64,000 nt of DNA. Origin: Clostridia bacterium (GTDB lineage Bacteria > Bacillota > Clostridia > Christensenellales > QALW01). Under the pieces are notes generated by a model, which was given only the letters and a program-made list of their open reading frames with translations, was not told where the DNA came from and searched no databases. Both the position numbers and the translations under genes were made by a program. The stretch is from contig JAZQII010000043.1 of NCBI GenBank assembly GCA_045541035.1, positions 64,539 through 128,538 on the forward strand, in the 5' to 3' direction. How positions within the stretch are numbered: position 1 is the first letter of the stretch; each line of letters begins with the position of its first letter. Below are positions 1-64,000 of the stretch, one piece after another.

Positions 1-1
1 T

Positions 2-613
2 AAAAAAGCATATCTTGATGGCTATGATACAACTTATATTCCCGAAGACGGTAATGCCGTTGCAGTGCTTTTCGGTATTTCCGATGAAAAACGCACAAAG
101 GAAATTTTAGAAACAGTTAAAAAGGAAACATGGACGCCCTACGGTGCATCAATGATAAATTCAGATTCGCTTAAAATTCGTGATGAATATCGAACCATTT
201 CTCCCGTTATGAATATGTATGAAGCGGAAGCACGCTTCTTAAATGACGATGAAGAAAACGCCCTTGAACTTATAAAGCGTTGCTGGGGCGGTATGCTTAA
301 AAAAGGTGCTGAAACTTTTTGGGAGTTTATCTCCAATGACGAAACAAAAAGATGGCATATCCCTGCACACGGTTGGGCATCAGGCTGTTGCTATCTCTTT
401 GGTGCGTACGTTTTAGGTATTCGTCCCAATAAATCAGGCTATGAGGAAGTGCTTTTCTCCCCCGCCGAAACACTTGAAAACTATAAAGGCGTTGTTCCAA
501 CAAAGAAAGGTCTTATCGCAATAAAAAAAGAGAATGGCAAATATACTATCGCCATCCCCAAGAGCGTTAAACTTATAACAGAAGTTAAAAACGTTGAGAT
601 TATTGAGTACTAA
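2..613 (+). CDS. Glycoside hydrolase, GH78 alpha-L-rhamnosidase-like, C-terminal fragment (5' end lies outside the window)
   Basis: The frame is open from nt 2 (KKAYLDGYDTTYIPEDGNAVAV precedes the tracked start), so the gene is cut by the window edge. CWGGMLKKGAETFWE and PAHGWASGCCYLFG resemble the end of the (alpha/alpha)6 domain and the C-terminal sandwich of bacterial rhamnosidases. This is recognition from memory, with no search. Confidence 0.5.
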   Translation, partial: KKAYLDGYDTTYIPEDGNAVAVLFGISDEKRTKEILETVKKETWTPYGASMINSDSLKIRDEYRTISPVMNMYEAEARFLNDDEENALELIKRCWGGMLKKGAETFWEFISNDETKRWHIPAHGWASGCCYLFGAYVLGIRPNKSGYEEVLFSPAETLENYKGVVPTKKGLIAIKKENGKYTIAIPKSVKLITEVKNVEIIEY

Positions 614-624
614 AAAATATTCAC

Positions 625-666
625 AAAAAACCGAACCCAATAAAATTCTTGGGTTCGGTTTTCTTT
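625..666. terminator. Bidirectional intrinsic terminator between convergent genes
   Basis: AACCGAACCC (629-638) pairs with GGGTTCGGTT (651-660). An A-run lies upstream and a T-run downstream. Confidence 0.7.
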
Positions 667-672
667 GTACTA

Positions 673-1323
673 TTATTTAATAATCTTATAGCCGATATGT
701 CCCGACATAATGTTAGGATCGTGGAACAGAAGAGGAATGATTTTATTATTACTGAATTCTTCAATAAACCTCCGGCTAAGCTTTTCATCGTATGAGGCGC
801 CGGTGCAAATTTTATCCGTCAAACATTTTTCATAATAACATTCATCGCCAACAAGTAGGTAGTTATCTGCCAAAACGACACAAGAGCCTATGGAATGTCC
901 ACCGATTTTCTTTATTCTTACGTTCTCATCCAATAAAAATTCATCATCGAACAAATGAACATTGAAGCTCTCAGGAATGTACTTTTTCGCTTCAATATAT
1001 TCGTTTTTTTGGATGTGTATAACGGCATTTGTATAATACTTGATAGCTTCCATGTGGTCGTGGTGCGAATGTGTAATGATAACATCGGTGATGTTATTTG
1101 GCAAGAGTCCATACTCTTTTAAAACATCAACGGGTTTTTGGAATTGGGACATTTCAAAGCCTGCACCATCATCACAGCCTACGTCAACAAGAATATTTTT
1201 GTTTTCGGTTTGTATCAAATAGATTGTAAATGAAATCGGCAAAAGTTTATCTTTGTTTCCGCCTTTAAAAATAAAGTTTTCTCCAAAAACGGACTCTCCG
1301 TATTTTAACGCTACGATTTTCAC
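673..1323 (-). CDS. MBL-fold metallo-hydrolase, lactonase-like
   Basis: 216 aa with the HxHxDH metal motif (ITHSHHDH). The GTG start overlaps the upstream stop (TAGTG). Confidence 0.7.
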   Translation of the reverse strand: MKIVALKYGESVFGENFIFKGGNKDKLLPISFTIYLIQTENKNILVDVGCDDGAGFEMSQFQKPVDVLKEYGLLPNNITDVIITHSHHDHMEAIKYYTNAVIHIQKNEYIEAKKYIPESFNVHLFDDEFLLDENVRIKKIGGHSIGSCVVLADNYLLVGDECYYEKCLTDKICTGASYDEKLSRRFIEEFSNNKIIPLLFHDPNIMSGHIGYKIIK

Positions 1324-2312
1324 TAAATCTCTAATACTACCTTTCCAATATTCTCACCGCGATAAAGAATATCGTGTGCTTCTTCTGCTTCGGTAATGGG
1401 AAGAATCTTATGAATAGTAGGTTTAACGGAGCCGTCTTCCACCTTGGGGAACACTTCATTTACAAGGCTTGAAAGGATCTGTGCTTTCATTTGGGGTGTA
1501 CGCGAGCGAAGGGTACTGCCAACAATTCTAACATTCTTTTTATAGATATTTTTAAGGTCGATATTGGTGTTTGTGCCTGCAAGTGCCGCAATAACTATCC
1601 AGCGACAGCCGTACTTAACGTAAGGAAGACAATCGCCCAAATTCTGTCCGCCAAGGCAATCGATGGCAATATCAACGGCTCTGCCTGCTTCTTCCTCTTT
1701 CTTTAAAACTTCGGGAAGGCTTTCTTTTCTTGTGTCAACAATTAAATCTGCGCCAAGATGCTTGATATTTTCAGGATCGGAAATTACAGTTGTGATAACG
1801 CGAAGATCAAAGGCTTTTGCCATAGGGATCACTACGCTTGCAAGACCTGAAGCGCCTGCCTGCATTAAAAGTGTGTCGCCCGCCTTTGCTTTGCCCTCAA
1901 CAAATAATTTTAAATATGCCGTTGCAAAGGCTTCGGGAATAGCCGCCGCTTCAGCCATAGAACAGTTTTTTGGAACGGGCATACACATACCGTACTCAAC
2001 GGAAACATACTCGGCATATCCGCCGCCGCCAAGCAAGGCGCAAACCTTATCACCGATTTTATAGTTTGATTTTTCCTTTGCACTCTCCGTCATTTCAACG
2101 ATCTCGCCTGAAACCTCAAGTCCCATCCATTCAGGGCAACCTTCGGGAGGCGGATAATCACCTTCACGTTGCATAAGATCGGCTCGGTTAAGTGCCGCGT
2201 ATTGAACTTTTATTAAAACTTCATCTTTCTTTAATGCGGGATATGGCACGTTATCCCATCTTAAGCTTTTATCGTCATTTACAAGAATTGCTTTCATTAC
2301 TTTTTTATCCAC
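1323..2312 (-). CDS. NAD(P)H quinone oxidoreductase (MDR superfamily, PIG3/Qor-like)
   Basis: 329 aa. AALNRADLMQREGDYPPP and GASGLAS Rossmann features are present. The GTG start is preceded by GGGGGA. Confidence 0.75.
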   Translation of the reverse strand: MDKKVMKAILVNDDKSLRWDNVPYPALKKDEVLIKVQYAALNRADLMQREGDYPPPEGCPEWMGLEVSGEIVEMTESAKEKSNYKIGDKVCALLGGGGYAEYVSVEYGMCMPVPKNCSMAEAAAIPEAFATAYLKLFVEGKAKAGDTLLMQAGASGLASVVIPMAKAFDLRVITTVISDPENIKHLGADLIVDTRKESLPEVLKKEEEAGRAVDIAIDCLGGQNLGDCLPYVKYGCRWIVIAALAGTNTNIDLKNIYKKNVRIVGSTLRSRTPQMKAQILSSLVNEVFPKVEDGSVKPTIHKILPITEAEEAHDILYRGENIGKVVLEI

Positions 2313-3329
2313 TTAAATATTCCCCCAATCAAACAATACACCTATTGGGAAATTTTTCTCGGTTACTAATCTGTTATAAATCTCATTTGCCTCTTTGGGT
2401 GAATGAATTTCGCAAATCATATCCTTAAAATTAAGGCGTTTTCCCTTAATAAGATTTAAAATTGCTCTAAGATCGTCGGCATCTGTCCACAATCCTGCAG
2501 ATGATTCTTTCTTCGGGCGTGCCATTGTATGGGCACCGATCAACGATATTCCTCTGCCGTGAACCTTACCGTAATAGTCAATTTCAAAATGCGAGCTTCT
2601 GGTGCAACCAAGAAGTGCAACTCTGCCCATTTGTTTCATACAATCAAGTGCTTGAATCAAACCGACACCAAGACCGGTTACTTCGATACAAACATTCACT
2701 CCGCCATCGCTTAGCGCTATAACGTCCTTTGTGAAAGTATCACTTGTGGGATCAAGAACATAATCTGCACCCATTTTTAAAGCAAACTCTCTGCGTTCTT
2801 TCACCGGATCAACGGCAATAACGGGATACGCGCCTGCCGCCTTTAACTGCTGAACTGCAAAAACGCCAAGAATTCCAAGCCCCATTACCATTGCGGATTC
2901 CCCGATTTCAAGATACGTTTTTCTTATAGCCGCAAGAGGAAAAGTGGAAATCAACGCCATAGATGCTTCCTTGGTGGAAACCTCATCGGGAATTTTAATT
3001 ACATTATTTCTGCTGATGGTAATATTCTTTTTATGCTTTCCCCAATAAACAACAACTCTGTCCCCGACCTTAATGTCAGTTACTTCACTGCCTATCTCAG
3101 TTACAATTCCCGCGGAACTGTAACCAACCGTTATTGGAAATGTAACCTCTTCATCTTCTGCCACGGTCGTTCCGTTTCTTGCTCCGATAAAGTTTGCCTT
3201 TTCTGTTCCTGAACTGATTGCCGAGTATTCAAGGCTTACCGTTACCTCATCTGCCTTAGGGGGCAGGCACGGAACATCAAGAAGTTCGGCTGTATACGGT
3301 GCGGTAAACACTATTTGTTTTGTTTGCAT
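2313..3329 (-). CDS. Zinc-type alcohol/polyol dehydrogenase (MDR family)
   Basis: GroES-like N-domain plus a GLGILG Rossmann motif. I moved the start to MQTKQIVF (3329), directly after the upstream stop at 3332. Confidence 0.7.
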   Translation of the reverse strand: MQTKQIVFTAPYTAELLDVPCLPPKADEVTVSLEYSAISSGTEKANFIGARNGTTVAEDEEVTFPITVGYSSAGIVTEIGSEVTDIKVGDRVVVYWGKHKKNITISRNNVIKIPDEVSTKEASMALISTFPLAAIRKTYLEIGESAMVMGLGILGVFAVQQLKAAGAYPVIAVDPVKERREFALKMGADYVLDPTSDTFTKDVIALSDGGVNVCIEVTGLGVGLIQALDCMKQMGRVALLGCTRSSHFEIDYYGKVHGRGISLIGAHTMARPKKESSAGLWTDADDLRAILNLIKGKRLNFKDMICEIHSPKEANEIYNRLVTEKNFPIGVLFDWGNI

Positions 3330-3331
3330 AA

Positions 3332-4327
3332 TCACACTTCCTTTCCGCAAGATCTAAGTATCAACTTATAAAGACCAAGCTCATAATCATAAGAATACGG
3401 GTTTTCTTTTCCTCTTATTATTTCTGCAAAATTGCGCATCATATGATCATAACGGTCATATATCTCCGATTTGCTTGTTTCCCACTCTTTATACCAATTA
3501 GCGCTATATGCTTCGTTCATTACGGTATATTGACCGTTTTCTGTCGGAACCTCAAGAGGTTTTATTTCTATAGTTCCTTTTTCACCGCAAATAACAAGCT
3601 GTCTTCTTAAAAAGCCACCGCTTTCGTTTGCGCAGGTTTTGGCAAAAGATACTCCGTTTTTATATTTTAATGCAACCATTCCGTAATCATCGGCTGTAAC
3701 GCCATCACAACCGGTTGAACAATTAAGAGGTATAATTTTTTCCGGCTCGCCCTGAATCTGATAAATTAAATCAAGAAGATGGCATCCCAAGAAGAACAAC
3801 ATTCCTCCGGGGAAATTCTCAAGCCATTGTCTGATCTCAGCAGAATGTTTACAGTCCATATGCGCTTCAACCGAATATATTTCACCAAGCTCGCCGTTTT
3901 TTATTTTCGCAAAGGCTTCTTGGATCTTTGGATTAAAGCGATACATATATCCCGTTGAAAAAGTCAGGTTTTTAGATTTTAATATTTCAATAAGTTTTTC
4001 AAAATCATCATAATCAACACCGCCCGGTTTTTCCATATGCAGATGCTTGCCTGCTTTTGCTGCCATAAGAGCATATTTGGTAAGGTAAATTTCCTCCGTT
4101 TCCACCGCAACCGCTTCGATGGTGGGATCATTCAATATCTCTTCTACCGTCATCTCCTTATAGCCTTCAAATATTTTTACCTTTTCTGGAAACTTTTCCC
4201 TTTCATTTTCAGGAAGTGCATATCCTGCAACTTCAAAAATATCTTCTTGCTTTAAGAAGCTGTTCCATATATGATAACCGTGGCTGTTTCTACTTGTGCC
4301 TATTTGTGCAACTCTTATTTTTTTCAT
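3332..4327 (-). CDS. Gfo/Idh/MocA family oxidoreductase
   Basis: N-terminal Rossmann MKKIRVAQIGTSRNSHG and the family EKP motif (HLHMEKPGG). I moved the start to 4327, which has a GGAG RBS. Confidence 0.8.
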   Translation of the reverse strand: MKKIRVAQIGTSRNSHGYHIWNSFLKQEDIFEVAGYALPENEREKFPEKVKIFEGYKEMTVEEILNDPTIEAVAVETEEIYLTKYALMAAKAGKHLHMEKPGGVDYDDFEKLIEILKSKNLTFSTGYMYRFNPKIQEAFAKIKNGELGEIYSVEAHMDCKHSAEIRQWLENFPGGMLFFLGCHLLDLIYQIQGEPEKIIPLNCSTGCDGVTADDYGMVALKYKNGVSFAKTCANESGGFLRRQLVICGEKGTIEIKPLEVPTENGQYTVMNEAYSANWYKEWETSKSEIYDRYDHMMRNFAEIIRGKENPYSYDYELGLYKLILRSCGKEV

Positions 4328-4343
4328 ATTATAATGCTCCATT

Positions 4344-5132
4344 CTATATAATATCAGGATAAAAATCAAAATTATCACGTACTGCTTTTACTGCTTTCAC
4401 CGTAGGCTGAGTGGGTACTGCACATTCATCGTGTTCGCGCACCGCAAGATACATTGAGCATCCTAACTGACCGCCGATCATTCTGTGAATTTTTGAGTGA
4501 GTTCCGCCCGATAAGAACAAGAACGGCACTTTAAGTTCTTTTTTGAGCAGAGTGGTAATTCTCAGGTTTTCCATTTCTTCTTCAACGGAATTGCCTGCCG
4601 TTACGATCTTAACAACGTCAGCACCGCGCTTTTGTTGTTCATATGCGATTTCAAGAACAGTTTCAGCAGGGGTAAATTTTAACACGTGGGAGGACATAAG
4701 TGCTTCCTTGCCCATATGGTGTATCCTATCAATAAGTCTTTTCTGTTTATCGATGGCATCCTGCTTCATTGAAAGCTCTAAGCCAATACCCATACCCGAT
4801 TCGCTATCAAAGGCACTGCCCATAACATCACCTAAGGTTGCACCGCATTTTAAAGCAACCAGAAGCTCTTCGGTGATCTCTTCATCACTTAATCCTTCAT
4901 TTTGTTGTGCGCGGTAGTTAGTAATATAAATAGGATGATTTGAGCAAGAAGCAAATATATTTCTATAGTTTTCTTCAGTTTTAAACTCTCTTTTCAAGCG
5001 TTCAAGCTGAATTCCCAAACAGTCTGCCCCATCATAAATCGAGTTTTTAACTGCAAAACGGATTGCATCGGGATTATCCTTTAATATCATTGAAGTAATT
5101 AAAGGTTGATTCTGATTTAAGAATGTTGCCAT
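4344..5132 (-). CDS. Type I 3-dehydroquinate dehydratase (AroD)-like protein
   Basis: 262 aa. VVKIVTAG gives a Schiff-base Lys context. FLSGGTHSKIHRMIGGQLGCSMYLA resembles the AroD C-terminal MSMG..SR....FGS region. No other shikimate genes are nearby. Confidence 0.5.
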   Translation of the reverse strand: MATFLNQNQPLITSMILKDNPDAIRFAVKNSIYDGADCLGIQLERLKREFKTEENYRNIFASCSNHPIYITNYRAQQNEGLSDEEITEELLVALKCGATLGDVMGSAFDSESGMGIGLELSMKQDAIDKQKRLIDRIHHMGKEALMSSHVLKFTPAETVLEIAYEQQKRGADVVKIVTAGNSVEEEMENLRITTLLKKELKVPFLFLSGGTHSKIHRMIGGQLGCSMYLAVREHDECAVPTQPTVKAVKAVRDNFDFYPDII

Positions 5133-5896
5133 TGTTTTTCCCTCTTCATAGCATTTCTGCCACCATCAATCATAATATTTTCGCCGTTGATAAACTGACC
5201 TTTATCAGATGCAACAAAAAGCACAAGGTCGATAATTTCCTGCGGTTCAGCGGCACGACCTAACAAAGTCTTCATATTTGCCATTGCGGCTCTTGTAAGT
5301 ACGGGGCCCGGTGAAATGCAAACGCATCTGATATTGTAGGGTGCACCGAACTGGGCAATGGACTTTGTTAAGCCAAACATAAGCCCTGCCTTTGCGGTAG
5401 GATAATCCATACCGTAGCCATCACCCTCCTGACCTGTAATTGAGCCGATATTTATTATTAAACCACTTTTCTGCTGACGCATTACCTTTGCGGCGGCGTG
5501 GGCAAAATAGAAAGGTCCTTTTAAGTTTACGTCAATACCCCAATCGTAAACGTCAATGGGAACATCGGGAAATTCAGGACATTCTTCCATATTAACCTTG
5601 CACATTCTTGTTGCCGTTCCGCCTGCAAAATTGCAAACCATATCAAGTGAGCCAAACTCTTTAACCGCTAAATCTACTGCGGCACAAACTTGTTTATAAT
5701 CTCTTACATCACAAAGACAAGCAACTGCCTTGCCCTGATTTTTTTCATTTATTTCTTTTACTTTTTCATTTAAAACTTCTTCGTTTACGTCACACATTAC
5801 AACGTTGCCGCCTAAAGAAGCAAAGTTCTGTGCAAACAAAAGTCCCATACCTGACGCGGCACCTGTTGAAATTGCTGCTTTGCCTTTAAATTCCAT
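5117..5896 (-). CDS. SDR family oxidoreductase
   Basis: TGAASGMG cofactor motif and YPTAK (YxxxK). I moved the start to MEFKGKAA (5896), which has a GGAGA RBS. Confidence 0.8.
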   Translation of the reverse strand: MEFKGKAAISTGAASGMGLLFAQNFASLGGNVVMCDVNEEVLNEKVKEINEKNQGKAVACLCDVRDYKQVCAAVDLAVKEFGSLDMVCNFAGGTATRMCKVNMEECPEFPDVPIDVYDWGIDVNLKGPFYFAHAAAKVMRQQKSGLIINIGSITGQEGDGYGMDYPTAKAGLMFGLTKSIAQFGAPYNIRCVCISPGPVLTRAAMANMKTLLGRAAEPQEIIDLVLFVASDKGQFINGENIMIDGGRNAMKREKQWQHS

Positions 5897-5909
5897 AATA
5901 ATTTCTCCT

Positions 5910-6632
5910 TTAAATTTTCTTTCTGCAACCATCAATCTGATAGTCCTGACCTGAAATATATGCTGCCTTATCACTTGCAAGGAAGCTGATAAGATAAGCG
6001 TATTCCTCTAATTTGCCGGTTCTTCCCATATAACATTGTTCATTTTCGATTTTAGCATCTTCATTTCTGATTGTGCCGGGAACAACGTTATTTACCGTAA
6101 TGCCATATTCAGCGACCTCTTTTGCAAGTGCCTTGGTAAATGAGCTTACCGCACCCTTGGTCATTGAATAATCAACCATATTTGCATTGCCGTAAACTCC
6201 TGCTACTGAGCCGATGTTGATAATTCTGCCATAATTATTTTCTATCATATTAGGAAGAACTTCGTGGCTAAAATACATAAGCCCCAAAATATTAACGTTT
6301 ATCTTCTTTTTCCATTCTTCACTTGTCGTTTCAACAAAAGTTCCCCAAGTGCGCCACAGACCGGCATTATTCACAAGAATATCAATTTTGCCGTAAGTTT
6401 TGATCGCATCTGCCACGACCTCTTTTACGCGATTTTCGTCGCTTACGTCGCACACATATGCTGAAGCATTTGCACCCATTGTTTCAATTTGATTTTTTAC
6501 AAGTTCGAGTTTTTCACCATCAATATCAACAATGCACACATTTGCACCTTCTTTGGCAAATTCCAATGCCGTTGCCTTTCCAAGACCGATAGATGCACCG
6601 GTAACAACAACAGTTTTATTCTTAAATTCCAT
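5910..6632 (-). CDS. SDR family oxidoreductase (FabG-like)
   Basis: TGASIGLG, NNAG and YSMTK (YxxxK) motifs. Confidence 0.85.
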   Translation of the reverse strand: MEFKNKTVVVTGASIGLGKATALEFAKEGANVCIVDIDGEKLELVKNQIETMGANASAYVCDVSDENRVKEVVADAIKTYGKIDILVNNAGLWRTWGTFVETTSEEWKKKINVNILGLMYFSHEVLPNMIENNYGRIINIGSVAGVYGNANMVDYSMTKGAVSSFTKALAKEVAEYGITVNNVVPGTIRNEDAKIENEQCYMGRTGKLEEYAYLISFLASDKAAYISGQDYQIDGCRKKI

Positions 6633-6656
6633 AAATGCACCTCCATTATTTTGTTC

Positions 6657-6685
6657 ATTATATCATCTTGCCAAATTCTTTTCAA
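6657..6685 (-). promoter_or_regulatory. Candidate sigma-A promoter of the redox operon
   Basis: On the minus strand, TTGAAA (6685-6680), a 17-nt spacer, then TATAAT (6662-6657). Confidence 0.55.
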
Positions 6686-6696
6686 TATGCTATACT
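6668..6696 (+). promoter_or_regulatory. Candidate sigma-A promoter of the AraC regulator gene
   Basis: TTGCCA (6668-6673), a 17-nt spacer, then TATACT (6691-6696). It overlaps the divergent operon promoter. Confidence 0.5.
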
Positions 6697-6738
6697 ATAA
6701 AAAAAGTAACTATTCTGTAATTTAGGAGATTTTCACCG

Positions 6739-7494
6739 ATGAAAAAAGGAATTTTTGTGTCAGAACTGTCTTTTCAAAAACACGTTTTCAATAAATTTCA
6801 CTTCTGTCGCGGTAATAACAGTAAGCGCAAATCAAGACTGGGTATTATTTTAAAAGGTTCAGGCACATATTTATACTTAAACAAAAAACTCGACGTAAAA
6901 AAAGGTGACGTTGTTTTTATTCCTGAAAATATCTTTTGTTATTCTTCCTGGCAAGGTGAACCTGAAATTGAAGTTTTATACATAAGTTGTTTTATTCACT
7001 ATGAAGGCTTTCAATATGAGCCGCAAACGGTAAACTGTCAGCAAAGCACAAAAGATGATCTTTTGAAAATATCAGAACTTCTAAGTTCTGATTACCTTGA
7101 CGAACTTGAAGCCTATTCCCTTTTTTATAAAGTTCTTAAAACTATTTTGCCCCAAATGAAAATATCAAACTTTGCTTTTGACAAAACACTTCAGATAGCC
7201 ATTGAATATTTATCTGAAAATTGGGATAAGGATTTTTCGGTAAGTGATCTTGCGAAAAAATGCCTTATAAGCGAATCTTCAATATACCACTTGTTTCAAA
7301 AAGAAATGGGACAAACTCCCGTTAGTTTCCTTAATTCAATAAGAATCAACAAAGCCATTGAATTTCTGGAAAACACAAACTATTCTGTTTCAACTATCAG
7401 CAACATGGTAGGTTTTAATTCGGAAAATCATTTCAGAAAAGTGTTTGTTTCGCTCACCGGTACAACACCCTTAAAATTTAGAAAGAGAACGTAA
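6739..7494 (+). CDS. AraC family transcriptional regulator
   Basis: C-terminal double HTH (SVSDLAKKCLISESSIYHLFQKEMGQTP ... STISNMVGFNSENHFRKVF) and a cupin-like N-terminal domain. It is divergent from the operon. Confidence 0.85.
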   Translation: MKKGIFVSELSFQKHVFNKFHFCRGNNSKRKSRLGIILKGSGTYLYLNKKLDVKKGDVVFIPENIFCYSSWQGEPEIEVLYISCFIHYEGFQYEPQTVNCQQSTKDDLLKISELLSSDYLDELEAYSLFYKVLKTILPQMKISNFAFDKTLQIAIEYLSENWDKDFSVSDLAKKCLISESSIYHLFQKEMGQTPVSFLNSIRINKAIEFLENTNYSVSTISNMVGFNSENHFRKVFVSLTGTTPLKFRKRT

Positions 7495-7515
7495 AAAACG
7501 GTGAAAATTCACCGT
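7495..7515. repeat. Direct repeat copy 1 (terminator-type palindrome AAAACGGTGAAAATTCACCGT)
   Basis: Perfect 8-bp palindrome preceded by A6. On the minus strand it reads as a hairpin plus U6. Confidence 0.7.
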
Positions 7516-7645
7516 CAGTCTGCTGACAAAGTCAGCAGGCTGCCAGAGTTCGAGAAACCCTTGCAAGCCAAGACGCGGTGTTCTAAAAGCGAGGGCGCTT
7601 ACAAAGTCGTAAGTAACCGAGCTTTTATGGTTACCGCAACAAAGG

Positions 7646-7680
7646 AAATAAAGACCTGCGAGTGCAGGTCTTTATGTTTG
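7646..7680. terminator. GC-rich hairpin with U-rich flanks on both strands
   Basis: AAGACCTGC-GAGT-GCAGGTCTT (7651-7672), followed by TATGTTT on plus and ATTTCCTTT on minus. Confidence 0.5.
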
Positions 7681-7701
7681 CATGGGTTTGTCAGTGCTCT
7701 G

Positions 7702-7721
7702 AAAACGGCAAAATTCACCGT
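7702..7721. repeat. Direct repeat copy 2 (AAAACGGCAAAATTCACCGT)
   Basis: Identical to copy 1 except TG is replaced by C. It is followed by TTTTATTTT. Confidence 0.7.
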
Positions 7722-7722
7722 T

Positions 7723-9243
7723 TTATTTTATATATTCATTTAATTTTTCAGTGTCAAGCTTATCAAAGCTCTTAAGCACGGGATAAAGCTTTTGTGCGAT
7801 GATCTTTACGCCGCCTTCAATATTACTTTCAATATTAAGCGGCATTAAAGGCTCGTGCAGGGACATTCTTAATAGGAACCAACCATCACCGTCTTCAGCA
7901 TCAAAGGATACTCGGATGCCCTCGTAGTTATCGGGAGCAACTTTCCATCCATCAGCTTCTTTTGCATAAGCGCTGACTGCACCAATAACTTTCTCCCCGA
8001 AAGGTTTGAAATCATCAAGTGCAATGTTCATTCTGAACTCTTTGCTTTCAATGGGTTCTTCAAGACCTAAAAGAAGATCTTCCAGCTTTTTGCCCTGTTC
8101 CTTAAGTTGTGCAGCCTTAATAAGAAGTTTCGTTACTAAATATGCACCGTCATCAAGGAAATAGTTTTCCTTTAATGCCGCATGACCGCTTGTTTCAATG
8201 GCTAAAGGACAATACTGTCCCTCTTTATTAAGACGGATAGCCTCGTTTATAACGTTCTTATATCCGCGTTTAAAACGGTGATGCATTCCGCCGTGATTTT
8301 CAATAAACTTTTTAAGTCCGCTTGAGGTGATAGAATCTGTAACTATAACCGCAGGCTTTCTTTCTTCAAGGAGAATTGCCGAAATAAGTGCAATAAGTTT
8401 GTTTCGGTTTATTTCCTTACCGCATGAATCAACTGCGCCTGCGCGGTCCACGTCAGTATCGAAAATAATACCCATATCAGCCTTGGCATTTATTACTGCG
8501 CGTGTTACGAATCCCATTGCTTCTTCATTTTCAGGATTGGGAATATGGTTAGGGAACGTTCCGTCAGGCTCTAAAAACTGACTTCCCGTTGTATCTGCCC
8601 CTAAAGGCTCAAGAACTTTTGTAGCATAGAATCCGCCTGCGCCGTTGCCTGCATCAACAACTACTTTAAATCCTTTTAACGGCTTTTCAAAATTTTCCTT
8701 TGAATTAACGGCATTGCGCACCTTATTTACAAGAATTTCAGCATAGTTTGACAAAAAATCATATTCTGAAACCTTGCCTTCTTTATAAGGAAGTTTCTTT
8801 CCCTCTTGGGCATTCTCAAGAATAGCCTCAATATCAGAACTTTCACATCCGCCTGCTTTAGTGAAGAACTTTAAACCGTTTCTGTCATAAGGCAAATGGC
8901 TTGCAGTGATCTGAATTGAACCGTCGCAATCAAGTTCAGGCACAATATTTGTCATAAACATTGCAGGTGTTGAAATGAGCCCGCAATCAAAAACAGTAAT
9001 GCCTGCATCTTTAAGTGCAGAAATTACAGCCGTTTTAATTCTTTGTGCGGAAATTCTTGAATCGTGCCCTACCGCTACCTTAAGTTCATCTTCACCTACA
9101 GTATCTTTAAGCCAGCAAGCAAAGCCGGAAGCAATAGCGCTTACCTTTTCATCTGTAAGATTTACTTTGCCGTTTTCACTTTCAACAGCAATGCCTCTTA
9201 TATCAGAGCCGTTTTTTAAATTTTTCCATTCTTTTTCTAACAT
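7723..9243 (-). CDS. Phosphoglucomutase/phosphomannomutase family protein (alpha-D-phosphohexomutase)
   Basis: 506 aa with the phosphoserine loop TASHLPYDRNG and the metal loop FDTDVDR. Confidence 0.85.
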   Translation of the reverse strand: MLEKEWKNLKNGSDIRGIAVESENGKVNLTDEKVSAIASGFACWLKDTVGEDELKVAVGHDSRISAQRIKTAVISALKDAGITVFDCGLISTPAMFMTNIVPELDCDGSIQITASHLPYDRNGLKFFTKAGGCESSDIEAILENAQEGKKLPYKEGKVSEYDFLSNYAEILVNKVRNAVNSKENFEKPLKGFKVVVDAGNGAGGFYATKVLEPLGADTTGSQFLEPDGTFPNHIPNPENEEAMGFVTRAVINAKADMGIIFDTDVDRAGAVDSCGKEINRNKLIALISAILLEERKPAVIVTDSITSSGLKKFIENHGGMHHRFKRGYKNVINEAIRLNKEGQYCPLAIETSGHAALKENYFLDDGAYLVTKLLIKAAQLKEQGKKLEDLLLGLEEPIESKEFRMNIALDDFKPFGEKVIGAVSAYAKEADGWKVAPDNYEGIRVSFDAEDGDGWFLLRMSLHEPLMPLNIESNIEGGVKIIAQKLYPVLKSFDKLDTEKLNEYIK

Positions 9244-9277
9244 AACTTATCCACCATTTGAAAAAATCTTTTTGTTA

Positions 9278-9306
9278 ATTATATGAAAAAACATGGGTTT
9301 TGTCAA
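9278..9306 (-). promoter_or_regulatory. Consensus sigma-A promoter of the phosphohexomutase gene
   Basis: On the minus strand, TTGACA (9306-9301), a 17-nt spacer, then TATAAT (9283-9278). Confidence 0.65.
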
Positions 9307-9398
9307 TAAAAAGGACATCTTTCAATGGTTTATTTTTTGTTGTGTTAATTTACATTATATGATAAAATGTTAAATAGTTTATTTTAAGGAGTATTTTT

Positions 9399-10310
9399 AT
9401 GAACAAAATACGGCAAAACGTATTTCCCATTCTTGCGGCAATTATTTGGGGCCTTGCATTTTCTGCACAGTCTGATTGCGCAGAAAAAGGCATGGAACCT
9501 TTTACGTTTAATATGTTAAGAGCGCTTATTGCAACGGTGGTTTTGTTTTTTGTTGCAATAATTTTCTCTAAAGGTTTTAAAAATATCAAAACTCAATTGT
9601 CAGACAAAACCTATCTTAAAGATCTTTTGCTTGGCGGTCTTTGCTGCGGAACGGCTTTGTTCCTTGCATCAAATCTTCAGCAAGCGGCTTTTTCAAGCGA
9701 AACAGAAAGCGGTAAAGTTGGCTTTATTACAGTTTTTTATCTTATGTTAGTACCGATTTTCGGTTTGTTTATAAAAAGAAAAGCACCTTTAAACGTATGG
9801 ATAAGCGTTGTAATTGCATTGATCGGAATGTACTTTCTCTGCGTTGAATCGGGAACTGCTTTTAACGTAAACATTCATGATCTTTACGCTTTCTTATGCG
9901 CTATAATGTTTGCAATACAAATTCTTTTTATTGACCATTTTGCAAACAAAGTAAACGGCGTGCATCTTTCATTTATGCAATTCTTATTTGTAACCATTTT
10001 CTCTTGTGCAGGAATGCTGATCTTTGAAACACCGTCAATTGCCGTTACAGTTGATTGTTTTTGGCAGGTTGCTTACGTTGGTGTATTTTCTTCAGGCGTT
10101 GCTTACACTTTGCAGATTCTTGCCCAAAAAGGCTCAAACCCAACGGTCGTTTCCATTTTATTAAGCCTTGAATCTGTTTTTGCAGTTATTTTCGGCGCAA
10201 TAATTTTACATGAAGTTATGTCGGCGCGCGAATATATCGGTTGCGGAATTATGTTTGTTGCAGTTATTCTTGCCCAATTGCCAATGAGGAGAAAACGCCA
10301 TGAAAGTTAA
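9399..10310 (+). CDS. DMT superfamily transporter (EamA family)
   Basis: 303 aa, about 10 predicted hydrophobic helices, two EamA-like halves. Confidence 0.75.
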   Translation: MNKIRQNVFPILAAIIWGLAFSAQSDCAEKGMEPFTFNMLRALIATVVLFFVAIIFSKGFKNIKTQLSDKTYLKDLLLGGLCCGTALFLASNLQQAAFSSETESGKVGFITVFYLMLVPIFGLFIKRKAPLNVWISVVIALIGMYFLCVESGTAFNVNIHDLYAFLCAIMFAIQILFIDHFANKVNGVHLSFMQFLFVTIFSCAGMLIFETPSIAVTVDCFWQVAYVGVFSSGVAYTLQILAQKGSNPTVVSILLSLESVFAVIFGAIILHEVMSAREYIGCGIMFVAVILAQLPMRRKRHES

Positions 10311-10425
10311 GATGTCTGTTATCATGCTTATTCTTGGTATCGTTTTTATTCCGCTTGTATTTGTTCATTGGCTTTTTATCATCGCCGCAATATTTGCATT
10401 TATTTCATCAGCACTTTTAAGATAA
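10300..10425 (+). CDS. Candidate 41-aa two-helix membrane micro-protein (absent from the ORF track)
   Basis: ATG at 10300, with GGAGA eight nt upstream, overlaps the EamA stop. It translates as MKVKMSVIMLILGIVFIPLVFVHWLFIIAAIFAFISSALLR and ends just before the terminator. Confidence 0.35.
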   Translation: MKVKMSVIMLILGIVFIPLVFVHWLFIIAAIFAFISSALLR

Positions 10426-10464
10426 AAAATACCGCCCTCTTTTTTGAGAGCGGTACTTTTTATT
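10424..10464. terminator. Bidirectional intrinsic terminator
   Basis: TACCGCCCTC (10430-10439) pairs with GAGAGCGGTA (10446-10455) with one mismatch. It is flanked by an A-run and a T-run. Confidence 0.65.
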
Positions 10465-10783
10465 CGTTAATGATTGCTTCTAACTGTTGTTTAGTTCTGT
10501 ATCCGATGATAGTCTTTTTTGCTTCGCCATCCTTAAAGAGGATCATACACGGAATACTGTTGATTGAAAATCTTTCTGCAAGATTATTGTTTTCATCAAC
10601 GTTTACCTTTGCAACAACAATATTATTGTTTTCTGCTGCAAGTGCCTCAAGTTCGGGCTGAACCATTTTGCAAGGTCCGCACCATTCCGCATAGAAATCA
10701 ACTAAAACAGGAGCCGAGCATGCTTCAACTTCCTGACGGAACGTTCCTTCCGTCACATGCTTAATTTCTGCCATAATCTTCAC
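10460..10783 (-). CDS. trxA: Thioredoxin
   Basis: 107 aa with the WCGPC active site. Confidence 0.9.
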   Translation of the reverse strand: MKIMAEIKHVTEGTFRQEVEACSAPVLVDFYAEWCGPCKMVQPELEALAAENNNIVVAKVNVDENNNLAERFSINSIPCMILFKDGEAKKTIIGYRTKQQLEAIINE

Positions 10784-10818
10784 CTATAAATTCTGCCTTT
10801 CGGCTTTTTTACAATATG

Positions 10819-10847
10819 ATTATCATATAAAATCCGTTTTCTGTCAA
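10819..10847 (-). promoter_or_regulatory. Candidate promoter of trxA
   Basis: On the minus strand, TTGACA (10847-10842), a 17-nt spacer, then GATAAT (10824-10819). Confidence 0.5.
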
Positions 10848-10929
10848 ACGAAATCGTACAAGTATATATTAAATTTACATTTTAGTCATTTTTATATTGA
10901 TTTTTTTGGTTTTACAGTAAAAAAAATAA

Positions 10930-10958
10930 TTGATTATATAAAAAAAATGTGATATACT
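10930..10958 (+). promoter_or_regulatory. Candidate promoter of purC
   Basis: TTGATT (10930-10935), a 17-nt spacer, then TATACT (10953-10958) with a TG extension. Confidence 0.5.
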
Positions 10959-10994
10959 TTATCCATAAATTTAAAATTGCGGAGGTTTTTTTCT

Positions 10995-11696
10995 ATGAAA
11001 CAATTGTATGTTGGTAAAACTAAAAATGTTTATGCTCTTGATAACGGCAACGTTCTTTTAAAGTTTAAGGACGACTGCACCGGCAAAGACGGTGTTTTTG
11101 ATCCCGGTGAGAACAGCGTTGGTCTTACTATTGAGGGTATCGGTAAAGCAAATCTTCAGACCTCTGTTTACTATTTTGAGATGCTTAAAAAGGCAGGCAT
11201 CAAAACTCACTACGTAAGCGCTGATATCGACAACGCTACTATGGAAGTTCTCCCTGCTGAAAACTTTGGCAAAGCTCAGGGCGGTAACGGTCTTGAGGTT
11301 ATCTGCCGTCTTGTTGCAACAGGAAGTTTTGTAAGAAGATACGGCGAATACATTAAGGACGGTACAGTTTTAGAAGGTGGCTACGTTGAATGCACCTTCA
11401 AGAACGATGAAAAAGGCGATCCGTTAGTTACGGGCGAAGGTCTTGCCGCTCTTAAGGTTATGACTCCTGAAATGTTTGCAAGCATGAAAGAACAGACCTT
11501 AAAGATCACAAAGATCGTTGCTGACGACCTTAAAACAATCGGCTTAGACCTTTGGGATATTAAGTTTGAGTTCGGCTACACCAACAATGGCGAAGTTGTT
11601 CTTATCGACGAAATTGCTTCAGGCAATATGCGCGTTTATAAGGGCGATAAGATCGTTGAACCCGTTGAACTTACAAAACTTATTTTGAACAGATGA
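10995..11696 (+). CDS. purC: Phosphoribosylaminoimidazole-succinocarboxamide synthase (SAICAR synthetase)
   Basis: [15 protein letters not shown] is a typical PurC N-terminus. The ATG at 10995 is preceded by GCGGAGG. Confidence 0.9.
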
Positions 11697-12208
11697 AAAA
11701 AATAGTATGCACGATTCTTTGTGCAATATTGATTTTATCCTGCTCTGCCTGCGATCTTGCAAAAGATATTTTCACAAAGTCGGTATCTATTACTGATGCA
11801 GAAAAAGTATTTGAGCATGAGGATTTTAGTATCACATTAACAACCGGCTTCCTGACTATGGATTTCATTTCGGAAGATTTCTCCTTTATCTGGGGTGACG
11901 GAATTATTACCGTTATGGGCATGGAAGCAGGCATTGGCGTTGATGAAATAACACTATCGGAATATGCTGAATTTTTCAGCCAGAATCTTGACGGTGTTAA
12001 CAGCGTTAAGACAGATACTCTTGATGATACTATCCCCTGCGTTGAATATAGCGTGGATAATGACGGTGAAATGTATAGTTATCTTACTTGCTTTTATGAA
12101 GCAAAAGATGACATTTGGGTAATATTGTTTGGCGCTCCCGAAAGCGACTATACAAAATATTATGAATCCATCTGCAAGTACGCCCGATCAGCAAAGGTTA
12201 GTAAATAA
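11693..12208 (+). CDS. Hypothetical lipoprotein
   Basis: Signal peptide with a lipobox (LILSCSAC). The start overlaps the purC stop (ATGA). Confidence 0.6.
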
Positions 12209-12216
12209 AAAAATTA

Positions 12217-12249
12217 AAAGGTGCGAAATATCGCACCTTTGTTTTTTTT
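12217..12249. terminator. Bidirectional intrinsic terminator
   Basis: AAAGGTGCGA-AATA-TCGCACCTTT followed by GTTTTTTTT, with an A-rich upstream flank. Confidence 0.75.
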
Positions 12250-12274
12250 ATAATAGAAATTTCTGTTTAATCAA

Positions 12275-13183
12275 TTAATAAGAGGACATTAGAAGATTAT
12301 AATACCAAACACCAAAACAAATTATTCCAATTATAATGCATATCACAATTATTGCTGTTTTCATAATTCCTTTTTGTTTTTCTTCCTCTACCGCAGATGA
12401 AAAAGAAGGAATAATATGTTCAGGCTCAATTTTTTTGATTTGCTCATGCATTTTTACAATATTCTTATTACAAATATCTTTTCCCTGAGCAGTAAGATTC
12501 AAACTATCTCGTTGGATTTCGTAAAGTTTTATAATCCACATATATATTGATTTTATCTTGCTTTTTTGATTTAATTCATATTTTGCAATAATGTTTTGCA
12601 AAGAAACTGCATACTCATCAAGTAATGAAACAAACAATGATTCTGTTTCAGATTTATTTGTTTTAGTTACATTTCCATACCCATCTTTCCATTCAGTAAA
12701 AACATAACTGCTAAACGACATATTTATTATATCGTTTGTTATCTTTTCTAAAAAAACAAACTGTTCAGGCTCTTTCTCCATATTATAATTATCATCAATA
12801 ATGGATACACTATTTTGTAAAACTTTAAAAGCTGCCTGTCTTTTATAGATATCATCACTGGTTAAAGATGTTTTCGCTTTACCAAATGCACTATAAAAAA
12901 TCGCTTCAATATTGGTAGGATCATTTTGCTCAACCATATTGTAATATTTTTCTACCTCTTCCCAATCCTCTTTTTCATAGGCTCTTCGAGCGTTTGTGAG
13001 ATATTTTTCTACAAATGCAGAATTATCCACTTTTACAGTTCCTTGTACATCAACAGTTCCTTCAATCATCATTTTTTTTGCTTCTTCAACAGAATATTTG
13101 ATTCCGCAGAACTGACATACAAAGAACCCATCTTCCTTTACAAATTCTGTGCCATTGCACATTTCACAAGTCATTGCTTTCAT
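12275..13183 (-). CDS. Zinc-ribbon membrane-anchored protein of unknown function
   Basis: CEMCNG...CQFCG zinc ribbon at the N-terminus, a helical middle part and a single C-terminal TM (IIVICIIIGIICFGVWYY). The start is set at MKAMTCEMC, which has a GGAGGG RBS. Confidence 0.6.
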   Translation of the reverse strand: MKAMTCEMCNGTEFVKEDGFFVCQFCGIKYSVEEAKKMMIEGTVDVQGTVKVDNSAFVEKYLTNARRAYEKEDWEEVEKYYNMVEQNDPTNIEAIFYSAFGKAKTSLTSDDIYKRQAAFKVLQNSVSIIDDNYNMEKEPEQFVFLEKITNDIINMSFSSYVFTEWKDGYGNVTKTNKSETESLFVSLLDEYAVSLQNIIAKYELNQKSKIKSIYMWIIKLYEIQRDSLNLTAQGKDICNKNIVKMHEQIKKIEPEHIIPSFSSAVEEEKQKGIMKTAIIVICIIIGIICFGVWYYNLLMSSY

Positions 13184-13229
13184 TTTCTTACCCTCCATCT
13201 AATTTTTTGTGAAATGATTTTGTCATTTC

Positions 13230-13268
13230 TTGTCTATTATAGCATACATTTTATATTTTGTCTATTAT
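13230..13268. promoter_or_regulatory. Two direct TTGTCTATTAT repeats in the divergent promoter region (candidate operator)
   Basis: The identical 11-mer occurs at 13230-13240 and 13258-13268, with starts 28 bp apart, between the zinc-ribbon gene and the XRE gene. Confidence 0.4.
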
Positions 13269-13312
13269 CGTAGACTGTATTTTATCTATTTTTTGTTATC
13301 CTAAATATAAGG

Positions 13313-13561
13313 GTGATGAAAATGGACTTTAATAAATATTCGGCAGGAAAAGTAATAAAAAAATTAAGAAAAGAAAAAAACCTCTCACAAGAGGTTTTAA
13401 GTGGATTTGCCTGCATTGCCAGAAGTCATCTTGCAATGATCGAATCAGGCACTAAACAGCCTAATTTTGAAACCATATGGAAAATTGCTTGTGCTTTGGA
13501 GATTCCGCCCCACAAGCTCGTTGAAATGATTGAAATTGAAACTAAAAATGCAGAAAATTAA
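13313..13561 (+). CDS. XRE family helix-turn-helix transcriptional regulator
   Basis: About 80 aa with a Cro/C1-type HTH (LSQEVLSGFACIARSHLAMIESGTKQPNFETIWKIACAL). The exact start is uncertain (13313, 13316 or 13322). Confidence 0.8.
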   Translation: MMKMDFNKYSAGKVIKKLRKEKNLSQEVLSGFACIARSHLAMIESGTKQPNFETIWKIACALEIPPHKLVEMIEIETKNAEN

Positions 13562-13562
13562 A

Positions 13563-13596
13563 AGGTGCTGATTTTTTGTCAGCACCTAATTTTTTA
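13563..13596. terminator. Bidirectional intrinsic terminator (XRE gene / aspS)
   Basis: AGGTGCTGA (13563-13571) pairs with TCAGCACCT (13579-13587). T-runs follow on both strands. Confidence 0.75.
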
Positions 13597-15384
13597 TTCT
13601 TTTTCAGCGGTGGATTGAATAAACAATTCGTCCATCTGTTTTTGTTCAACCACGTCGGGAGCGCCGGTAAGGAGACAGGATGCGTTCTGCATTTTGGGGA
13701 ATGCAATAACGTCCTTAATATTGTCTGCGCCTGCAAGGAGCATAACAAGACGGTCAAAGCCAAGAGCAAGTCCGCCATGAGGAGGTGCGCCATACTTAAA
13801 TGCTTCAACAAGGAAGCCGAAACGGTCTTCAATATCTTCATCCTTAAAGCCAAGAAGATTGAACATTCTGTTCTGAATTTCAGAAGAATGGATTCTGATA
13901 CTTCCGCCGCCAAGTTCATAGCCGTTTAATACGATATCGTAAGCCTTTGCACGAACTTTGCCGGGATCGGATTCAAGAATGGGAAGGTCTTCATCCATAG
14001 GTGAAGTAAAGGGATGGTGAACTGCAACGTAGCGGTCCTCTTCCTCAGAATACTCTAAAAGGGGGAATTCCGTTACCCAAACGAACTCGAAGGAGTTTTC
14101 GGGAATAAGATTTAATCTTCTTGCGATCTCCTGACGAAGCTGACCTAATGAATCGAATACAACGTTATTTTTATCGGCAACTGCAAAGATAATATCACCG
14201 TTTTCGGCGCCCATAAATTCAGCAATCTCATCAAACTGCTCTTTAGTGAAGAATTTATTTACACTTGTTCTGTAGCCTTCTTCGTTCTTGATGATCCAAA
14301 CAAGACCTTTAGCGCGGTAAGTTTTAATATACTCCTGAAGAGAATCAATATCTTTTCTTGAGAACTTATCAGCACAGTTTTTGGCTAAAATGGCACGAAC
14401 ACTACCGCCGTTCTTGATAGCATCGGTAAATACCGAGAATTCACAATTTTCAACTAAAGAAGAAATATTCTTTAATTCCATACCAAAACGAAGGTCAGGT
14501 TTATCTGAACCGTAATTTTCCATTGCATCACAATATTTCATGCGACGAATAGGAAGTTTTACGTCAACATCAAGAGTTTCCTTGAAAACCTTCTTTAAGA
14601 GGCCCTCGGTCATAGTCATAACGTCGTTTTCCTCAACAAAGGAAAGTTCCATATCTATCTGTGTGAACTCAGGCTGACGGTCAGCACGAAGGTCTTCATC
14701 ACGGAAGCAACGTGCGATCTGGAAATAGCGGTCAAAGCCTGACACCATTAAAAGCTGTTTAAAAAGCTGTGGTGACTGAGGAAGTGCAAAGAATGTTCCA
14801 GGCTGAACACGTGAGGGAACAAGATAGTCTCTTGCGCCTTCAGGAGTGCTCTTTGTAAGCATAGGAGTTTCGATCTCTAAAAAACCGTTATCGGTAAGAT
14901 AGTTTCTTGTTGCGCTTGCAACACGAGAGCGCATAATAAAGTTATGCTGCATTGAAGGTCTGCGAAGGTCAAGATAGCGGTATTTAAAGCGAAGTGCCTC
15001 GTTTACGGAAACACCGTCATTAACCTCAAAAGGTGTAACTGCGGCTTCGGAAAGAATCTTTACTTCCGTTACCTCAATTTCAATTTCGCCTGTTTTAAGT
15101 TCTTTATTTACGTTTTCAGGTGTACGGGCAATAACAGTACCGGTAACTGCAAGAACGAACTCACTTCTAACGTGTTGGATGCTGTCAAAAAGCTCCTTAT
15201 TTTTTGTGCCGTCCCATACTGCCTGAACGATACCGCTTCTGTCACGAAGCCACATAAACACAAGTCCGCCAAGATCACGTCTGCGCTGAACCCAGCCCAT
15301 AACCGTCTGGCTTGTACCGATATGTGCGCTTGTTAATTCACCGCACATTATTGTTCTTTTTAATCCGTTTAAAACTTCAGCCAT
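13594..15384 (-). CDS. aspS: Aspartate--tRNA ligase
   Basis: 596 aa, class II aaRS with an N-terminal OB fold. FRDEDLRADRQPEFTQID and GGGSIRIH motifs are present. Confidence 0.95.
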   Translation of the reverse strand: MAEVLNGLKRTIMCGELTSAHIGTSQTVMGWVQRRRDLGGLVFMWLRDRSGIVQAVWDGTKNKELFDSIQHVRSEFVLAVTGTVIARTPENVNKELKTGEIEIEVTEVKILSEAAVTPFEVNDGVSVNEALRFKYRYLDLRRPSMQHNFIMRSRVASATRNYLTDNGFLEIETPMLTKSTPEGARDYLVPSRVQPGTFFALPQSPQLFKQLLMVSGFDRYFQIARCFRDEDLRADRQPEFTQIDMELSFVEENDVMTMTEGLLKKVFKETLDVDVKLPIRRMKYCDAMENYGSDKPDLRFGMELKNISSLVENCEFSVFTDAIKNGGSVRAILAKNCADKFSRKDIDSLQEYIKTYRAKGLVWIIKNEEGYRTSVNKFFTKEQFDEIAEFMGAENGDIIFAVADKNNVVFDSLGQLRQEIARRLNLIPENSFEFVWVTEFPLLEYSEEEDRYVAVHHPFTSPMDEDLPILESDPGKVRAKAYDIVLNGYELGGGSIRIHSSEIQNRMFNLLGFKDEDIEDRFGFLVEAFKYGAPPHGGLALGFDRLVMLLAGADNIKDVIAFPKMQNASCLLTGAPDVVEQKQMDELFIQSTAEKE

Positions 15385-15388
15385 ATTA

Positions 15389-16639
15389 TTAACCTCTTAA
15401 AACATTTATGATTTCTTCAGGCGCAAGTTCCTTTTGCTCGCCCGTGGACATATCTTTTAAAACATATTTACCGTTTTCAAGTTCATTTGAACCGATTACA
15501 ACGGTATACTTAACGTCAAGCTTGCCTGCATACTTGAACTGTGCCTTAAATGAACGCTTATTGTGATCGCCTTCGGCAGAAATACCGTTATTGCGCAATT
15601 CCTGAACAAGTTTAAAGGCAGCAATTCTTTCTTCATCAGATGCACCTGAAACAACGTAAACCTTGAAAAGTTCAGGTTTTTCAGGGATAAGATTCTGTTC
15701 TTCCAAAAGGATAAGCAAACGCTCAATGCCCATACCGAAGCCGATACCGCAGATATCCTTATCGCCAAGCTGACGAACTAAACCGTCATATCTGCCGCCG
15801 CCGCAAACGGTAAGATCGTTTCCGTCAACAGTTGCAATAATTTCAAAAACGGTTTTGGTATAGTAGTCAAGACCGCGAACAATGCGGGGATTAACCTTAA
15901 AGGGAATCTCCATTTCGCCTAAAATCTTTTTAAGCATTTCAAAGTGATCGCGACATTCATCGCAGATATAATCAAGAATTACGGGAGCGTTATCAGCATC
16001 TCTTCCGCAGTCAACATCCTTACAGTCAAGAATGCGCATGGGGTTGCGCTCTAATCTGCTCTTGCAAGTTTCGCAAAGTTTTTTATCTGAAAAATATTCC
16101 TTTAATGCCTGATTATACTTTTCGCGGCAATGGGGACAGCCGATATTGTTGATGTTAAGGCTTAATCCCTGAAGACCGCATTTTTTAAGCACAGAAAAAC
16201 CAAGCATAATAACTTCGGCATCCAAAGTTGCTTCGCTTCCGCCAAAGACTTCGATACCAAACTGATGATGCTCACGAAGTCTTCCGCTCTGAGGTTTTTC
16301 ATAGCGGTAAACAGGCGTAAAATAAAACATTTTTAAGGGAAGTGCATCGTTAAACATACCGTGTTCAATAAATGAACGGGCAGCACCTGCAGTGCCTTCA
16401 GGTTTTAAGGTGATGCTTCTATCGCCTTTATCGTTAAACGTATACATTTCTTTTTGAACAACGTCAGTAGTATCACCAACGCCACGAAGAAAAAGTTCCG
16501 TATGTTCAAAACCCGGTGTGCGAACCTCACGGTAACCGTTTACACGGGCAATTTCTTTCATAATTCCTTCTACATAATGCCATTTATAGGCTTCAAAGGG
16601 GGTAACGTCTTTAGTACCCTTAGGTGCTTGTGTAAGCAT
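15389..16639 (-). CDS. hisS: Histidine--tRNA ligase
   Basis: 416 aa with typical HisRS motifs (YRYEKPQSGRLREHHQFG, GGGRYD). Confidence 0.95.
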   Translation of the reverse strand: MLTQAPKGTKDVTPFEAYKWHYVEGIMKEIARVNGYREVRTPGFEHTELFLRGVGDTTDVVQKEMYTFNDKGDRSITLKPEGTAGAARSFIEHGMFNDALPLKMFYFTPVYRYEKPQSGRLREHHQFGIEVFGGSEATLDAEVIMLGFSVLKKCGLQGLSLNINNIGCPHCREKYNQALKEYFSDKKLCETCKSRLERNPMRILDCKDVDCGRDADNAPVILDYICDECRDHFEMLKKILGEMEIPFKVNPRIVRGLDYYTKTVFEIIATVDGNDLTVCGGGRYDGLVRQLGDKDICGIGFGMGIERLLILLEEQNLIPEKPELFKVYVVSGASDEERIAAFKLVQELRNNGISAEGDHNKRSFKAQFKYAGKLDVKYTVVIGSNELENGKYVLKDMSTGEQKELAPEEIINVLRG

Positions 16640-16698
16640 ATTTTCTCTCCTAAAAAATTAATCTATATAAATTATATTTGTTTTTTGATTTGTGTCAA

Positions 16699-18099
16699 TT
16701 AAATTGATGAAAATAACTGAATTTTGCGGGAATTTGCTTCATCAATACGCCCAATATATTCATAAATGCTTTTGAAATTAAAAGCGCGCTCTAACCTATC
16801 GCCGAATATTCTTTTGGAAACCGCACCGCAACCTAAAGCAAGAATATCAGTAGTTTCTTCCATAATATCAATATTATAAACACCGGTATGACCTTTTTTC
16901 GTATAGCCGATGTTTTCAAAATTCCCCGTCATATATTTTTGGCGGTAGAGATAATAAGGTTCGTAGCCTTTTCCCATAAGAATTTTTTGAGCGCCTTCTA
17001 CCATTTCCTGAACGTGCTCAACCTTCGCCGTTAAAGCATTTTCTTCAAACATTTTTGAACCGCGTTTTAAGGCGAGAGTATGTACCGTAATATTTTCTGC
17101 ATTAAGTTCAAGAACTTTATTTAAAGTGTAGAAAAACATTTCAGGCGTTTCATCAGGTAAACCTGCAATAAGATCTGCATTTATTGTTTTAAATCCAATC
17201 TTTCTGGCAAGTTTAAAACATTCTTCAATTTCTTCAGGCGAATGACTTCTGCCTATCTTTTTAAGAGTTTCAGCATTCATACTTTGGGGGTTAATGCTTA
17301 TTCTCTCTACGCCTGCTTCTTTCATTGAAAGAAGTTTTCTTTCTGTTATGGTATCAGGTCTGCCTGCTTCAACGGTAAACTCAAGTTCAGGCTTAAAATG
17401 CACAACTGCACATTTAAGCATTTTATCGAATAATTCTTCAGTTAAAGCAGTTGGGGTGCCTCCGCCAATGTAAACACAACGAACACGTTTATTTAACTTT
17501 TTCAAAAGTAAAGCAGTATCTTCGATCTCTTTTAACAGAGCGTCAACGTAAGGAATCATAAGTTTTTCGCCTTTGGTTGAATCTGTTGACGAGAACGAAC
17601 AATAGGTGCAACGCGTTTTACAAAAGGGTATGCCTATATATACATCGATCTGATCTTCCCGAGGAACAAAAAACTCTTCCTGATTTTTTATTATTCTCTG
17701 TAAAAGTTCACCTTTTACAATGGGGAGACCGTATTTTTTATTTAGAAGTTCAATGTTGCCGTTATTATCCCGCAAAAGTTTGGTAGGGCGGATTCCCGTT
17801 AACGAACCCCAAGGTAAATTTCTTCCCGTTGCTTTTTTAAGGGCATCATACATGGCAAGTTTTGAAGCATGTTTTTTTATTCTTTTTACCGATATTTCAT
17901 CGTCAGTTTCGATCTTTTCCGAAAACTCGCCTGAAAAACCTTTAAAATCGGCTTTGGCAATAACAACGTTATCTTTAATACTTTCAAATAAAGATACTTC
18001 GCCTTCATCAGCAAGTTCAATAACGTCAACTTCCAAAAAAGCACGAATACTTTCTGAAATATCGTTATAAAATTCAGGAACGTTAGTTACTAATTTCAT
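16699..18099 (-). CDS. Radical SAM protein, HemN/HemZ (coproporphyrinogen dehydrogenase-like) family
   Basis: 466 aa with CKTRCTYCSF (CxxxCxxC) and a HemN-like core. Its position upstream of hisS-aspS matches clostridial HemZ-like genes. Confidence 0.7.
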   Translation of the reverse strand: MKLVTNVPEFYNDISESIRAFLEVDVIELADEGEVSLFESIKDNVVIAKADFKGFSGEFSEKIETDDEISVKRIKKHASKLAMYDALKKATGRNLPWGSLTGIRPTKLLRDNNGNIELLNKKYGLPIVKGELLQRIIKNQEEFFVPREDQIDVYIGIPFCKTRCTYCSFSSTDSTKGEKLMIPYVDALLKEIEDTALLLKKLNKRVRCVYIGGGTPTALTEELFDKMLKCAVVHFKPELEFTVEAGRPDTITERKLLSMKEAGVERISINPQSMNAETLKKIGRSHSPEEIEECFKLARKIGFKTINADLIAGLPDETPEMFFYTLNKVLELNAENITVHTLALKRGSKMFEENALTAKVEHVQEMVEGAQKILMGKGYEPYYLYRQKYMTGNFENIGYTKKGHTGVYNIDIMEETTDILALGCGAVSKRIFGDRLERAFNFKSIYEYIGRIDEANSRKIQLFSSI

Positions 18100-18100
18100 A

Positions 18101-18706
18101 TTACCTCACAAAGGGGTTTGACATTTTTTCTTCCCCGATGGTAGTTTCTCCGCCATGACCTGCATAAACTACAGTATTTTCAGGCAAAGCATATAATTTT
18201 TCTTTAATACTTGAAGTAAGAACTTCAAAATCACCGCCCGGGAAATCCCATCTTCCCACACTTCCCTGAAAAAGCGTATCTCCCGAAAACAAAATATCAT
18301 CTGCTAAAAAGCAAACACTTCCCGTTGTGTGGCCCGGTGTTAAAATTACTTTAAAGGTCATATTTGCAATTTCAAGAATATCACCGTCATCAAAAATATG
18401 ATCAGCTTTAATTTTATTAAATGGAAAGCCAAAGGGCTCGGCAAGGCAGGAATAACCGTCCGAAAGCATATGTTCTTCATTTTTGGAAACATATACCTCT
18501 GCCCCGTCTTTCTGAAGTTTGTTTACTGCGCCCGTATGATCAAAATGACCGTGTGTAAGCAATACCGCTTTAATCTTTTTACCTTGCGCCCCATTGATTA
18601 TATTTTCATATTCATCACCCGGATCAATTACTACGGCATCTGCTCCATTTGATACAATATAGCAATTAACCTGAAGATCACCTACAACTACTTTCGTTAT
18701 TTCCAC
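18101..18706 (-). CDS. MBL-fold metallo-hydrolase (glyoxalase II-like)
   Basis: 201 aa with the THGHFDH motif. Confidence 0.8.
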   Translation of the reverse strand: MEITKVVVGDLQVNCYIVSNGADAVVIDPGDEYENIINGAQGKKIKAVLLTHGHFDHTGAVNKLQKDGAEVYVSKNEEHMLSDGYSCLAEPFGFPFNKIKADHIFDDGDILEIANMTFKVILTPGHTTGSVCFLADDILFSGDTLFQGSVGRWDFPGGDFEVLTSSIKEKLYALPENTVVYAGHGGETTIGEEKMSNPFVR

Positions 18707-19156
18707 TTAAAAACTCCTGTCGCTTTCTAAAAGAATTGTAACGGGCCCGTCGTTTATAAGGGCAACTTTCATGTCTGCTCCGAAAACGCCTTTTTTAACT
18801 TCAACCCCCATATCACTTATCTTTTTACAAACAAGTTCATATAAAGGCTCGGATATCTCGCCCTTTGCGGCTTTTATAAAGGAAGGTCTTCTGCCCTTTC
18901 GCGCATCACCGTAAAGAGTAAACTGCGAAACGGCAAGAATTGAACCGCCTACATCAAGCAATGACAAATTCATTTTGCCTTCGTTATCTTCAAATATTCT
19001 TGCATTTACTGTTTTTTCAGCAATATAATCAGCATCAGTTTCGGTATCCGTATCGGTTACACCTATAAGAAGCAAAATTCCATGTTCAATTTCTGAAACT
19101 TTATTTCCATCAATAGTTACTGATGCATTTTTAACACGTTGCAATACTCCGCGCAT
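18707..19156 (-). CDS. dtd: D-aminoacyl-tRNA deacylase
   Basis: 149 aa. [16 protein letters not shown] and GRRPSF are characteristic Dtd motifs. Confidence 0.9.
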
Positions 19157-19165
19157 AAAAGTCTC

Positions 19166-21301
19166 CTAATTATTCAATCGATATACTTCAAAAATGCCTT
19201 GGATTTTCTTAATATCACGCATAATGGCATCAAGTTGCTGGGCAGATGAAATTCTGATACCAATGGTAATTGTGCCGGTGCCTTCCTTGGTGGAAATATT
19301 AAGTGAAGCAATATCAGACTTATTTGTATAAATACAGTTTGAAAGTTCAAGGATAAGACCTGAACGGTCATAAGAATGGATCTGAACGTTTGCAACATAG
19401 TTAGTGTCTGCTTCAAGATCCCACTTAACTTCGATTTCTCTTTCGTGTTCAAAACCGCCTAAATTACTGCAATCTCTGCGGTGAACGGAAACGCCTCTGC
19501 CACGTGTGATATATCCTACAATATCATCGCCCGGAACAGGTGCGCAACACTTTGCAAAGCGCACAAGCATATTGCTTTCGCCTTTAACGATAACACCGTT
19601 GTTGGATTTTTCACGTTTTTTCTCTTGCTTGGGCTTTTCTTCAGCAAGAACCGTGGTATTTGCCTTTTTATATTCTTCAACAAGTCTCGGAAGAATCTGA
19701 TGTACTCTTAATCCGCCATAACCTACGGAGGCATAAAGATCTTCCATTGACTGTATCTTGTATTTTTTGATCAAGGGATCAAGCCATTCAGGCTTTGTAA
19801 GAGAAGGCCATTGATATCCTTGTCGCTTTGCTTCAGCAATAAGCATATCTTTACCTTTTTCAATATTTTCTTCCCTTAATTCTTTTTTGAACCATGCTTT
19901 AATTTTTGACTTTGCCTCGTTGGTGTGAACGATATTAAGCCAATCTCGGCTGGGACCGTGCCCTGCATTGGCAGATGCAGTAAGAATTTCGATTATATCA
20001 CCGTTTTTAAGTTTGGTATCGATATTTACGATTCTGCCGTTTATCTTTGCGCCTATACATCTGTGACCGATTGACGAGTGCACCGCGTAAGCAAAATCAA
20101 GGGGTGTTGCACCCATAGGCAAGCCTTTTACGTCGCCTTTGGGGGTGAAAACGAAAACTTCATCATTAAAAAGTTCTGTTTTTACTGCATCAAGAAATTC
20201 AGCACTGTCCTTTTCCTCATGCTCAAGATCCATCATTCGGCGAAGCCAACTTAACTTTTCTTCGCCCGTTGTTATCTGACCGCCGCCCTCTTTATACTTC
20301 CAGTGAGCGGCAACACCGTATTCAGCAGTATTGTGCATTTCTTCTGTACGGATCTGAATTTCAAAGGGTTTGCCATTTTTACCGATAACAGTTGAGTGCA
20401 ATGACTGATACATGTTTGCCTTGGGCATTGCGATATAATCTTTAAATCTTCCGGGCATAGGAATAAATTCGCTATGCATTATACCAAGGGCTTCATAACA
20501 ATATCTAACGTCGGTAACGATAATTCGCACCGCGCTTAAATCATAGATATTATCTATGTTATCACTGCCCTGTTGGCGCATTTTCTTATAAACGCTGTAA
20601 TAGTGTTTAGGTCTGCCGTAAACTTTGGCAGGAATAGTATTTTCAACAAGTTTTTTGTTTATTATTTCAATTATCTCATCAATTACCTGCTCGCGCTCAT
20701 CTCTGCCCTCGTTTATTGCGCCCTGAATATATTTATATGCTTCAGGCTCAAGATATTTAAGGCAAAGATCTTCAAGACGCCATTTGATCTGATAAATACC
20801 AAGTCTGTTTGCAAGAGGCGCATATATATCAAGTGTTTCTTTGGCAATTCTTCTTTGTTTAGATTCTTCGCAGGAAGAAAGCGTTTGCATATTGTGAAGC
20901 CTATCGGCAAGTTTCACAAGAATAACGCGGATATCATGGGACATGGCAAGAAACATCTTGCGCAGATTTTCCGCTTGTGCTTCTTCCTTTGAAGCAAACT
21001 GAATCTTGTTAAGTTTTGTAACACCGCGGACAATTTCGCTGACGCTGCTACCGAATTTTTCGGTTATCTCTTCCTGAGTATATGCGGTATCTTCAACAAC
21101 GTCATGAAGTAATGCCGCGCAAACTGCCTCGGCATCCATATTCATGTCAGCAAGAATTTCTGCAACGTGTTCAGGGTGAGTTATATAAGGCTCGCCCGAT
21201 TCGCGCAGTTGTCCCTCGTGGGCCGTTTTGGCAAGAGTATATGCTTCTATAATTTTTTCAGACTCCTGCTTGGAGTATTGTTCAATGATTTTCTCTATCA
21301 T
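19166..21301 (-). CDS. relA: Bifunctional (p)ppGpp synthetase/hydrolase RelA/SpoT
   Basis: HD domain (HPEHVAEILA...LLHDVVEDT), RelA_SpoT synthetase core, TGS and ACT regions. The start is set at MIEKIIEQY, just after the recJ stop. Confidence 0.9.
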   Translation of the reverse strand: MIEKIIEQYSKQESEKIIEAYTLAKTAHEGQLRESGEPYITHPEHVAEILADMNMDAEAVCAALLHDVVEDTAYTQEEITEKFGSSVSEIVRGVTKLNKIQFASKEEAQAENLRKMFLAMSHDIRVILVKLADRLHNMQTLSSCEESKQRRIAKETLDIYAPLANRLGIYQIKWRLEDLCLKYLEPEAYKYIQGAINEGRDEREQVIDEIIEIINKKLVENTIPAKVYGRPKHYYSVYKKMRQQGSDNIDNIYDLSAVRIIVTDVRYCYEALGIMHSEFIPMPGRFKDYIAMPKANMYQSLHSTVIGKNGKPFEIQIRTEEMHNTAEYGVAAHWKYKEGGGQITTGEEKLSWLRRMMDLEHEEKDSAEFLDAVKTELFNDEVFVFTPKGDVKGLPMGATPLDFAYAVHSSIGHRCIGAKINGRIVNIDTKLKNGDIIEILTASANAGHGPSRDWLNIVHTNEAKSKIKAWFKKELREENIEKGKDMLIAEAKRQGYQWPSLTKPEWLDPLIKKYKIQSMEDLYASVGYGGLRVHQILPRLVEEYKKANTTVLAEEKPKQEKKREKSNNGVIVKGESNMLVRFAKCCAPVPGDDIVGYITRGRGVSVHRRDCSNLGGFEHEREIEVKWDLEADTNYVANVQIHSYDRSGLILELSNCIYTNKSDIASLNISTKEGTGTITIGIRISSAQQLDAIMRDIKKIQGIFEVYRLNN

Positions 21302-23727
21302 GTATTGCTCCTGCTTGACACACATTTTAATAAATTTACATAGTAACGGCTTTCTTCAAGACTGCGCTTTTGCGCATCACGATTCAGCGTGATCTTAAAT
21401 TCTTCACCATACGAAAGACTTATAAAGCCAAGTTCTTTAAAAACTTGCAATGCCACCGAAGTAATGGGCATGGGGATCTGTCTTTTTTCAGCAACGTTCA
21501 TTAAAAACTCCAAAGAATTTTCATAGTTGCCTTGATGCTGACTAATTGCGCGGTATGCTACCATCATGTTTTCGCGGTCTATCTGCTTATATTCTTCAAA
21601 AATAGTATCAAAGAGATCCAACCCGCATTTTAACGAATATATCTCAATCCACGGTGCTTTTTTTGAAATAACATCAGCATAACCGCCGTTTAGCATATCA
21701 TATATTATTACCCGCTTATATGGAGTAAAATCTATTTTTTCGATTTCAGCGCCTATTACAAGGGCATTATATCCGCATCTTTCATTTAACGGTTTATGCA
21801 TTGAAACGTCAAAGCGGGGCGCTTCATTTTCAAGCATATTTACGCATCCTGCGGCATATTCGGGGTGATCGCACAAAATAAGCGTTCCCGATATATCTTC
21901 ATCATTCCATTGGGAAATCATATAATGAAGTTCTTCTGCTTCATCTATTACCTGAACCTTTGCTTCACCTGATTTAGGCAATGCAAGTTTTTCATAAAAA
22001 GATGCAGTAAGTTCTTCTGCCATCTTACGGGGTTTGATATTTTCGCCTTCCTTAAAATCCGATATTTTAAGGCTTATATTTTCCATTCCCTGCCATGAAT
22101 TTATTTCAGGTTTTACTATTGCCGTGCCATAAGAAAGATTAAAATAATCCGCATTATGTTTCTCATAATTAAAGGCAACTGCACCTGCTTTTGCAGTATC
22201 ATCTTGAAGATACAGTTTTAAATGATTTTTTAAAGTGCCAATCTTCTTAATCCCACCCGGAATACATTTATCAATTCTTAAAGTAATTTCAGCATTTTCA
22301 CATCCGCAAGGCTGAAATAACTCAATTTTTTTGCAAAATTCTGCCGTAATCTCGCTGATCTTGGCTTTTGCATCATAATTTGCAACGGGATAAAATAAAA
22401 CTTGTTCAAACTGCATTAAAAATTCATCAATGCGATTTGTAAAAGCCTCAATATTTTCTTCCCTGATGCTCATTCCTGCCGCCATTTTATGTCCGCCAAA
22501 CTGCACTAAAAGGTCTGCAGCAAAATTAAGCATTTCATAAAGATCAATCCCGTCAATACTTCTGCCCGAGCCTTTTGCCATACCTGAATCATCAATAGTC
22601 AGCATAATACAAGGCCGTCTGTACTTTTCGGCAAGGCGGGAAGCACAGATGCCCACAACACCGTCATCCCAATTTTTTCCGCCTATAACCAGCACTTTAT
22701 AATTTCTTATAAGTGCCTTGTCCCTAATCTGCTTTTCTGCTTCTTCAAGAATATATTTTTCAGTTTCCTGACGTTTAATATTATACTCGCAAAGTTTTTT
22801 TGCAAATTCCTTGGCAACGTTGCCCGAAGACATAAGAAGTTCAAAGGCGGTTTCCGCGCTTTCCATTCTACCTGCCGCATTAAGGCGTGGTGCAATAACA
22901 AAACCAACGGTCTGTGTGTTTACTTCACCTGAAAACTCTGCCGCAGAAAGAAGCGCTCTAAAACAATCGCGTGGTTCAGAATTAAGTTTTTCAAGTCCTT
23001 TTTTTACGATATATCTGTTCTCGCCATTTAACGGTACAACGTCAGCAACGGTTGCAACAGCGGCATAATCAATAAATTCTTCCGCATCATCTTTGAGAAG
23101 TGCCTGCGCTATTTTAAAAGCAATACCTGCACCGCAAAGATCGGAATTATTATAGTTATCTCCAGGTTGCCCCGGTTTAACAACGGTACATAAGGGAATT
23201 TCCTGACCTATTGTATGATGGTCAGTAACTATAATTTCTCTGTTAAGTTCATTCTGCTTTCTGATAAGTTCACTTGATGCAATTCCGCAGTCAACGGTTA
23301 TCAGAAGATCACAACCATTTTCAAATATACTGTTCAAGGCATTTTCATTTAAGCCGTAACCTTCAGTATGTCTGTCAGGAATATAATAGGAGGTCTTTAT
23401 TCCGTATTTTTCAAGTGCCCTAACCATTATTGCCGTTGCAGAAATACCGTCAACGTCATAATCACCGTAAATCGTAACGCTCTGATCCTTTGATTTTGCA
23501 ACTTCAAGCCTTTTAATAAGCACGTCCATATTAAGCATAGAAAAAGGATCAAGAAGATTCTTTTCGCTCGGATATAAAAAATCCTCGCACGCATCTTTTG
23601 TTGTAAGACCGCGATTATAAAGTATCCGTGCAAAAAGTTCATCGCAGTTAAGTTCCGATGCTAACGTTTTAACCCTATCAAAATCTATTTCAGATGTTTT
23701 TTTTCGCGGTTTAAGGGCAAGGGGCAT
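21298..23727 (-). CDS. recJ: Single-stranded-DNA-specific exonuclease RecJ
   Basis: DHH motifs (GDYDVDGI, VDCG, VTDHH) and a DHHA1 region (GGHKMAAG). The start is set at MPLALKPRK. Confidence 0.85.
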   Translation of the reverse strand: MPLALKPRKKTSEIDFDRVKTLASELNCDELFARILYNRGLTTKDACEDFLYPSEKNLLDPFSMLNMDVLIKRLEVAKSKDQSVTIYGDYDVDGISATAIMVRALEKYGIKTSYYIPDRHTEGYGLNENALNSIFENGCDLLITVDCGIASSELIRKQNELNREIIVTDHHTIGQEIPLCTVVKPGQPGDNYNNSDLCGAGIAFKIAQALLKDDAEEFIDYAAVATVADVVPLNGENRYIVKKGLEKLNSEPRDCFRALLSAAEFSGEVNTQTVGFVIAPRLNAAGRMESAETAFELLMSSGNVAKEFAKKLCEYNIKRQETEKYILEEAEKQIRDKALIRNYKVLVIGGKNWDDGVVGICASRLAEKYRRPCIMLTIDDSGMAKGSGRSIDGIDLYEMLNFAADLLVQFGGHKMAAGMSIREENIEAFTNRIDEFLMQFEQVLFYPVANYDAKAKISEITAEFCKKIELFQPCGCENAEITLRIDKCIPGGIKKIGTLKNHLKLYLQDDTAKAGAVAFNYEKHNADYFNLSYGTAIVKPEINSWQGMENISLKISDFKEGENIKPRKMAEELTASFYEKLALPKSGEAKVQVIDEAEELHYMISQWNDEDISGTLILCDHPEYAAGCVNMLENEAPRFDVSMHKPLNERCGYNALVIGAEIEKIDFTPYKRVIIYDMLNGGYADVISKKAPWIEIYSLKCGLDLFDTIFEEYKQIDRENMMVAYRAISQHQGNYENSLEFLMNVAEKRQIPMPITSVALQVFKELGFISLSYGEEFKITLNRDAQKRSLEESRYYVNLLKCVSSRSNT

Positions 23728-23755
23728 AATTCCTCCAAAGTTAAATAAAATACAC

Positions 23756-23788
23756 AAAACTCCCTTCCGCCGGGCAGAAGGGAGTTTT
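23756..23788 (-). terminator. Hairpin downstream of secF (terminator or attenuator)
   Basis: On the minus strand, AAAACTCCCTTC-loop-GAAGGGAGTTTT followed by GTGTATTTTATTT. It lies only about 30 nt upstream of the recJ start. Confidence 0.5.
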
Positions 23789-23799
23789 CTAAAAACGCA

Positions 23800-24657
23800 T
23801 TAAGCCTTTTTTGAACTTGCCATTTCAGGCATAACAAGAATTGCCACAGCGGCATTTATAACAACACCGATAAGTGCGGTAATTGCAAAATTCTTAAGCA
23901 TTACACCGCCTAAAATAAGCATAAGTGTAAATGCAATTACAGCTATTAAGGAAACAACAAGCACAAGTGATTTGTTCTGTTTTGCACTTACTATAATTGC
24001 ATCGGAAGCCTTTTCCATTCTGATTGTGTTATCCTTTAAGATCAAGGCATAAACAACCGCAAAGCCATATGCCAATGCACAAGCAACAAGGAGTGCAGGA
24101 ATGGTATAACCTGTAATTTTAATACCTGCAATACCGACAATGCCAAGGGTTGCGGCACCTGAAACAAACATATTCACGATAGTTGCAACGCCCATTTTCG
24201 CACCGAAGCGAACAAATACATACACAAGCATAACAAGTGCAATAAGTGTTACGGGCCACATTGATATAACCTTATCTCTGTTAAGAGTAGATGACATATT
24301 GGTAAGTGTTCCGGGATATTTAAGGAAATACTTTTCACCTAAAAGTTTTTCTGCAGTTTCATAAACATCCTGCACTTTGGAAGCATCTTCAACTTCAAAG
24401 CTAATAACTGCAACTTCGCCGCCTTTATATTCTCCAGAATGCTCAAGATATTCAAGATTCTTCTGAACAAGGCAACCTGAAGCGCCTGCTTCATTCATAA
24501 TGGCTTCAATATCGGAAGCCTCAAAACTCTCATTGATCTGAACTGTAAGCACATATGCGCCGCCAACGTCAACACCGCGGTCAAAACCGATAACGATTCC
24601 GCCGATAAGTAATACGGCTGCAAGAACAACTGATAATACACCTGATAATATCTTCAT
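23800..24657 (-). CDS. secF: Protein translocase subunit SecF
   Basis: Six-TM SecD/SecF fold. The start is set at MKILSGVLSV, adjacent to the secD stop. Confidence 0.85.
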   Translation of the reverse strand: MKILSGVLSVVLAAVLLIGGIVIGFDRGVDVGGAYVLTVQINESFEASDIEAIMNEAGASGCLVQKNLEYLEHSGEYKGGEVAVISFEVEDASKVQDVYETAEKLLGEKYFLKYPGTLTNMSSTLNRDKVISMWPVTLIALVMLVYVFVRFGAKMGVATIVNMFVSGAATLGIVGIAGIKITGYTIPALLVACALAYGFAVVYALILKDNTIRMEKASDAIIVSAKQNKSLVLVVSLIAVIAFTLMLILGGVMLKNFAITALIGVVINAAVAILVMPEMASSKKA

Positions 24658-24658
24658 A

Positions 24659-25918
24659 TTACTCACCTCTCTTAAGACCGAATGCTTTTGCGCTGTCTGC
24701 ACCTAAACCGATAAAGATCTTAGCCACAAACTTGAGGATAAACGAAGCAACGATAGCAGTAATTACTGCGCCGCCCATCAATGCAATACCGAAAGATGCA
24801 AAACCTGCATCGATCACCCAGAGGCCTAAACCTAATACTGCGGCAACAATACATACTTCAAGAATGATCTTACGGGCACTAACAACACCTGCATCAAGGC
24901 TTGATACAACGTCCTTACCTGAAGCATACTGTCTTGAAACGTTGTTAAGAACAAGAATATGTGCAAGAACCATAAGAAGTAACGTAACTGCGATACCTGC
25001 AACAGCAGTAGCATTAACACCGAGCCATGAGAAAGTTGCTAAGAAGAACTCATAGCCAAGTACGCCTATAAGCAATGAAAGCGCTGCCGCAACACCGAGC
25101 ATCTTGTTAGAAAGAACAAAATAAAGTGCCGCAATAACGATTATTGCAAGTGCGCATAAGCCAAGAACCATCGTTGCATTTTCACCTGCAGTACCGCTGA
25201 TATAATCAGAAGTTTCCGCCCAATTGATATCACCTGCAACTGCGCCTGAATTTATGCAATACTCAAAAGTAGTAGCCGCATTTGCATCAGTAAACTCAAG
25301 AGTGAGTTTTCCGTTTTTAACAACATCGCTTCCTGTTACGGTTGCTGTGGCAACATCAGTATCCATGGCAAATTTAAACGTATATGCGCCGTTTGACGTA
25401 AGTTCTTTAAGTTTTGCTTTTGCATCATCATTAAAAACAACGTCAACGCAAAGTGCAGTATATTCAGCATTATAACCTGCCATTTTTGCACTTTTAACGT
25501 CTTTTTCAGTAAACACAACGTCTGAACCCTTGGTAACTGCAAGTTTACCGTTATAACTGAATAAGCCGATACCGCCTTTGATCTGTGCTTCTGCAAGGGG
25601 AAGTGCCACATAAACGGTATCCTTACCCATGAGTCTTATAGAAGCATCGGTATAACCCATAAGTTCAGCACGCTTGCTAAATACATCAACAGCATTGATC
25701 GCTGTGGCATGAACATCAAGACCGGCATCATCTTTAGGTGCAGATATTGTAAATAACATTACGTTGGATTTTCCGATATCATTACCTTTTAACATAGCTT
25801 CATCCCATGCAATAAACTTCTTGCCAAGCAGGGATACGTTTGCACCGAAGGCCCACACGCTAAGAGCGATTACGACAACCAACAGGCAAATCAACTTAAT
25901 GAGACTTTTTATCTTCAT
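24659..25918 (-). CDS. secD: Protein translocase subunit SecD
   Basis: About 420 aa, with an N-terminal TM, a periplasmic-type domain and a C-terminal six-TM SecD/SecF core. Confidence 0.85.
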   Translation of the reverse strand: MKIKSLIKLICLLVVVIALSVWAFGANVSLLGKKFIAWDEAMLKGNDIGKSNVMLFTISAPKDDAGLDVHATAINAVDVFSKRAELMGYTDASIRLMGKDTVYVALPLAEAQIKGGIGLFSYNGKLAVTKGSDVVFTEKDVKSAKMAGYNAEYTALCVDVVFNDDAKAKLKELTSNGAYTFKFAMDTDVATATVTGSDVVKNGKLTLEFTDANAATTFEYCINSGAVAGDINWAETSDYISGTAGENATMVLGLCALAIIVIAALYFVLSNKMLGVAAALSLLIGVLGYEFFLATFSWLGVNATAVAGIAVTLLLMVLAHILVLNNVSRQYASGKDVVSSLDAGVVSARKIILEVCIVAAVLGLGLWVIDAGFASFGIALMGGAVITAIVASFILKFVAKIFIGLGADSAKAFGLKRGE

Positions 25919-25988
25919 CGAGTGCAACTCCTTTTATAGAACTTTAATTTATAATGTATAGAAAAATACAGTATAAAAATCTTTCTAT

Positions 25989-26017
25989 ATTATATATGAA
26001 GATTAAAAATTAGTCAA
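25989..26017 (-). promoter_or_regulatory. Candidate promoter of secDF
   Basis: On the minus strand, TTGACT (26017-26012), a 17-nt spacer, then TATAAT (25994-25989). Confidence 0.55.
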
Positions 26018-26070
26018 CACTAACATGCGTTTATGCCTGATTTTTTTGTCAAAATTCACCTTTACTGATT

Positions 26071-26436
26071 TTATTTTACGGTATTAACAGTTAATATACC
26101 TGCAAAGATACCGATAAAGACAGTCAGTAATAAATCAAGAAGCATTCCGAAACTGAATTGTAACGGTTCAACAAGTAATGAAAGCAACATACACACTATC
26201 CAATAAGGAACTGAAACTGCTATTCCGTTAAGGGCTCCGCGCTTTCTGCTTTTAAGTGATGCCAACACCGTTCCCAAACAAATGCTGACAACTTTTATTA
26301 TAACTGATATAAGGCTGACAAACTTTCCATCGTTGTTTTTCAAAAAAAGAGCCAATAATGCTACTCCTAAAACGGTTACGACCACTGCAACAGCTATTCC
26401 TTTAAGCCAAGAAAAAATCACGTTAATTTTTTTCAT
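26071..26436 (-). CDS. Small four-helix membrane protein (TIGR04086/YrzE-like)
   Basis: About 121 aa starting from MKKINVIFSWL, all hydrophobic helices. The family assignment is from memory only. Confidence 0.4.
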   Translation of the reverse strand: MKKINVIFSWLKGIAVAVVVTVLGVALLALFLKNNDGKFVSLISVIIKVVSICLGTVLASLKSRKRGALNGIAVSVPYWIVCMLLSLLVEPLQFSFGMLLDLLLTVFIGIFAGILTVNTVK

Positions 26437-26496
26437 AATAATCACCTCTTGTGATATATATGAAACTGAAAACAAAAAAAGCACCTCGAAAGATGC

Positions 26497-27222
26497 TTAA
26501 AAAAACATTATAGCCCCACTTATAATCATACCTATGTATATTATCAGTTTAAGTTTTTTGGAATTTAGTTTATCAAAAACCTTACTTCCAATAAAATCGC
26601 CAATCATACAGCCAACAAGTCCGATCAAAGAATATAATATAACATTTAAATCAATCAGACCGTTTACAGCACGCATCACCGTTGCATAAACGTTGGTAAC
26701 AGAAAAGAAAAACTGTATAGTTGCAAAATATACAATATTATCATTTGTGGCTTTGCTTAAATAAAGTACTACGGGAGGTCCGCCCGTTGAAAAGAGTCCG
26801 CTTAAAACACCGCTTAAGGTTCCTGAAATAATGCCGTTGGTAATGCTTGATCCAATTTTAATTTTTCCGTCAAAAAACAAAAAATATAAACTTAATAATA
26901 TAAGAACACTGCCTAAAAGAATTTTAAATATTCTTCCCGATACAACGGAAGAAAAATACACCGCAACAGATATTGTAATAACAGAAGCAATGATCATCGG
27001 CAAAGAGATTCTGAAGTCAACTTTTTTTCTGTATTTGACCGCATTAAAGCCTGACGTTACACAAGAAAATATAGATGAAATTGATGCCGATGCAGTATGA
27101 GAAGGCATAAAGTGCGGCATAAAAATCATTGCAAATATGCCTAAACCAAATCCACTTACTCTCTGTACAAAGGCGCCCCCCATTCCCACAAGAACAAGCA
27201 ACAGGTAATACAGCCACTCCAT
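26497..27222 (-). CDS. TauE/SafE family anion exporter
   Basis: 241 aa, about 8 TM helices, glycine-rich TauE-like repeats. Confidence 0.7.
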   Translation of the reverse strand: MEWLYYLLLVLVGMGGAFVQRVSGFGLGIFAMIFMPHFMPSHTASASISSIFSCVTSGFNAVKYRKKVDFRISLPMIIASVITISVAVYFSSVVSGRIFKILLGSVLILLSLYFLFFDGKIKIGSSITNGIISGTLSGVLSGLFSTGGPPVVLYLSKATNDNIVYFATIQFFFSVTNVYATVMRAVNGLIDLNVILYSLIGLVGCMIGDFIGSKVFDKLNSKKLKLIIYIGMIISGAIMFF

Positions 27223-27238
27223 AAGAAAATCCTTTCAG

Positions 27239-28087
27239 TTAAATTTCCAAAAAACTCTTCCAATAAGTATATGTTTTATTTATACCCTGATCAGCATCGG
27301 ATTTTTCGCACTTAAATTTATAGCCCGGTGCGCTTTCTATAGTCACTACGCCTTCAAATAAAATATTTTTAAGAACGTCAGCTATTATCTTTAAATCTAA
27401 AGTTCCGTTTTCAAGGAAATAATGAAGGTCCTCTTTTCCGTCATTATTGTGAAGATGAACTTCAAAAACGGGAAAATTCTTTGATTTAAAGGCTTTTAAG
27501 AAGTCTTCAAAAGTAGGTTTTTCATTAACAGCGCATTCATCGGGCGAATTGCAAAATAACGTTAACCCCTCTTTAACCTTACCGCATATACGAATGTACA
27601 TATGCCCAACGTCAACAAGATATCCAAAGCGCTCATTTCCTTTTAAATGTTCTATCTGACTTTTTTCTTTATCATTTAGTCCAAAATCCTCAAGCGCAAT
27701 TTTAGAGGCTAAAACCTTTAATAAAACGTAATCAACGTACGGTCTTATATTATCTCTGATTTTTTCCGGAACATCAAAAGACAAAATCGACAAAGCCTTA
27801 TATTTTTCTTGCCACGCAGCAATTAAATCAATAGTTTTTTTAAAGGCTGAAACAGTTTCCGCTGAATGATCAACAGGCATTTTATGATGAACAGTAAGTA
27901 TAATATTATATTTTTTAATAAGCTCTGCTAATCTTTCAGATAAATCTTCGTGTTCGCACACATAAGACATATGTGCCCCGTGAAGGCTGACACTCTCAAA
28001 ACCGCATTCAGCAAAATAAACTACATTTTCAAGAATATCTCTGTGAGGATAATGCCAAGTTGCCAATCCGTTTTTCATAAAAATCAC
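27239..28087 (-). CDS. Sugar phosphate isomerase/epimerase (xylose isomerase-like TIM barrel)
   Basis: About 280 aa with an AP-endonuclease-2/TIM pattern (VSLHGAH ... VDVGH ... HLHNNDG). Confidence 0.55.
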   Translation of the reverse strand: MIFMKNGLATWHYPHRDILENVVYFAECGFESVSLHGAHMSYVCEHEDLSERLAELIKKYNIILTVHHKMPVDHSAETVSAFKKTIDLIAAWQEKYKALSILSFDVPEKIRDNIRPYVDYVLLKVLASKIALEDFGLNDKEKSQIEHLKGNERFGYLVDVGHMYIRICGKVKEGLTLFCNSPDECAVNEKPTFEDFLKAFKSKNFPVFEVHLHNNDGKEDLHYFLENGTLDLKIIADVLKNILFEGVVTIESAPGYKFKCEKSDADQGINKTYTYWKSFLEI

Positions 28088-28111
28088 TCCGATAAAATGC
28101 TAAATGTTTAG

Positions 28112-28146
28112 AAAACCACTTCTATCATTTAGATAAAAGTGGTTTT
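28112..28146 (-). terminator. Hairpin downstream of the tRNA pair
   Basis: On the minus strand, AAAACCACTT-15 nt-AAGTGGTTTT. Confidence 0.4.
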
Positions 28147-28147
28147 A

Positions 28148-28224
28148 CTGGCGACCCGAATGGGGCTCGAACCCACGACCTCTAGCGTGACAGGCTAGCG
28201 CTCTAACCAGCTGAGCTACCGGGC
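28148..28224 (-). tRNA. tRNA-Asp (anticodon GTC), CCA encoded
   Basis: The reverse complement is GGCCCGGTAGCTCAGCTGGTTAGAGCGCTAGCCTGTCACGCTAGAGGTCGTGGGTTCGAGCCCCATTCGGGTCGCCA. It folds as a cloverleaf with anticodon loop CTGTCAC. Confidence 0.95.
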
Positions 28225-28230
28225 CAATAT

Positions 28231-28306
28231 ATGGTGGGAACAATAGGGCTCGAACCTATGACCCTCTGCTTGTAAGGCAGATGCTCTCCCAGCTGAGCTA
28301 TGCTCC
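28231..28306 (-). tRNA. tRNA-Val (anticodon TAC), CCA encoded
   Basis: The reverse complement is GGGAGCATAGCTCAGCTGGGAGAGCATCTGCCTTACAAGCAGAGGGTCATAGGTTCGAGCCCTATTGTTCCCACCA. The anticodon loop is CTTACAA. Confidence 0.95.
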
Positions 28307-28323
28307 CATCAATTAACGTAGTT

Positions 28324-28352
28324 ATTATATTATAAACTATTTTTCTTGTCAA
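28324..28352 (-). promoter_or_regulatory. Consensus sigma-A promoter of the tRNA-Val/tRNA-Asp unit
   Basis: On the minus strand, TTGACA (28352-28347), a 17-nt spacer, then TATAAT (28329-28324), about 18 nt upstream of tRNA-Val. Confidence 0.7.
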
Positions 28353-28401
28353 TCAATTTTTTTATTATTACAGAAAATAAATTTTACAAAATAAAAAGTC
28401 G

Positions 28402-28439
28402 AATATAAAAGCGTCAGCACAAAAGCACCATGCTGACGC
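28402..28439 (-). terminator. Intrinsic terminator ending the polysaccharide operon
   Basis: On the minus strand, GCGTCAGCA-loop-TGCTGACGC followed by TTTTATATT. Confidence 0.75.
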
Positions 28440-28452
28440 CCTTTATAATTCT

Positions 28453-29637
28453 TTAATCTCTAAAATAAAGGTCTCTCGTATAGACTTTATCAATAACGTC
28501 CTTTATCTCGTCGTGATATCTGTTTGCAATGATCACGTCAGATATCTCCTTAAACTCATTGATATCGCGAATAACGCGGCTGTTAAAGAAGGTATCATCA
28601 CGCATAGTAGGCTCATAAACCACAACTTCTATGCCCTTTGCTTTTATTCGCTTCATTACGCCCTGCACTGAGCTTTGACGGAAGTTATCACTGCCAAACT
28701 TCATTGTCAACCTATAAACCCCTACGATCTTAGGATTTTTGGCAATTATCTGATCCGCTATAAAATCCTTTCGCGTTCCGTTTGCCGAAACAATAGCCGA
28801 AATAATATTCTGAGGCACGTCATTATAGTTTGCCAGCAGTTGCTTGGTGTCCTTAGGAAGACAATATCCGCCATAGCCAAAGGATGGATTATTATAGTGA
28901 TCTCCGATTCTGGGATCAAGACCTACTCCTTCAATTATGGACCTACTGTCAAGTCCGCGAACTGCGGCATAAGTATCAAGCTCGTTGAAAAAGGAAACTC
29001 TTAAGGCAAGATAAGTATTGGAAAAAAGCTTAACTGCTTCTGCTTCGGTAGGCTCCATAAATCTTATTTCAATATTTTCCTTTTCAGCACCTTGCTTTAA
29101 CAGTTCCGCAAATAATTGTGCATACTTATACAACCGTGCATTTTTTACGGGAACGCCCACAATGATTCTGCTGGGATAAAGGTTATCATATAATGCTTTA
29201 CCCTCACGCAAAAATTCCGGACTGAAAAGTATGTTATCACAAGTATATTTTTCCCTTACCATATTGGTAAATCCAACAGGAACGGTTGATTTTATAATCA
29301 TTACTGCATCAGGGTTGGCTTTTATCACCTGCTGAATAACCTTTTCAACTGTAGAAGTATCAAAATAGTTCTTTTTTTCATCATAATTGGTGGGCGTAGA
29401 TATTATTACAATATCTGCATCTCTATACGCACTATCGCCATCTAAGGTTGCTTCAAGATCAAGCTTTTCATTTTTGAAAAATTCCTCGATCTCATTATCC
29501 TTTATAGGTGATTTTCTGTTGTTGATCATTTCAACCTTGGCAGGAATAACATCCACCGCTTTAACCGTATTATGTCTGGACAAAAGAACTGCCACAGAAA
29601 GTCCCACATAACCGGTTCCTGCTACTGCTATTTTCAT
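28453..29637 (-). CDS. ugd: UDP-glucose 6-dehydrogenase
   Basis: 394 aa, collinear with enterobacterial Ugd as I remember it ([14 protein letters not shown] ... [11 protein letters not shown] ... [23 protein letters not shown]). Confidence 0.9.
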
Positions 29638-29763
29638 AAAACACTCTCCTTAAATATGTGTTATCACGCAGGCAGAGTTATTCTGTCCGCGTAAAATATA
29701 CAGTTGCGACCTCGTCCCTATGGTGTTTCCTATGGCAACAAAGTTTGCAATTATATTCTTTAT

Positions 29764-30822
29764 TTATTTTTTATCGAGATAAAATTCTTTATACCACTTA
29801 GCAAAGTTTCTCAAGCCTTGCCTTAATGTAGTTGACGGCTTAAAGCCGAAATCACGTTCAAGTGCTGAAACGTCAGCATAAGTTATGGGAACGTCGCCTG
29901 CCTGCATGGGCACAAGTTTTTTGTGTGCTTCGAAATCATAGTCTTCAGGTAAAACACCTGCCGAAACAAGTTCCTGCTGAAGAATATCAACAAAATCAAG
30001 AAGATTTTCAGGACTGTTGTTACCTATATTATATACTCTGTATGGTGGCAAAGGAAGTCCATCTTCCCCGTTTACTTTTTCAGGAGCACAGCACATAACG
30101 CGCTTAACGCCTTCAACGATATCGTCAACGTAAGTGAAATCGCGCTTGCAGTTGCCGAAATTGAATATTTCAATAGTTTCACCCTTTAAAAGTTTGTTGG
30201 TGAAACCAAAATATGCCATATCAGGTCTGCCTGCGGGACCGTAAACCGTAAAGAAGCGAAGGCCCGTTGACGGAATATTATAGAGTTTGCTGTAAGAATG
30301 TGCAAGAAGCTCATTAGATTTCTTCGTTGCCGCATAAAGGGAAACGGGATTATCTACCTTATCGTCTGTTGAATAAGGAATCTTTTTGTTCGAGCCATAA
30401 ACTGATGAGCTTGAAGCATATACAAGATGCTCAACGGGATTATGTCTGCACGCTTCAAGAATATTATAAAAACCGATAATATTTGATTCAATATACACAT
30501 CAGGGTTGGTAATTGAATATCTTACGCCTGCCTGAGCCGCAAGATTTACCACAATCTGAGGCTTATATTCCGCAAAAATCTTATCAATGAGTACGCGGTC
30601 TGCAATATTGCCTTTAATAAAAGTCCATGTAGGATCAAGTTTATTTAACTTTTCAATGCGGTACTCTTTAATTGAAACGTCATAATAATCATTCATATTA
30701 TCAAGACCGATAACCTTTGCGCCCTCTTTAAAAAGAACCTCGCAAAGATTTGAGCCAATAAATCCTGCCGCGCCCGTTACAAGAACAACTTTATCTTTTA
30801 ATTGAACGTTTGGTGTTAACAT
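29764..30822 (-). CDS. NAD-dependent epimerase, UDP-glucuronate 4-epimerase-like
   Basis: 352 aa with GAAGFIGSNL, SSSSVYG and YAATK (extended SDR). It sits next to ugd. Confidence 0.7.
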   Translation of the reverse strand: MLTPNVQLKDKVVLVTGAAGFIGSNLCEVLFKEGAKVIGLDNMNDYYDVSIKEYRIEKLNKLDPTWTFIKGNIADRVLIDKIFAEYKPQIVVNLAAQAGVRYSITNPDVYIESNIIGFYNILEACRHNPVEHLVYASSSSVYGSNKKIPYSTDDKVDNPVSLYAATKKSNELLAHSYSKLYNIPSTGLRFFTVYGPAGRPDMAYFGFTNKLLKGETIEIFNFGNCKRDFTYVDDIVEGVKRVMCCAPEKVNGEDGLPLPPYRVYNIGNNSPENLLDFVDILQQELVSAGVLPEDYDFEAHKKLVPMQAGDVPITYADVSALERDFGFKPSTTLRQGLRNFAKWYKEFYLDKK

Positions 30823-31550
30823 TTTATCCCCTCATATTCTTTCTGTACTTTTTCATAACTTTCAAGATTACCGATATCATAGCGTTTGCCCGGCATCTCA
30901 AAAGCGTGAACAGGTGTAACCCCGGAAAGCCAAGCAATATAACTGCCAGGTGCATCTGTTCCGCAACCTGCTTCAATGCCTTTTTTAACAAGACGCGCAT
31001 CCTCTTTCGTGTAATAATAAAAAGGAGGACAGCACCAATGGGTAGCAGGTTCAGGTGATTTTTCGGTCATATTGAGAATCTTATCGTTTTCATCAATGGT
31101 AACGACACCGCATTTTAAAAGTTTTTTAAATTCAGGCTCATAATAGCGCATTATGCAGGAAGTATTTTTCTTTTTAGCATATTCAATAAATTTGCAAAGG
31201 CTGAAATCAAGAAGATTATCGCCTGCAATAACGAGCATATCATCATCAAGATTAAGTTTTTCGATGGCAAACTGAATATCACAAACTGCGCCAAGGCGAG
31301 TTTCGTTGGTGCTTGTGCCATCATCAACTACCGTAATATTTTTTCTGTCCTTTGCCCAGGATGCAAAATGATCATAAAACTTATGATTGGAAATTACTAT
31401 ATATTCGTCAACCTCATTTGACATATCAATGTCTTCAATAAGCCAATCGAGAATCGCCTTTCCCTGCACCTCAAGCAACGGCTTGGGAAAATTCTCGGTT
31501 AAGGGATAAAGCCTTGTTGCGTAACCAGCCGCAAGAATAATACATTTCAT
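30816..31550 (-). CDS. Sugar-1-phosphate nucleotidyltransferase
   Basis: MKCIILAAGYATRLYPLTENFPKPLL is the NTP-transferase signature. 244 aa. Confidence 0.75.
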   Translation of the reverse strand: MKCIILAAGYATRLYPLTENFPKPLLEVQGKAILDWLIEDIDMSNEVDEYIVISNHKFYDHFASWAKDRKNITVVDDGTSTNETRLGAVCDIQFAIEKLNLDDDMLVIAGDNLLDFSLCKFIEYAKKKNTSCIMRYYEPEFKKLLKCGVVTIDENDKILNMTEKSPEPATHWCCPPFYYYTKEDARLVKKGIEAGCGTDAPGSYIAWLSGVTPVHAFEMPGKRYDIGNLESYEKVQKEYEGIKC

Positions 31551-31561
31551 AATTTAACTCC

Positions 31562-32734
31562 TTAAAGCTCAACGCCGTCAGCACTATGGCAAACGTGAAC
31601 GGAATATTTGCCCTCAAGATGAGGAAATTCCTTAAGATACTTTTGAGATACTTTTTCGATTATACTTTCTCTGTAAGATGGATCGCAAAGTGCCATACAA
31701 CAACCCTTAAAGCCTGCGCCTGAGAATCTTCCGCCGTAGATGCCGTCAGTTTCGGTCATAATATCATAAAGTGATTTCAGTTCAGGTGAGCCAGTTTCAT
31801 AATTATATATTGATGACTTTCCGCTTTCAAAGGAAAGTTTTCCAAAGGCTTCAATATCACCATTTCTCCAGGCTTCTGCACCTTTGAGCACACGTTCATA
31901 TTCACTGTACCAATGTTCTGCCCTCTTTGCCCAATTCTCAGGAAGTTTGTCCTTATGTTTTCTGAAAACCTCAACGGGAACGTCACGCAAAAATGCCTCG
32001 TTGAATTTGCCGTACTCCATTCCCTCAAAAGCCATTAAAGCATATGCGGCACTTTTGCACTCGTCAACGCGCATATTGAACTTTGAGCCTGCAAGTGTGC
32101 GCTCAATGCCTGAGAAGAAAATGATTATATCATAAGGCTTCATTTTTGGACTTGTTGGAATAAGTTCATAGGAATCATCTAACGTATCAAGATACAAAAG
32201 ATGATCCTTTTTGGAATAAACCTCGCAGGATTGATCAAGCTTTCCGCAAGAAACGCCAACGTATTCGTTTTCAGCCTTTAAAGCCGTCATAATCATTTCA
32301 TGCTCGGATAAGTGAATGTTATTCACCTTACAAAGAGCCGACAAAAAAGCAATAATAACTGCCGCAGAAGAAGAAAGACCGCCAATAGGCAACTCACCCT
32401 CAATTACACCGCAGATACCAACTGATAACGGATGCTTTTTATTAAGCATCATCGTTGCACCGCGAAGATAATCTGCCCAATCGTTCTCCTTTTCCTTTGG
32501 AACGGAATTAACGTGGAACTGTGCCCTCTTTTCAAATTGCAAGGACACCAACTCAACAACACCGTTCATCTTGGGACCATAGGCGATGTGTATGCCCTTA
32601 TCTATAGCAAGCCCCGTGATCTTACCGTGCTGATGATCAGAATGTGCCCCCAACGGACAAATTCTATACGGGCAAAAAGCCACACCAGCAGGTGATTTTT
32701 TATATGTTTGTTCGAAAAGATCGATCGTTTTCAT
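31562..32734 (-). CDS. GHMP sugar-1-kinase, galactokinase family
   Basis: 390 aa. The N-terminal PLGAHSDHQHG is galactokinase-signature-like. GHMP motif PIGGLSSSAAV is present. Confidence 0.7.
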   Translation of the reverse strand: MKTIDLFEQTYKKSPAGVAFCPYRICPLGAHSDHQHGKITGLAIDKGIHIAYGPKMNGVVELVSLQFEKRAQFHVNSVPKEKENDWADYLRGATMMLNKKHPLSVGICGVIEGELPIGGLSSSAAVIIAFLSALCKVNNIHLSEHEMIMTALKAENEYVGVSCGKLDQSCEVYSKKDHLLYLDTLDDSYELIPTSPKMKPYDIIIFFSGIERTLAGSKFNMRVDECKSAAYALMAFEGMEYGKFNEAFLRDVPVEVFRKHKDKLPENWAKRAEHWYSEYERVLKGAEAWRNGDIEAFGKLSFESGKSSIYNYETGSPELKSLYDIMTETDGIYGGRFSGAGFKGCCMALCDPSYRESIIEKVSQKYLKEFPHLEGKYSVHVCHSADGVEL

Positions 32735-32743
32735 AATACTCCT

Positions 32744-33703
32744 CTAATCTACAAAAATAATTTCTGCTTCTTTTCTTTCAGATTTTGTGGTTTGACATTT
32801 TTCAGGATAGTTTCCAATGCCAACAAAAAGTATTATTTTTTCATTGTCATTTATATTCAATACTTTTTTTACATTTTCTTCCTGTGTAGGTGTTAGCGAT
32901 GCGCTTAACGGTACAGAACCAATATTGAAAAAATGCAATGAATTTATTAAGTTCATAGCATACATTCCACCATCAATAAACCCCTGATAGTGTTCTCTGC
33001 CCTTGCTAAAGCAATCAATTTTAAATGAAATCACCAATAATTTGTCAATTTCTTGTCCAAATCCTCTATTTCCATTTTGATTTTTTAAAATTGCTTCAAT
33101 TTTCTTTTTATTACACACTATATGTGTGCGCCAACCTTGCCTATTACAAGCACTTGGTGTAAACTGTGCCAATTCAACTGCTTTTGCTATCTTGCTCTTG
33201 TCAACCGGAATTTCTGAAAAATGGCGAATACTATGCCTGTTTTTTATAAATTCTTCAAAGCTCTGCGCTGTCAATTGTTCTTGAGTAAATGGTACAAATT
33301 CTATGATTCCACCTGCGCCATTTGCCTCGCCCTTTAATGCATTTACTCTATTTTCTATTTCAGCATTTGTATAGTTATATTCTTTATTCTTGGCTATATA
33401 TTTTTTCAAAACACATAATGCCGTCTTATAGCAGAATTCTTCTATGCTGAATTTTTCTGCGTATTTTTCCATTGTGGTGATAAGTTGTTTAATGGCATCT
33501 TCACCAAAACCCGGACGATAGTTTTCATAAGACATTCCTTTTTCAATAGCATGATACATTTTGATTATCGCTGCTTCATATTGCCAAAAAGAATCCAGTT
33601 TCTCATTTTCAAATGCATTTTCAAAAAAGTTTTTTATATATTTTTTATTTATTTCTTTCTTAATTTTCTTAGCGTAAACACGGTTGCGCAGTTTATTAAA
33701 CAT
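32744..33703 (-). CDS. Nitroreductase-family flavoprotein with an N-terminal extension
   Basis: The C-terminal half carries RHSIRHF ... TPSACNRQGW, typical of the nitroreductase fold. The N-terminal extension of about 130 aa is unassigned. Confidence 0.65.
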   Translation of the reverse strand: MFNKLRNRVYAKKIKKEINKKYIKNFFENAFENEKLDSFWQYEAAIIKMYHAIEKGMSYENYRPGFGEDAIKQLITTMEKYAEKFSIEEFCYKTALCVLKKYIAKNKEYNYTNAEIENRVNALKGEANGAGGIIEFVPFTQEQLTAQSFEEFIKNRHSIRHFSEIPVDKSKIAKAVELAQFTPSACNRQGWRTHIVCNKKKIEAILKNQNGNRGFGQEIDKLLVISFKIDCFSKGREHYQGFIDGGMYAMNLINSLHFFNIGSVPLSASLTPTQEENVKKVLNINDNEKIILFVGIGNYPEKCQTTKSERKEAEIIFVD

Positions 33704-33715
33704 AACAATCTCCCA

Positions 33716-35239
33716 TTATTTTGCTTTTCTATGTAATATTCTTTTTAATGATTGTTTCAAGTACCCAAATTCCTGTGTTTTAATGCTTGTGCCTAAAAAT
33801 ACTATATTTGAAACAATCAAGCATATGCACAATCTAATAAGCAATCCCGCAAAGCCATCGAACACAAGATTGCATAGCAAATAAGACACCGTGCAAGAAA
33901 TACTTGCCAATATCAAGTATTTAAAAAGATATAATAAATTTACACTTGGTTTTATTTGAAAAACATTTTTAAACAAAACATAATTAGACCAAGGAACAGA
34001 TATAAGAAACGCAATTATAGAAGAAATTACGATTCCGTAGATTCCTATATAATTAACAAGTATTATATTTAACACCAGATTTAACACCATAGAAACGTAT
34101 GGTCTCAATTTATCCTTGTGCCACAAACCTGCAGCATCCTTAAATGCCAAAATACTGCGTTGTATATCGTATACGAAGAAATAAACAGTCATAGCAAGAG
34201 CAAACCAAAATCCTAATGCATTTTCTTGCCCTACCCACAATACCATAAAAGGCTCATATAAACATAAGAAGCAGGTGCTACACACAACGACTATCCACGC
34301 ATTAAAATAACTCAAATTTCTGAAAAGTTTATAACTTTCCTCAACACCATCGGTTACTATTTTATTCCCTATACCTGCTGTCATAGACGAAAATAATACC
34401 ATAACAAATCCGCAGATAGCACTCATTATGTAATAATAATTACCATATTGTGCCGTAAGTTCAAGGCCTAAGAAAGCAGAAATTATAACAGTATCAGCCG
34501 AATGAACCACGATACTATTAAGTTTCGTACCAAATAATCCACTGAGTCGTTTTTTTATTCCATTTTTTGTTTCTTTTGTTATTTCGCCTTTACATAAAAT
34601 ATTGGGATATTTTCTCTTTGTTACTATATAATTTGTAAAGTTTGTCGATAATGTGCCTATTATCGGAACAAATGCGTAAACATAGAAGTTTTTAGTTACA
34701 AAAAGAGCAACTATTTGCAGTGTCTGGACTGCGACGTTTACAATCATAGTGATTTTGCTTGTTATATCCAATCTCTGATGACTCGTTAACAAGCTCTGTC
34801 TATAACCTGCAAAAAAATAACTTATTACAGAATTTATCAGATATATGTAATAAAGTATATATACGTTTACACCTTCAGGCGGGTTTCCTTTTATCAAAAG
34901 CGGAACAAATGGAACCAATACAGTACCGATACTAAGCATCGTGATTCCGATTATTCTGTAGAGCTTTCTGTAATACTTTAAGAGTGCGCCTATTAAATCA
35001 TAATCATTTTCTGCAATAGGCTTGTACATAAAGAAAACGATTGCCGAACCCAATCCCAACTCGGTAAGACTCAAAAAATTCAGGATTGAAGAAAATAATG
35101 TTCCTATTCCTAAATATGTATTGCCAAGCAAATATATAATTAAAGTTCTTGTAAAAAACGGTAAAATAAGCACCACAATTTTATTCAAAAAACTATATGT
35201 AATATTTCTAACCGCATTTTTTGTGCGACTTTCCGCCAT
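33716..35239 (-). CDS. Oligosaccharide flippase (Wzx, MOP superfamily)
   Basis: 507 aa, about 12-14 TM helices. The N-terminus SRTKNAVRNITYSFLNKIV is typical of polysaccharide biosynthesis (PST) proteins. Confidence 0.75.
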   Translation of the reverse strand: MAESRTKNAVRNITYSFLNKIVVLILPFFTRTLIIYLLGNTYLGIGTLFSSILNFLSLTELGLGSAIVFFMYKPIAENDYDLIGALLKYYRKLYRIIGITMLSIGTVLVPFVPLLIKGNPPEGVNVYILYYIYLINSVISYFFAGYRQSLLTSHQRLDITSKITMIVNVAVQTLQIVALFVTKNFYVYAFVPIIGTLSTNFTNYIVTKRKYPNILCKGEITKETKNGIKKRLSGLFGTKLNSIVVHSADTVIISAFLGLELTAQYGNYYYIMSAICGFVMVLFSSMTAGIGNKIVTDGVEESYKLFRNLSYFNAWIVVVCSTCFLCLYEPFMVLWVGQENALGFWFALAMTVYFFVYDIQRSILAFKDAAGLWHKDKLRPYVSMVLNLVLNIILVNYIGIYGIVISSIIAFLISVPWSNYVLFKNVFQIKPSVNLLYLFKYLILASISCTVSYLLCNLVFDGFAGLLIRLCICLIVSNIVFLGTSIKTQEFGYLKQSLKRILHRKAK

Positions 35240-35250
35240 TTTATATTCTC

Positions 35251-36435
35251 CTACTTTAGCTTAACACAATCAAAAACACAGGATTTTTGTATATCTTCTA
35301 ATTTCGCATCAATTACTGAGGATTCTTTACTATGATTTTCTGCCATATACTCAACTGCATCAACCATAGCTTTTTTATTTTCTAATCCTCTCACATCAAA
35401 ACAAAATCTTTCTTGTCCAAATACCTCAGTAAGCTCTTTATACTTTATAGCCCATCCCATAACCACAGCCGGAACACTTTCTTTATATGAATGAACCACA
35501 GAATGATATCTTGATGCGATTACAAAATCGAACTTTGAAACAATATCTCCAAATTCATAACTACTCAATTCTTTTTCAATAACCTTAACTGCGTCATTTT
35601 CTTTAAAAAACTTATCTTTTAATTTAGTACAAAGTTTTAAATCCTCAACCGCATGATATATAAAATATATGTTTTTATTTTTAGCAAGTAAAAGGTTGAT
35701 TATTTCGTGATAAATATCAAAAATTGCATCCTCATTTCCAAACTTACTGTTCTTTCCGTTTGGAATTATTGCAACGCTTCCTTCTTTAATTTCAATCTGT
35801 TCGGATTCAGGAATAGCATAATAGATATTATTCAAATCTATACCTTTATTCTCCAAAACAAGATCATATTTTTTTACTACATTCTTTAATTTGTAATTCT
35901 TTTCAAGTAACGTCTTACCTTCATTTTCTCTTGCCATTATAATTTCAGCCTTTTTCAGACCTTTTTTTATTATACGATTCATTTTCCAATCGTAATCAAA
36001 GGGTCCGAATGACTGCGGCATAAGATATACCGGAATATTAAAATGCTTTGCTAATTTAATTCTGCGCAAATAGCTTTTTACAACAGCATTTCTCCATTTT
36101 GATCCCATTGCATATCCGCTAATGTCAATCATTGCAACTGCATTTTTAAATATTTCTTTATACTGTTTGAAATACTTTCCGTTTTCCCTATTATTATATC
36201 TTTTTTTCAATAATCCGGTCATCAAAGATAAACATTCGCCATATCCGGGAAAAGGCATAATCATAAACTTATAGTTGTTTTTAATTTTTTCCGAACGCTT
36301 GGTATCTGCCGCAGAAAATAAAATCACCTTGCAATCCGGATATTTCTTTGCAAAATAGTCAACAGTAATAAACGACATTGCCTGCGCACCTTTGTTAAAA
36401 AGCTCTCCCCCAACAACAAGTATATATTTTTTCAT
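35251..36435 (-). CDS. Polysaccharide pyruvyl transferase family protein
   Basis: 394 aa with the N-terminal GGELFNKGAQAM and the C-terminal SRYHSVVHS motif of the family. Confidence 0.65.
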   Translation of the reverse strand: MKKYILVVGGELFNKGAQAMSFITVDYFAKKYPDCKVILFSAADTKRSEKIKNNYKFMIMPFPGYGECLSLMTGLLKKRYNNRENGKYFKQYKEIFKNAVAMIDISGYAMGSKWRNAVVKSYLRRIKLAKHFNIPVYLMPQSFGPFDYDWKMNRIIKKGLKKAEIIMARENEGKTLLEKNYKLKNVVKKYDLVLENKGIDLNNIYYAIPESEQIEIKEGSVAIIPNGKNSKFGNEDAIFDIYHEIINLLLAKNKNIYFIYHAVEDLKLCTKLKDKFFKENDAVKVIEKELSSYEFGDIVSKFDFVIASRYHSVVHSYKESVPAVVMGWAIKYKELTEVFGQERFCFDVRGLENKKAMVDAVEYMAENHSKESSVIDAKLEDIQKSCVFDCVKLK

Positions 36436-36500
36436 CAGAACTCTCCTACTATCTTAATTCAGTCTTTTGTATATTAACCAAATATGCAAAATTTGCTTTT

Positions 36501-37385
36501 TTAATCAAACTTTATATTTTTTATCGTAATAACAGCAAATGCTTTCAAAGCACAAAAAAACTTTTTTATTGCAAATGGGTTTAAAAAAAAGGCTTTAAAT
36601 AGATATTTTAATGCAGTTTTAGTATTATTGCTATCGCAAAAATGAACAAGATTAAAAAGCCATGCAGCATGAGCTTTTTTATTTGTTTTTAGAAATTCTT
36701 TATGCTTTGAATAAATTCGTTCAAATGCAAAACGCTTTAACTTTAGCTTTTTTGTTATTTGTTCACCTTCATGTATATAATAATTTATTAATGGCTCGTT
36801 AATGTATGAAACCTCATATTTTTCAGCAATCCGTAACCATAAATCATAATCTTGCGCACAAGGCATATTCACGTCAAACATTCCTGCCTCTGTTACTGCT
36901 TTTTTTAAACAAAGAGGAAACGATGTCGAACCGATAAAGTTATTGAGAAATAGCTTCTCAAAAACTCTTCCATTAAAGAACTTTCTATCCTCAACAATTT
37001 TATTTGCACCTTTAATTATATAATTTGCACTATATACAAGTCCTATGTTTTGATCTTTAAATTCTGCAATTTGTTTTTCTATTTTAGTTGGCACCCACTC
37101 ATCATCGTCATCCAAAAATGCAACAAACTCTCCAGTAGAATTTTCTATTCCTTGATTTCTAGCAAAACAAGCGCCTTTAGCACCACCTGTTTCCGCATAT
37201 TTCACTTGCGCATATTTATTAATCATTATCTTTACTTCATTCTTCAAAGCATAATCATCTGGGCTATCACTTACAACAATTATTTCTATAGGCGAATAAG
37301 TTTGCTTCAAAACGCTAAGCAACGCCCTTTCTACCATTTGAGGCCCTCGTTTATATGTAGTAATTATTGCTGAAACAAGTTCCAT
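36501..37385 (-). CDS. Glycosyltransferase family 2
   Basis: SAIITTYKRG and FLDDDDEW (DxD). Confidence 0.8.
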   Translation of the reverse strand: MELVSAIITTYKRGPQMVERALLSVLKQTYSPIEIIVVSDSPDDYALKNEVKIMINKYAQVKYAETGGAKGACFARNQGIENSTGEFVAFLDDDDEWVPTKIEKQIAEFKDQNIGLVYSANYIIKGANKIVEDRKFFNGRVFEKLFLNNFIGSTSFPLCLKKAVTEAGMFDVNMPCAQDYDLWLRIAEKYEVSYINEPLINYYIHEGEQITKKLKLKRFAFERIYSKHKEFLKTNKKAHAAWLFNLVHFCDSNNTKTALKYLFKAFFLNPFAIKKFFCALKAFAVITIKNIKFD

Positions 37386-37420
37386 TTTTCAAAATCCTTT
37401 CAAAGCTACCATCAACTTAA

Positions 37421-38344
37421 TTATTGTTTAGGCAGTTCTATCCAACTGCCTAAAACTTCGTCCCATTTTTCGGGCACGAACGTGGTAAAACCACAATCAG
37501 AATAAAAAGTAAACTCAGAAAATTTTATTTCTTCATTTATAATATATAAATCCACTCTAATAAAGCTATGTCCTTGCGAAAGTTTAGTCGCTATTTCAAG
37601 CATTTCTTTTAGTTGAGCTGGCTTTTCAAAAGGATTTTTGCTATTTGGATAATTCTGTTTAATATCCAATAAATTCCACTCTGTATCAAAATAATCTATA
37701 CTTTCATTGGGTTGCTTATCATTTTGAATCGTCTGTATAATTTTGGGCACGCCATTAAAACACATAAATTTATATACAGGTAGATTTGGTGTTTCGTTAT
37801 CCTGCATATATTCTTCCGCGATAACTTGAGGTTTTACATTTTTATATGGCCATTCTCTTCCCCAGTAAAACATATTGCGTTTTAATTTTTTCTCTAATTT
37901 TTTCTTTGCTGTTTCTATATCAAAATTTTCTTTATTTTTGCAAACAATGGTACTTCCTGAATCATGAGTACATTTTAGCACGAACTTGTTAGGAAGTTCA
38001 TCAAACTCAATATCTTCAACGCTATCCCAAACATCAATCGTAGGGATTATGTAATCTTTACCAATTTTTTCTGTTATATATGCTTTTACATTATATTTAT
38101 CAACTAATTGTGTATATTGAGGATTTCTATTATAAAGTTTTAACCAATTTAACTTTTCATTAAATGTTTGAGGATTTTTAAGGTTAATTTTTTTCTTCAA
38201 ATATGCTCTATATGCAGCTTTTATGTATGCTTTATCAGTAAAAAACCTATAAAGTCCAGTTTTATATATGTAAGGGAATAAAGCTACACTTATCTGTTCA
38301 GGCTTCTCTTTCAAAAGAAATAAAAATGTTTTAATTTTTCCCAT
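37421..38344 (-). CDS. TupA-like ATP-grasp amidoligase
   Basis: FNEKLNWLKLYNRNPQYTQLVDKYNVKAYI ... FVLKCTHDSG ... GREWPYKNVKPQVIAEEYM matches my memory of the ATPgrasp_TupA family. The start is set at MGKIKTF, adjacent to the upstream stop. Confidence 0.6.
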   Translation of the reverse strand: MGKIKTFLFLLKEKPEQISVALFPYIYKTGLYRFFTDKAYIKAAYRAYLKKKINLKNPQTFNEKLNWLKLYNRNPQYTQLVDKYNVKAYITEKIGKDYIIPTIDVWDSVEDIEFDELPNKFVLKCTHDSGSTIVCKNKENFDIETAKKKLEKKLKRNMFYWGREWPYKNVKPQVIAEEYMQDNETPNLPVYKFMCFNGVPKIIQTIQNDKQPNESIDYFDTEWNLLDIKQNYPNSKNPFEKPAQLKEMLEIATKLSQGHSFIRVDLYIINEEIKFSEFTFYSDCGFTTFVPEKWDEVLGSWIELPKQ

Positions 38345-38345
38345 A

Positions 38346-39545
38346 TTAATACTCCCACTCTTCTTTTTTGCACACATATAAATTAATAAATACTAGGAAT
38401 GCATGAATAATATGCATACTATATGTAATTTCACTTATTTCAAAAATACAAAGACAAATCATAAATGCACAAAACATTTTTTTTAATATGCTTTTTTCTT
38501 TTACTTTCAACAACTTGGTGAATATATGAACATACATACCATAGTACAAGCCAAAACCAACTATACCGAAATTACATAACAATTCAATAAAATTATTATG
38601 TGAATAATATCCAAACCCACTTAAATTTTTAAATCCATCAATACCATTACCGAAGATTGGGTTATTAAGCCATAATTCCAATCCTTTTGCGATCATATCT
38701 CCGCGTTTAGCAACACCTTCAGTATTGCTCGCATCACCTCCGGCATAATTCACCAAGCCTTCAAATCTATATCCTATTGTATCATATAAAAACGGAACAT
38801 TCAAAATTAAAACATACAAAAGAACTACTACTATTGCAAAAATAATAGTATATTTTAAAATATGCTTTTTATCATTCTTATCCTGTTTCTGTAAAAACAT
38901 CAAATATATAAATATGATTACAGATAATATATATTTTCTTCCACCTGCAAGAATCAATGCATAAACTGATAACCCAAATACAACAAGCAAGCTTACTTTT
39001 AATATTTTATTTTTTTTCAAAAACAAAAAATATATCGTTACTATTGATGCAAGCATATACATAGCTGCAAAGATATTTGAGTTACCTGTAAGATTTCCTC
39101 CAAATCTGCCTGCTGATTCTTCTTCAAGATTGGTTTGTCCTGTAAAGATAAGATATAATATCAACACAGTTGCGCCTATCATCATCATAAGAAAAAATAA
39201 ATGCAACTGTTTTTTTTCTTTAATTATCACACTCAAAGAAAAAGTGAATACCAATACCGTTATTAGGTTAACAACTGTCGCCATTCCATATCCTGTAAAC
39301 AAGACGTAAAACAACATCAAAAAAATAAAACTTCCATACCACAGAAAATGTTGCGTTAAGTATATTTTTTTATCGATAATTACAAGAATTATTGCTAACC
39401 CAGCCATCCCATAGAGGCAAAGACTATGCAAGCTATTTAATGCCCCATGCATATAACTTAAATAAATCAACAACGTATAAACACACATTATAGCGATAGC
39501 AAACTGATGTATGAAATTTTCCTTCTTATGCTTTGTTAATTCCAT
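38346..39545 (-). CDS. O-antigen ligase/polymerase family membrane protein (Wzy-like)
   Basis: 399 aa, about 10-12 TM helices, with a large loop carrying GFGYYSHNNFIELLCNFG (Wzy_C-like). Confidence 0.6.
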   Translation of the reverse strand: MELTKHKKENFIHQFAIAIMCVYTLLIYLSYMHGALNSLHSLCLYGMAGLAIILVIIDKKIYLTQHFLWYGSFIFLMLFYVLFTGYGMATVVNLITVLVFTFSLSVIIKEKKQLHLFFLMMMIGATVLILYLIFTGQTNLEEESAGRFGGNLTGNSNIFAAMYMLASIVTIYFLFLKKNKILKVSLLVVFGLSVYALILAGGRKYILSVIIFIYLMFLQKQDKNDKKHILKYTIIFAIVVVLLYVLILNVPFLYDTIGYRFEGLVNYAGGDASNTEGVAKRGDMIAKGLELWLNNPIFGNGIDGFKNLSGFGYYSHNNFIELLCNFGIVGFGLYYGMYVHIFTKLLKVKEKSILKKMFCAFMICLCIFEISEITYSMHIIHAFLVFINLYVCKKEEWEY

Positions 39546-39568
39546 AAATTCTCCCGGTAATAGTTTTT

Positions 39569-40286
39569 CTATTCAGAATAGTTATTTTTCATATAATTTA
39601 AAAATTTATCATATCCGGAAAACATAGGTTTTGTATTTAAAAATTTCTCCATAGCAAAATCATAATTTCCCAAAGTACACATTTTTTTCTCAAAGGCTAT
39701 ACTGAGTTTCTCCGTCCGTTCTTCAAACAACCAAAAGAATTCATCAAATACTTCTTTTGCAGGTTCTTTGCCAGTTCTTTTAACATAACATTTATATAAT
39801 TCTTCTGCTTCTTCTAATTGCACATCTAATCGTTTCTTATAATACTCTTCAACTTTTATTATAGGTTTAGCAGGATTACCTGCAACCACCCAGCCATCTT
39901 CAACGTCTTTGTTTACAAGACTGTTTGCACCAATTATACAATTATTTCCTATGTGCACGCCTTTAAGAATTGTAGTATGCATACCGATGAACACATTGTT
40001 TCCAATGTTAACCTCTCCACAAGATCCTAATACTTCACCGTATACACCTTTAAGAACACTCCAATCATAACCGTGTGTAAGAACCACTTGTTATCTGAAC
40101 GTCATTCCCTATTTGTAACATAAATGGACGAGTGGCATCAATTATTGTATTTTGTGGATCGAATATTCTTACACGTTCGCCTATTTCTGCACCACCTTTT
40201 CGGAGGAAATCAATATACGTTTTTTCATCACATCGATGCGAATATATTAACTTTTTTACTATCTGTTTTATCTTAGCAAACATCAT
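39569..40286 (-). pseudogene. Hexapeptide-repeat acyl/acetyltransferase split by a frameshift
   Basis: ORF 40286-40065 ends ...IGNDVQITSGSYTRL*. The +1 frame continues VVLTHGYDWSVLKG...GNPAKPI (39569-40087). Together they make one left-handed beta-helix protein of about 240 aa. The shift lies within about 40065-40090. Confidence 0.7.
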
Positions 40287-41377
40287 TTTCCCTTCTTTTT
40301 ATCAGTAAGACTTAAAATATAATCTTCCCACATATCAATTATTTTTGAAGGCTCAAACCTATTAACCACATCTCTTGCATTATTTCCGCATTTTTCTGCT
40401 AATTCTTGATTTTCTGCAAACTCGCACATTGCATCAGCAAGTTTTTGAGCATCTTCAACCGGTGCCAACAACCCATTTTCATGGTCAGCTATAAGCAAAC
40501 GAGCACCTCCAGGAGAATGGTCAGTACTTACACAAGGAAGCCCTGCCGCCATTGCTTCTAACAAAGAGTTTGAAATTCCTTCATAGTCAGAAGTTATAAG
40601 AAACATCCCATCTTTAGCAATATCCTGCATAGGTTGTTTTGTTACACCCATAAATTTGACTTTTTCGTCAAGTCCTTTTTCGGTTACCCACCCCTTTATG
40701 ATATCTACGCTTCCACCATCACCATAAAGTTTAAGTGTATATTCAGAATGCTTTTTATTAAAGATTTCAAAAGCATCTATCATAATATCATAACGTTTCT
40801 GATAATTATCTAATCTGCCAACGGAAACGACTGTTTTGTCTCGTTCATTTTGTTTCACATCAGGAATTTCACCTTTTATAAATATGGGATTAGGTATTAC
40901 CGTGCCACGTTTTTGAAGTCCTTTGCCGTAAAACTCTTTTGCGCCATCAGTTTGGAAAACACCTCCCAAAGACGTATTTACGATTCTTATGATAATTTTA
41001 TCTAAAATTCCACTTACTGTAATATACGGATCTCCACGTTCTGATATAATCGAAGGAATTTTAAGGCTTTTTGCCGCAAATACACTATATAAATTGGGGA
41101 ACAACGTAAAACCTATTATAACGTCTGTCTTCTCCTGTTTTGCTATTGATTTGATATACTTAACTGTTTTTAAGCGTTTAACTCCGTGAAGTTTTTCCTT
41201 ATAATCATATATTTTTACATTTTCGTCTAATTTTTGATTTGTTTCTGCGCCCGTCAAATTAAGATTTATTATTGAAACTTTGTGCCCTCGTTGTGCTAAA
41301 CTGTTAGCAACAAACGCAAGCATTTTTGCCGCACCGCCAAACCCCAAACTCGGTGTAATAAACAGTATATTCTTCAT
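40283..41377 (-). CDS. Glycosyltransferase family 4 (GT-B)
   Basis: 364 aa with GGAAKMLAFVANSL and EGISNSLLEAMAAGLPCV (EX7E). Confidence 0.8.
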   Translation of the reverse strand: MKNILFITPSLGFGGAAKMLAFVANSLAQRGHKVSIINLNLTGAETNQKLDENVKIYDYKEKLHGVKRLKTVKYIKSIAKQEKTDVIIGFTLFPNLYSVFAAKSLKIPSIISERGDPYITVSGILDKIIIRIVNTSLGGVFQTDGAKEFYGKGLQKRGTVIPNPIFIKGEIPDVKQNERDKTVVSVGRLDNYQKRYDIMIDAFEIFNKKHSEYTLKLYGDGGSVDIIKGWVTEKGLDEKVKFMGVTKQPMQDIAKDGMFLITSDYEGISNSLLEAMAAGLPCVSTDHSPGGARLLIADHENGLLAPVEDAQKLADAMCEFAENQELAEKCGNNARDVVNRFEPSKIIDMWEDYILSLTDKKKGK

Positions 41378-42471
41378 TTTTTAGCCTCTTTTAAGTTTTT
41401 GTCTAAATATTGATACGCATTATTACATTGTTCGTTGATAAAATCATTAACCTTAAAAAAATCAATGGTCAAATCCATAACTTTATTAAAATCATTTATA
41501 TCAGTTATGCTTTTTTCCGCCAGCCCAAATTGTTCAAGCAATCCACCTAACTTATTTTTGTTGCTATCTCGAACAAATACGCCAAAACGCTTATTATATT
41601 TTATAGAGAATACCGTACCATGGAATGTATCTGTAATAATACATTCCGCATTTTTTACATAAGCAAGCAACTCGAAAGCAGATGCGGTTATATTATGATT
41701 ACACCAACGTTGTTGCGTACCTACAGATAATATCTGCAGTTTATTCTTTTTAGCATAATCTTTAATCGCTTTTATTTCTTCTTTATTGCAAATTCTATTG
41801 CTATACGCATAAACAAGAATGTATGGCTTTCTTTGTGGAATTGCAGGTATCTTTTTGTCAAAGTCAGTTATAAAAACAGGATCTAAATGTACAAGTGCAT
41901 CTCTACCCGAAATCTTTTCAACAAATTCCTTTGAATTTTCATCACGAACCGATATATCAGATAAATTTCCCAAATATGATTTTATTTCATCACAAACTCC
42001 ATGTTTAACAGCATCATCATAACTGCTGTTACCGCAACTTGCCGCATATGATATTATTCTTTTTGCATTATCAACTTTGCCAAGCAACTGAGGTGAAAAT
42101 CCCCACGGTGAAGGATTAAAACAGTTAAAAACCTCATCACTACCTATTATGACTAAATCAAAAACGCCATCTTTCAGGGTTTTATCTGTTTCAAGAAAAG
42201 TCGTATGGTCTTTTTTATGTATATTAACCATTTTTTTATGAAAGAAATAATGCGCTATTCTTTTTAATACATATCTGCTGAAAATTTTTGATACAAGTCT
42301 TTTCACAATGAATTCGTTATTATATTGAACTGTCGCAAGCTGTCTGCCTGGTTCAATATCAATAAAATACACATCATTGCCACGCTTTTCCAACTGTGTT
42401 TTTAATGAATATGCTTGCAAAAACGACCCATAATTGGGTATCTTCTGCATCGATAATATTCCTATCTTCAA
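41374..42471 (-). CDS. Polysaccharide pyruvyl transferase family protein
   Basis: 365 aa. DTFHGTVFSIKYNKRF and an N-terminal Rossmann-like MKIGILS...NYGSFLQ are typical of WcaK/CsaB-type enzymes. Confidence 0.7.
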   Translation of the reverse strand: MKIGILSMQKIPNYGSFLQAYSLKTQLEKRGNDVYFIDIEPGRQLATVQYNNEFIVKRLVSKIFSRYVLKRIAHYFFHKKMVNIHKKDHTTFLETDKTLKDGVFDLVIIGSDEVFNCFNPSPWGFSPQLLGKVDNAKRIISYAASCGNSSYDDAVKHGVCDEIKSYLGNLSDISVRDENSKEFVEKISGRDALVHLDPVFITDFDKKIPAIPQRKPYILVYAYSNRICNKEEIKAIKDYAKKNKLQILSVGTQQRWCNHNITASAFELLAYVKNAECIITDTFHGTVFSIKYNKRFGVFVRDSNKNKLGGLLEQFGLAEKSITDINDFNKVMDLTIDFFKVNDFINEQCNNAYQYLDKNLKEAKK

Positions 42472-42475
42472 AACA

Positions 42476-43576
42476 TTATCTCCTTAAAAGTGATTTAATC
42501 TTTCCCCTAACTCTATAGGGAAGCAATGTTGTTCTTTCAATATCGGCTAATTTTTTGTTGCTTTTTAGCGCATTTAAAAGTTTGCTACGAAGTTTTTTAT
42601 CTACTTGCGGACTTTTACTCATCTGCGCTTTAAGCATATCGTTAATATCTTCTTTTTCAAAAAAACATACATCTTTTATGCCTTCAAGATACTTTTTTCC
42701 ACATTCAGTATATACAACACAACAAGAAACTCCCGTTGTATTATCTTTGTATTTATCTCCCCAATAATCGCCTGTGCGTATATCGGCCAAACTTTTAGTT
42801 GCTTTATATTTGCAATTATAGCAGGAATCATTAAGGCATAAATTATTAAAGAACATCCTATAAAACATGTTTTTTTCATAATCACTATATGAAGATCCGT
42901 CATCGTAACTAAATTTCAATGAAAACTTATGCCAAGAAAATTCTTTTGAGCGGAAATCTATCTTTTGTATTTTTTCTCTTTGATGTTCCTCAAGATATTT
43001 CTGCCATACAAGCATACTGGGAGTACCATGGCAAAAAAAGTCCACTAGTATAAGTTTATTCCGAACTTTCTTCGCTTCAGCCACCTTAGATATAGCTGCA
43101 ATCTGGCAAGGTGTTCCAAATACCATATATTGCTCGCCATTAAATATTTCATTAAAACCATCAACTGTATAACTCTGAAAATACTTTGAACCTTTCGTTT
43201 GTTCAAGGTCTTTTAAATTATCTATAATTATATGCTTCGCAATATGCAAATCATAGTCATAAACAACACCGCAAACCTTTACGCCATCCTCAACAGCTTT
43301 TTTTGCAAGTGCATAGCAAACTCCGCCTGAAGATACTGTTTTTAACAGATTACCGTCTTTTACAATAGCTGACACAGTATCTATAGGTTTATGAAAATTA
43401 TTATTCATAAATTCATTACAATACTGCTCACAGATGTTGCAGTTAATACACTTGTCCGTTTCAATAACGGGCCTATAAAAGCCATCATTATTCAGTTTTA
43501 TTTCAATGCACTTTTTAGGGCATATTGAAGCACATACGCCACAACCGGTACAGCATACTGAATCTTTTATACTCAT
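42476..43576 (-). CDS. FrhB/FdhB-like (coenzyme F420 hydrogenase beta-subunit family) protein with N-terminal 2x[4Fe-4S] ferredoxin
   Basis: CTGCGVCASICP and CINCNICEQYC clusters, followed by an FrhB-like domain. Confidence 0.7.
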   Translation of the reverse strand: MSIKDSVCCTGCGVCASICPKKCIEIKLNNDGFYRPVIETDKCINCNICEQYCNEFMNNNFHKPIDTVSAIVKDGNLLKTVSSGGVCYALAKKAVEDGVKVCGVVYDYDLHIAKHIIIDNLKDLEQTKGSKYFQSYTVDGFNEIFNGEQYMVFGTPCQIAAISKVAEAKKVRNKLILVDFFCHGTPSMLVWQKYLEEHQREKIQKIDFRSKEFSWHKFSLKFSYDDGSSYSDYEKNMFYRMFFNNLCLNDSCYNCKYKATKSLADIRTGDYWGDKYKDNTTGVSCCVVYTECGKKYLEGIKDVCFFEKEDINDMLKAQMSKSPQVDKKLRSKLLNALKSNKKLADIERTTLLPYRVRGKIKSLLRR

Positions 43577-43599
43577 TTTTTCCTCAATGTTTTATTATA

Positions 43600-44493
43600 T
43601 TAAAATGCTGATAAACCAAACATCTTTATCATTTTAAAAACTGTTTTTATTTTTATTTTGTCTGAAATATAATAATTTTCAATTATTTCTTTAACTTCGT
43701 GTTTAAACTTTTTTCTTTTATCTTTTACACATTTAAGCGTTCTGAAAATACGTACTTCTGTAGCCGTCCACAAAAGAACATGAAATATTTTAGGATACAT
43801 CATTTTCATAATTGCATACTGTGCCGCTATTCCATTTATCAATAAACTCTGATTCTTTTCATCAGACCAATCCCATTTATCTATCGCCGGTCTATGTATT
43901 GCTAAAAGAGAGGAACAAAAAACGTTTAATTTACCTGAATTCATAACACGCAGAGATGGTGGTATCTCCTCATATCCATATTTATTAGGAAGATATGGGA
44001 CACCTTCAAAAAAAGGTTTCCTTAAAAAATGCGAACCGCCACAAAACATTTTGCATGCGTATAAATCTTCAGCAATTAACGGTCCACTTTTTTCAACTCT
44101 ATCCTTTTCCCAAACAGTATCATAAATTTGTGTGGTCAACGTAACAATATTATTATTTGAATCTAATATACCGATTGCTTTTAAAAAGAAGTTTTCATCC
44201 TCAGATATCACAGCATCATCATCTAAAGCATATATATATTCCCCATTTGCTTTCTGAAAAGCATAATTTCTGCCACCGCCAACGCCAAGATTTTTCTCCA
44301 TTTTTTCATAATACCACGAAAAATTACCGCTGCTGAATATCTTTTTGACGATGTTTTCTGTATCATCGGTAGAGGCATTATCTATAATCACAAATTCCGT
44401 TTCTTCCGGTAGATTACATTTTAAACAACTTTCTATGGCCTCATGCAACTGAAGCGCCCTATTCATGGTTATTACACATATAGATAATTTCAT
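43600..44493 (-). CDS. Glycosyltransferase family 2
   Basis: SICVITMNR and ALDDDAV (DxD). Confidence 0.8.
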   Translation of the reverse strand: MKLSICVITMNRALQLHEAIESCLKCNLPEETEFVIIDNASTDDTENIVKKIFSSGNFSWYYEKMEKNLGVGGGRNYAFQKANGEYIYALDDDAVISEDENFFLKAIGILDSNNNIVTLTTQIYDTVWEKDRVEKSGPLIAEDLYACKMFCGGSHFLRKPFFEGVPYLPNKYGYEEIPPSLRVMNSGKLNVFCSSLLAIHRPAIDKWDWSDEKNQSLLINGIAAQYAIMKMMYPKIFHVLLWTATEVRIFRTLKCVKDKRKKFKHEVKEIIENYYISDKIKIKTVFKMIKMFGLSAF

Positions 44494-45152
44494 AAATTTT
44501 CCCTCCAGTTCATTAAACCTTTCTTTACAACCACCAAGGCAATAAGAATAACTATACCGTTACCCCCCCCGAATTTTACAGTATTTTCCATTATTTCAAG
44601 TTCTTTCCTTTCATTTTCGAATTCGCTACTATACATCTCTTTTCTATTTTTTACACACTTAGCGGGAACACCGGCAATCACGGTATAAGCAGGAGCATCT
44701 TTTGTAACAACTGCACCGGCACCGATAATTACGCCATCACCTATTGTTACACCAGGCATTATAATAACCCTTCTGCCAATCCACACGTCGTTTCCGATAG
44801 TAACAGGCTGATAATCAGTAAAACCTTGGTCCATCATAGGAATATCCGTTCTATCGTGTTTATGACCGTCTGTATATATTACAACTTCAGGCCCCATCAT
44901 AACGTCATTACCAATTATAATGGGACCATTTAATTCGCATTTTATTCCTACACCTGATCTATTACCTATTTCAAGCCCCGGTGTGAATCTTGCTCCTTTT
45001 TCAATATTTACACCTTTTCCGCAAGAAGTAATAATTCCTTTTGCAAAAAACCTTCTGATAAAGCAAGCAGGTGGAAAATGACTACTTTGTGGCAGCCAGG
45101 ATGCAAAAACCTGATATAAAATAAAAAGTATTTTTGTTTTTATCGTCCACAT
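44490..45152 (-). CDS. Hexapeptide-repeat O-acetyltransferase (WcaF/maltose acetyltransferase-like)
   Basis: IGNDVWIGRRVIIMPGVTIGDGVIIGAGAVV beta-helix repeats, plus a C-terminal extension of about 45 aa. Confidence 0.8.
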   Translation of the reverse strand: MWTIKTKILFILYQVFASWLPQSSHFPPACFIRRFFAKGIITSCGKGVNIEKGARFTPGLEIGNRSGVGIKCELNGPIIIGNDVMMGPEVVIYTDGHKHDRTDIPMMDQGFTDYQPVTIGNDVWIGRRVIIMPGVTIGDGVIIGAGAVVTKDAPAYTVIAGVPAKCVKNRKEMYSSEFENERKELEIMENTVKFGGGNGIVILIALVVVKKGLMNWRENL

Positions 45153-45153
45153 T

Positions 45154-46182
45154 TTATACTAACCTCTGAACTAAAACTTCTATTGCTTTTTCAGGCATAA
45201 ATCTTTCGGCTTCTCTAATGCACGTTTTTTTCATTTTTAAGAAATCATCAGGTTGTTCAACTGATTTTTCTACAACAGCATAGAATTTTTCTACATTGTC
45301 AAACTCATATCCCCAACCAGTTATATCTTCAATAAAAACATCTTTGCTATTTTGCCATAATGCCGTAATTACCGGCACACCTGCAGCATAAGCATCTATT
45401 AACGTACCGGGGATGCCTTCTGTATAAAACTTTGTAGGGAATAATAAGGCAAAATAATCTTTTAATATATCAACACTTTTATCATAATCAACAATACCAC
45501 AATATTTTACATACTCAGGAAATGTTAATTTTAAATTATCAAACCATTCAGTTTGCGCTGAATCAATCTGCCCATAAATATCAAGCGCACAAACCGTCTT
45601 ATTATATTTTTCATTAATTCTGCGCACTGACTCTATAGCATCCTCAATACCCTTTTCTTTCATTACACGTGAAAAGGTGCAAAATTTGTAAGGTTCATTT
45701 TTAGGATAAACTAATTCAGCCTCAGTAAGAATTTTTAAATTCTTACAATTGGGCATTACAACTATATTTGTAAAACCTTGCGCTTCAAGAGCCTCTTTCA
45801 TTGTTGTGGTTTCAACGTAGATGGCATCAAATTTCTGTAATTGTTTTTTTAGTGATTTTTTATTGCGTAAAAAATCATCAAGCCATCCACCTATTACAAC
45901 ATAGTGAATGCGTTTTTTAAAAACTTTTTTCAGCACGCAAAAAATTGGCGTAAATACTTTTATTCCATTATGGGCAGGTAACATAATATAATTATTTGCT
46001 TTATTTATCTGTAAAAATAACTTAAACAAAATTTTCAGTAAAGTTTTTTTTCCACCATAAGTATCAATTCGCTTAACTTTATAATTTTTTTCAAGTTCTT
46101 CAGCAATAATTTTTGTTTTTACAGTTTGTCCATCTAAAAATATTTTTGTGCCACCAAAATGTCCGACAAGTATCATTTCCAT
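45154..46182 (-). CDS. Glycosyltransferase (GT-B, family 4/1-like)
   Basis: 342 aa with the C-terminal TEGIPGTLIDAYAAGVPVI motif. Confidence 0.7.
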   Translation of the reverse strand: MEMILVGHFGGTKIFLDGQTVKTKIIAEELEKNYKVKRIDTYGGKKTLLKILFKLFLQINKANNYIMLPAHNGIKVFTPIFCVLKKVFKKRIHYVVIGGWLDDFLRNKKSLKKQLQKFDAIYVETTTMKEALEAQGFTNIVVMPNCKNLKILTEAELVYPKNEPYKFCTFSRVMKEKGIEDAIESVRRINEKYNKTVCALDIYGQIDSAQTEWFDNLKLTFPEYVKYCGIVDYDKSVDILKDYFALLFPTKFYTEGIPGTLIDAYAAGVPVITALWQNSKDVFIEDITGWGYEFDNVEKFYAVVEKSVEQPDDFLKMKKTCIREAERFMPEKAIEVLVQRLV

Positions 46183-46185
46183 ATT

Positions 46186-47508
46186 TTATAATCGCCACCA
46201 ATGAATACCTGATTTTTCAAGGTCTGCAATATCAAATAAGCCTTTTACATCAATTAAAACTTTTTCGTTTTGAGGAATAGCTTTAAACATTTTATCAATT
46301 TTGCCAAGTCCTAACTCCTTAAACTCATTGTGTGCAACAGCAAGAATAATACAATCTGCATCGTTTGCATCATTCATATTGCTGAGTGTTATATTATATT
46401 CATGCTTTGCATCTCGTTCACTCGCCCAAGGATCAACAACTATAGGTTGTACACCATATTCCATTAAATGATTATATACATCTGCAACTTTAGAATTTCT
46501 TGTATCCGGACAATTCTCTTTAAATGTAATACCCAAAATAACAACTTTAGCTTTTGCAGGTGCTTTGCCTACCTTAATCATTTCCTTAATAGCTGCATCT
46601 GCAATAAATTTTCCCATTCCATCGTTAACAATACGACCATTAAGAATTATTTGGCTATGATAACCTAATTTTTCTGCCTGATAAGTAAAATAATATGGAT
46701 CTACACCAATGCAATGTCCGCCAACAAGTCCCGGACGGAAGCCTAATGCATTCCATTTTGTATTCATACCGTCAACAACCTCGTTTGTATCGATATCCAT
46801 CTTATCAAAAGCCATAGCAAGTTCATTCATAAATGCAATATTTATATCACGCTGACTATTTTCAACAACCTTGACTGCTTCAGCAGTTCTAATGTTACTA
46901 ACAGGATATGTGCCGACTTCAATAACTATATCATAAACGTTTTTAATTACTTGAAGTGCTTCATCATCACAACCTGAAACAATTTTTGCAATATTCTCAA
47001 GTCTATGTACTTTATCTCCTGGATTAATTCTTTCAGGAGAATATCCTACTTTAAAATCAATACCACATTTTAATCCTGATTCTCTTTCCAAAATTGGAAT
47101 ACACGTATCCTCGGTACAACCGGGGTATACTGTTGACTCAAACACAACATAAGAACCTTTGGTAAGATTTCTGCCTACGATTTCAGAAGCACCAATAACA
47201 GGAGTAAGATCAGGTGTATGATCAGTATTTACAGGTGTGGGTACTGCAATAATATGAAACTTGGCCTGCTGAAGATCTTTTTCATCAGAAGTAAAATACA
47301 CTGTTGTATTCTTTATAGCTTCATCCCCCACCTCTTTTGTAGGATCAAAGCCATTCTTATATAGTTCAATTTTTGCCTTATTAAGATCAAATCCAATAAC
47401 GTCAATACCTTTATTGGCAAATGCAACTGCTATTGGCATACCAACGTAACCGAGACCAACTAATGAAACTTTTTCTTCTTTATTAACGATTTTATCATAA
47501 AGTGACAT
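46186..47508 (-). CDS. Nucleotide-sugar 6-dehydrogenase (UDP-HexNAc dehydrogenase type, TviB/WbpO/Cap5O-like)
   Basis: VSLVGLGYVGMPIAVAF ... GGHCIGVDP (catalytic Cys). The start is set at MSLYDKI, which has a GGAGGA RBS. Confidence 0.8.
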   Translation of the reverse strand: MSLYDKIVNKEEKVSLVGLGYVGMPIAVAFANKGIDVIGFDLNKAKIELYKNGFDPTKEVGDEAIKNTTVYFTSDEKDLQQAKFHIIAVPTPVNTDHTPDLTPVIGASEIVGRNLTKGSYVVFESTVYPGCTEDTCIPILERESGLKCGIDFKVGYSPERINPGDKVHRLENIAKIVSGCDDEALQVIKNVYDIVIEVGTYPVSNIRTAEAVKVVENSQRDINIAFMNELAMAFDKMDIDTNEVVDGMNTKWNALGFRPGLVGGHCIGVDPYYFTYQAEKLGYHSQIILNGRIVNDGMGKFIADAAIKEMIKVGKAPAKAKVVILGITFKENCPDTRNSKVADVYNHLMEYGVQPIVVDPWASERDAKHEYNITLSNMNDANDADCIILAVAHNEFKELGLGKIDKMFKAIPQNEKVLIDVKGLFDIADLEKSGIHWWRL

Positions 47509-47526
47509 AATTAAATCCTCCATATA

Positions 47527-48540
47527 TTAAATGCTTTCAGGTTTATATTTATTATCCCTATACTTTTTAGTGCAAAGCTTAAAAATTCCAATTATTGAAC
47601 CAAATCCATAGGCAATATGGAAAATAGGGAACAGTATCATAAGTAACATACACTCTTTAAATAATTCCCCACTTCTAACCGAAAAAACAACATCTAATGC
47701 ACAATAAAGTAATAACTCTGCCGCCAAAGCCAAGAAGAATATCCAATGTGCAATACCTAATAAAGCAAGCAATGGAACAGATAATACAAAAGCCAACGGA
47801 ATAAAATGCCTTATTCCCATTGATCCGGGGCAAAGCTTCATTGTGATCACATTCCACATACCATTTTTTTGTGCCATTTTCGCTATTGCTCTTATCGAAT
47901 CACGACAATAATAAGAAAGTTTTATATCATTAGCTAAATATATCTTTCCTCCGTTTTTTCTTATACGGTAGTTCATTTCATTATCCTGATTACGAACAAG
48001 TCGTTCATCATATCCACCATATTTTGTAAACACTTCTCTTTTAAATGCACCAAAAGGAACGGTATCAACATATCCACTTTCTCCGTTCGTTCTAAACTGT
48101 GAATTGCCTACGCCGAATTTTGATGAAAGCATCTTGGCAATGGCAGTTCCTACAAAGCCATTTGCTTTTGTAATTGCCACGCCACCTACGTTTTCAGCAT
48201 CAACGGTTTCAAGGTATTCAACACATTTGGTTATATAATCCGTAGCATAATCAGCATGTGCATCCAAACGAACAATATATTTTCCCTTAGATTCCTTGAT
48301 GCCTATGTTCATCGCATAAGGAACTATCTTTTTTGGATTGCTGAATACTTTTATCAATTCAGGGTACTCTTTCTTATAATCTTGTATTATCTCAACCGTC
48401 TTATCCGACGAAATGCCATCAACAAATATCCACTCCATATCATCCTTCGGATAATCCTGAAGAAGCAGTGAATTAATACACTTTTTAATAAATTTTTCTT
48501 CATTATACACAGGCATTACTACCGATACCGTTACACTCAT
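47527..48540 (-). CDS. Glycosyltransferase family 2 with C-terminal membrane helices
   Basis: VSVVMPVYNEE ... RLDAHADY, followed by three or four hydrophobic helices. Confidence 0.8.
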   Translation of the reverse strand: MSVTVSVVMPVYNEEKFIKKCINSLLLQDYPKDDMEWIFVDGISSDKTVEIIQDYKKEYPELIKVFSNPKKIVPYAMNIGIKESKGKYIVRLDAHADYATDYITKCVEYLETVDAENVGGVAITKANGFVGTAIAKMLSSKFGVGNSQFRTNGESGYVDTVPFGAFKREVFTKYGGYDERLVRNQDNEMNYRIRKNGGKIYLANDIKLSYYCRDSIRAIAKMAQKNGMWNVITMKLCPGSMGIRHFIPLAFVLSVPLLALLGIAHWIFFLALAAELLLYCALDVVFSVRSGELFKECMLLMILFPIFHIAYGFGSIIGIFKLCTKKYRDNKYKPESI

Positions 48541-48543
48541 AAA

Positions 48544-49236
48544 TTAGTCCTTTCCAATCACCGCGCCGACCGTTTTAAACATTGTTCCGATATCGCCCCA
48601 GAAACTGAATTTTTTTATTGAGACGAGATTGTATTTCATTTTGTCGGGCAAAACTTTTTCAATATAGACCTTATCTGCATCTTCTACACCATCAAGAAGC
48701 TTTTCTTCGTCTTTATAAAAAATACTTGCCTCACTTGTAACGCCTGCAGGAAGAAGCAGGGTTGCAAGCATTTCAGGGGTGTAGGCGTTGACATATTTGG
48801 GAACTTCGGGACGTGTGCCCACAAAAGTCATTGTTCCTCTAAAAACATCTATGAGCTGACAAATTTCATCAAGGCGACATTTTCTGATAAATTTGCCTAC
48901 CTTGGTCACGCGGGAATCACCTTTAACGGTAACTTGCGTTCCAATCTTATCAGCATTCTGAACCATTGTACGGAACTTAAAAATTCTGAATTCTTTGCCG
49001 TATTGGGTAACGCGCACCTGACGGTAAAAGACCGGTCCTCTTGAATCGATCTTAATGCTGATTGCAAGCACCAAGAAAATCGGTGAAAGTGCGATGAGCA
49101 TTATCATTGAAACAACAATATCGAAAGCACGTTTAAAAAACAGACTGCAATTTTTCTTGCGTAAAATATCGTAGTATTCCTTTATTTCCGGAATCTGCAT
49201 TTTTTCGGGAAGCTTTTCCCATTTTTTTATCATCAT
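48544..49236 (-). CDS. Undecaprenyl-phosphate sugar phosphotransferase (small PglC/EpsL-type initiating enzyme)
   Basis: 230 aa with one re-entrant helix. KFRTM and GTRPE motifs of the bacterial sugar transferase family are present. Confidence 0.85.
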   Translation of the reverse strand: MMIKKWEKLPEKMQIPEIKEYYDILRKKNCSLFFKRAFDIVVSMIMLIALSPIFLVLAISIKIDSRGPVFYRQVRVTQYGKEFRIFKFRTMVQNADKIGTQVTVKGDSRVTKVGKFIRKCRLDEICQLIDVFRGTMTFVGTRPEVPKYVNAYTPEMLATLLLPAGVTSEASIFYKDEEKLLDGVEDADKVYIEKVLPDKMKYNLVSIKKFSFWGDIGTMFKTVGAVIGKD

Positions 49237-50435
49237 AAGTATTCACCAACAATTTCGCTATACTTCTCAATAACGTAATCGACCTGTTCATCTGTAAGGC
49301 AGGTGTGTAACGGCAGAGAGATCTCATTGGCGAAGTTGTTATAGGCATTGGGATAGTTCTTGATGTCAAAGCCCATATTTTTATATGCCGTGTGCATTGG
49401 CAGGGGTTTATAGTGAACGTTGCAGGCAACACCTGCTTCTGCCATTTTAATTATTATCTCGTTGCGCTGTTCTGCCGTTATGCCGGGAATGCGCGTAAGA
49501 TACAAATGTCCTGAAGAAGTATGGTCATCGGTGTAATGATCAAGAACTTCAACTCCTAATGGCTTAAATGCGCTGTCAAACTTTTGGATGATCTCTTTTC
49601 TGCGGGCAAGCATTTTAGGATATCTTTCAAGTTGAGCAAGGCCCATTGCTGCCATAATATCGGTCATATTGCACTTATACCAAGTGCCTACAATGTCATA
49701 TTCCCAGGCGCCAAGTTGAGTTTTTGCAAGAGCATCTTTTGACTGACCGTGAAGTGAGAAAAGTTGCAAGCGCTTATAAATATCCTGATTATCTATTCCA
49801 TCTATAGTGCGCCAGGTCAAGGCACCTCCCTCAGCAGTTGTGAGATTCTTAACTGCATGGAAAGAAAAAGAAGAAAAATCGGCAACACTGCCTAACATTT
49901 TGCCGTGCCATTTTGCACCGAATGCATGGGCGGTGTCTGCCATAACTGCAATTCTGCCCAATGCTTTCTGCAACTCTGAAGAAGGCTTGAAAATACTTCT
50001 TTTGCTTTCAACGATTTTAAAAATGCGGTCATAATCGCAGGGGATTCCTGCAAGGTCAACGGGAATGATCGCCTTTGTTTTTTCATTTATAGCCTTTTCA
50101 AGTTGATCATAGTCCATTTCAAGACTATCTTTCTGTGTGTCAACAAGCACAAGTTTTGCGCCAACATGGCAAATTACCGATGCTGATGCCGTATATGTAT
50201 AAGCGCTTGTTATTACCTCGTCGCCTTCTCCGATGCCCATAAGCCTTAAAGCCATTTCGGCACAAGCAGTCTGGGAATTAAGGCACACCGCACCGTCAGC
50301 GCAGGTGTATTCTTTAATAAGTTTTTCAAGTTTTTTCGTTTTTGGTCCCGTGGTTATCCAGCCTGAACGCAAAACATTAGCCACCTCATTGATTTCAAGT
50401 TCAGAAATATCAGGTGGCGAAAAAGGTATATTCAT
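49233..50435 (-). CDS. DegT/DnrJ/EryC1 family sugar aminotransferase (PglE/EpsN-like)
   Basis: 400 aa with the PLP lysine context SFHAVKNLTTAEGG. It is the first gene of the operon. Confidence 0.85.
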   Translation of the reverse strand: MNIPFSPPDISELEINEVANVLRSGWITTGPKTKKLEKLIKEYTCADGAVCLNSQTACAEMALRLMGIGEGDEVITSAYTYTASASVICHVGAKLVLVDTQKDSLEMDYDQLEKAINEKTKAIIPVDLAGIPCDYDRIFKIVESKRSIFKPSSELQKALGRIAVMADTAHAFGAKWHGKMLGSVADFSSFSFHAVKNLTTAEGGALTWRTIDGIDNQDIYKRLQLFSLHGQSKDALAKTQLGAWEYDIVGTWYKCNMTDIMAAMGLAQLERYPKMLARRKEIIQKFDSAFKPLGVEVLDHYTDDHTSSGHLYLTRIPGITAEQRNEIIIKMAEAGVACNVHYKPLPMHTAYKNMGFDIKNYPNAYNNFANEISLPLHTCLTDEQVDYVIEKYSEIVGEYL

Positions 50436-50498
50436 ATAAGTCCCTCACTTTTTCTACAAAATCGCACACTTTGCCATATTATCTCTATCTTATGATAT

Positions 50499-50527
50499 AT
50501 AATATCATACATAATAGGTTTTGTCAA
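50499..50527 (-). promoter_or_regulatory. Candidate sigma-A promoter of the polysaccharide operon
   Basis: On the minus strand, TTGACA (50527-50522), a 17-nt spacer, then TATTAT (50504-50499). Confidence 0.55.
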
Positions 50528-50546
50528 TATATTAACAAATTTTGAA

Positions 50547-50588
50547 CGAAAAAAAGAATGCCGAAAATCCTTATTTTTCGACATTCTT
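50547..50588 (-). terminator. Strong intrinsic terminator after the deacetylase gene
   Basis: On the minus strand, a stem of about 14 bp (AAGAATGTCGAAAA / TTTTCGGCATTCTT, one G-U pair) followed by a U-run. Confidence 0.8.
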
Positions 50589-50592
50589 ATTA

Positions 50593-51447
50593 TTAAAACC
50601 ACTTATGTTCAAATTCAACTGAAACAGTTTCGCCCGGCTCGATTTTATAGTCCTTGCCTGCCACGTTAAAATACAGCGTTGTGGTGGTTGGATTATATAC
50701 TTTAGTTCCGTCTGCCGACGCTTTTAACTGCTTATAGGCTTCAAGGTATTCAAAAATCTCAATATTTGTTGCATACCAGATCTCTTCACGATTGCCCATA
50801 TATTCACAGAATTCTTCAATAACGTTCCAGTTATTGTTTGTTTCAAACTCGTAACTGTGTCCCCACAAATAGAAAAGAAACGGTTCTGTTGATACAACGG
50901 TGTTTACAAATCTTTCCGCCAAACTCATAAGATTTGGATTGTTATGATGGCAGGTTGCAGGAAGACGAAGCCAATCCTCGCTGATATTAAAATTATTGGT
51001 TGACTGAACCGTTCTTGCATACAAAATACCTGATGCTTTAAGGCAATCAACAACCGTTTGACTTGTTGAGCCGTAAGGATAAGCCATGCCACGTGTTATT
51101 TTACCCGTTGTTTTTTCGATATCAATTCTATCGTTAAGCACTTCTGCAGTAATTTCCGCAGGAGTCAATACTTCAAGACGAGGATGATAATAAGCGTGAA
51201 CAGCCACTTCCATATCATTTTTAAGATAGAGATCGTATGCTTGTTCTTTGGTCATTCTTCTATGAATCTGACCTTCAGGATAAACTGTGCCAACAGGTGC
51301 AAAAAGACCTGAATTTATATTGAACGTACCTTTGATTCCGTTCTTTTTCATTATCTCAATAAGTCTTATATCCTGCTCTACCGCATCATCATAACTTAAG
51401 GTGAGCGCCTTTGTTTTAAAGCCGGGAAATCTTGTTTTTCTGTACAT
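50593..51447 (-). CDS. Polysaccharide deacetylase (CE4/NodB family)
   Basis: LTLSYDD and HAYYH resemble NodB motifs. The ATG at 51447 lies 9 nt after AAGGAGGA. Confidence 0.7.
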   Translation of the reverse strand: MYRKTRFPGFKTKALTLSYDDAVEQDIRLIEIMKKNGIKGTFNINSGLFAPVGTVYPEGQIHRRMTKEQAYDLYLKNDMEVAVHAYYHPRLEVLTPAEITAEVLNDRIDIEKTTGKITRGMAYPYGSTSQTVVDCLKASGILYARTVQSTNNFNISEDWLRLPATCHHNNPNLMSLAERFVNTVVSTEPFLFYLWGHSYEFETNNNWNVIEEFCEYMGNREEIWYATNIEIFEYLEAYKQLKASADGTKVYNPTTTTLYFNVAGKDYKIEPGETVSVEFEHKWF

Positions 51448-51449
51448 TT

Positions 51450-51644
51450 TCACCAATCCTCCTTGTGTAATTTACTACTTGTTTTTATATCGTCATAATA
51501 GGCTTTATATTCGTCAACAAACTTCTGATGAGCATCTGTATCAAGGGTAAAAAGTTCTTCAGGAGAAAGTTCCCACGGATCAAAAGCATCTTCATCATCC
51601 ATTTCAGAAAGTTTTAGCATATAGCCTCTGTTTATCTTTGCCAT
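51450..51644 (-). CDS. Small acidic hypothetical protein (64 aa)
   Basis: MAKINRGYMLKLSEMDDEDAFDPWELSPEELF... is preceded by GGAGG. Its 3' end carries the RBS of the next gene. Confidence 0.4.
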   Translation of the reverse strand: MAKINRGYMLKLSEMDDEDAFDPWELSPEELFTLDTDAHQKFVDEYKAYYDDIKTSSKLHKEDW

Positions 51645-51680
51645 AACTACCTCCGTTTGTATATAACAAAACAATACTCT

Positions 51681-53639
51681 TTACAAGTGTTTTGTTTCCT
51701 TAATTTTACCTTGCTCATACTCCTTTAAAAGCACGGTAAGATCAGATATTCTTTCAGAAATTTTCTTACCCGTATCCGTATCTTTTACCAAAATACTATC
51801 ACTTGAATATTCAAAAATAACAGTATCGGAAACTATATCAGCATTGTCTTTTATGGCCTCATTAACCCCACAGAATGGCTCATGTGCAGATATGCGCATA
51901 CCTTGCGCATTATAAATAAGCGTGTATCCTGCAATACCCGTTGCAGATTGATACGCCTTACAGAAGCCGCCGTCAATAACTATTACTTTGCCGTTTGCTT
52001 TTATAGGCTCTTCACCTGCACTTGAGCGAACGGGAATATGACCGTTAATTATATGTGAGCGTTCATCTTTAAGACCAAACTCATGAAAGATCGTATTTAC
52101 GATTGTTTCATCTTCATAGAAAGTGTAATAGGCGTTTTTAGGCTCACTCCATGCCTTTTCATCGGCAATAAGTAAGCGTTCAAAGGTTGCCATTTTCTTT
52201 CTTCCGCAAAGGGGCGAATCTTTACCGCACCACAGATACCATAAAATATCCTTACCGTACTGTTTTTCTTTAGATCCTTCCTTTGCAGAATAGCCCTGAC
52301 GTGCCACACGTTCAAAGTAATCAAGAAGTTCCTTTCCTTTTTTCCTATCGCCTGCAGGAAGTTCCATAAAAGTACCATCGTCATTTAAAGGAACGCAACC
52401 GTGGAATAAAAGATTGTTGTTAAAAACAGAGTACATCTCGCCTTTTTCAAATAAGAATCTTGCATGGCGCTGTAATTTTTCCGAACGGACAAAAGCATTT
52501 TTAAGATATTTCATGACCTGCGCTTCTTCCGTTGTAAGTTTATAAGGTTCATTTTCATCAATGGTCGGGAAGTCAGAATCCTTTAAATCATATTTTACGC
52601 CATCAATTATAACTGTTCCTTGCTCTTTATCGATTTTATCAAGAATCAATCTGTCCGCCATGTTAAAATCAGGATTTCTTAAAATGGTCTGCCCTTCAAG
52701 TTTAAATTGAATAACACTTATAGCTTTGTGCATACGTGCAATTAAAACATCATCATCGCTATAGAAAACGTCGCCTTCAGATGTTCCTTTGGGCATATAT
52801 GCAGAAACGTCGGAATTTTTATAAACTTCCTGCGCAAACAAGGATAAGGGGCGCAACGATATTCCATAGCCTATTTCAACTACGTCAAGGTTCTTATAGG
52901 TTATGGAATTGTTAAGAACCGTTGCAATACACGTTCTTGAGCCTGATGCCGCACCAAGCCATAAAACATCATGATTGCCCCATTGAATATCCAGTGAGTT
53001 TTCTTGCATCAATTCTTCAACGATAATATCGGCACGGGGACCGCGGTCAAAAATATCGCCTACAATATGAAGATGGTCAATAACAAGACTTTTTATTGCT
53101 GAACAAACTGCAATAATAAACTGTTGCGCTGCCCCTACTTCAATTATTGTTTTTAAAATATTCTCATAGTAGCGTTCTTTATTCAGAGCATCATAATCAT
53201 TGTTTAAAAGTTCATCGATAATATAATCAAATCCGCTTGCCGTTTTTTTAAGATGTTTTCTTACCTTTGAACGGGTATATTTACTGCTTACAAGTCTGCA
53301 AATATCCAAAAGTCTGCCTAAAGTAACGTTATACCAATCATTGGTTTCTTCGCCGATTTCGTCAAGTTTTTCTTCAGGATAATATATAAGCGTTGCAAGT
53401 TCTTCTCTTTCCTTTGCCGTTACAGTTTTTGAAAAAAGTTGATCTATTTTTCTGCGTATTACACCTGAAGCATTTTTGCGAATATGCTGATATGCCTCAT
53501 ATTCGCCGTGAAGATCGCTCATAAAATGCTCTGTCCCTTTAGGAAGTTCAAGTATGGCGTTAAGGTTTATGATTTCGTTAAGCACTGCATTACGATCCGG
53601 ATATTGTTTTGACAACTCAAGAATATACTTATTTTCCAT
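51681..53639 (-). CDS. fbp: Fructose-1,6-bisphosphatase class 3
   Basis: 652 aa. The N-terminus ...LELSKQYPDRNAVLNEIINLNAILELPKGTEHFMSDLHGEYE is characteristic of the Firmicute class III FBPase. Confidence 0.9.
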   Translation of the reverse strand: MENKYILELSKQYPDRNAVLNEIINLNAILELPKGTEHFMSDLHGEYEAYQHIRKNASGVIRRKIDQLFSKTVTAKEREELATLIYYPEEKLDEIGEETNDWYNVTLGRLLDICRLVSSKYTRSKVRKHLKKTASGFDYIIDELLNNDYDALNKERYYENILKTIIEVGAAQQFIIAVCSAIKSLVIDHLHIVGDIFDRGPRADIIVEELMQENSLDIQWGNHDVLWLGAASGSRTCIATVLNNSITYKNLDVVEIGYGISLRPLSLFAQEVYKNSDVSAYMPKGTSEGDVFYSDDDVLIARMHKAISVIQFKLEGQTILRNPDFNMADRLILDKIDKEQGTVIIDGVKYDLKDSDFPTIDENEPYKLTTEEAQVMKYLKNAFVRSEKLQRHARFLFEKGEMYSVFNNNLLFHGCVPLNDDGTFMELPAGDRKKGKELLDYFERVARQGYSAKEGSKEKQYGKDILWYLWCGKDSPLCGRKKMATFERLLIADEKAWSEPKNAYYTFYEDETIVNTIFHEFGLKDERSHIINGHIPVRSSAGEEPIKANGKVIVIDGGFCKAYQSATGIAGYTLIYNAQGMRISAHEPFCGVNEAIKDNADIVSDTVIFEYSSDSILVKDTDTGKKISERISDLTVLLKEYEQGKIKETKHL

Positions 53640-53668
53640 TTTCTCTCTCCTATCTCCTTGGAAAATCC

Positions 53669-53700
53669 AAAGACTTCGCTTAAATATATAAGCGAAGCCT
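53669..53700 (-). terminator. Hairpin downstream of fhs
   Basis: On the minus strand, AGGCTTCGCTTA-loop-TAAGCGAAGTCT (one G-U pair), followed by TTGGATTTTCC. Confidence 0.5.
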
Positions 53701-53705
53701 TTTGT

Positions 53706-55382
53706 TTAGAACAATCCTGTAATTTTGCCGTTAGCATCAACATCAATACGTTCAGCAGCAGGTGATTTGGGTAGACCGGGCATAGTTAAAATATCCCCCG
53801 TCAATACTACGATAAAGCCTGCGCCTGCAGAAACTTTAACGTTTTTAATGGTAACTGTGAAGTTTTCGGGTGCGCCCAATTTGGTGGGATCATCTGAAAA
53901 ACTGTACTGTGTTTTCGCGATACAAACAGGCAAATTATCAAAACCAAGTTCGGTAAGTTGCGCAATCTGCTTTTTAGCGTTGGGCATAACGGTTATACCG
54001 TCGCCGCCGTAAACTTTCTTAACGATAGCCTCGATCTTATCTTCAATAGTACCGTCAAGTTCATATGAAAAAGTAAAGTCGCCCTTTTCTTCTTCACAAA
54101 GACGAACAACTTCTTTAGCAAGTGCTTCGCCGCCCTTGCCGCCTTCTGCCCATACTGTTGAAAGCACGGTATTTACACCAAGTTCCTTACATTTATTGAT
54201 AATGAAATCAATTTCATTATCCGTATCTGTGGGGAAACGGTTAACTGCAACAACGCAAGGTAATTTATAAACGTTCTTAATATTTGAAACGTGACGGAGA
54301 AGATTTGGAATACCCTTTTCAAGTGCTTTAATATCTTCAAAATTAAGTTCTGTTTTTGCTCTTCCGCCATGCATTTTAAGAGCGCGGACTGTTGCAACAA
54401 CTACAACTGCATCAGGAGTTAATCCTGCCATACGGCACTTAATATCAAGGAACTTTTCAGCGCCAAGATCTGCACCGAAGCCTGCTTCTGTGATAGTATA
54501 ATCACCCATTTTAAGTGCAAGTTTTGTAGCCATAACAGAGTTACAGCCATGTGCAATGTTTGCAAAAGGTCCGCCGTGAACGAATGCAGGTGTACCTTCA
54601 AGAGTCTGAACAAGATTAGGTTTGATAGCATCTTTTAAAAGTGCGCACATTGCGCCTGCCGCTTTAAGTTCACCGCAAGTAACGGGTTTATCGTCATAGG
54701 TATAACCTACTATAATTCTTGAAAGTCTTTCCTTAAGATCGGTAATTGAATTTGAAAGGCAAAGAATAGCCATAATTTCAGATGCAACGGTGATATCAAA
54801 GCCGTCTTCTCTGGGAACACCGTTAGCCTTACCGCCCATACCGTCAACAACAAAACGAAGTTGGCGATCGTTCATATCAACACAACGTTTCCACGTAATT
54901 TTTCTTACGTCGATTCCAAGCTGATTGCCCTGCTGAATGTGGTTATCAAGCATTGCCGCAAGAAGGTTATTTGCCGCGCCGATTGCATGGAAATCACCTG
55001 TAAAGTGAAGGTTTATATCTTCCATGGGAACAACCTGAGCATAGCCGCCGCCTGCCGCACCGCCTTTAACACCGAAAACGGGGCCTAATGAAGGCTCGCG
55101 AAGTGCAACTGTAACGTCTTTACCTATTCTCTTAAGACCGTCGGCAAGACCGATTGTAGTGGTGGTCTTGCCTTCGCCTGCAGGTGTAGGTGTGATTGCG
55201 GTAACGAGAATAAGTTTACCGTCTTTTCTATCGGTCTCTTCTAAAAGAGAAAGATCAATCTTGGCTTTATATCTGCCATACTGTTCAATATATTTTTCGT
55301 CAACGTGGGCTAATTTGGCGATCTCGCCGATAGGCTTCATTTCACAAGCCTGAGCAATTTCTATATCGGATTTATATTCCAT
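53706..55382 (-). CDS. fhs: Formate--tetrahydrofolate ligase
   Basis: SDIEIAQ N-terminus and [16 protein letters not shown]-loop. The start is at MEYKSDIEI with an AGGGTG RBS. Confidence 0.95.
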
Positions 55383-55393
55383 TTTATTCACCC

Positions 55394-58300
55394 TTACTTA
55401 AAATATTTTACTGCCGCTTCAAACATGCGGATATCATAGTTACCATCAACGTTCTTATAAAGTCCCTTACCGATACGCTCGGAGTGACCCATCTTACCGA
55501 AAACTCTGCCATCAGGAGATGTAATACCTTCAATAGCACACATTGAATCGTTGGGGTTAAAGTGAATATCACTTGTAGCATTGCCGTCTAAATCAACGTA
55601 CTGCGTTGCGATCTGACCGTTCGCTTTAAGTTGCTCAATGAGTTTAGGATCAGCAATAAATCTGCCCTCACCGTGAGAGATGGGAACGTTTACGATATCG
55701 CCAACGTTCATAAGTGATAACCAAGGAGATTTATTTGATGCAATGCGTGTTCTAACAATGCGTGACTGATGGCGTGCAATGGTGTTAAATGTAAGTGTAG
55801 GACAAGTTTCGTCTGTATCAATGATCTTTCCGTAAGGAACAAGGCCAAGTTTAATTAAAGCCTGGAAACCGTTACAGATACCGCACATAAGACCGTCACG
55901 GTTATCAAGAAGGTCGCTTACACCCTCTTTGATTGCGGCATTTCTGAAGAATGCAGTAATGAACTTACCGCTTCCGTCAGGCTCATCACCGCCTGAGAAA
56001 CCGCCGGGAATGAATATCATCTGAGCATCCTTTAAGCTTTGTGCAAACTTATCAACACTTCTCTGAATACCATCGGACGAAAGGTTGTTGATAACGATGA
56101 TCTCAGGTTCTGCCCCTGCATCGCGAACAGCCTTTGCTGAATCAAACTCGCAGTTTGTGCCGGGGAATGCAGGAATAAGAACCTTAGGACGTGCAACCTT
56201 AACGTTAGGTGCAGGATAGCTCGTTGCCTTATATTCAAAGTTTTCTATCTGCTTATTGCCCTGATCAATATTACAACTGTAAACGCTTTCAAGCTTATCT
56301 TCATAAGCAGTAAGAAGTTTATTAAGGCAAATCTTTTCACCGTTATATTCAATAACTTCTTCTTCCTGCGTTACACCGATAAGACGGGCATTTTCGATTT
56401 CCTCGGTTGCTTCAAATACGAATGCACCGTAGTTATATTTAAACATACACTTGGGGCACATATTTTCATCATACTTAAAGCCGATGGAGTTACCGAAGCA
56501 CATCTTCATAACTGCTTCACCGATACCGCCCATACCGGGTGTGTAACAAGCAAGAATTTTACCTGAACGCATAAGTTCGGTTATTCTGTTAAAGGTTGAA
56601 ATCAATGATTCAGTTACGGGAAGACCGTTTTTATCATATTCAGGATAGATTGCATAAACCTTATTTCCTGCTTTTTTAAATTCAGGTGAAATAACTTCCT
56701 GAACCTTACCGGTTGTAACTGCAAAGGAAACAAGTGTTGGAGGAACGTCAAAATCCTCAAAGGAGCCTGACATTGAATCCTTACCGCCGATTGAGCCGAT
56801 GCCCAATTCTTTCTGTGCCTTAAATGCGCCTAAAAGAGCCGCTAAAGGCTTACCCCAACGTTTGCCGTCTTTTCCGGGATGTTCAAAATACTCCTGGAAA
56901 GTAAGATAAACGTCTTCAAAAGATGCACCCGTTGCAATAAGTTTTGCAACTGATTCAACAACTGCGGTGTATGCACCGTGATAGGGACTCTGTTCTGTAA
57001 TAAAGGGGTTATATCCCCAAGCCATAAATGAGCAATCTTCAGTATGCTTCTTTTCAACGGAAACCTTCTGTACCATTGCTTGAATGGGAGTTAACTGATT
57101 TTTTCCGCCGAAAGGCATAAGAACCGTGCCTGCACCGATGGTGGAGTCAAAACGCTCGGAAAGACCGCGCTTTGAACACATATTAAGATCAGATGCAATA
57201 TCGAAATAATTTTCGGTAAAGCTTTCCTTGATCTCTTTATTTTTAAGTTCAGGCTTTTTAGGTGTAACGGTAATATGCTTTTCAGCACCGTTTGAATTAA
57301 GGAAATCACGGCTGATATCAACTATCTTCTTGCCGTTCCAATTCATAACAAGGCGTGCTTCTTCCTTTACAACTGCAACGGGACAAGCCTGAAGGTTTTC
57401 TTCCTTTGCAAGTTCAAGGAATTTTTGGATATTTTCTTTCTCGATAACAACTGCCATACGCTCCTGAGATTCGCTTATGGCAAGTTCTGTACCGTCAAGA
57501 CCGTCATACTTTTTGGGAACTGCATTAAGGTCGATTTCAAGACCGTCGGCAAGTTCGCCGATAGCAACTGAAACACCGCCTGCACCAAAGTCATTACAAC
57601 GTTTGATAAGACGTGTTGCCTCTTTATTTCTGAAAAGGCGCTGAAGCTTTCTTTCTTCAGGTGCGTTACCTTTCTGAACTTCTGCACCGCAAGTTTCAAG
57701 GCTCTGTGCGGTATGTGATTTTGATGAACCCGTTGCACCGCCGCAACCGTCGCGACCTGTGCTGCCGCCTAAAAGGATAACAACATCACCGGGAGCAGGA
57801 ACTTCTCTGCGAACGTTTTCTTGGGGAGCGGCCGCAATAACAGCACCGATTTCCATACGCTTTGCAGCATAACCCGGATGATAGATCTCATCAACAATGC
57901 CCGTTGCAAGACCGATCTGGTTGCCGTAGGAGGAATAACCTGCAGCAGCAGTTGTAACGATCTTTCTCTGTGGAAGTTTACCCTTTATGGTTTCTGAAAC
58001 GGGTTTTAAAGGATCAGCCGCGCCCGTTACGCGCATTGCCCCGTAAACGTAAGCTCTGCCTGACAAGGGATCGCGGATAGCGCCGCCGATACAAGTTGCC
58101 GCACCACCGAAAGGCTCGATCTCTGTGGGGTGGTTATGTGTTTCGTTTTTAAACAGAAGAAGCCAAGGCTCTTTTACACCGTCAACTTCAACTTCGATTT
58201 TAACGGTACAAGCATTGATTTCTTCAGATTCATCAAGTTTATCAAGTTTGCCGTGCTTTTTAAGATATTTTACCGCAACTGTTGCAAGATCCATTAAGCA

Positions 58301-59083
58301 AATAGGCTTTGTGCGGTTAAGTTCCTTGCGAACTTCCATATATTCTTCGTAAGCACTCTGTAAAAGCTCATCCTCAAACTTAACGTCATCAATAACAGTA
58401 AGGAAAGTTGTGTGACGGCAATGATCTGACCAATATGTATCGATCATTCTGATTTCGGTAATAGTGGGATCGCGGTCTTCTGATTTAAAATAATCCTGAC
58501 AGAACTGAATATCATCAGCATCCATTGCAAGACCGTACTCTTTTACGAAATTTTCAAGACCTTGACGGTCAAGTTTAATAAAACCGTCCAACGTTTTAAC
58601 CGTTGTGGGAATTTCATAATTAACCTTTAAAGTTTCAGGCTTGTCCAAGGTTGCTTCTCTTGCTTCAACGGGGTTGATAACGTACTTTTTGATTTCTTGA
58701 ATTTCGTTTTCCGATAAATCGCCATAAAGTGCATAAACCTTTGCTGTTCTGATAAGAGGTCTGTCGCCCTGCGAAATGATCTGAATGCATTGTGCGGCTG
58801 AATCTGCGCGCTGATCAAACTGACCGGGCAAGTATTCAACTGCAAAAACATATGCACCGTCGCAGGAAACGTCATCTGTTACGATATCAAGCTGAGGCTC
58901 TGAAAATACCGTCTTTTTGGCGTAATCAAAAAGTTCTTCGGTAATGTTTTCCGCGTCATAGCGGTTGATTATACGAACGTCTTTTAAAGAAGTTATGCCC
59001 AATAAATTATTGGCTTCTGAAAGAAGACCTTTTGCTTCATTGGCAAGTTCCTTTTTCTTTTCTACAAAAACTCTGAAAACCAT
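55394..59083 (-). CDS. purL: Phosphoribosylformylglycinamidine synthase, single-chain large form
   Basis: 1229 aa with synthetase domains plus a C-terminal glutaminase (GICNGFQ catalytic Cys). Confidence 0.95.
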
Positions 59084-59084
59084 A

Positions 59085-60353
59085 TTATTCTCCTTTTGCC
59101 TTTAATGCCCTTGCGCCTATATCATTGCGATAATAAGCGTTTTCAAAGGAAATTTGCTTAACAAGCTTATATGCATCATTGATAGCATCCTCTAAGGTAT
59201 CGCTTACTGCCGTTGCACCTAAAACGCGACCGCCGTTTGTTAAAAGTTTACCATCCTTTAAAGATGCACCTGCAACGTAAACGCTATCTTTGATATCATC
59301 GGGAATAGTCATCTCAAATCCCTTATCGTACTTTTGAGGATATCCCTTTGAAGCCATGATAACGCAACAAGCACTTTTATCCATAAATCTTACGTCAACT
59401 TTATCAAGTTCACCATTGGTAACTGCCTGCATAACAGTTAAAAGATCACTCTTTAAAAGAGGAAGAACTACCTGAGTTTCAGGATCACCGAAACGGCAGT
59501 TATATTCAATAACTTTAGGTCCGTTTTTGGTGAGCATAAGTCCGAAATAAAGGCAACCTTTAAAAGTTCTGCCCTCAGATTTCATTGCATTGATTGTAGG
59601 GATAAATATTTTTTCCATACATTCTTTCTGAATATCTTCGGTGTAATAAGGGTTAGGTGCAATAGTGCCCATACCGCCCGTATTAAGGCCCGTATCGTTA
59701 TCGCCTGCGCGCTTATGATCCATTGATGAGATCATGGGAACAACGATGTTACCGTCGGTAAATGAAAGAACGGAAACTTCAGGGCCTTCCAAAAATTCTT
59801 CAATTACGATATTATCGCCGCTTGCACCAAAGACTTTGTCTTCCATCATGCTCTTAACTGCATCAATGGCTTCCTGACGCGTCATAGCGATTATAACGCC
59901 CTTGCCTAAAGCAAGTCCGTCAGCCTTAATAACTGTGGGAATAGGTGCAGTTTCAAGATACTTTAATGCTTTTTCAATATCATCAAAGACTTCATACTGT
60001 GCAGTAGGGATATTATATTTTTTCATAAGATTTTTTGAAAAAACCTTACTGCCTTCAATAATTGCCGCATTGGCTTTAGGACCAAAGCACGGTATCCCCT
60101 CTTTTTCAAGTGCATCAACTGCGCCTAAAACAAGAGGATCGTCAGGTGCAACAACTGCATAATCAATACGGCTTTTAATGGCAAAATCAACTATTTTATC
60201 AATTTCCTTTGCGCCGATATCAACTAAAGTTGCATCCTCTGCCATACCGCCGTTACCGGGAACGGCAAATATCTCCGTTACGTTTTTATTTTCTTTAAGT
60301 TTTTTAATGATGGCGTGTTCTCTGCCGCCGCCACCAACAACCATTATCTTCAT
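59085..60353 (-). CDS. purD: Phosphoribosylamine--glycine ligase
   Basis: 422 aa. MKIMVVGGGGREHAI is the typical PurD N-terminus, with an ATP-grasp core. Confidence 0.95.
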   Translation of the reverse strand: MKIMVVGGGGREHAIIKKLKENKNVTEIFAVPGNGGMAEDATLVDIGAKEIDKIVDFAIKSRIDYAVVAPDDPLVLGAVDALEKEGIPCFGPKANAAIIEGSKVFSKNLMKKYNIPTAQYEVFDDIEKALKYLETAPIPTVIKADGLALGKGVIIAMTRQEAIDAVKSMMEDKVFGASGDNIVIEEFLEGPEVSVLSFTDGNIVVPMISSMDHKRAGDNDTGLNTGGMGTIAPNPYYTEDIQKECMEKIFIPTINAMKSEGRTFKGCLYFGLMLTKNGPKVIEYNCRFGDPETQVVLPLLKSDLLTVMQAVTNGELDKVDVRFMDKSACCVIMASKGYPQKYDKGFEMTIPDDIKDSVYVAGASLKDGKLLTNGGRVLGATAVSDTLEDAINDAYKLVKQISFENAYYRNDIGARALKAKGE

Positions 60354-60362
60354 AAATTCTCC

Positions 60363-61547
60363 TTAATGATGGAATAAGCGCATGCCTGTAAATGCCATTG
60401 CCATACCGTATTTGTCAGCACATTCAATAACAAGATCATCTCTTATTGATCCGCCGGGCTCTGCAATATATTTAACACCGCTTCTCTTTGCACGTTCAAT
60501 GTTATCGCTGAAGGGGAAGAAAGCATCTGAACCAAGTGCAACACCGTCAATGGAAGCAAGATATGCTTTTGCTTCTGCATCTGTTAAAGGTTCGGGTTTT
60601 TCGGTGAAATACTTTTCCCAATTACCGTCAGCACAAACGTCTTCTTCGTTTTTGTTGATATAACCGTCAATAACGTTATCTCTGTCAGGACGGGAAAGTT
60701 CAGCCTTAAAGGGAAGATTTAATACCTTGTCATGCTGACGAAGGAACCATGTATCTGCCTTTGTACCTGCTAAACGTGTGCAATGGATTCTTGACTGCTG
60801 ACCTGCACCAACGCCGATAGCCTGACCGTCATAAGCGAAGCAAACTGAGTTTGACTGAGTATATTTAAGTGTAATAAGTGAAATTATAAGGTCGCGAACT
60901 GCCTCATCGGGAAGCTCTTTATTTTTTGTTACAAGGTTCTGTAAAAGCTCCTTGTTAATTTCAAAGTTGTTTCTGCCCTGCTCAAAAGTGATGCCGAAAA
61001 CCTGCTTATGCTCGATGGAATCGGGCACATAGTTTGCATCGATCTTAACGATGTTATAGTTTCCGTTTCTCTTGGTCTTAAGAATTTCAAGTGCTTCAGG
61101 CTCATAGCCGGGAGCGATAACACCATCAGAGATTTCACGCTTGATCATCTTTGCAGTCGTAACGTCGCAAACATCGGAAAGAGCAACCCAATCGCCGAAA
61201 GAACACATTCTGTCAGCACCGCGGGCACGTGCATAAGCGCAAGCAAGGGGTGATTCATCAAGACCTTCAATATCATCAACAAAGCAAGCCTTTTTAAGTT
61301 TTTCAGGTAACTTTACACCAACTGCCGCTGACGTAGGTGAAACGTGCTTAAAACTTGTTACTGCAGGAAGACCTAATGCTTCCTTTAACTCTTTTACAAG
61401 CTGCCAGCTGTTGAATGCATCAAGGAAGTTAATATAACCGGGTCTTCCACAAAGGATCTCAATGGGAAGATCGCTATTATCATGCATAAATATTTTTGCA
61501 GGTTTTTGGTTGGGATTGCAACCGTATTTTAATTCAAAATCTTTCAT
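60363..61547 (-). CDS. purH: AICAR formyltransferase (PurH C-terminal-domain-only form)
   Basis: 394 aa. It aligns in memory with the AICARFT half of PurH (LRYGENPHQ-like KYGCNPNQ ... FTGMRLFHH) and lacks the MGS-like IMP cyclohydrolase domain. Confidence 0.85.
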   Translation of the reverse strand: MKDFELKYGCNPNQKPAKIFMHDNSDLPIEILCGRPGYINFLDAFNSWQLVKELKEALGLPAVTSFKHVSPTSAAVGVKLPEKLKKACFVDDIEGLDESPLACAYARARGADRMCSFGDWVALSDVCDVTTAKMIKREISDGVIAPGYEPEALEILKTKRNGNYNIVKIDANYVPDSIEHKQVFGITFEQGRNNFEINKELLQNLVTKNKELPDEAVRDLIISLITLKYTQSNSVCFAYDGQAIGVGAGQQSRIHCTRLAGTKADTWFLRQHDKVLNLPFKAELSRPDRDNVIDGYINKNEEDVCADGNWEKYFTEKPEPLTDAEAKAYLASIDGVALGSDAFFPFSDNIERAKRSGVKYIAEPGGSIRDDLVIECADKYGMAMAFTGMRLFHH

Positions 61548-61558
61548 ATTTATACTCC

Positions 61559-62275
61559 TTACTTATTCTTATTTACAATTCTTGAATCGTACTTTCCGCT
61601 TTCAAGATCAATATATCTTACAAACAATGAAACCTTATTGTCTTCGTTAAGATTCTTCCAGATAACATCGGTTAAAGTATCGATATCAACATCGGGAAGT
61701 TCAAGCGTTTTGGGTTCGCCTTCAAAACTCGGAAGGGGATTTCCGTCACACTTATAAGTATGGATAAACTTTGCCTTGCCCTTTAAGGGATTTGAATAAG
61801 CAAAAGTATATCTCTGGCAGGAAGAGCCATCGCCCTCTGCAGATTTAAGAATGGACATTGCAAAATTCATATCACCGTTTTCAAGGCGGATAATGCCTGA
61901 AATTCTGGGTGTAAAGTTAGGTGCATCGTCCTCAAACTCACGTGTTCTTAATGCTTGCTCAAAGGTCATCTGACGATCCATAAGTTCATAGATAGTATCA
62001 GTCTGATCACCGTTTGTAACGATAGTCTTATTACCTAAAACTCTCACGGGTGCATAAATAATAAGGTGGGGATCAACCATTTTTGATTCGTCAAAAGCCT
62101 GAGTTCTGATGCCTTCGCCGTCTTCAACGAAAACGCGGTTACGGCTGTTTTCGCTTCTGCCCATAATGAAATATGCGGTAATTGCTTTTTTGCCGTCTTT
62201 ACTTTTACCGATAATAATACCTCTGCCATGGTATGCTAAAGAATTAAGTTCATTTTCAAGAGTTTTAATTTCCAT
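61559..62275 (-). CDS. purO: IMP cyclohydrolase, PurO-like
   Basis: 238 aa. YHGRGIIIGKS...AYFIMGRSENSRNR resembles archaeal-type PurO. It sits between purN and purH. Confidence 0.65.
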   Translation of the reverse strand: MEIKTLENELNSLAYHGRGIIIGKSKDGKKAITAYFIMGRSENSRNRVFVEDGEGIRTQAFDESKMVDPHLIIYAPVRVLGNKTIVTNGDQTDTIYELMDRQMTFEQALRTREFEDDAPNFTPRISGIIRLENGDMNFAMSILKSAEGDGSSCQRYTFAYSNPLKGKAKFIHTYKCDGNPLPSFEGEPKTLELPDVDIDTLTDVIWKNLNEDNKVSLFVRYIDLESGKYDSRIVNKNK

Positions 62276-62290
62276 GATTTTGCCCTCCGA

Positions 62291-62938
62291 TTATTTAATA
62301 TAAGTTCTGCCGTTTTCAACGGTAATTTTTTCATCACACAAAAGTTGAACGGCTTTAGGAAGAATCTTCCATTCAGCCTGCTCCATTATGCGCCTTTGAA
62401 GTGTTTCGGGAGTATCATCATCCATAACCTCAACGGCTTTTTGAAGAATGATCGGTCCACCATCACATTCAGCGGTAACAAAATGAACCGTTGCGCCTGA
62501 AACTTTAACACCTTTTTTAAGTGCTTCTTCATGAACGTGAAGTCCATAAAAACCTTTTCCGCAGAAGGAAGGAATCAATGCAGGATGAACGTTTACCATT
62601 TTATTGGGGAATGCATCGCATACCGCAGAGCCAAGAATAGTCATAAATCCTGCATAAACGATAACGTCTGCTTCTTCTTCAAGAAGAAGTTTAAGCATAT
62701 CTTCGCTGTATTTATCAACGTCAGTATAATCTTTTCTAATAAGAGTACGTGTTTTAATGCCGTTCTCCTCTGCACGGACAAGGGCATAAGCATCTGCCTT
62801 GGAAGCAATAACACAAGTTATTTTTCCTAAGCCTAACTCGCCCCTCTTTTCAGCATCAATAAGTGCCTGAAGATTGGTGCCGCCGCCTGAAGCAAGAACA
62901 ACAACTTTTTTATAATTATTCAATGATAACACCCTCAT
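62291..62938 (-). CDS. purN: Phosphoribosylglycinamide formyltransferase
   Basis: VVLASGGGTNLQALID ... NVHPALIPSFCG motifs. The start is uncertain: several ATG/GTG/TTG candidates lie in 62920-62941, overlapping the purM end. Confidence 0.9.
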   Translation of the reverse strand: MRVLSLNNYKKVVVLASGGGTNLQALIDAEKRGELGLGKITCVIASKADAYALVRAEENGIKTRTLIRKDYTDVDKYSEDMLKLLLEEEADVIVYAGFMTILGSAVCDAFPNKMVNVHPALIPSFCGKGFYGLHVHEEALKKGVKVSGATVHFVTAECDGGPIILQKAVEVMDDDTPETLQRRIMEQAEWKILPKAVQLLCDEKITVENGRTYIK

Positions 62939-63953
62939 CACTTTCTATAACAGTACCGATGATATAAGCATCTTCGCCGTTTGCCTTTAAGATTTCAAGC
63001 GCCTTCTCGGCTTCATCTTTTTTAACTACAATGCTCATACCAACGCCCATATTAAAGGTGTTAAACATATCGCGCTCGGAAATTCCGCCAACTTTTTGGA
63101 TAAGATCAAAAATAGAAAGAATCTTAAGTGCAGATTTATCAACTTTTACTGAATAACCGTCGGGCAAACTTCTTGGAATATTCTCATAGAAGCCACCGCC
63201 GGTAATATGTGAAATCGCATGAACTTCAACTTGTTCTAAAAGTGCAAGAACGCTCTTTACGTAAATTTTTGTGGGAGTAAGAAGTGTTTCTCCTAAAGTT
63301 TTTCCGTTAAGTTTATCTTTATAAGCGTTAAGATCGCAGTTACCGATATCAAAAACCTTACGTACAAGTGAGAAACCGTTAGAATGAACACCTGAAGATG
63401 CAAGTGCGATAACGGTATCGCCTGCTGATACTTTGTTGTTATCTAAAATCTTCTTTTTATCAACAATACCTACTGCAAAGCCTGCAAGGTCATAATCTTC
63501 TATCGGCATCATACCGGGATGCTCTGCCGTTTCACCGCCGATTAAAGCCGCACCTGACTGAACACAACCTTCGCAAACACCGCTAACGATAGATGCAATC
63601 TTTTCAGGATAATTCTTTCCGCAAGCAATATAATCAAGGAAGAAAAGGGGTTTTGCACCGCAACAGATAATATCGTTTACGCACATTGCAACTGCGTCAA
63701 TACCGATGGTATCATGCTTATCCATTAAAATAGCAAGTTTTACCTTTGTGCCGCAACCGTCAGTACCGCTTACAAGCACGGGCTCTTCGTATCCCATAGG
63801 AAGACCGAAACAACCGCCAAAACCGCCAACGTCATCAAGACAACCTGCGTTACGTGTTCTTTTAATATGTTCTTTCATAAGTTCAACTGACTTATAACCT
63901 GCAGTAATATCAACACCTGCAGCTGCATAACTATCTGATTTTGATTTCATCAT
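62916..63953 (-). CDS. purM: Phosphoribosylformylglycinamidine cyclo-ligase (AIR synthetase)
   Basis: YAAAGVDI ... DGCGTK ... GGETAEHPG motifs. The start at 63953 has a GGAAAGGAA RBS. Confidence 0.95.
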   Translation of the reverse strand: MMKSKSDSYAAAGVDITAGYKSVELMKEHIKRTRNAGCLDDVGGFGGCFGLPMGYEEPVLVSGTDGCGTKVKLAILMDKHDTIGIDAVAMCVNDIICCGAKPLFFLDYIACGKNYPEKIASIVSGVCEGCVQSGAALIGGETAEHPGMMPIEDYDLAGFAVGIVDKKKILDNNKVSAGDTVIALASSGVHSNGFSLVRKVFDIGNCDLNAYKDKLNGKTLGETLLTPTKIYVKSVLALLEQVEVHAISHITGGGFYENIPRSLPDGYSVKVDKSALKILSIFDLIQKVGGISERDMFNTFNMGVGMSIVVKKDEAEKALEILKANGEDAYIIGTVIESDEGVIIE

Positions 63954-63958
63954 TTTAT

Positions 63959-64000
63959 TTATTCCTTTCCGTTCCAGCAATAGGTGCAAAGTTTACACGG
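63959..64000 (-). CDS. purF: Probable 3' end of amidophosphoribosyltransferase (13 codons, rest outside the window)
   Basis: The open frame PCKLCTYCWNGKE* ends 5 nt before the purM start. The call rests only on pur-operon order and the Cys-rich tail. Confidence 0.3.
   Translation of the reverse strand, partial: PCKLCTYCWNGKE

Follow-up and report, generated by a model that had tools for sequence, protein, structure and literature searches.

A seven-gene operon facing an AraC-type regulator

The window, a 64,000-nucleotide stretch of DNA from a Clostridia bacterium, carries near its start seven tightly packed open reading frames, all on the minus strand between positions 673 and 6632, with a gene for an AraC-type regulator divergent from them. 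The features, in order of position, are:

65..613, plus strand: terminal part (3') of a gene for a GH78 alpha-L-rhamnosidase, a convergent neighbor cut by the window edge (identity to syntenic loci)
627..662, no strand: intrinsic terminator, bidirectional, separating the GH78 gene from the operon's end (14-bp stem with an A run on one side and a T run on the other)
673..1323, minus strand: MBL-fold metallo-hydrolase, 216 aa, AiiA-like (Pfam Lactamase_B, 48.5 bits; HSHHDH motif)
1323..2312, minus strand: PIG3/TP53I3-type NAD(P)H quinone or enone reductase, a zinc-less MDR, here Qor (TIGR02824)
2313..3329, minus strand: MDR-superfamily oxidoreductase without zinc sites, paired with Gfo (Pfam ADH_zinc_N, Glu_dehyd_C, partial ADH_N)
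3332..4327, minus strand: Gfo/Idh/MocA NAD(P) oxidoreductase (three Pfam domains above cut-offs; EKP motif)
4344..5132, minus strand: type I dehydroquinase-like (AroD-like) protein, whose gene is the cluster's hallmark (Pfam DHquinase_I, 57.2 bits)
5117..5896, minus strand: SDR2, a classical SDR and near-universal partner, its gene directly upstream of the AroD-like gene (Pfam adh_short, adh_short_C2; YPTAK catalytic motif)
5910..6632, minus strand: SDR1, a classical SDR and the first gene of the operon (Pfam adh_short, 196 bits; TGASIGLG and YSMTK motifs)
6633..6738, no strand: divergent control region, with TTGAAA-17-TGATATAAT at 6685..6657 (minus) for the operon and TTGCCA-17-TATACT at 6668..6696 (plus) for the AraC gene
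6739..7494, plus strand, divergent: AraC/XylS-family regulator (Pfam HTH_18, 71 bits; HTH_AraC also matches)

An earlier note on this DNA had placed seven co-directional genes from 6632 down to 673, and all seven are indeed found there on the minus strand. It had also given the gaps between them as 0-16 nt, which holds for most junctions: with refined starts, SDR1 is separated by 13 nt from SDR2, whose true start is the ATG at 5896, and the gaps are 16 nt between the AroD-like and Gfo genes, 2 nt between the Gfo and MDR genes, and 0 or 15 nt between the MDR and Qor genes, depending on whether Qor starts at 2312 or 2297. The SDR2/AroD-like junction, however, is a 16-nt overlap once the starts are refined. 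The Qor and MBL genes share a single base in TAGTG, as had been read. The domain identities of all seven products and of the AraC protein were assigned with Pfam and NCBIfam, and with these models we likewise recovered no transporter, kinase or aro gene within the operon. The operon promoter, TTGAAA-17-TATAAT with an extended TG, is the best match in 8 kb in a promoter scan (11 of 12 positions), and the AraC promoter facing it bears out the back-to-back arrangement claimed for the two. The GH78-like neighbor, too, is what it had been taken for: while the fragment at 65-613 alone has no match in Pfam, it shares 63-97% identity with the C-terminal ends of the 700-aa GH78 genes (Bac_rhamnosid_N/6H) of the syntenic loci L001, L006 and L007. 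This gene and the operon are probably not co-transcribed.

The AroD-like protein, on its own branch of the type I dehydroquinase fold

The AroD-like protein matches E. coli AroD in hhalign with a probability of 97.4%, and the top 43 matches in the PDB recovered with Foldseek are all type I dehydroquinases, using a structure model that is of moderate quality (pLDDT 66) and poor at the N- and C-termini. Judged by its sequence, it is nonetheless a distinct branch of this fold, as its NCBIfam aroD score is only 50.8, far under the cut-off of 139.3, only 549 representatives among 1.84 billion match it, and the members of its family share a specific insertion (GDxFDP...ELT...QK). The earlier note had singled out the catalytic Lys/His pair, and this is retained: K175, H149, R217 and Q242, the equivalents of Lys170, His143, Arg213 and Gln236 of dehydroquinase, are near-invariant, being kept by 159-172 of the 174 members of the family, which extends down to about 33% identity. 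Lys170 is the Schiff-base lysine, His143 the catalytic histidine, and Arg213 and Gln236 are the carboxylate-binding residues. In contrast, Glu46, Arg48 and Glu86, which are present in true dehydroquinases, are replaced throughout this branch; when dehydroquinate binds, its C4 and C5 hydroxyls are held by the first two. These replacements mean that the chemistry could differ, for example in being an aldol cleavage or an isomerization. The activity that we propose as most likely for the protein is that of a Schiff-base beta-eliminating dehydratase.

The accompanying oxidoreductases and hydrolase

Qor passes the cut-off of TIGR02824 (330.7 against 296.8 bits) in an alignment that begins at residue 6, and the ATG at 2297 is its likely start. 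Its nearest structures are 4dup and human PIG3 (2j8z, 2oby), with E-values of 1e-54 to 1e-57. MDRs of this zinc-less QOR/PIG3 type reduce C=C bonds or quinones. The domain calls of the earlier note agree with those from Pfam and NCBIfam except in the case of the second MDR protein, which it had termed Zn-ADH-type. That identity is ruled out by an alignment to E. coli Tdh, in which Cys38 is replaced by Ser and His63-Glu64 by Tyr-Ser, while a deletion of 28 residues corresponds to the structural-zinc lobe, so that both the catalytic Cys/His/Glu ligands and this lobe are gone. The Gfo protein lies well under the IolG cut-off (66.6 against 355), and its nearest structures, YhhX, DgpA and YjhC, are all weak matches. 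For the MBL protein, the best curated models are lactonases, at scores far under their cut-offs (43.9 against 375), and the matches to AiiA structures are weak.

A recurring core with optional modules

Across 64 species-level genomes, all from uncultured gut Clostridia (with counts made over 54 or 40 loci), we observed a recurring core in which a divergent AraC gene faces genes for an SDR, the AroD-like protein and a PIG3-type reductase. At 49 of 54 loci, an immediate neighbor of the AroD-like gene is a dehydrogenase gene in the same orientation; the PIG3-type reductase lies within 5 kb of the AroD-like gene in 30 of 40 and is missing from that range in the other 10, and 33 of 40 have a divergent AraC gene no more than 3 kb away. 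SDR1 occurs in a subset of loci, Gfo in 11/40 and MBL in 14/40, the last always accompanying Qor, even where Gfo is missing. Gfo with its zinc-less MDR partner, and MBL, are optional modules. The genes of the operon do recur together in other genomes, as the earlier note had anticipated, but the seven are not an obligate set: the syntenic sister species L001 has neither the Gfo/MDR pair nor MBL.

The flanks of the cluster differ between genomes and often contain glycosidases (GH78, GH29, GH2, GH3, GH116) and esterases, and nine divergent loci, with no more than 65-80% identity between their proteins, share an intergenic block of some 70 nt almost unchanged. Based on these varying flanks, the divergent AraC arrangement and the nearly invariant control region, we interpret the cluster as an inducible-looking, AraC-regulated accessory operon, inducible as had been supposed from the single locus. 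It is patchy in its distribution, accessory and probably laterally transferred. A set comprising an AroD-like gene, SDRs and an NAD(P)H-quinone oxidoreductase recurs on a Mesorhizobium plasmid. The gene order, domains, residue conservation, co-occurrence and conserved control region are established, pointing to a real cluster that is widely conserved in uncultured herbivore-gut Clostridia. We found no characterized counterpart of it in the curated families or the searchable literature, consistent with the earlier remark that it matched no familiar textbook catabolic operon.

A proposed deoxygenation pathway and its alternatives

We give roughly even chances to the reading that the operon effects a cofactor-simple deoxygenation, by oxidation, dehydration and reduction, of a plant-derived polyhydroxylated six-membered compound. 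A polyhydroxylated ring is a plausible substrate, and candidates for it are keto-deoxy sugar acids, sugars, cyclitols and quinate-like hydroaromatic acids; the presence of distant AroD-like relatives beside sugar ABC transporters (CUT1, CUT2), FAH hydrolases and an enolase-type aldonate ('galactonate') dehydratase favors sugars, sugar acids or cyclitols. In such a pathway, an NAD(P)-dependent dehydrogenase, usually SDR2 and in some relatives an extended SDR or a Gfo enzyme in its stead, would oxidize a secondary alcohol to a ketone. Lys175 of the AroD-like protein would then form a Schiff base with this ketone, and His149, acting as acid/base, would help to eliminate the beta-hydroxyl across an unsubstituted alpha-CH2 to yield a conjugated enone, mirroring the conversion of 3-dehydroquinate to 3-dehydroshikimate by dehydroquinase. 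The C=C bond would next be reduced by the PIG3-type MDR, whereupon SDR1, along with Gfo and the zinc-less MDR where present, would set or reset the other ring carbonyls or hydroxyls, which could permit a second round. Finally, the MBL hydrolase would open a lactone or other ester in either the product or the substrate. The roles suggested for Gfo, the zinc-less MDR and MBL are guesses. We infer that an ene-reductase would be needed only if the alpha-carbon bears no hydroxyl, a condition that agrees with the 3-deoxy-ketone geometry found in both dehydroquinate and 4-oxidized 3-deoxy-2-ulosonic acids. PIG3-type enzymes may, however, act on quinones rather than enones, and the cluster, with neither a transporter nor a link to central metabolism, may modify or detoxify its compound rather than catabolize it.

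A special case of this mechanism, which we consider rather unlikely, is a reductive quinate/shikimate route in line with the candidate substrates named in the earlier note, wherein an SDR makes 3-dehydroquinate, the AroD-like protein converts it to 3-dehydroshikimate and Qor reduces this to 3-dehydro-dihydroshikimate, with further reduction or dehydration leading to dihydroshikimate or 3,4-dihydroxycyclohexanecarboxylate. Whiting and Coggins reportedly described such a sequence biochemically in cider lactobacilli in the 1970s, and the rumen turns quinate into cyclohexanecarboxylate, which implies the same. The homology to dehydroquinase would suit this route, as would the retained equivalents of Lys, His and the two carboxylate-binding residues, Arg213 and Gln236, but Glu46 and Arg48, the holders of the C4 and C5 hydroxyls, are replaced family-wide along with Glu86. 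The enone 3-dehydroshikimate needs exactly an ene-reductase, and the operon offers several different ring-alcohol dehydrogenases; yet there is no AroE/YdiB-type quinate dehydrogenase or organic-acid transporter in the 64-kb window or at any locus. That the carriers are all gut anaerobes, from herbivores, birds and Hadza humans, fits a plant metabolite, and gut bacteria do consume quinate (PMC5726620). GDSL or SASA esterases inside some clusters could release quinate from chlorogenates, although they are of acetyl-esterase types, and a glycyl radical enzyme carried by two loci could strip the remaining vicinal hydroxyl. The linkage of the distant relatives to neutral-sugar transporters, FAH hydrolases and aldonate dehydratase also argues against quinate.

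These same linkages, together with lactate/2-hydroxyacid dehydrogenases beside the relatives, lend some support to a route for sugars or sugar acids that is non-phosphorylative and, in our estimate, unlikely. There, a 2-keto-3-deoxy acid would be cleaved by the AroD-like protein, working as an aldolase of class I (Schiff-base) or a C-C lyase; the SDRs would be sugar 1- and 4-dehydrogenases and MBL a sugar lactonase. Candidate substrates of the route are L-rhamnose or L-fucose freed by the neighboring GH78 and GH29 enzymes, with a gene for one or the other flanking the cluster in at least four lineages, or else Kdo or Dha from rhamnogalacturonan II. Dehydroquinase I is itself a member of the class I aldolase superfamily, and Pfam detects a weak DeoC/LacD match on the AroD-like protein (23.2 bits); moreover, an Amidohydro_2 protein, of a lactonase-type family, is found within the L019 cluster, and a KDGal kinase/aldolase gene near L005. 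However, the Clostridial clusters have no aldonate dehydratase to supply a 2-keto-3-deoxy acid, the equivalent of His143, a residue peculiar to the dehydratase mechanism, never varies, no obvious role would be left for the PIG3-type reductase, which ranks second among the partners in constancy, and the scores with the LRA1, IolG and lactonase models all fall far short of the cut-offs. We hold it quite improbable that the cluster instead detoxifies or modifies a membrane-permeant plant aglycone or unsaturated lactone of the coumarin, butenolide or terpenoid type, with the SDRs and the AroD-like protein preparing an enone, Qor acting on the conjugated double bond and MBL opening the lactone. Transporter genes are absent from the inside of every cluster, MatE efflux genes adjoin two, MBL never occurs without Qor, and aglycone-releasing glycosidases are frequent neighbors; but most loci lack MBL, the relatives are linked to sugar transporters, and the small polar pocket of the dehydroquinase fold, with its invariant Arg217 and Gln242, suggests a small carboxylated or polyhydroxylated ligand. 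It is most improbable of all that the AroD-like gene encodes a biosynthetic 3-dehydroquinate dehydratase placed by chance among unrelated oxidoreductases, even though it passes the Pfam gathering score and public annotation pipelines label family members 'type I 3-dehydroquinate dehydratase'. The earlier note had likewise set aside aromatic amino-acid biosynthesis, and several findings speak against it: the curated aroD equivalog cut-off is missed by far, the three dehydroquinase residues are replaced, neither the 64-kb window nor the loci hold another aro gene, and the patchy cluster maintains a tight, conserved linkage to SDR, Qor and AraC genes across the 64 genomes.

Organization and control of the operon

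The operon is a catabolic or modifying set of oxidoreductases built around a divergent dehydroquinase-fold enzyme. Seven consecutive open reading frames occupy the minus strand of the window between 673 and 6632, with a regulator gene diverging from them on the plus strand (6739-7494). Searches with Pfam and NCBIfam models recovered every domain assignment made earlier for these genes, apart from the 'Zn' in the label of one MDR. Junctions were measured after shifting gene starts to ATGs with homologue support. The 0-16 nt gaps of the earlier note stand for the other junctions, but that between SDR2 and the AroD-like gene is an overlap of 16 nt. The overlap that it read as TAGTG between the last two genes is indeed one of a single base.

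Features of the operon and its flanks, in window coordinates
65-613: 3' end of a GH78 rhamnosidase gene, from homology to complete GH78 genes in syntenic loci
627-662: bidirectional terminator of 14 pairs, closing the operon
673-1323, minus: MBL
Qor/MBL junction: one-base overlap, TAGTG
1323-2312, minus: Qor, a PIG3-type MDR
MDR/Qor junction: 0 or 15 nt
2313-3329, minus: zinc-less MDR
Gfo/MDR junction: 2-nt gap
3332-4327, minus: Gfo (Gfo/Idh/MocA)
AroD-like/Gfo junction: 16-nt gap
4344-5132, minus: AroD-like (type I dehydroquinase-like)
SDR2/AroD-like junction: 16-nt overlap
5117-5896, minus: SDR2
SDR1/SDR2 junction: 13-nt gap
5910-6632, minus: SDR1
6685..6657, minus: operon promoter TTGAAA-17-TATAAT with TG upstream, the best sigma-70-like match in the first 8 kb
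TTGCCA-17-TATACT site: faces the AraC gene, back to back with the operon promoter
6739-7494, plus: AraC/XylS regulator

A promoter scan thus reproduced the back-to-back promoters described before, and complete GH78 homologues in syntenic loci likewise bear out the GH78-type gene next door. The regulator has the C-terminal double helix-turn-helix of the AraC/XylS family (HTH_18, 71 bits; HTH_AraC, 57 bits). In the control region between it and the operon (6633-6738), a block of ~70 nt that includes both promoters is nearly invariant across nine loci (alignment A5 of the divergent control region), the proteins of which are only 65-80% identical; this near-invariance is good indirect support for regulation at the divergent control region. 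The block carries two similar elements, TTGCAGAAT and TTGCAAGAT, ~47 nt apart, which may be AraC half-sites. Between the AraC gene and a convergent phosphoglucomutase gene, an 80-aa reading frame (7501-7743) coincides in part with two hairpins that resemble terminators (7516..7497 and 7675..7648), and it probably does not code for a protein.

The AroD-like protein and its family

When solved structures are searched by sequence, the AroD-like protein matches only type I dehydroquinases, and these weakly. Its AlphaFold (AF2) model is of moderate quality (pLDDT 66, pTM 0.71), with both termini too poorly defined for the pocket to be analysed; the top 43 PDB matches of this model in Foldseek are all type I dehydroquinases, at 13-17% identity, and a profile of 174 family members aligns with E. 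coli AroD at an hhalign probability of 97.4%. AF2, Foldseek and hhalign therefore agree on a (beta/alpha)8 class I aldolase-like fold. The protein exceeds the looser gathering score of Pfam PF01487 (57.2 against 22.2 bits) and stays far below the cut-off of the curated aroD equivalog TIGR01093 (50.8 against 139.3 bits). Together with the mere 549 relatives that came from exhaustively searching 1.84 billion cluster representatives, this low score sets the family apart as a compact branch, clearly distinct from canonical AroD. An exact-sequence look-up of the protein gave no match. One match in the cluster-representative search, P0133, was discarded as a scoring artefact: it is a 4335-aa cadherin-like repeat protein that owes its high rank to 23 summed weak stretches.

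Dehydroquinase residues and their equivalents in the AroD-like family
Schiff-base Lys170: K175, kept in 172/174 members
General acid/base His143: H149, kept in 170/174 members
Arg213 (carboxylate/lid): R217, kept in 170/174 members
Gln236 (carboxylate/lid): Q242, kept in 159/174 members
Glu46: replaced by Gly (G40)
Arg48: replaced by Gln (Q42)
Glu86: replaced, with no conserved acid (N78 or Q77)

The catalytic Lys/His pair, loss of which would have undone the earlier interpretation, is thus retained. The region of Arg82 aligns ambiguously, with either Y73 or R74, and the family has an insertion of its own of ~25 residues with GDxFDP, ELT and QK motifs. A first hhalign register, with a 4-residue gap in strand beta-2 that equated E44 with Glu46, was rejected because a deeper profile and two HMMER alignments agree on an ungapped one. 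As judged from these alignments, half of the substrate-binding shell differs from that of dehydroquinase, and the protein belongs to the dehydroquinase fold without demonstrably being a dehydroquinase.

Partner enzymes

Both SDRs have the TGxxxGxG cofactor motif and the Ser...YxxxK catalytic motif of classical SDRs (SDR1: adh_short 196 bits, TGASIGLG and YSMTK; SDR2: 137.7 bits, TGAASGMG and YPTAK). Gfo comprises an N-terminal Rossmann and a C-terminal domain, with three Pfam domains above their cut-offs and an EKP motif within 'MEKPGG'. The MDR at 2313-3329, previously called 'Zn-ADH-type', does not deserve the name: Ser, Tyr and Ser stand in place of the catalytic zinc ligands Cys38, His63 and Glu64 (Tdh numbering), and a deletion of 28 residues removes the structural-zinc lobe with its four Cys, a loss of zinc sites common to five orthologues. 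This brings it closer to the zinc-less, C=C-reducing branch than to alcohol dehydrogenases. Qor scores 330.7 bits against the PIG3 subfamily model TIGR02824, above its cut-off of 296.8, and matches human PIG3 (TP53I3) structures with E 1e-54. We know of no physiological substrate established for bacterial members of this family; what distinguishes Qor from PIG3/TP53I3 is its setting in a conserved operon, which suggests an enone substrate. The MBL protein has the metal motif HxHxDH as HSHHDH and reaches at best 43.9 against the AiiA, YtnP and 4-pyridoxolactonase equivalogs (cut-off 375), which speaks for its fold and not for its function. No gene of the operon other than Qor attains a specific NCBIfam cut-off, and PDB sequence searches with SDR2, Gfo and MBL gave generic or weak neighbours only.

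Conservation of the cluster across genomes

A scan of species-representative genomes yielded 64 loci with an AroD-like gene, all from uncultured Clostridia (Oscillospiraceae, Acutalibacteraceae, Ruminococcus and Lachnospiraceae) sampled from the gut of sheep, goat, deer, rabbit, chicken, Hadza human and similar sources; the nearest genomes are two MAGs with 99% identity to the window. The proteins of the window, together with ORF families defined de novo, were mapped to these loci, and the counts cover only those with enough flanking sequence.

Genes found with the AroD-like gene
Adjoining, co-directional NAD(P) dehydrogenase gene: 49/54 loci
PIG3-type reductase within 5 kb: 30/40 loci
Divergent AraC gene within 3 kb: 33/40 loci
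MBL gene nearby: 14/40 loci
Gfo gene nearby: 11/40 loci
Zinc-less MDR gene nearby: 10/40 loci

The expectation that the seven genes co-occur is thereby upheld only in part: they do recur together, but in the form of a core to which optional modules are added, and the seven do not make a fixed unit. MBL co-occurs with Qor, and Gfo and the zinc-less MDR are nearly always found together, with an extended-SDR ('Epimerase') family replacing or accompanying them in other loci; some clusters have an insertion of GDSL or SASA esterases or of an Amidohydro_2 protein. In a sister species (L001:3422-9717), an AraC gene and SDR-SDR-AroD-like-Qor lie between the same flanks as in the window (65-7494; EamA and phosphoglucomutase on one side, GH78 and CNNM on the other), without Gfo, zinc-less MDR or MBL. 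Comparison of the two shows recent gain or loss of modules at a site that has stayed fixed in the chromosome. Elsewhere the flanks vary by genome, with extra AraC regulators and glycosidases of the GH2, GH3, GH29, GH78 and GH116 families; the pooled flanking genes are heterogeneous and contain no recurrent transporter or pathway gene, the exporter and transporter genes among them being two MatE and one MFS. The AroD-like proteins of Lachnospiraceae (Eisenbergiella, Acetatifactor) show ~80% identity, as do those of Oscillospiraceae, and a TraG-like conjugation gene lies directly after one cluster (L017:15570-16727), which together suggest lateral transfer of the operon.

At two unrelated loci (L051:3878-10744 and L067:8953-12507) the cluster is accompanied by a PFL-like glycyl radical enzyme (GRE) and its radical-SAM activase, at L051 in a co-directional row of Gfo - activase - GRE - SDR - SDR - AroD-like. 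Its role could be that of a radical dehydratase acting on a vicinal diol, or else of a propanediol dehydratase tied to the use of rhamnose and fucose.

Searches of plasmid records with tblastn found family members of 27-33% identity on megaplasmids of cultured organisms. In Mesorhizobium sp. B2-1-8 the row reads FAH-family hydrolase, AroD-like, D-lactate dehydrogenase, three SDRs, DUF4286, an NAD(P)H-quinone oxidoreductase (36% identical to the window's Qor) and an SDR. On a plasmid of Halobellus limi (L073:8240-10870), where the genes carry generic RefSeq annotation, an SDR gene separates two tandem AroD-like paralogues, preceded by two MaoC-domain genes and by genes for an MDR dehydrogenase and an enolase-type 'galactonate dehydratase'; close by are 2-hydroxyacid dehydrogenases and a sugar ABC transporter. 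One further contig has SDR-FAH-2-hydroxyacid dehydrogenase, AraC, and AroD-like - MDR - CUT2 monosaccharide-type ABC transporter, and another a CUT1 sugar ABC transporter - Gfo - AroD-like. The Lys, His and Arg are kept in all of these relatives, and the Gln in all except one Halobellus limi paralogue. Since related arrangements occur in Mesorhizobium, Halobellus limi and both contigs, the pairing of an AroD-like protein with NAD(P) dehydrogenases is old and spans phyla. The surroundings of the relatives look more like catabolism of sugars, sugar acids or cyclitols than of hydroaromatic acids.

Proposed reaction and its alternatives

For the conserved trio of dehydrogenase, AroD-like protein and PIG3-type reductase we propose an oxidise-dehydrate-reduce mechanism, a reading that we hold to be about as probable as its negation. 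The dehydrogenase would provide a ketone, the AroD-like enzyme would eliminate the beta-hydroxyl by means of Lys175 and His149, and the PIG3-type zinc-less MDR would reduce the resulting enone to saturation; the other dehydrogenases would set further ring positions, and MBL would open a lactone or ester. An ene-reductase is required only if the carbon between ketone and leaving group bears no hydroxyl, because the enol otherwise tautomerises, which points to substrates with a CH(OH)-CH2-C(OH)(X) motif. In dehydroquinase Arg213 and Gln236 hold the carboxylate and the C1 region; the invariant Arg217 and Gln242 thus suggest that X is a carboxylate. Quinate-type hydroaromatic acids and C4-oxidised 3-deoxy-2-ulosonic or 2-keto-3-deoxy sugar acids would fit this motif, and cyclitols or neutral sugars possibly would if Arg217 served another role. 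Among substrate classes we consider sugars and sugar acids a real possibility, though short of probable, and cyclitols rather unlikely.

That the operon acts on quinate or shikimate is a chemically elegant reading, which we regard as unlikely. Whiting and Coggins reportedly described a reductive metabolism of quinate and shikimate in lactobacilli in the 1970s, and in the rumen quinate is converted to cyclohexanecarboxylate; to our knowledge, genes have not been assigned to these conversions, the biochemistry of which has been known since that decade. The predicted steps, with hydroaromatic dehydrogenases, a dehydratase and a double-bond reductase, agree with this metabolism, as does the anaerobic, plant-fed habitat in herbivores, and the glycyl radical enzyme at L051 and L067 could remove the remaining vicinal hydroxyl. 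However, the hydroxyl-binding residues of dehydroquinase are altered, the cluster has no acid transporter, the contexts of the relatives are sugar-like, and tblastn found no AroE/YdiB-type quinate/shikimate dehydrogenase in the window or any locus. For this reading, PMC5726620 offers no more than the consumption of quinate by gut bacteria.

A class I aldolase activity of the AroD-like protein would suit its weak DeoC match and the FAH, lactate-dehydrogenase and rhamnosidase contexts, but it would leave the invariant His and the ene-reductase without explanation and would call for an aldonate dehydratase, which the Clostridial clusters lack; we think it distinctly unlikely. Detoxification of permeant lactones or aglycones, which would account for both the absence of transporters and the Qor-MBL pairing, fits poorly with a small polar dehydroquinase pocket and is improbable, as are aglycones or lactones as a substrate class. 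An ordinary biosynthetic AroD is effectively excluded. The AroD-like protein does share with AroD (EC 4.2.1.10; Salmonella 1QFE/3M7W, E. coli b1693) the TIM barrel, both catalytic residues (Schiff-base Lys and His) and the counterparts of Arg213 and Gln236, and its chemistry is likely the same, a beta-elimination of water from a beta-hydroxy ketone. Nevertheless, identity is only 13-21%, the aroD score is below cut-off, Glu46, Arg48 and Glu86 are replaced, the insertion is peculiar to the family, and in the loci the gene is never beside shikimate-pathway genes, its conserved partners being SDR, Qor and AraC. The rest of the window, with housekeeping and polysaccharide-synthesis genes, has no aro genes either, and the earlier denial of a role in aromatic amino-acid biosynthesis holds.

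Comparison with known pathways

The earlier note knew of no textbook catabolic operon with this composition, and membership in the iol, DgpA, NanOx and LRA systems, to whose oxidise-then-eliminate logic the cluster is akin, indeed fails because curated scores are too low and hallmark enzymes are missing. In the iol pathway, the Gfo/Idh/MocA dehydrogenase IolG precedes the inosose dehydratase IolE and the ring hydrolase IolD. Our cluster would resemble it in logic, with oxidation of a cyclitol hydroxyl followed by dehydration beside the ketone, and does resemble it in the Gfo/Idh/MocA enzyme of some clusters and in relatives linked to CUT2 ABC transporters. However, it lacks homologues of IolE, IolD, IolB and IolC (Pfam finds no IolE or IolD domain in the operon), Gfo is optional and far below the IolG equivalog (66.6 against a cut-off of 355), the AroD-like protein has another fold and would employ a Schiff base instead of a metal, and an ene-reductase has no part in iol pathways.

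The non-phosphorylative L-rhamnose/L-fucose route proceeds through LRA1 (SDR), LRA2 (lactonase), LRA3 (dehydratase) and either LRA4 (aldolase) or LRA5 (SDR) with LRA6 (FAH hydrolase). Two SDRs and a lactonase-like hydrolase in the operon, rhamnosidase and fucosidase genes adjoining the clusters, and distant AroD-like relatives beside FAH hydrolases and lactate or 2-hydroxyacid dehydrogenases all recall it. Yet the Clostridial clusters have neither an enolase- or IlvD-type aldonate dehydratase nor an FAH hydrolase (Pfam detects no enolase, IlvD or FAH domain in the window operon), the NCBIfam LRA1 model scores 118.5 against a cut-off of 400, and the known route includes no PIG3-type reductase or dehydroquinase-like protein.

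DgpA belongs to a C-glycoside 3-oxidase system and NanOx/YjhC acts on anhydro-sialic acid; in these, as in BT2158-type 3-keto-glycoside systems, NAD-dependent oxidation enables beta-elimination, followed by reduction. DgpA and YjhC are both among the structures nearest to Gfo, but the resemblance is slight (E 1e-11 to 1e-14), the models for BT_2158/2159 give 15-23 bits against cut-offs of 650-750, there is no lyase of the DgpB/C or sugar-phosphate-isomerase type, and elimination here would fall to a Schiff-base enzyme. Bile-acid dehydroxylation shares the logic of oxidation before elimination; bile-acid, phloroglucinol, isoflavone and lignan pathways were set aside on comparing domain content with the hallmark enzymes of those pathways.

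Novelty and wider significance

Searches of curated libraries and of full-text literature found no description of the AroD-like family or the operon and no characterised equivalent, and PMC10216370 has nothing that bears on them. AraC-controlled oxidoreductase operons of unknown substrate are common in gut Firmicutes; the present one stands out for an unusually conserved, mis-annotated signature enzyme and a clear, testable mechanism, with a real chance of accounting for a classical plant-metabolite conversion. A bolder reading, which we advance as no better than speculative, is that the family comprises a new class of Schiff-base dehydratases which, with SDR and PIG3-type ene-reductase, carry out a radical-free reductive dehydroxylation not described before and form the missing genetic basis in the gut for conversion of dietary quinate and shikimate to cyclohexanecarboxylate. 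The products in herbivore-gut Clostridia would then be dihydroshikimate, hydroxycyclohexanecarboxylates and cyclohexanecarboxylate, from which the benzoate and hippurate of urine derive. More generally, the type I dehydroquinase fold, to which nearly all work ascribes one function, would acquire another reaction or, failing that, another substrate; a systematic mis-annotation of hundreds of sequence clusters now labelled '3-dehydroquinate dehydratase' would be mended; and a compact, NAD(P)-only removal of hydroxyls from plant polyols would be defined in strict anaerobes. With quinate or shikimate as substrate, this would amount to a gene-level account of the host-microbe co-metabolism of dietary quinate to hippurate, and with a sugar acid or cyclitol, to an unrecognised branch of gut carbohydrate catabolism in a group without cultured representatives.

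Farther along the window (13594-63989), all 40 reading frames of at least 150 aa lie on the minus strand. They include housekeeping genes (AspRS, purine synthesis, formate-THF ligase, FBPase) and a large surface-polysaccharide locus with GT2 and GT1 transferases, two pyruvyl transferases, two UDP-glucose dehydrogenases, an aminotransferase and acetyltransferases.
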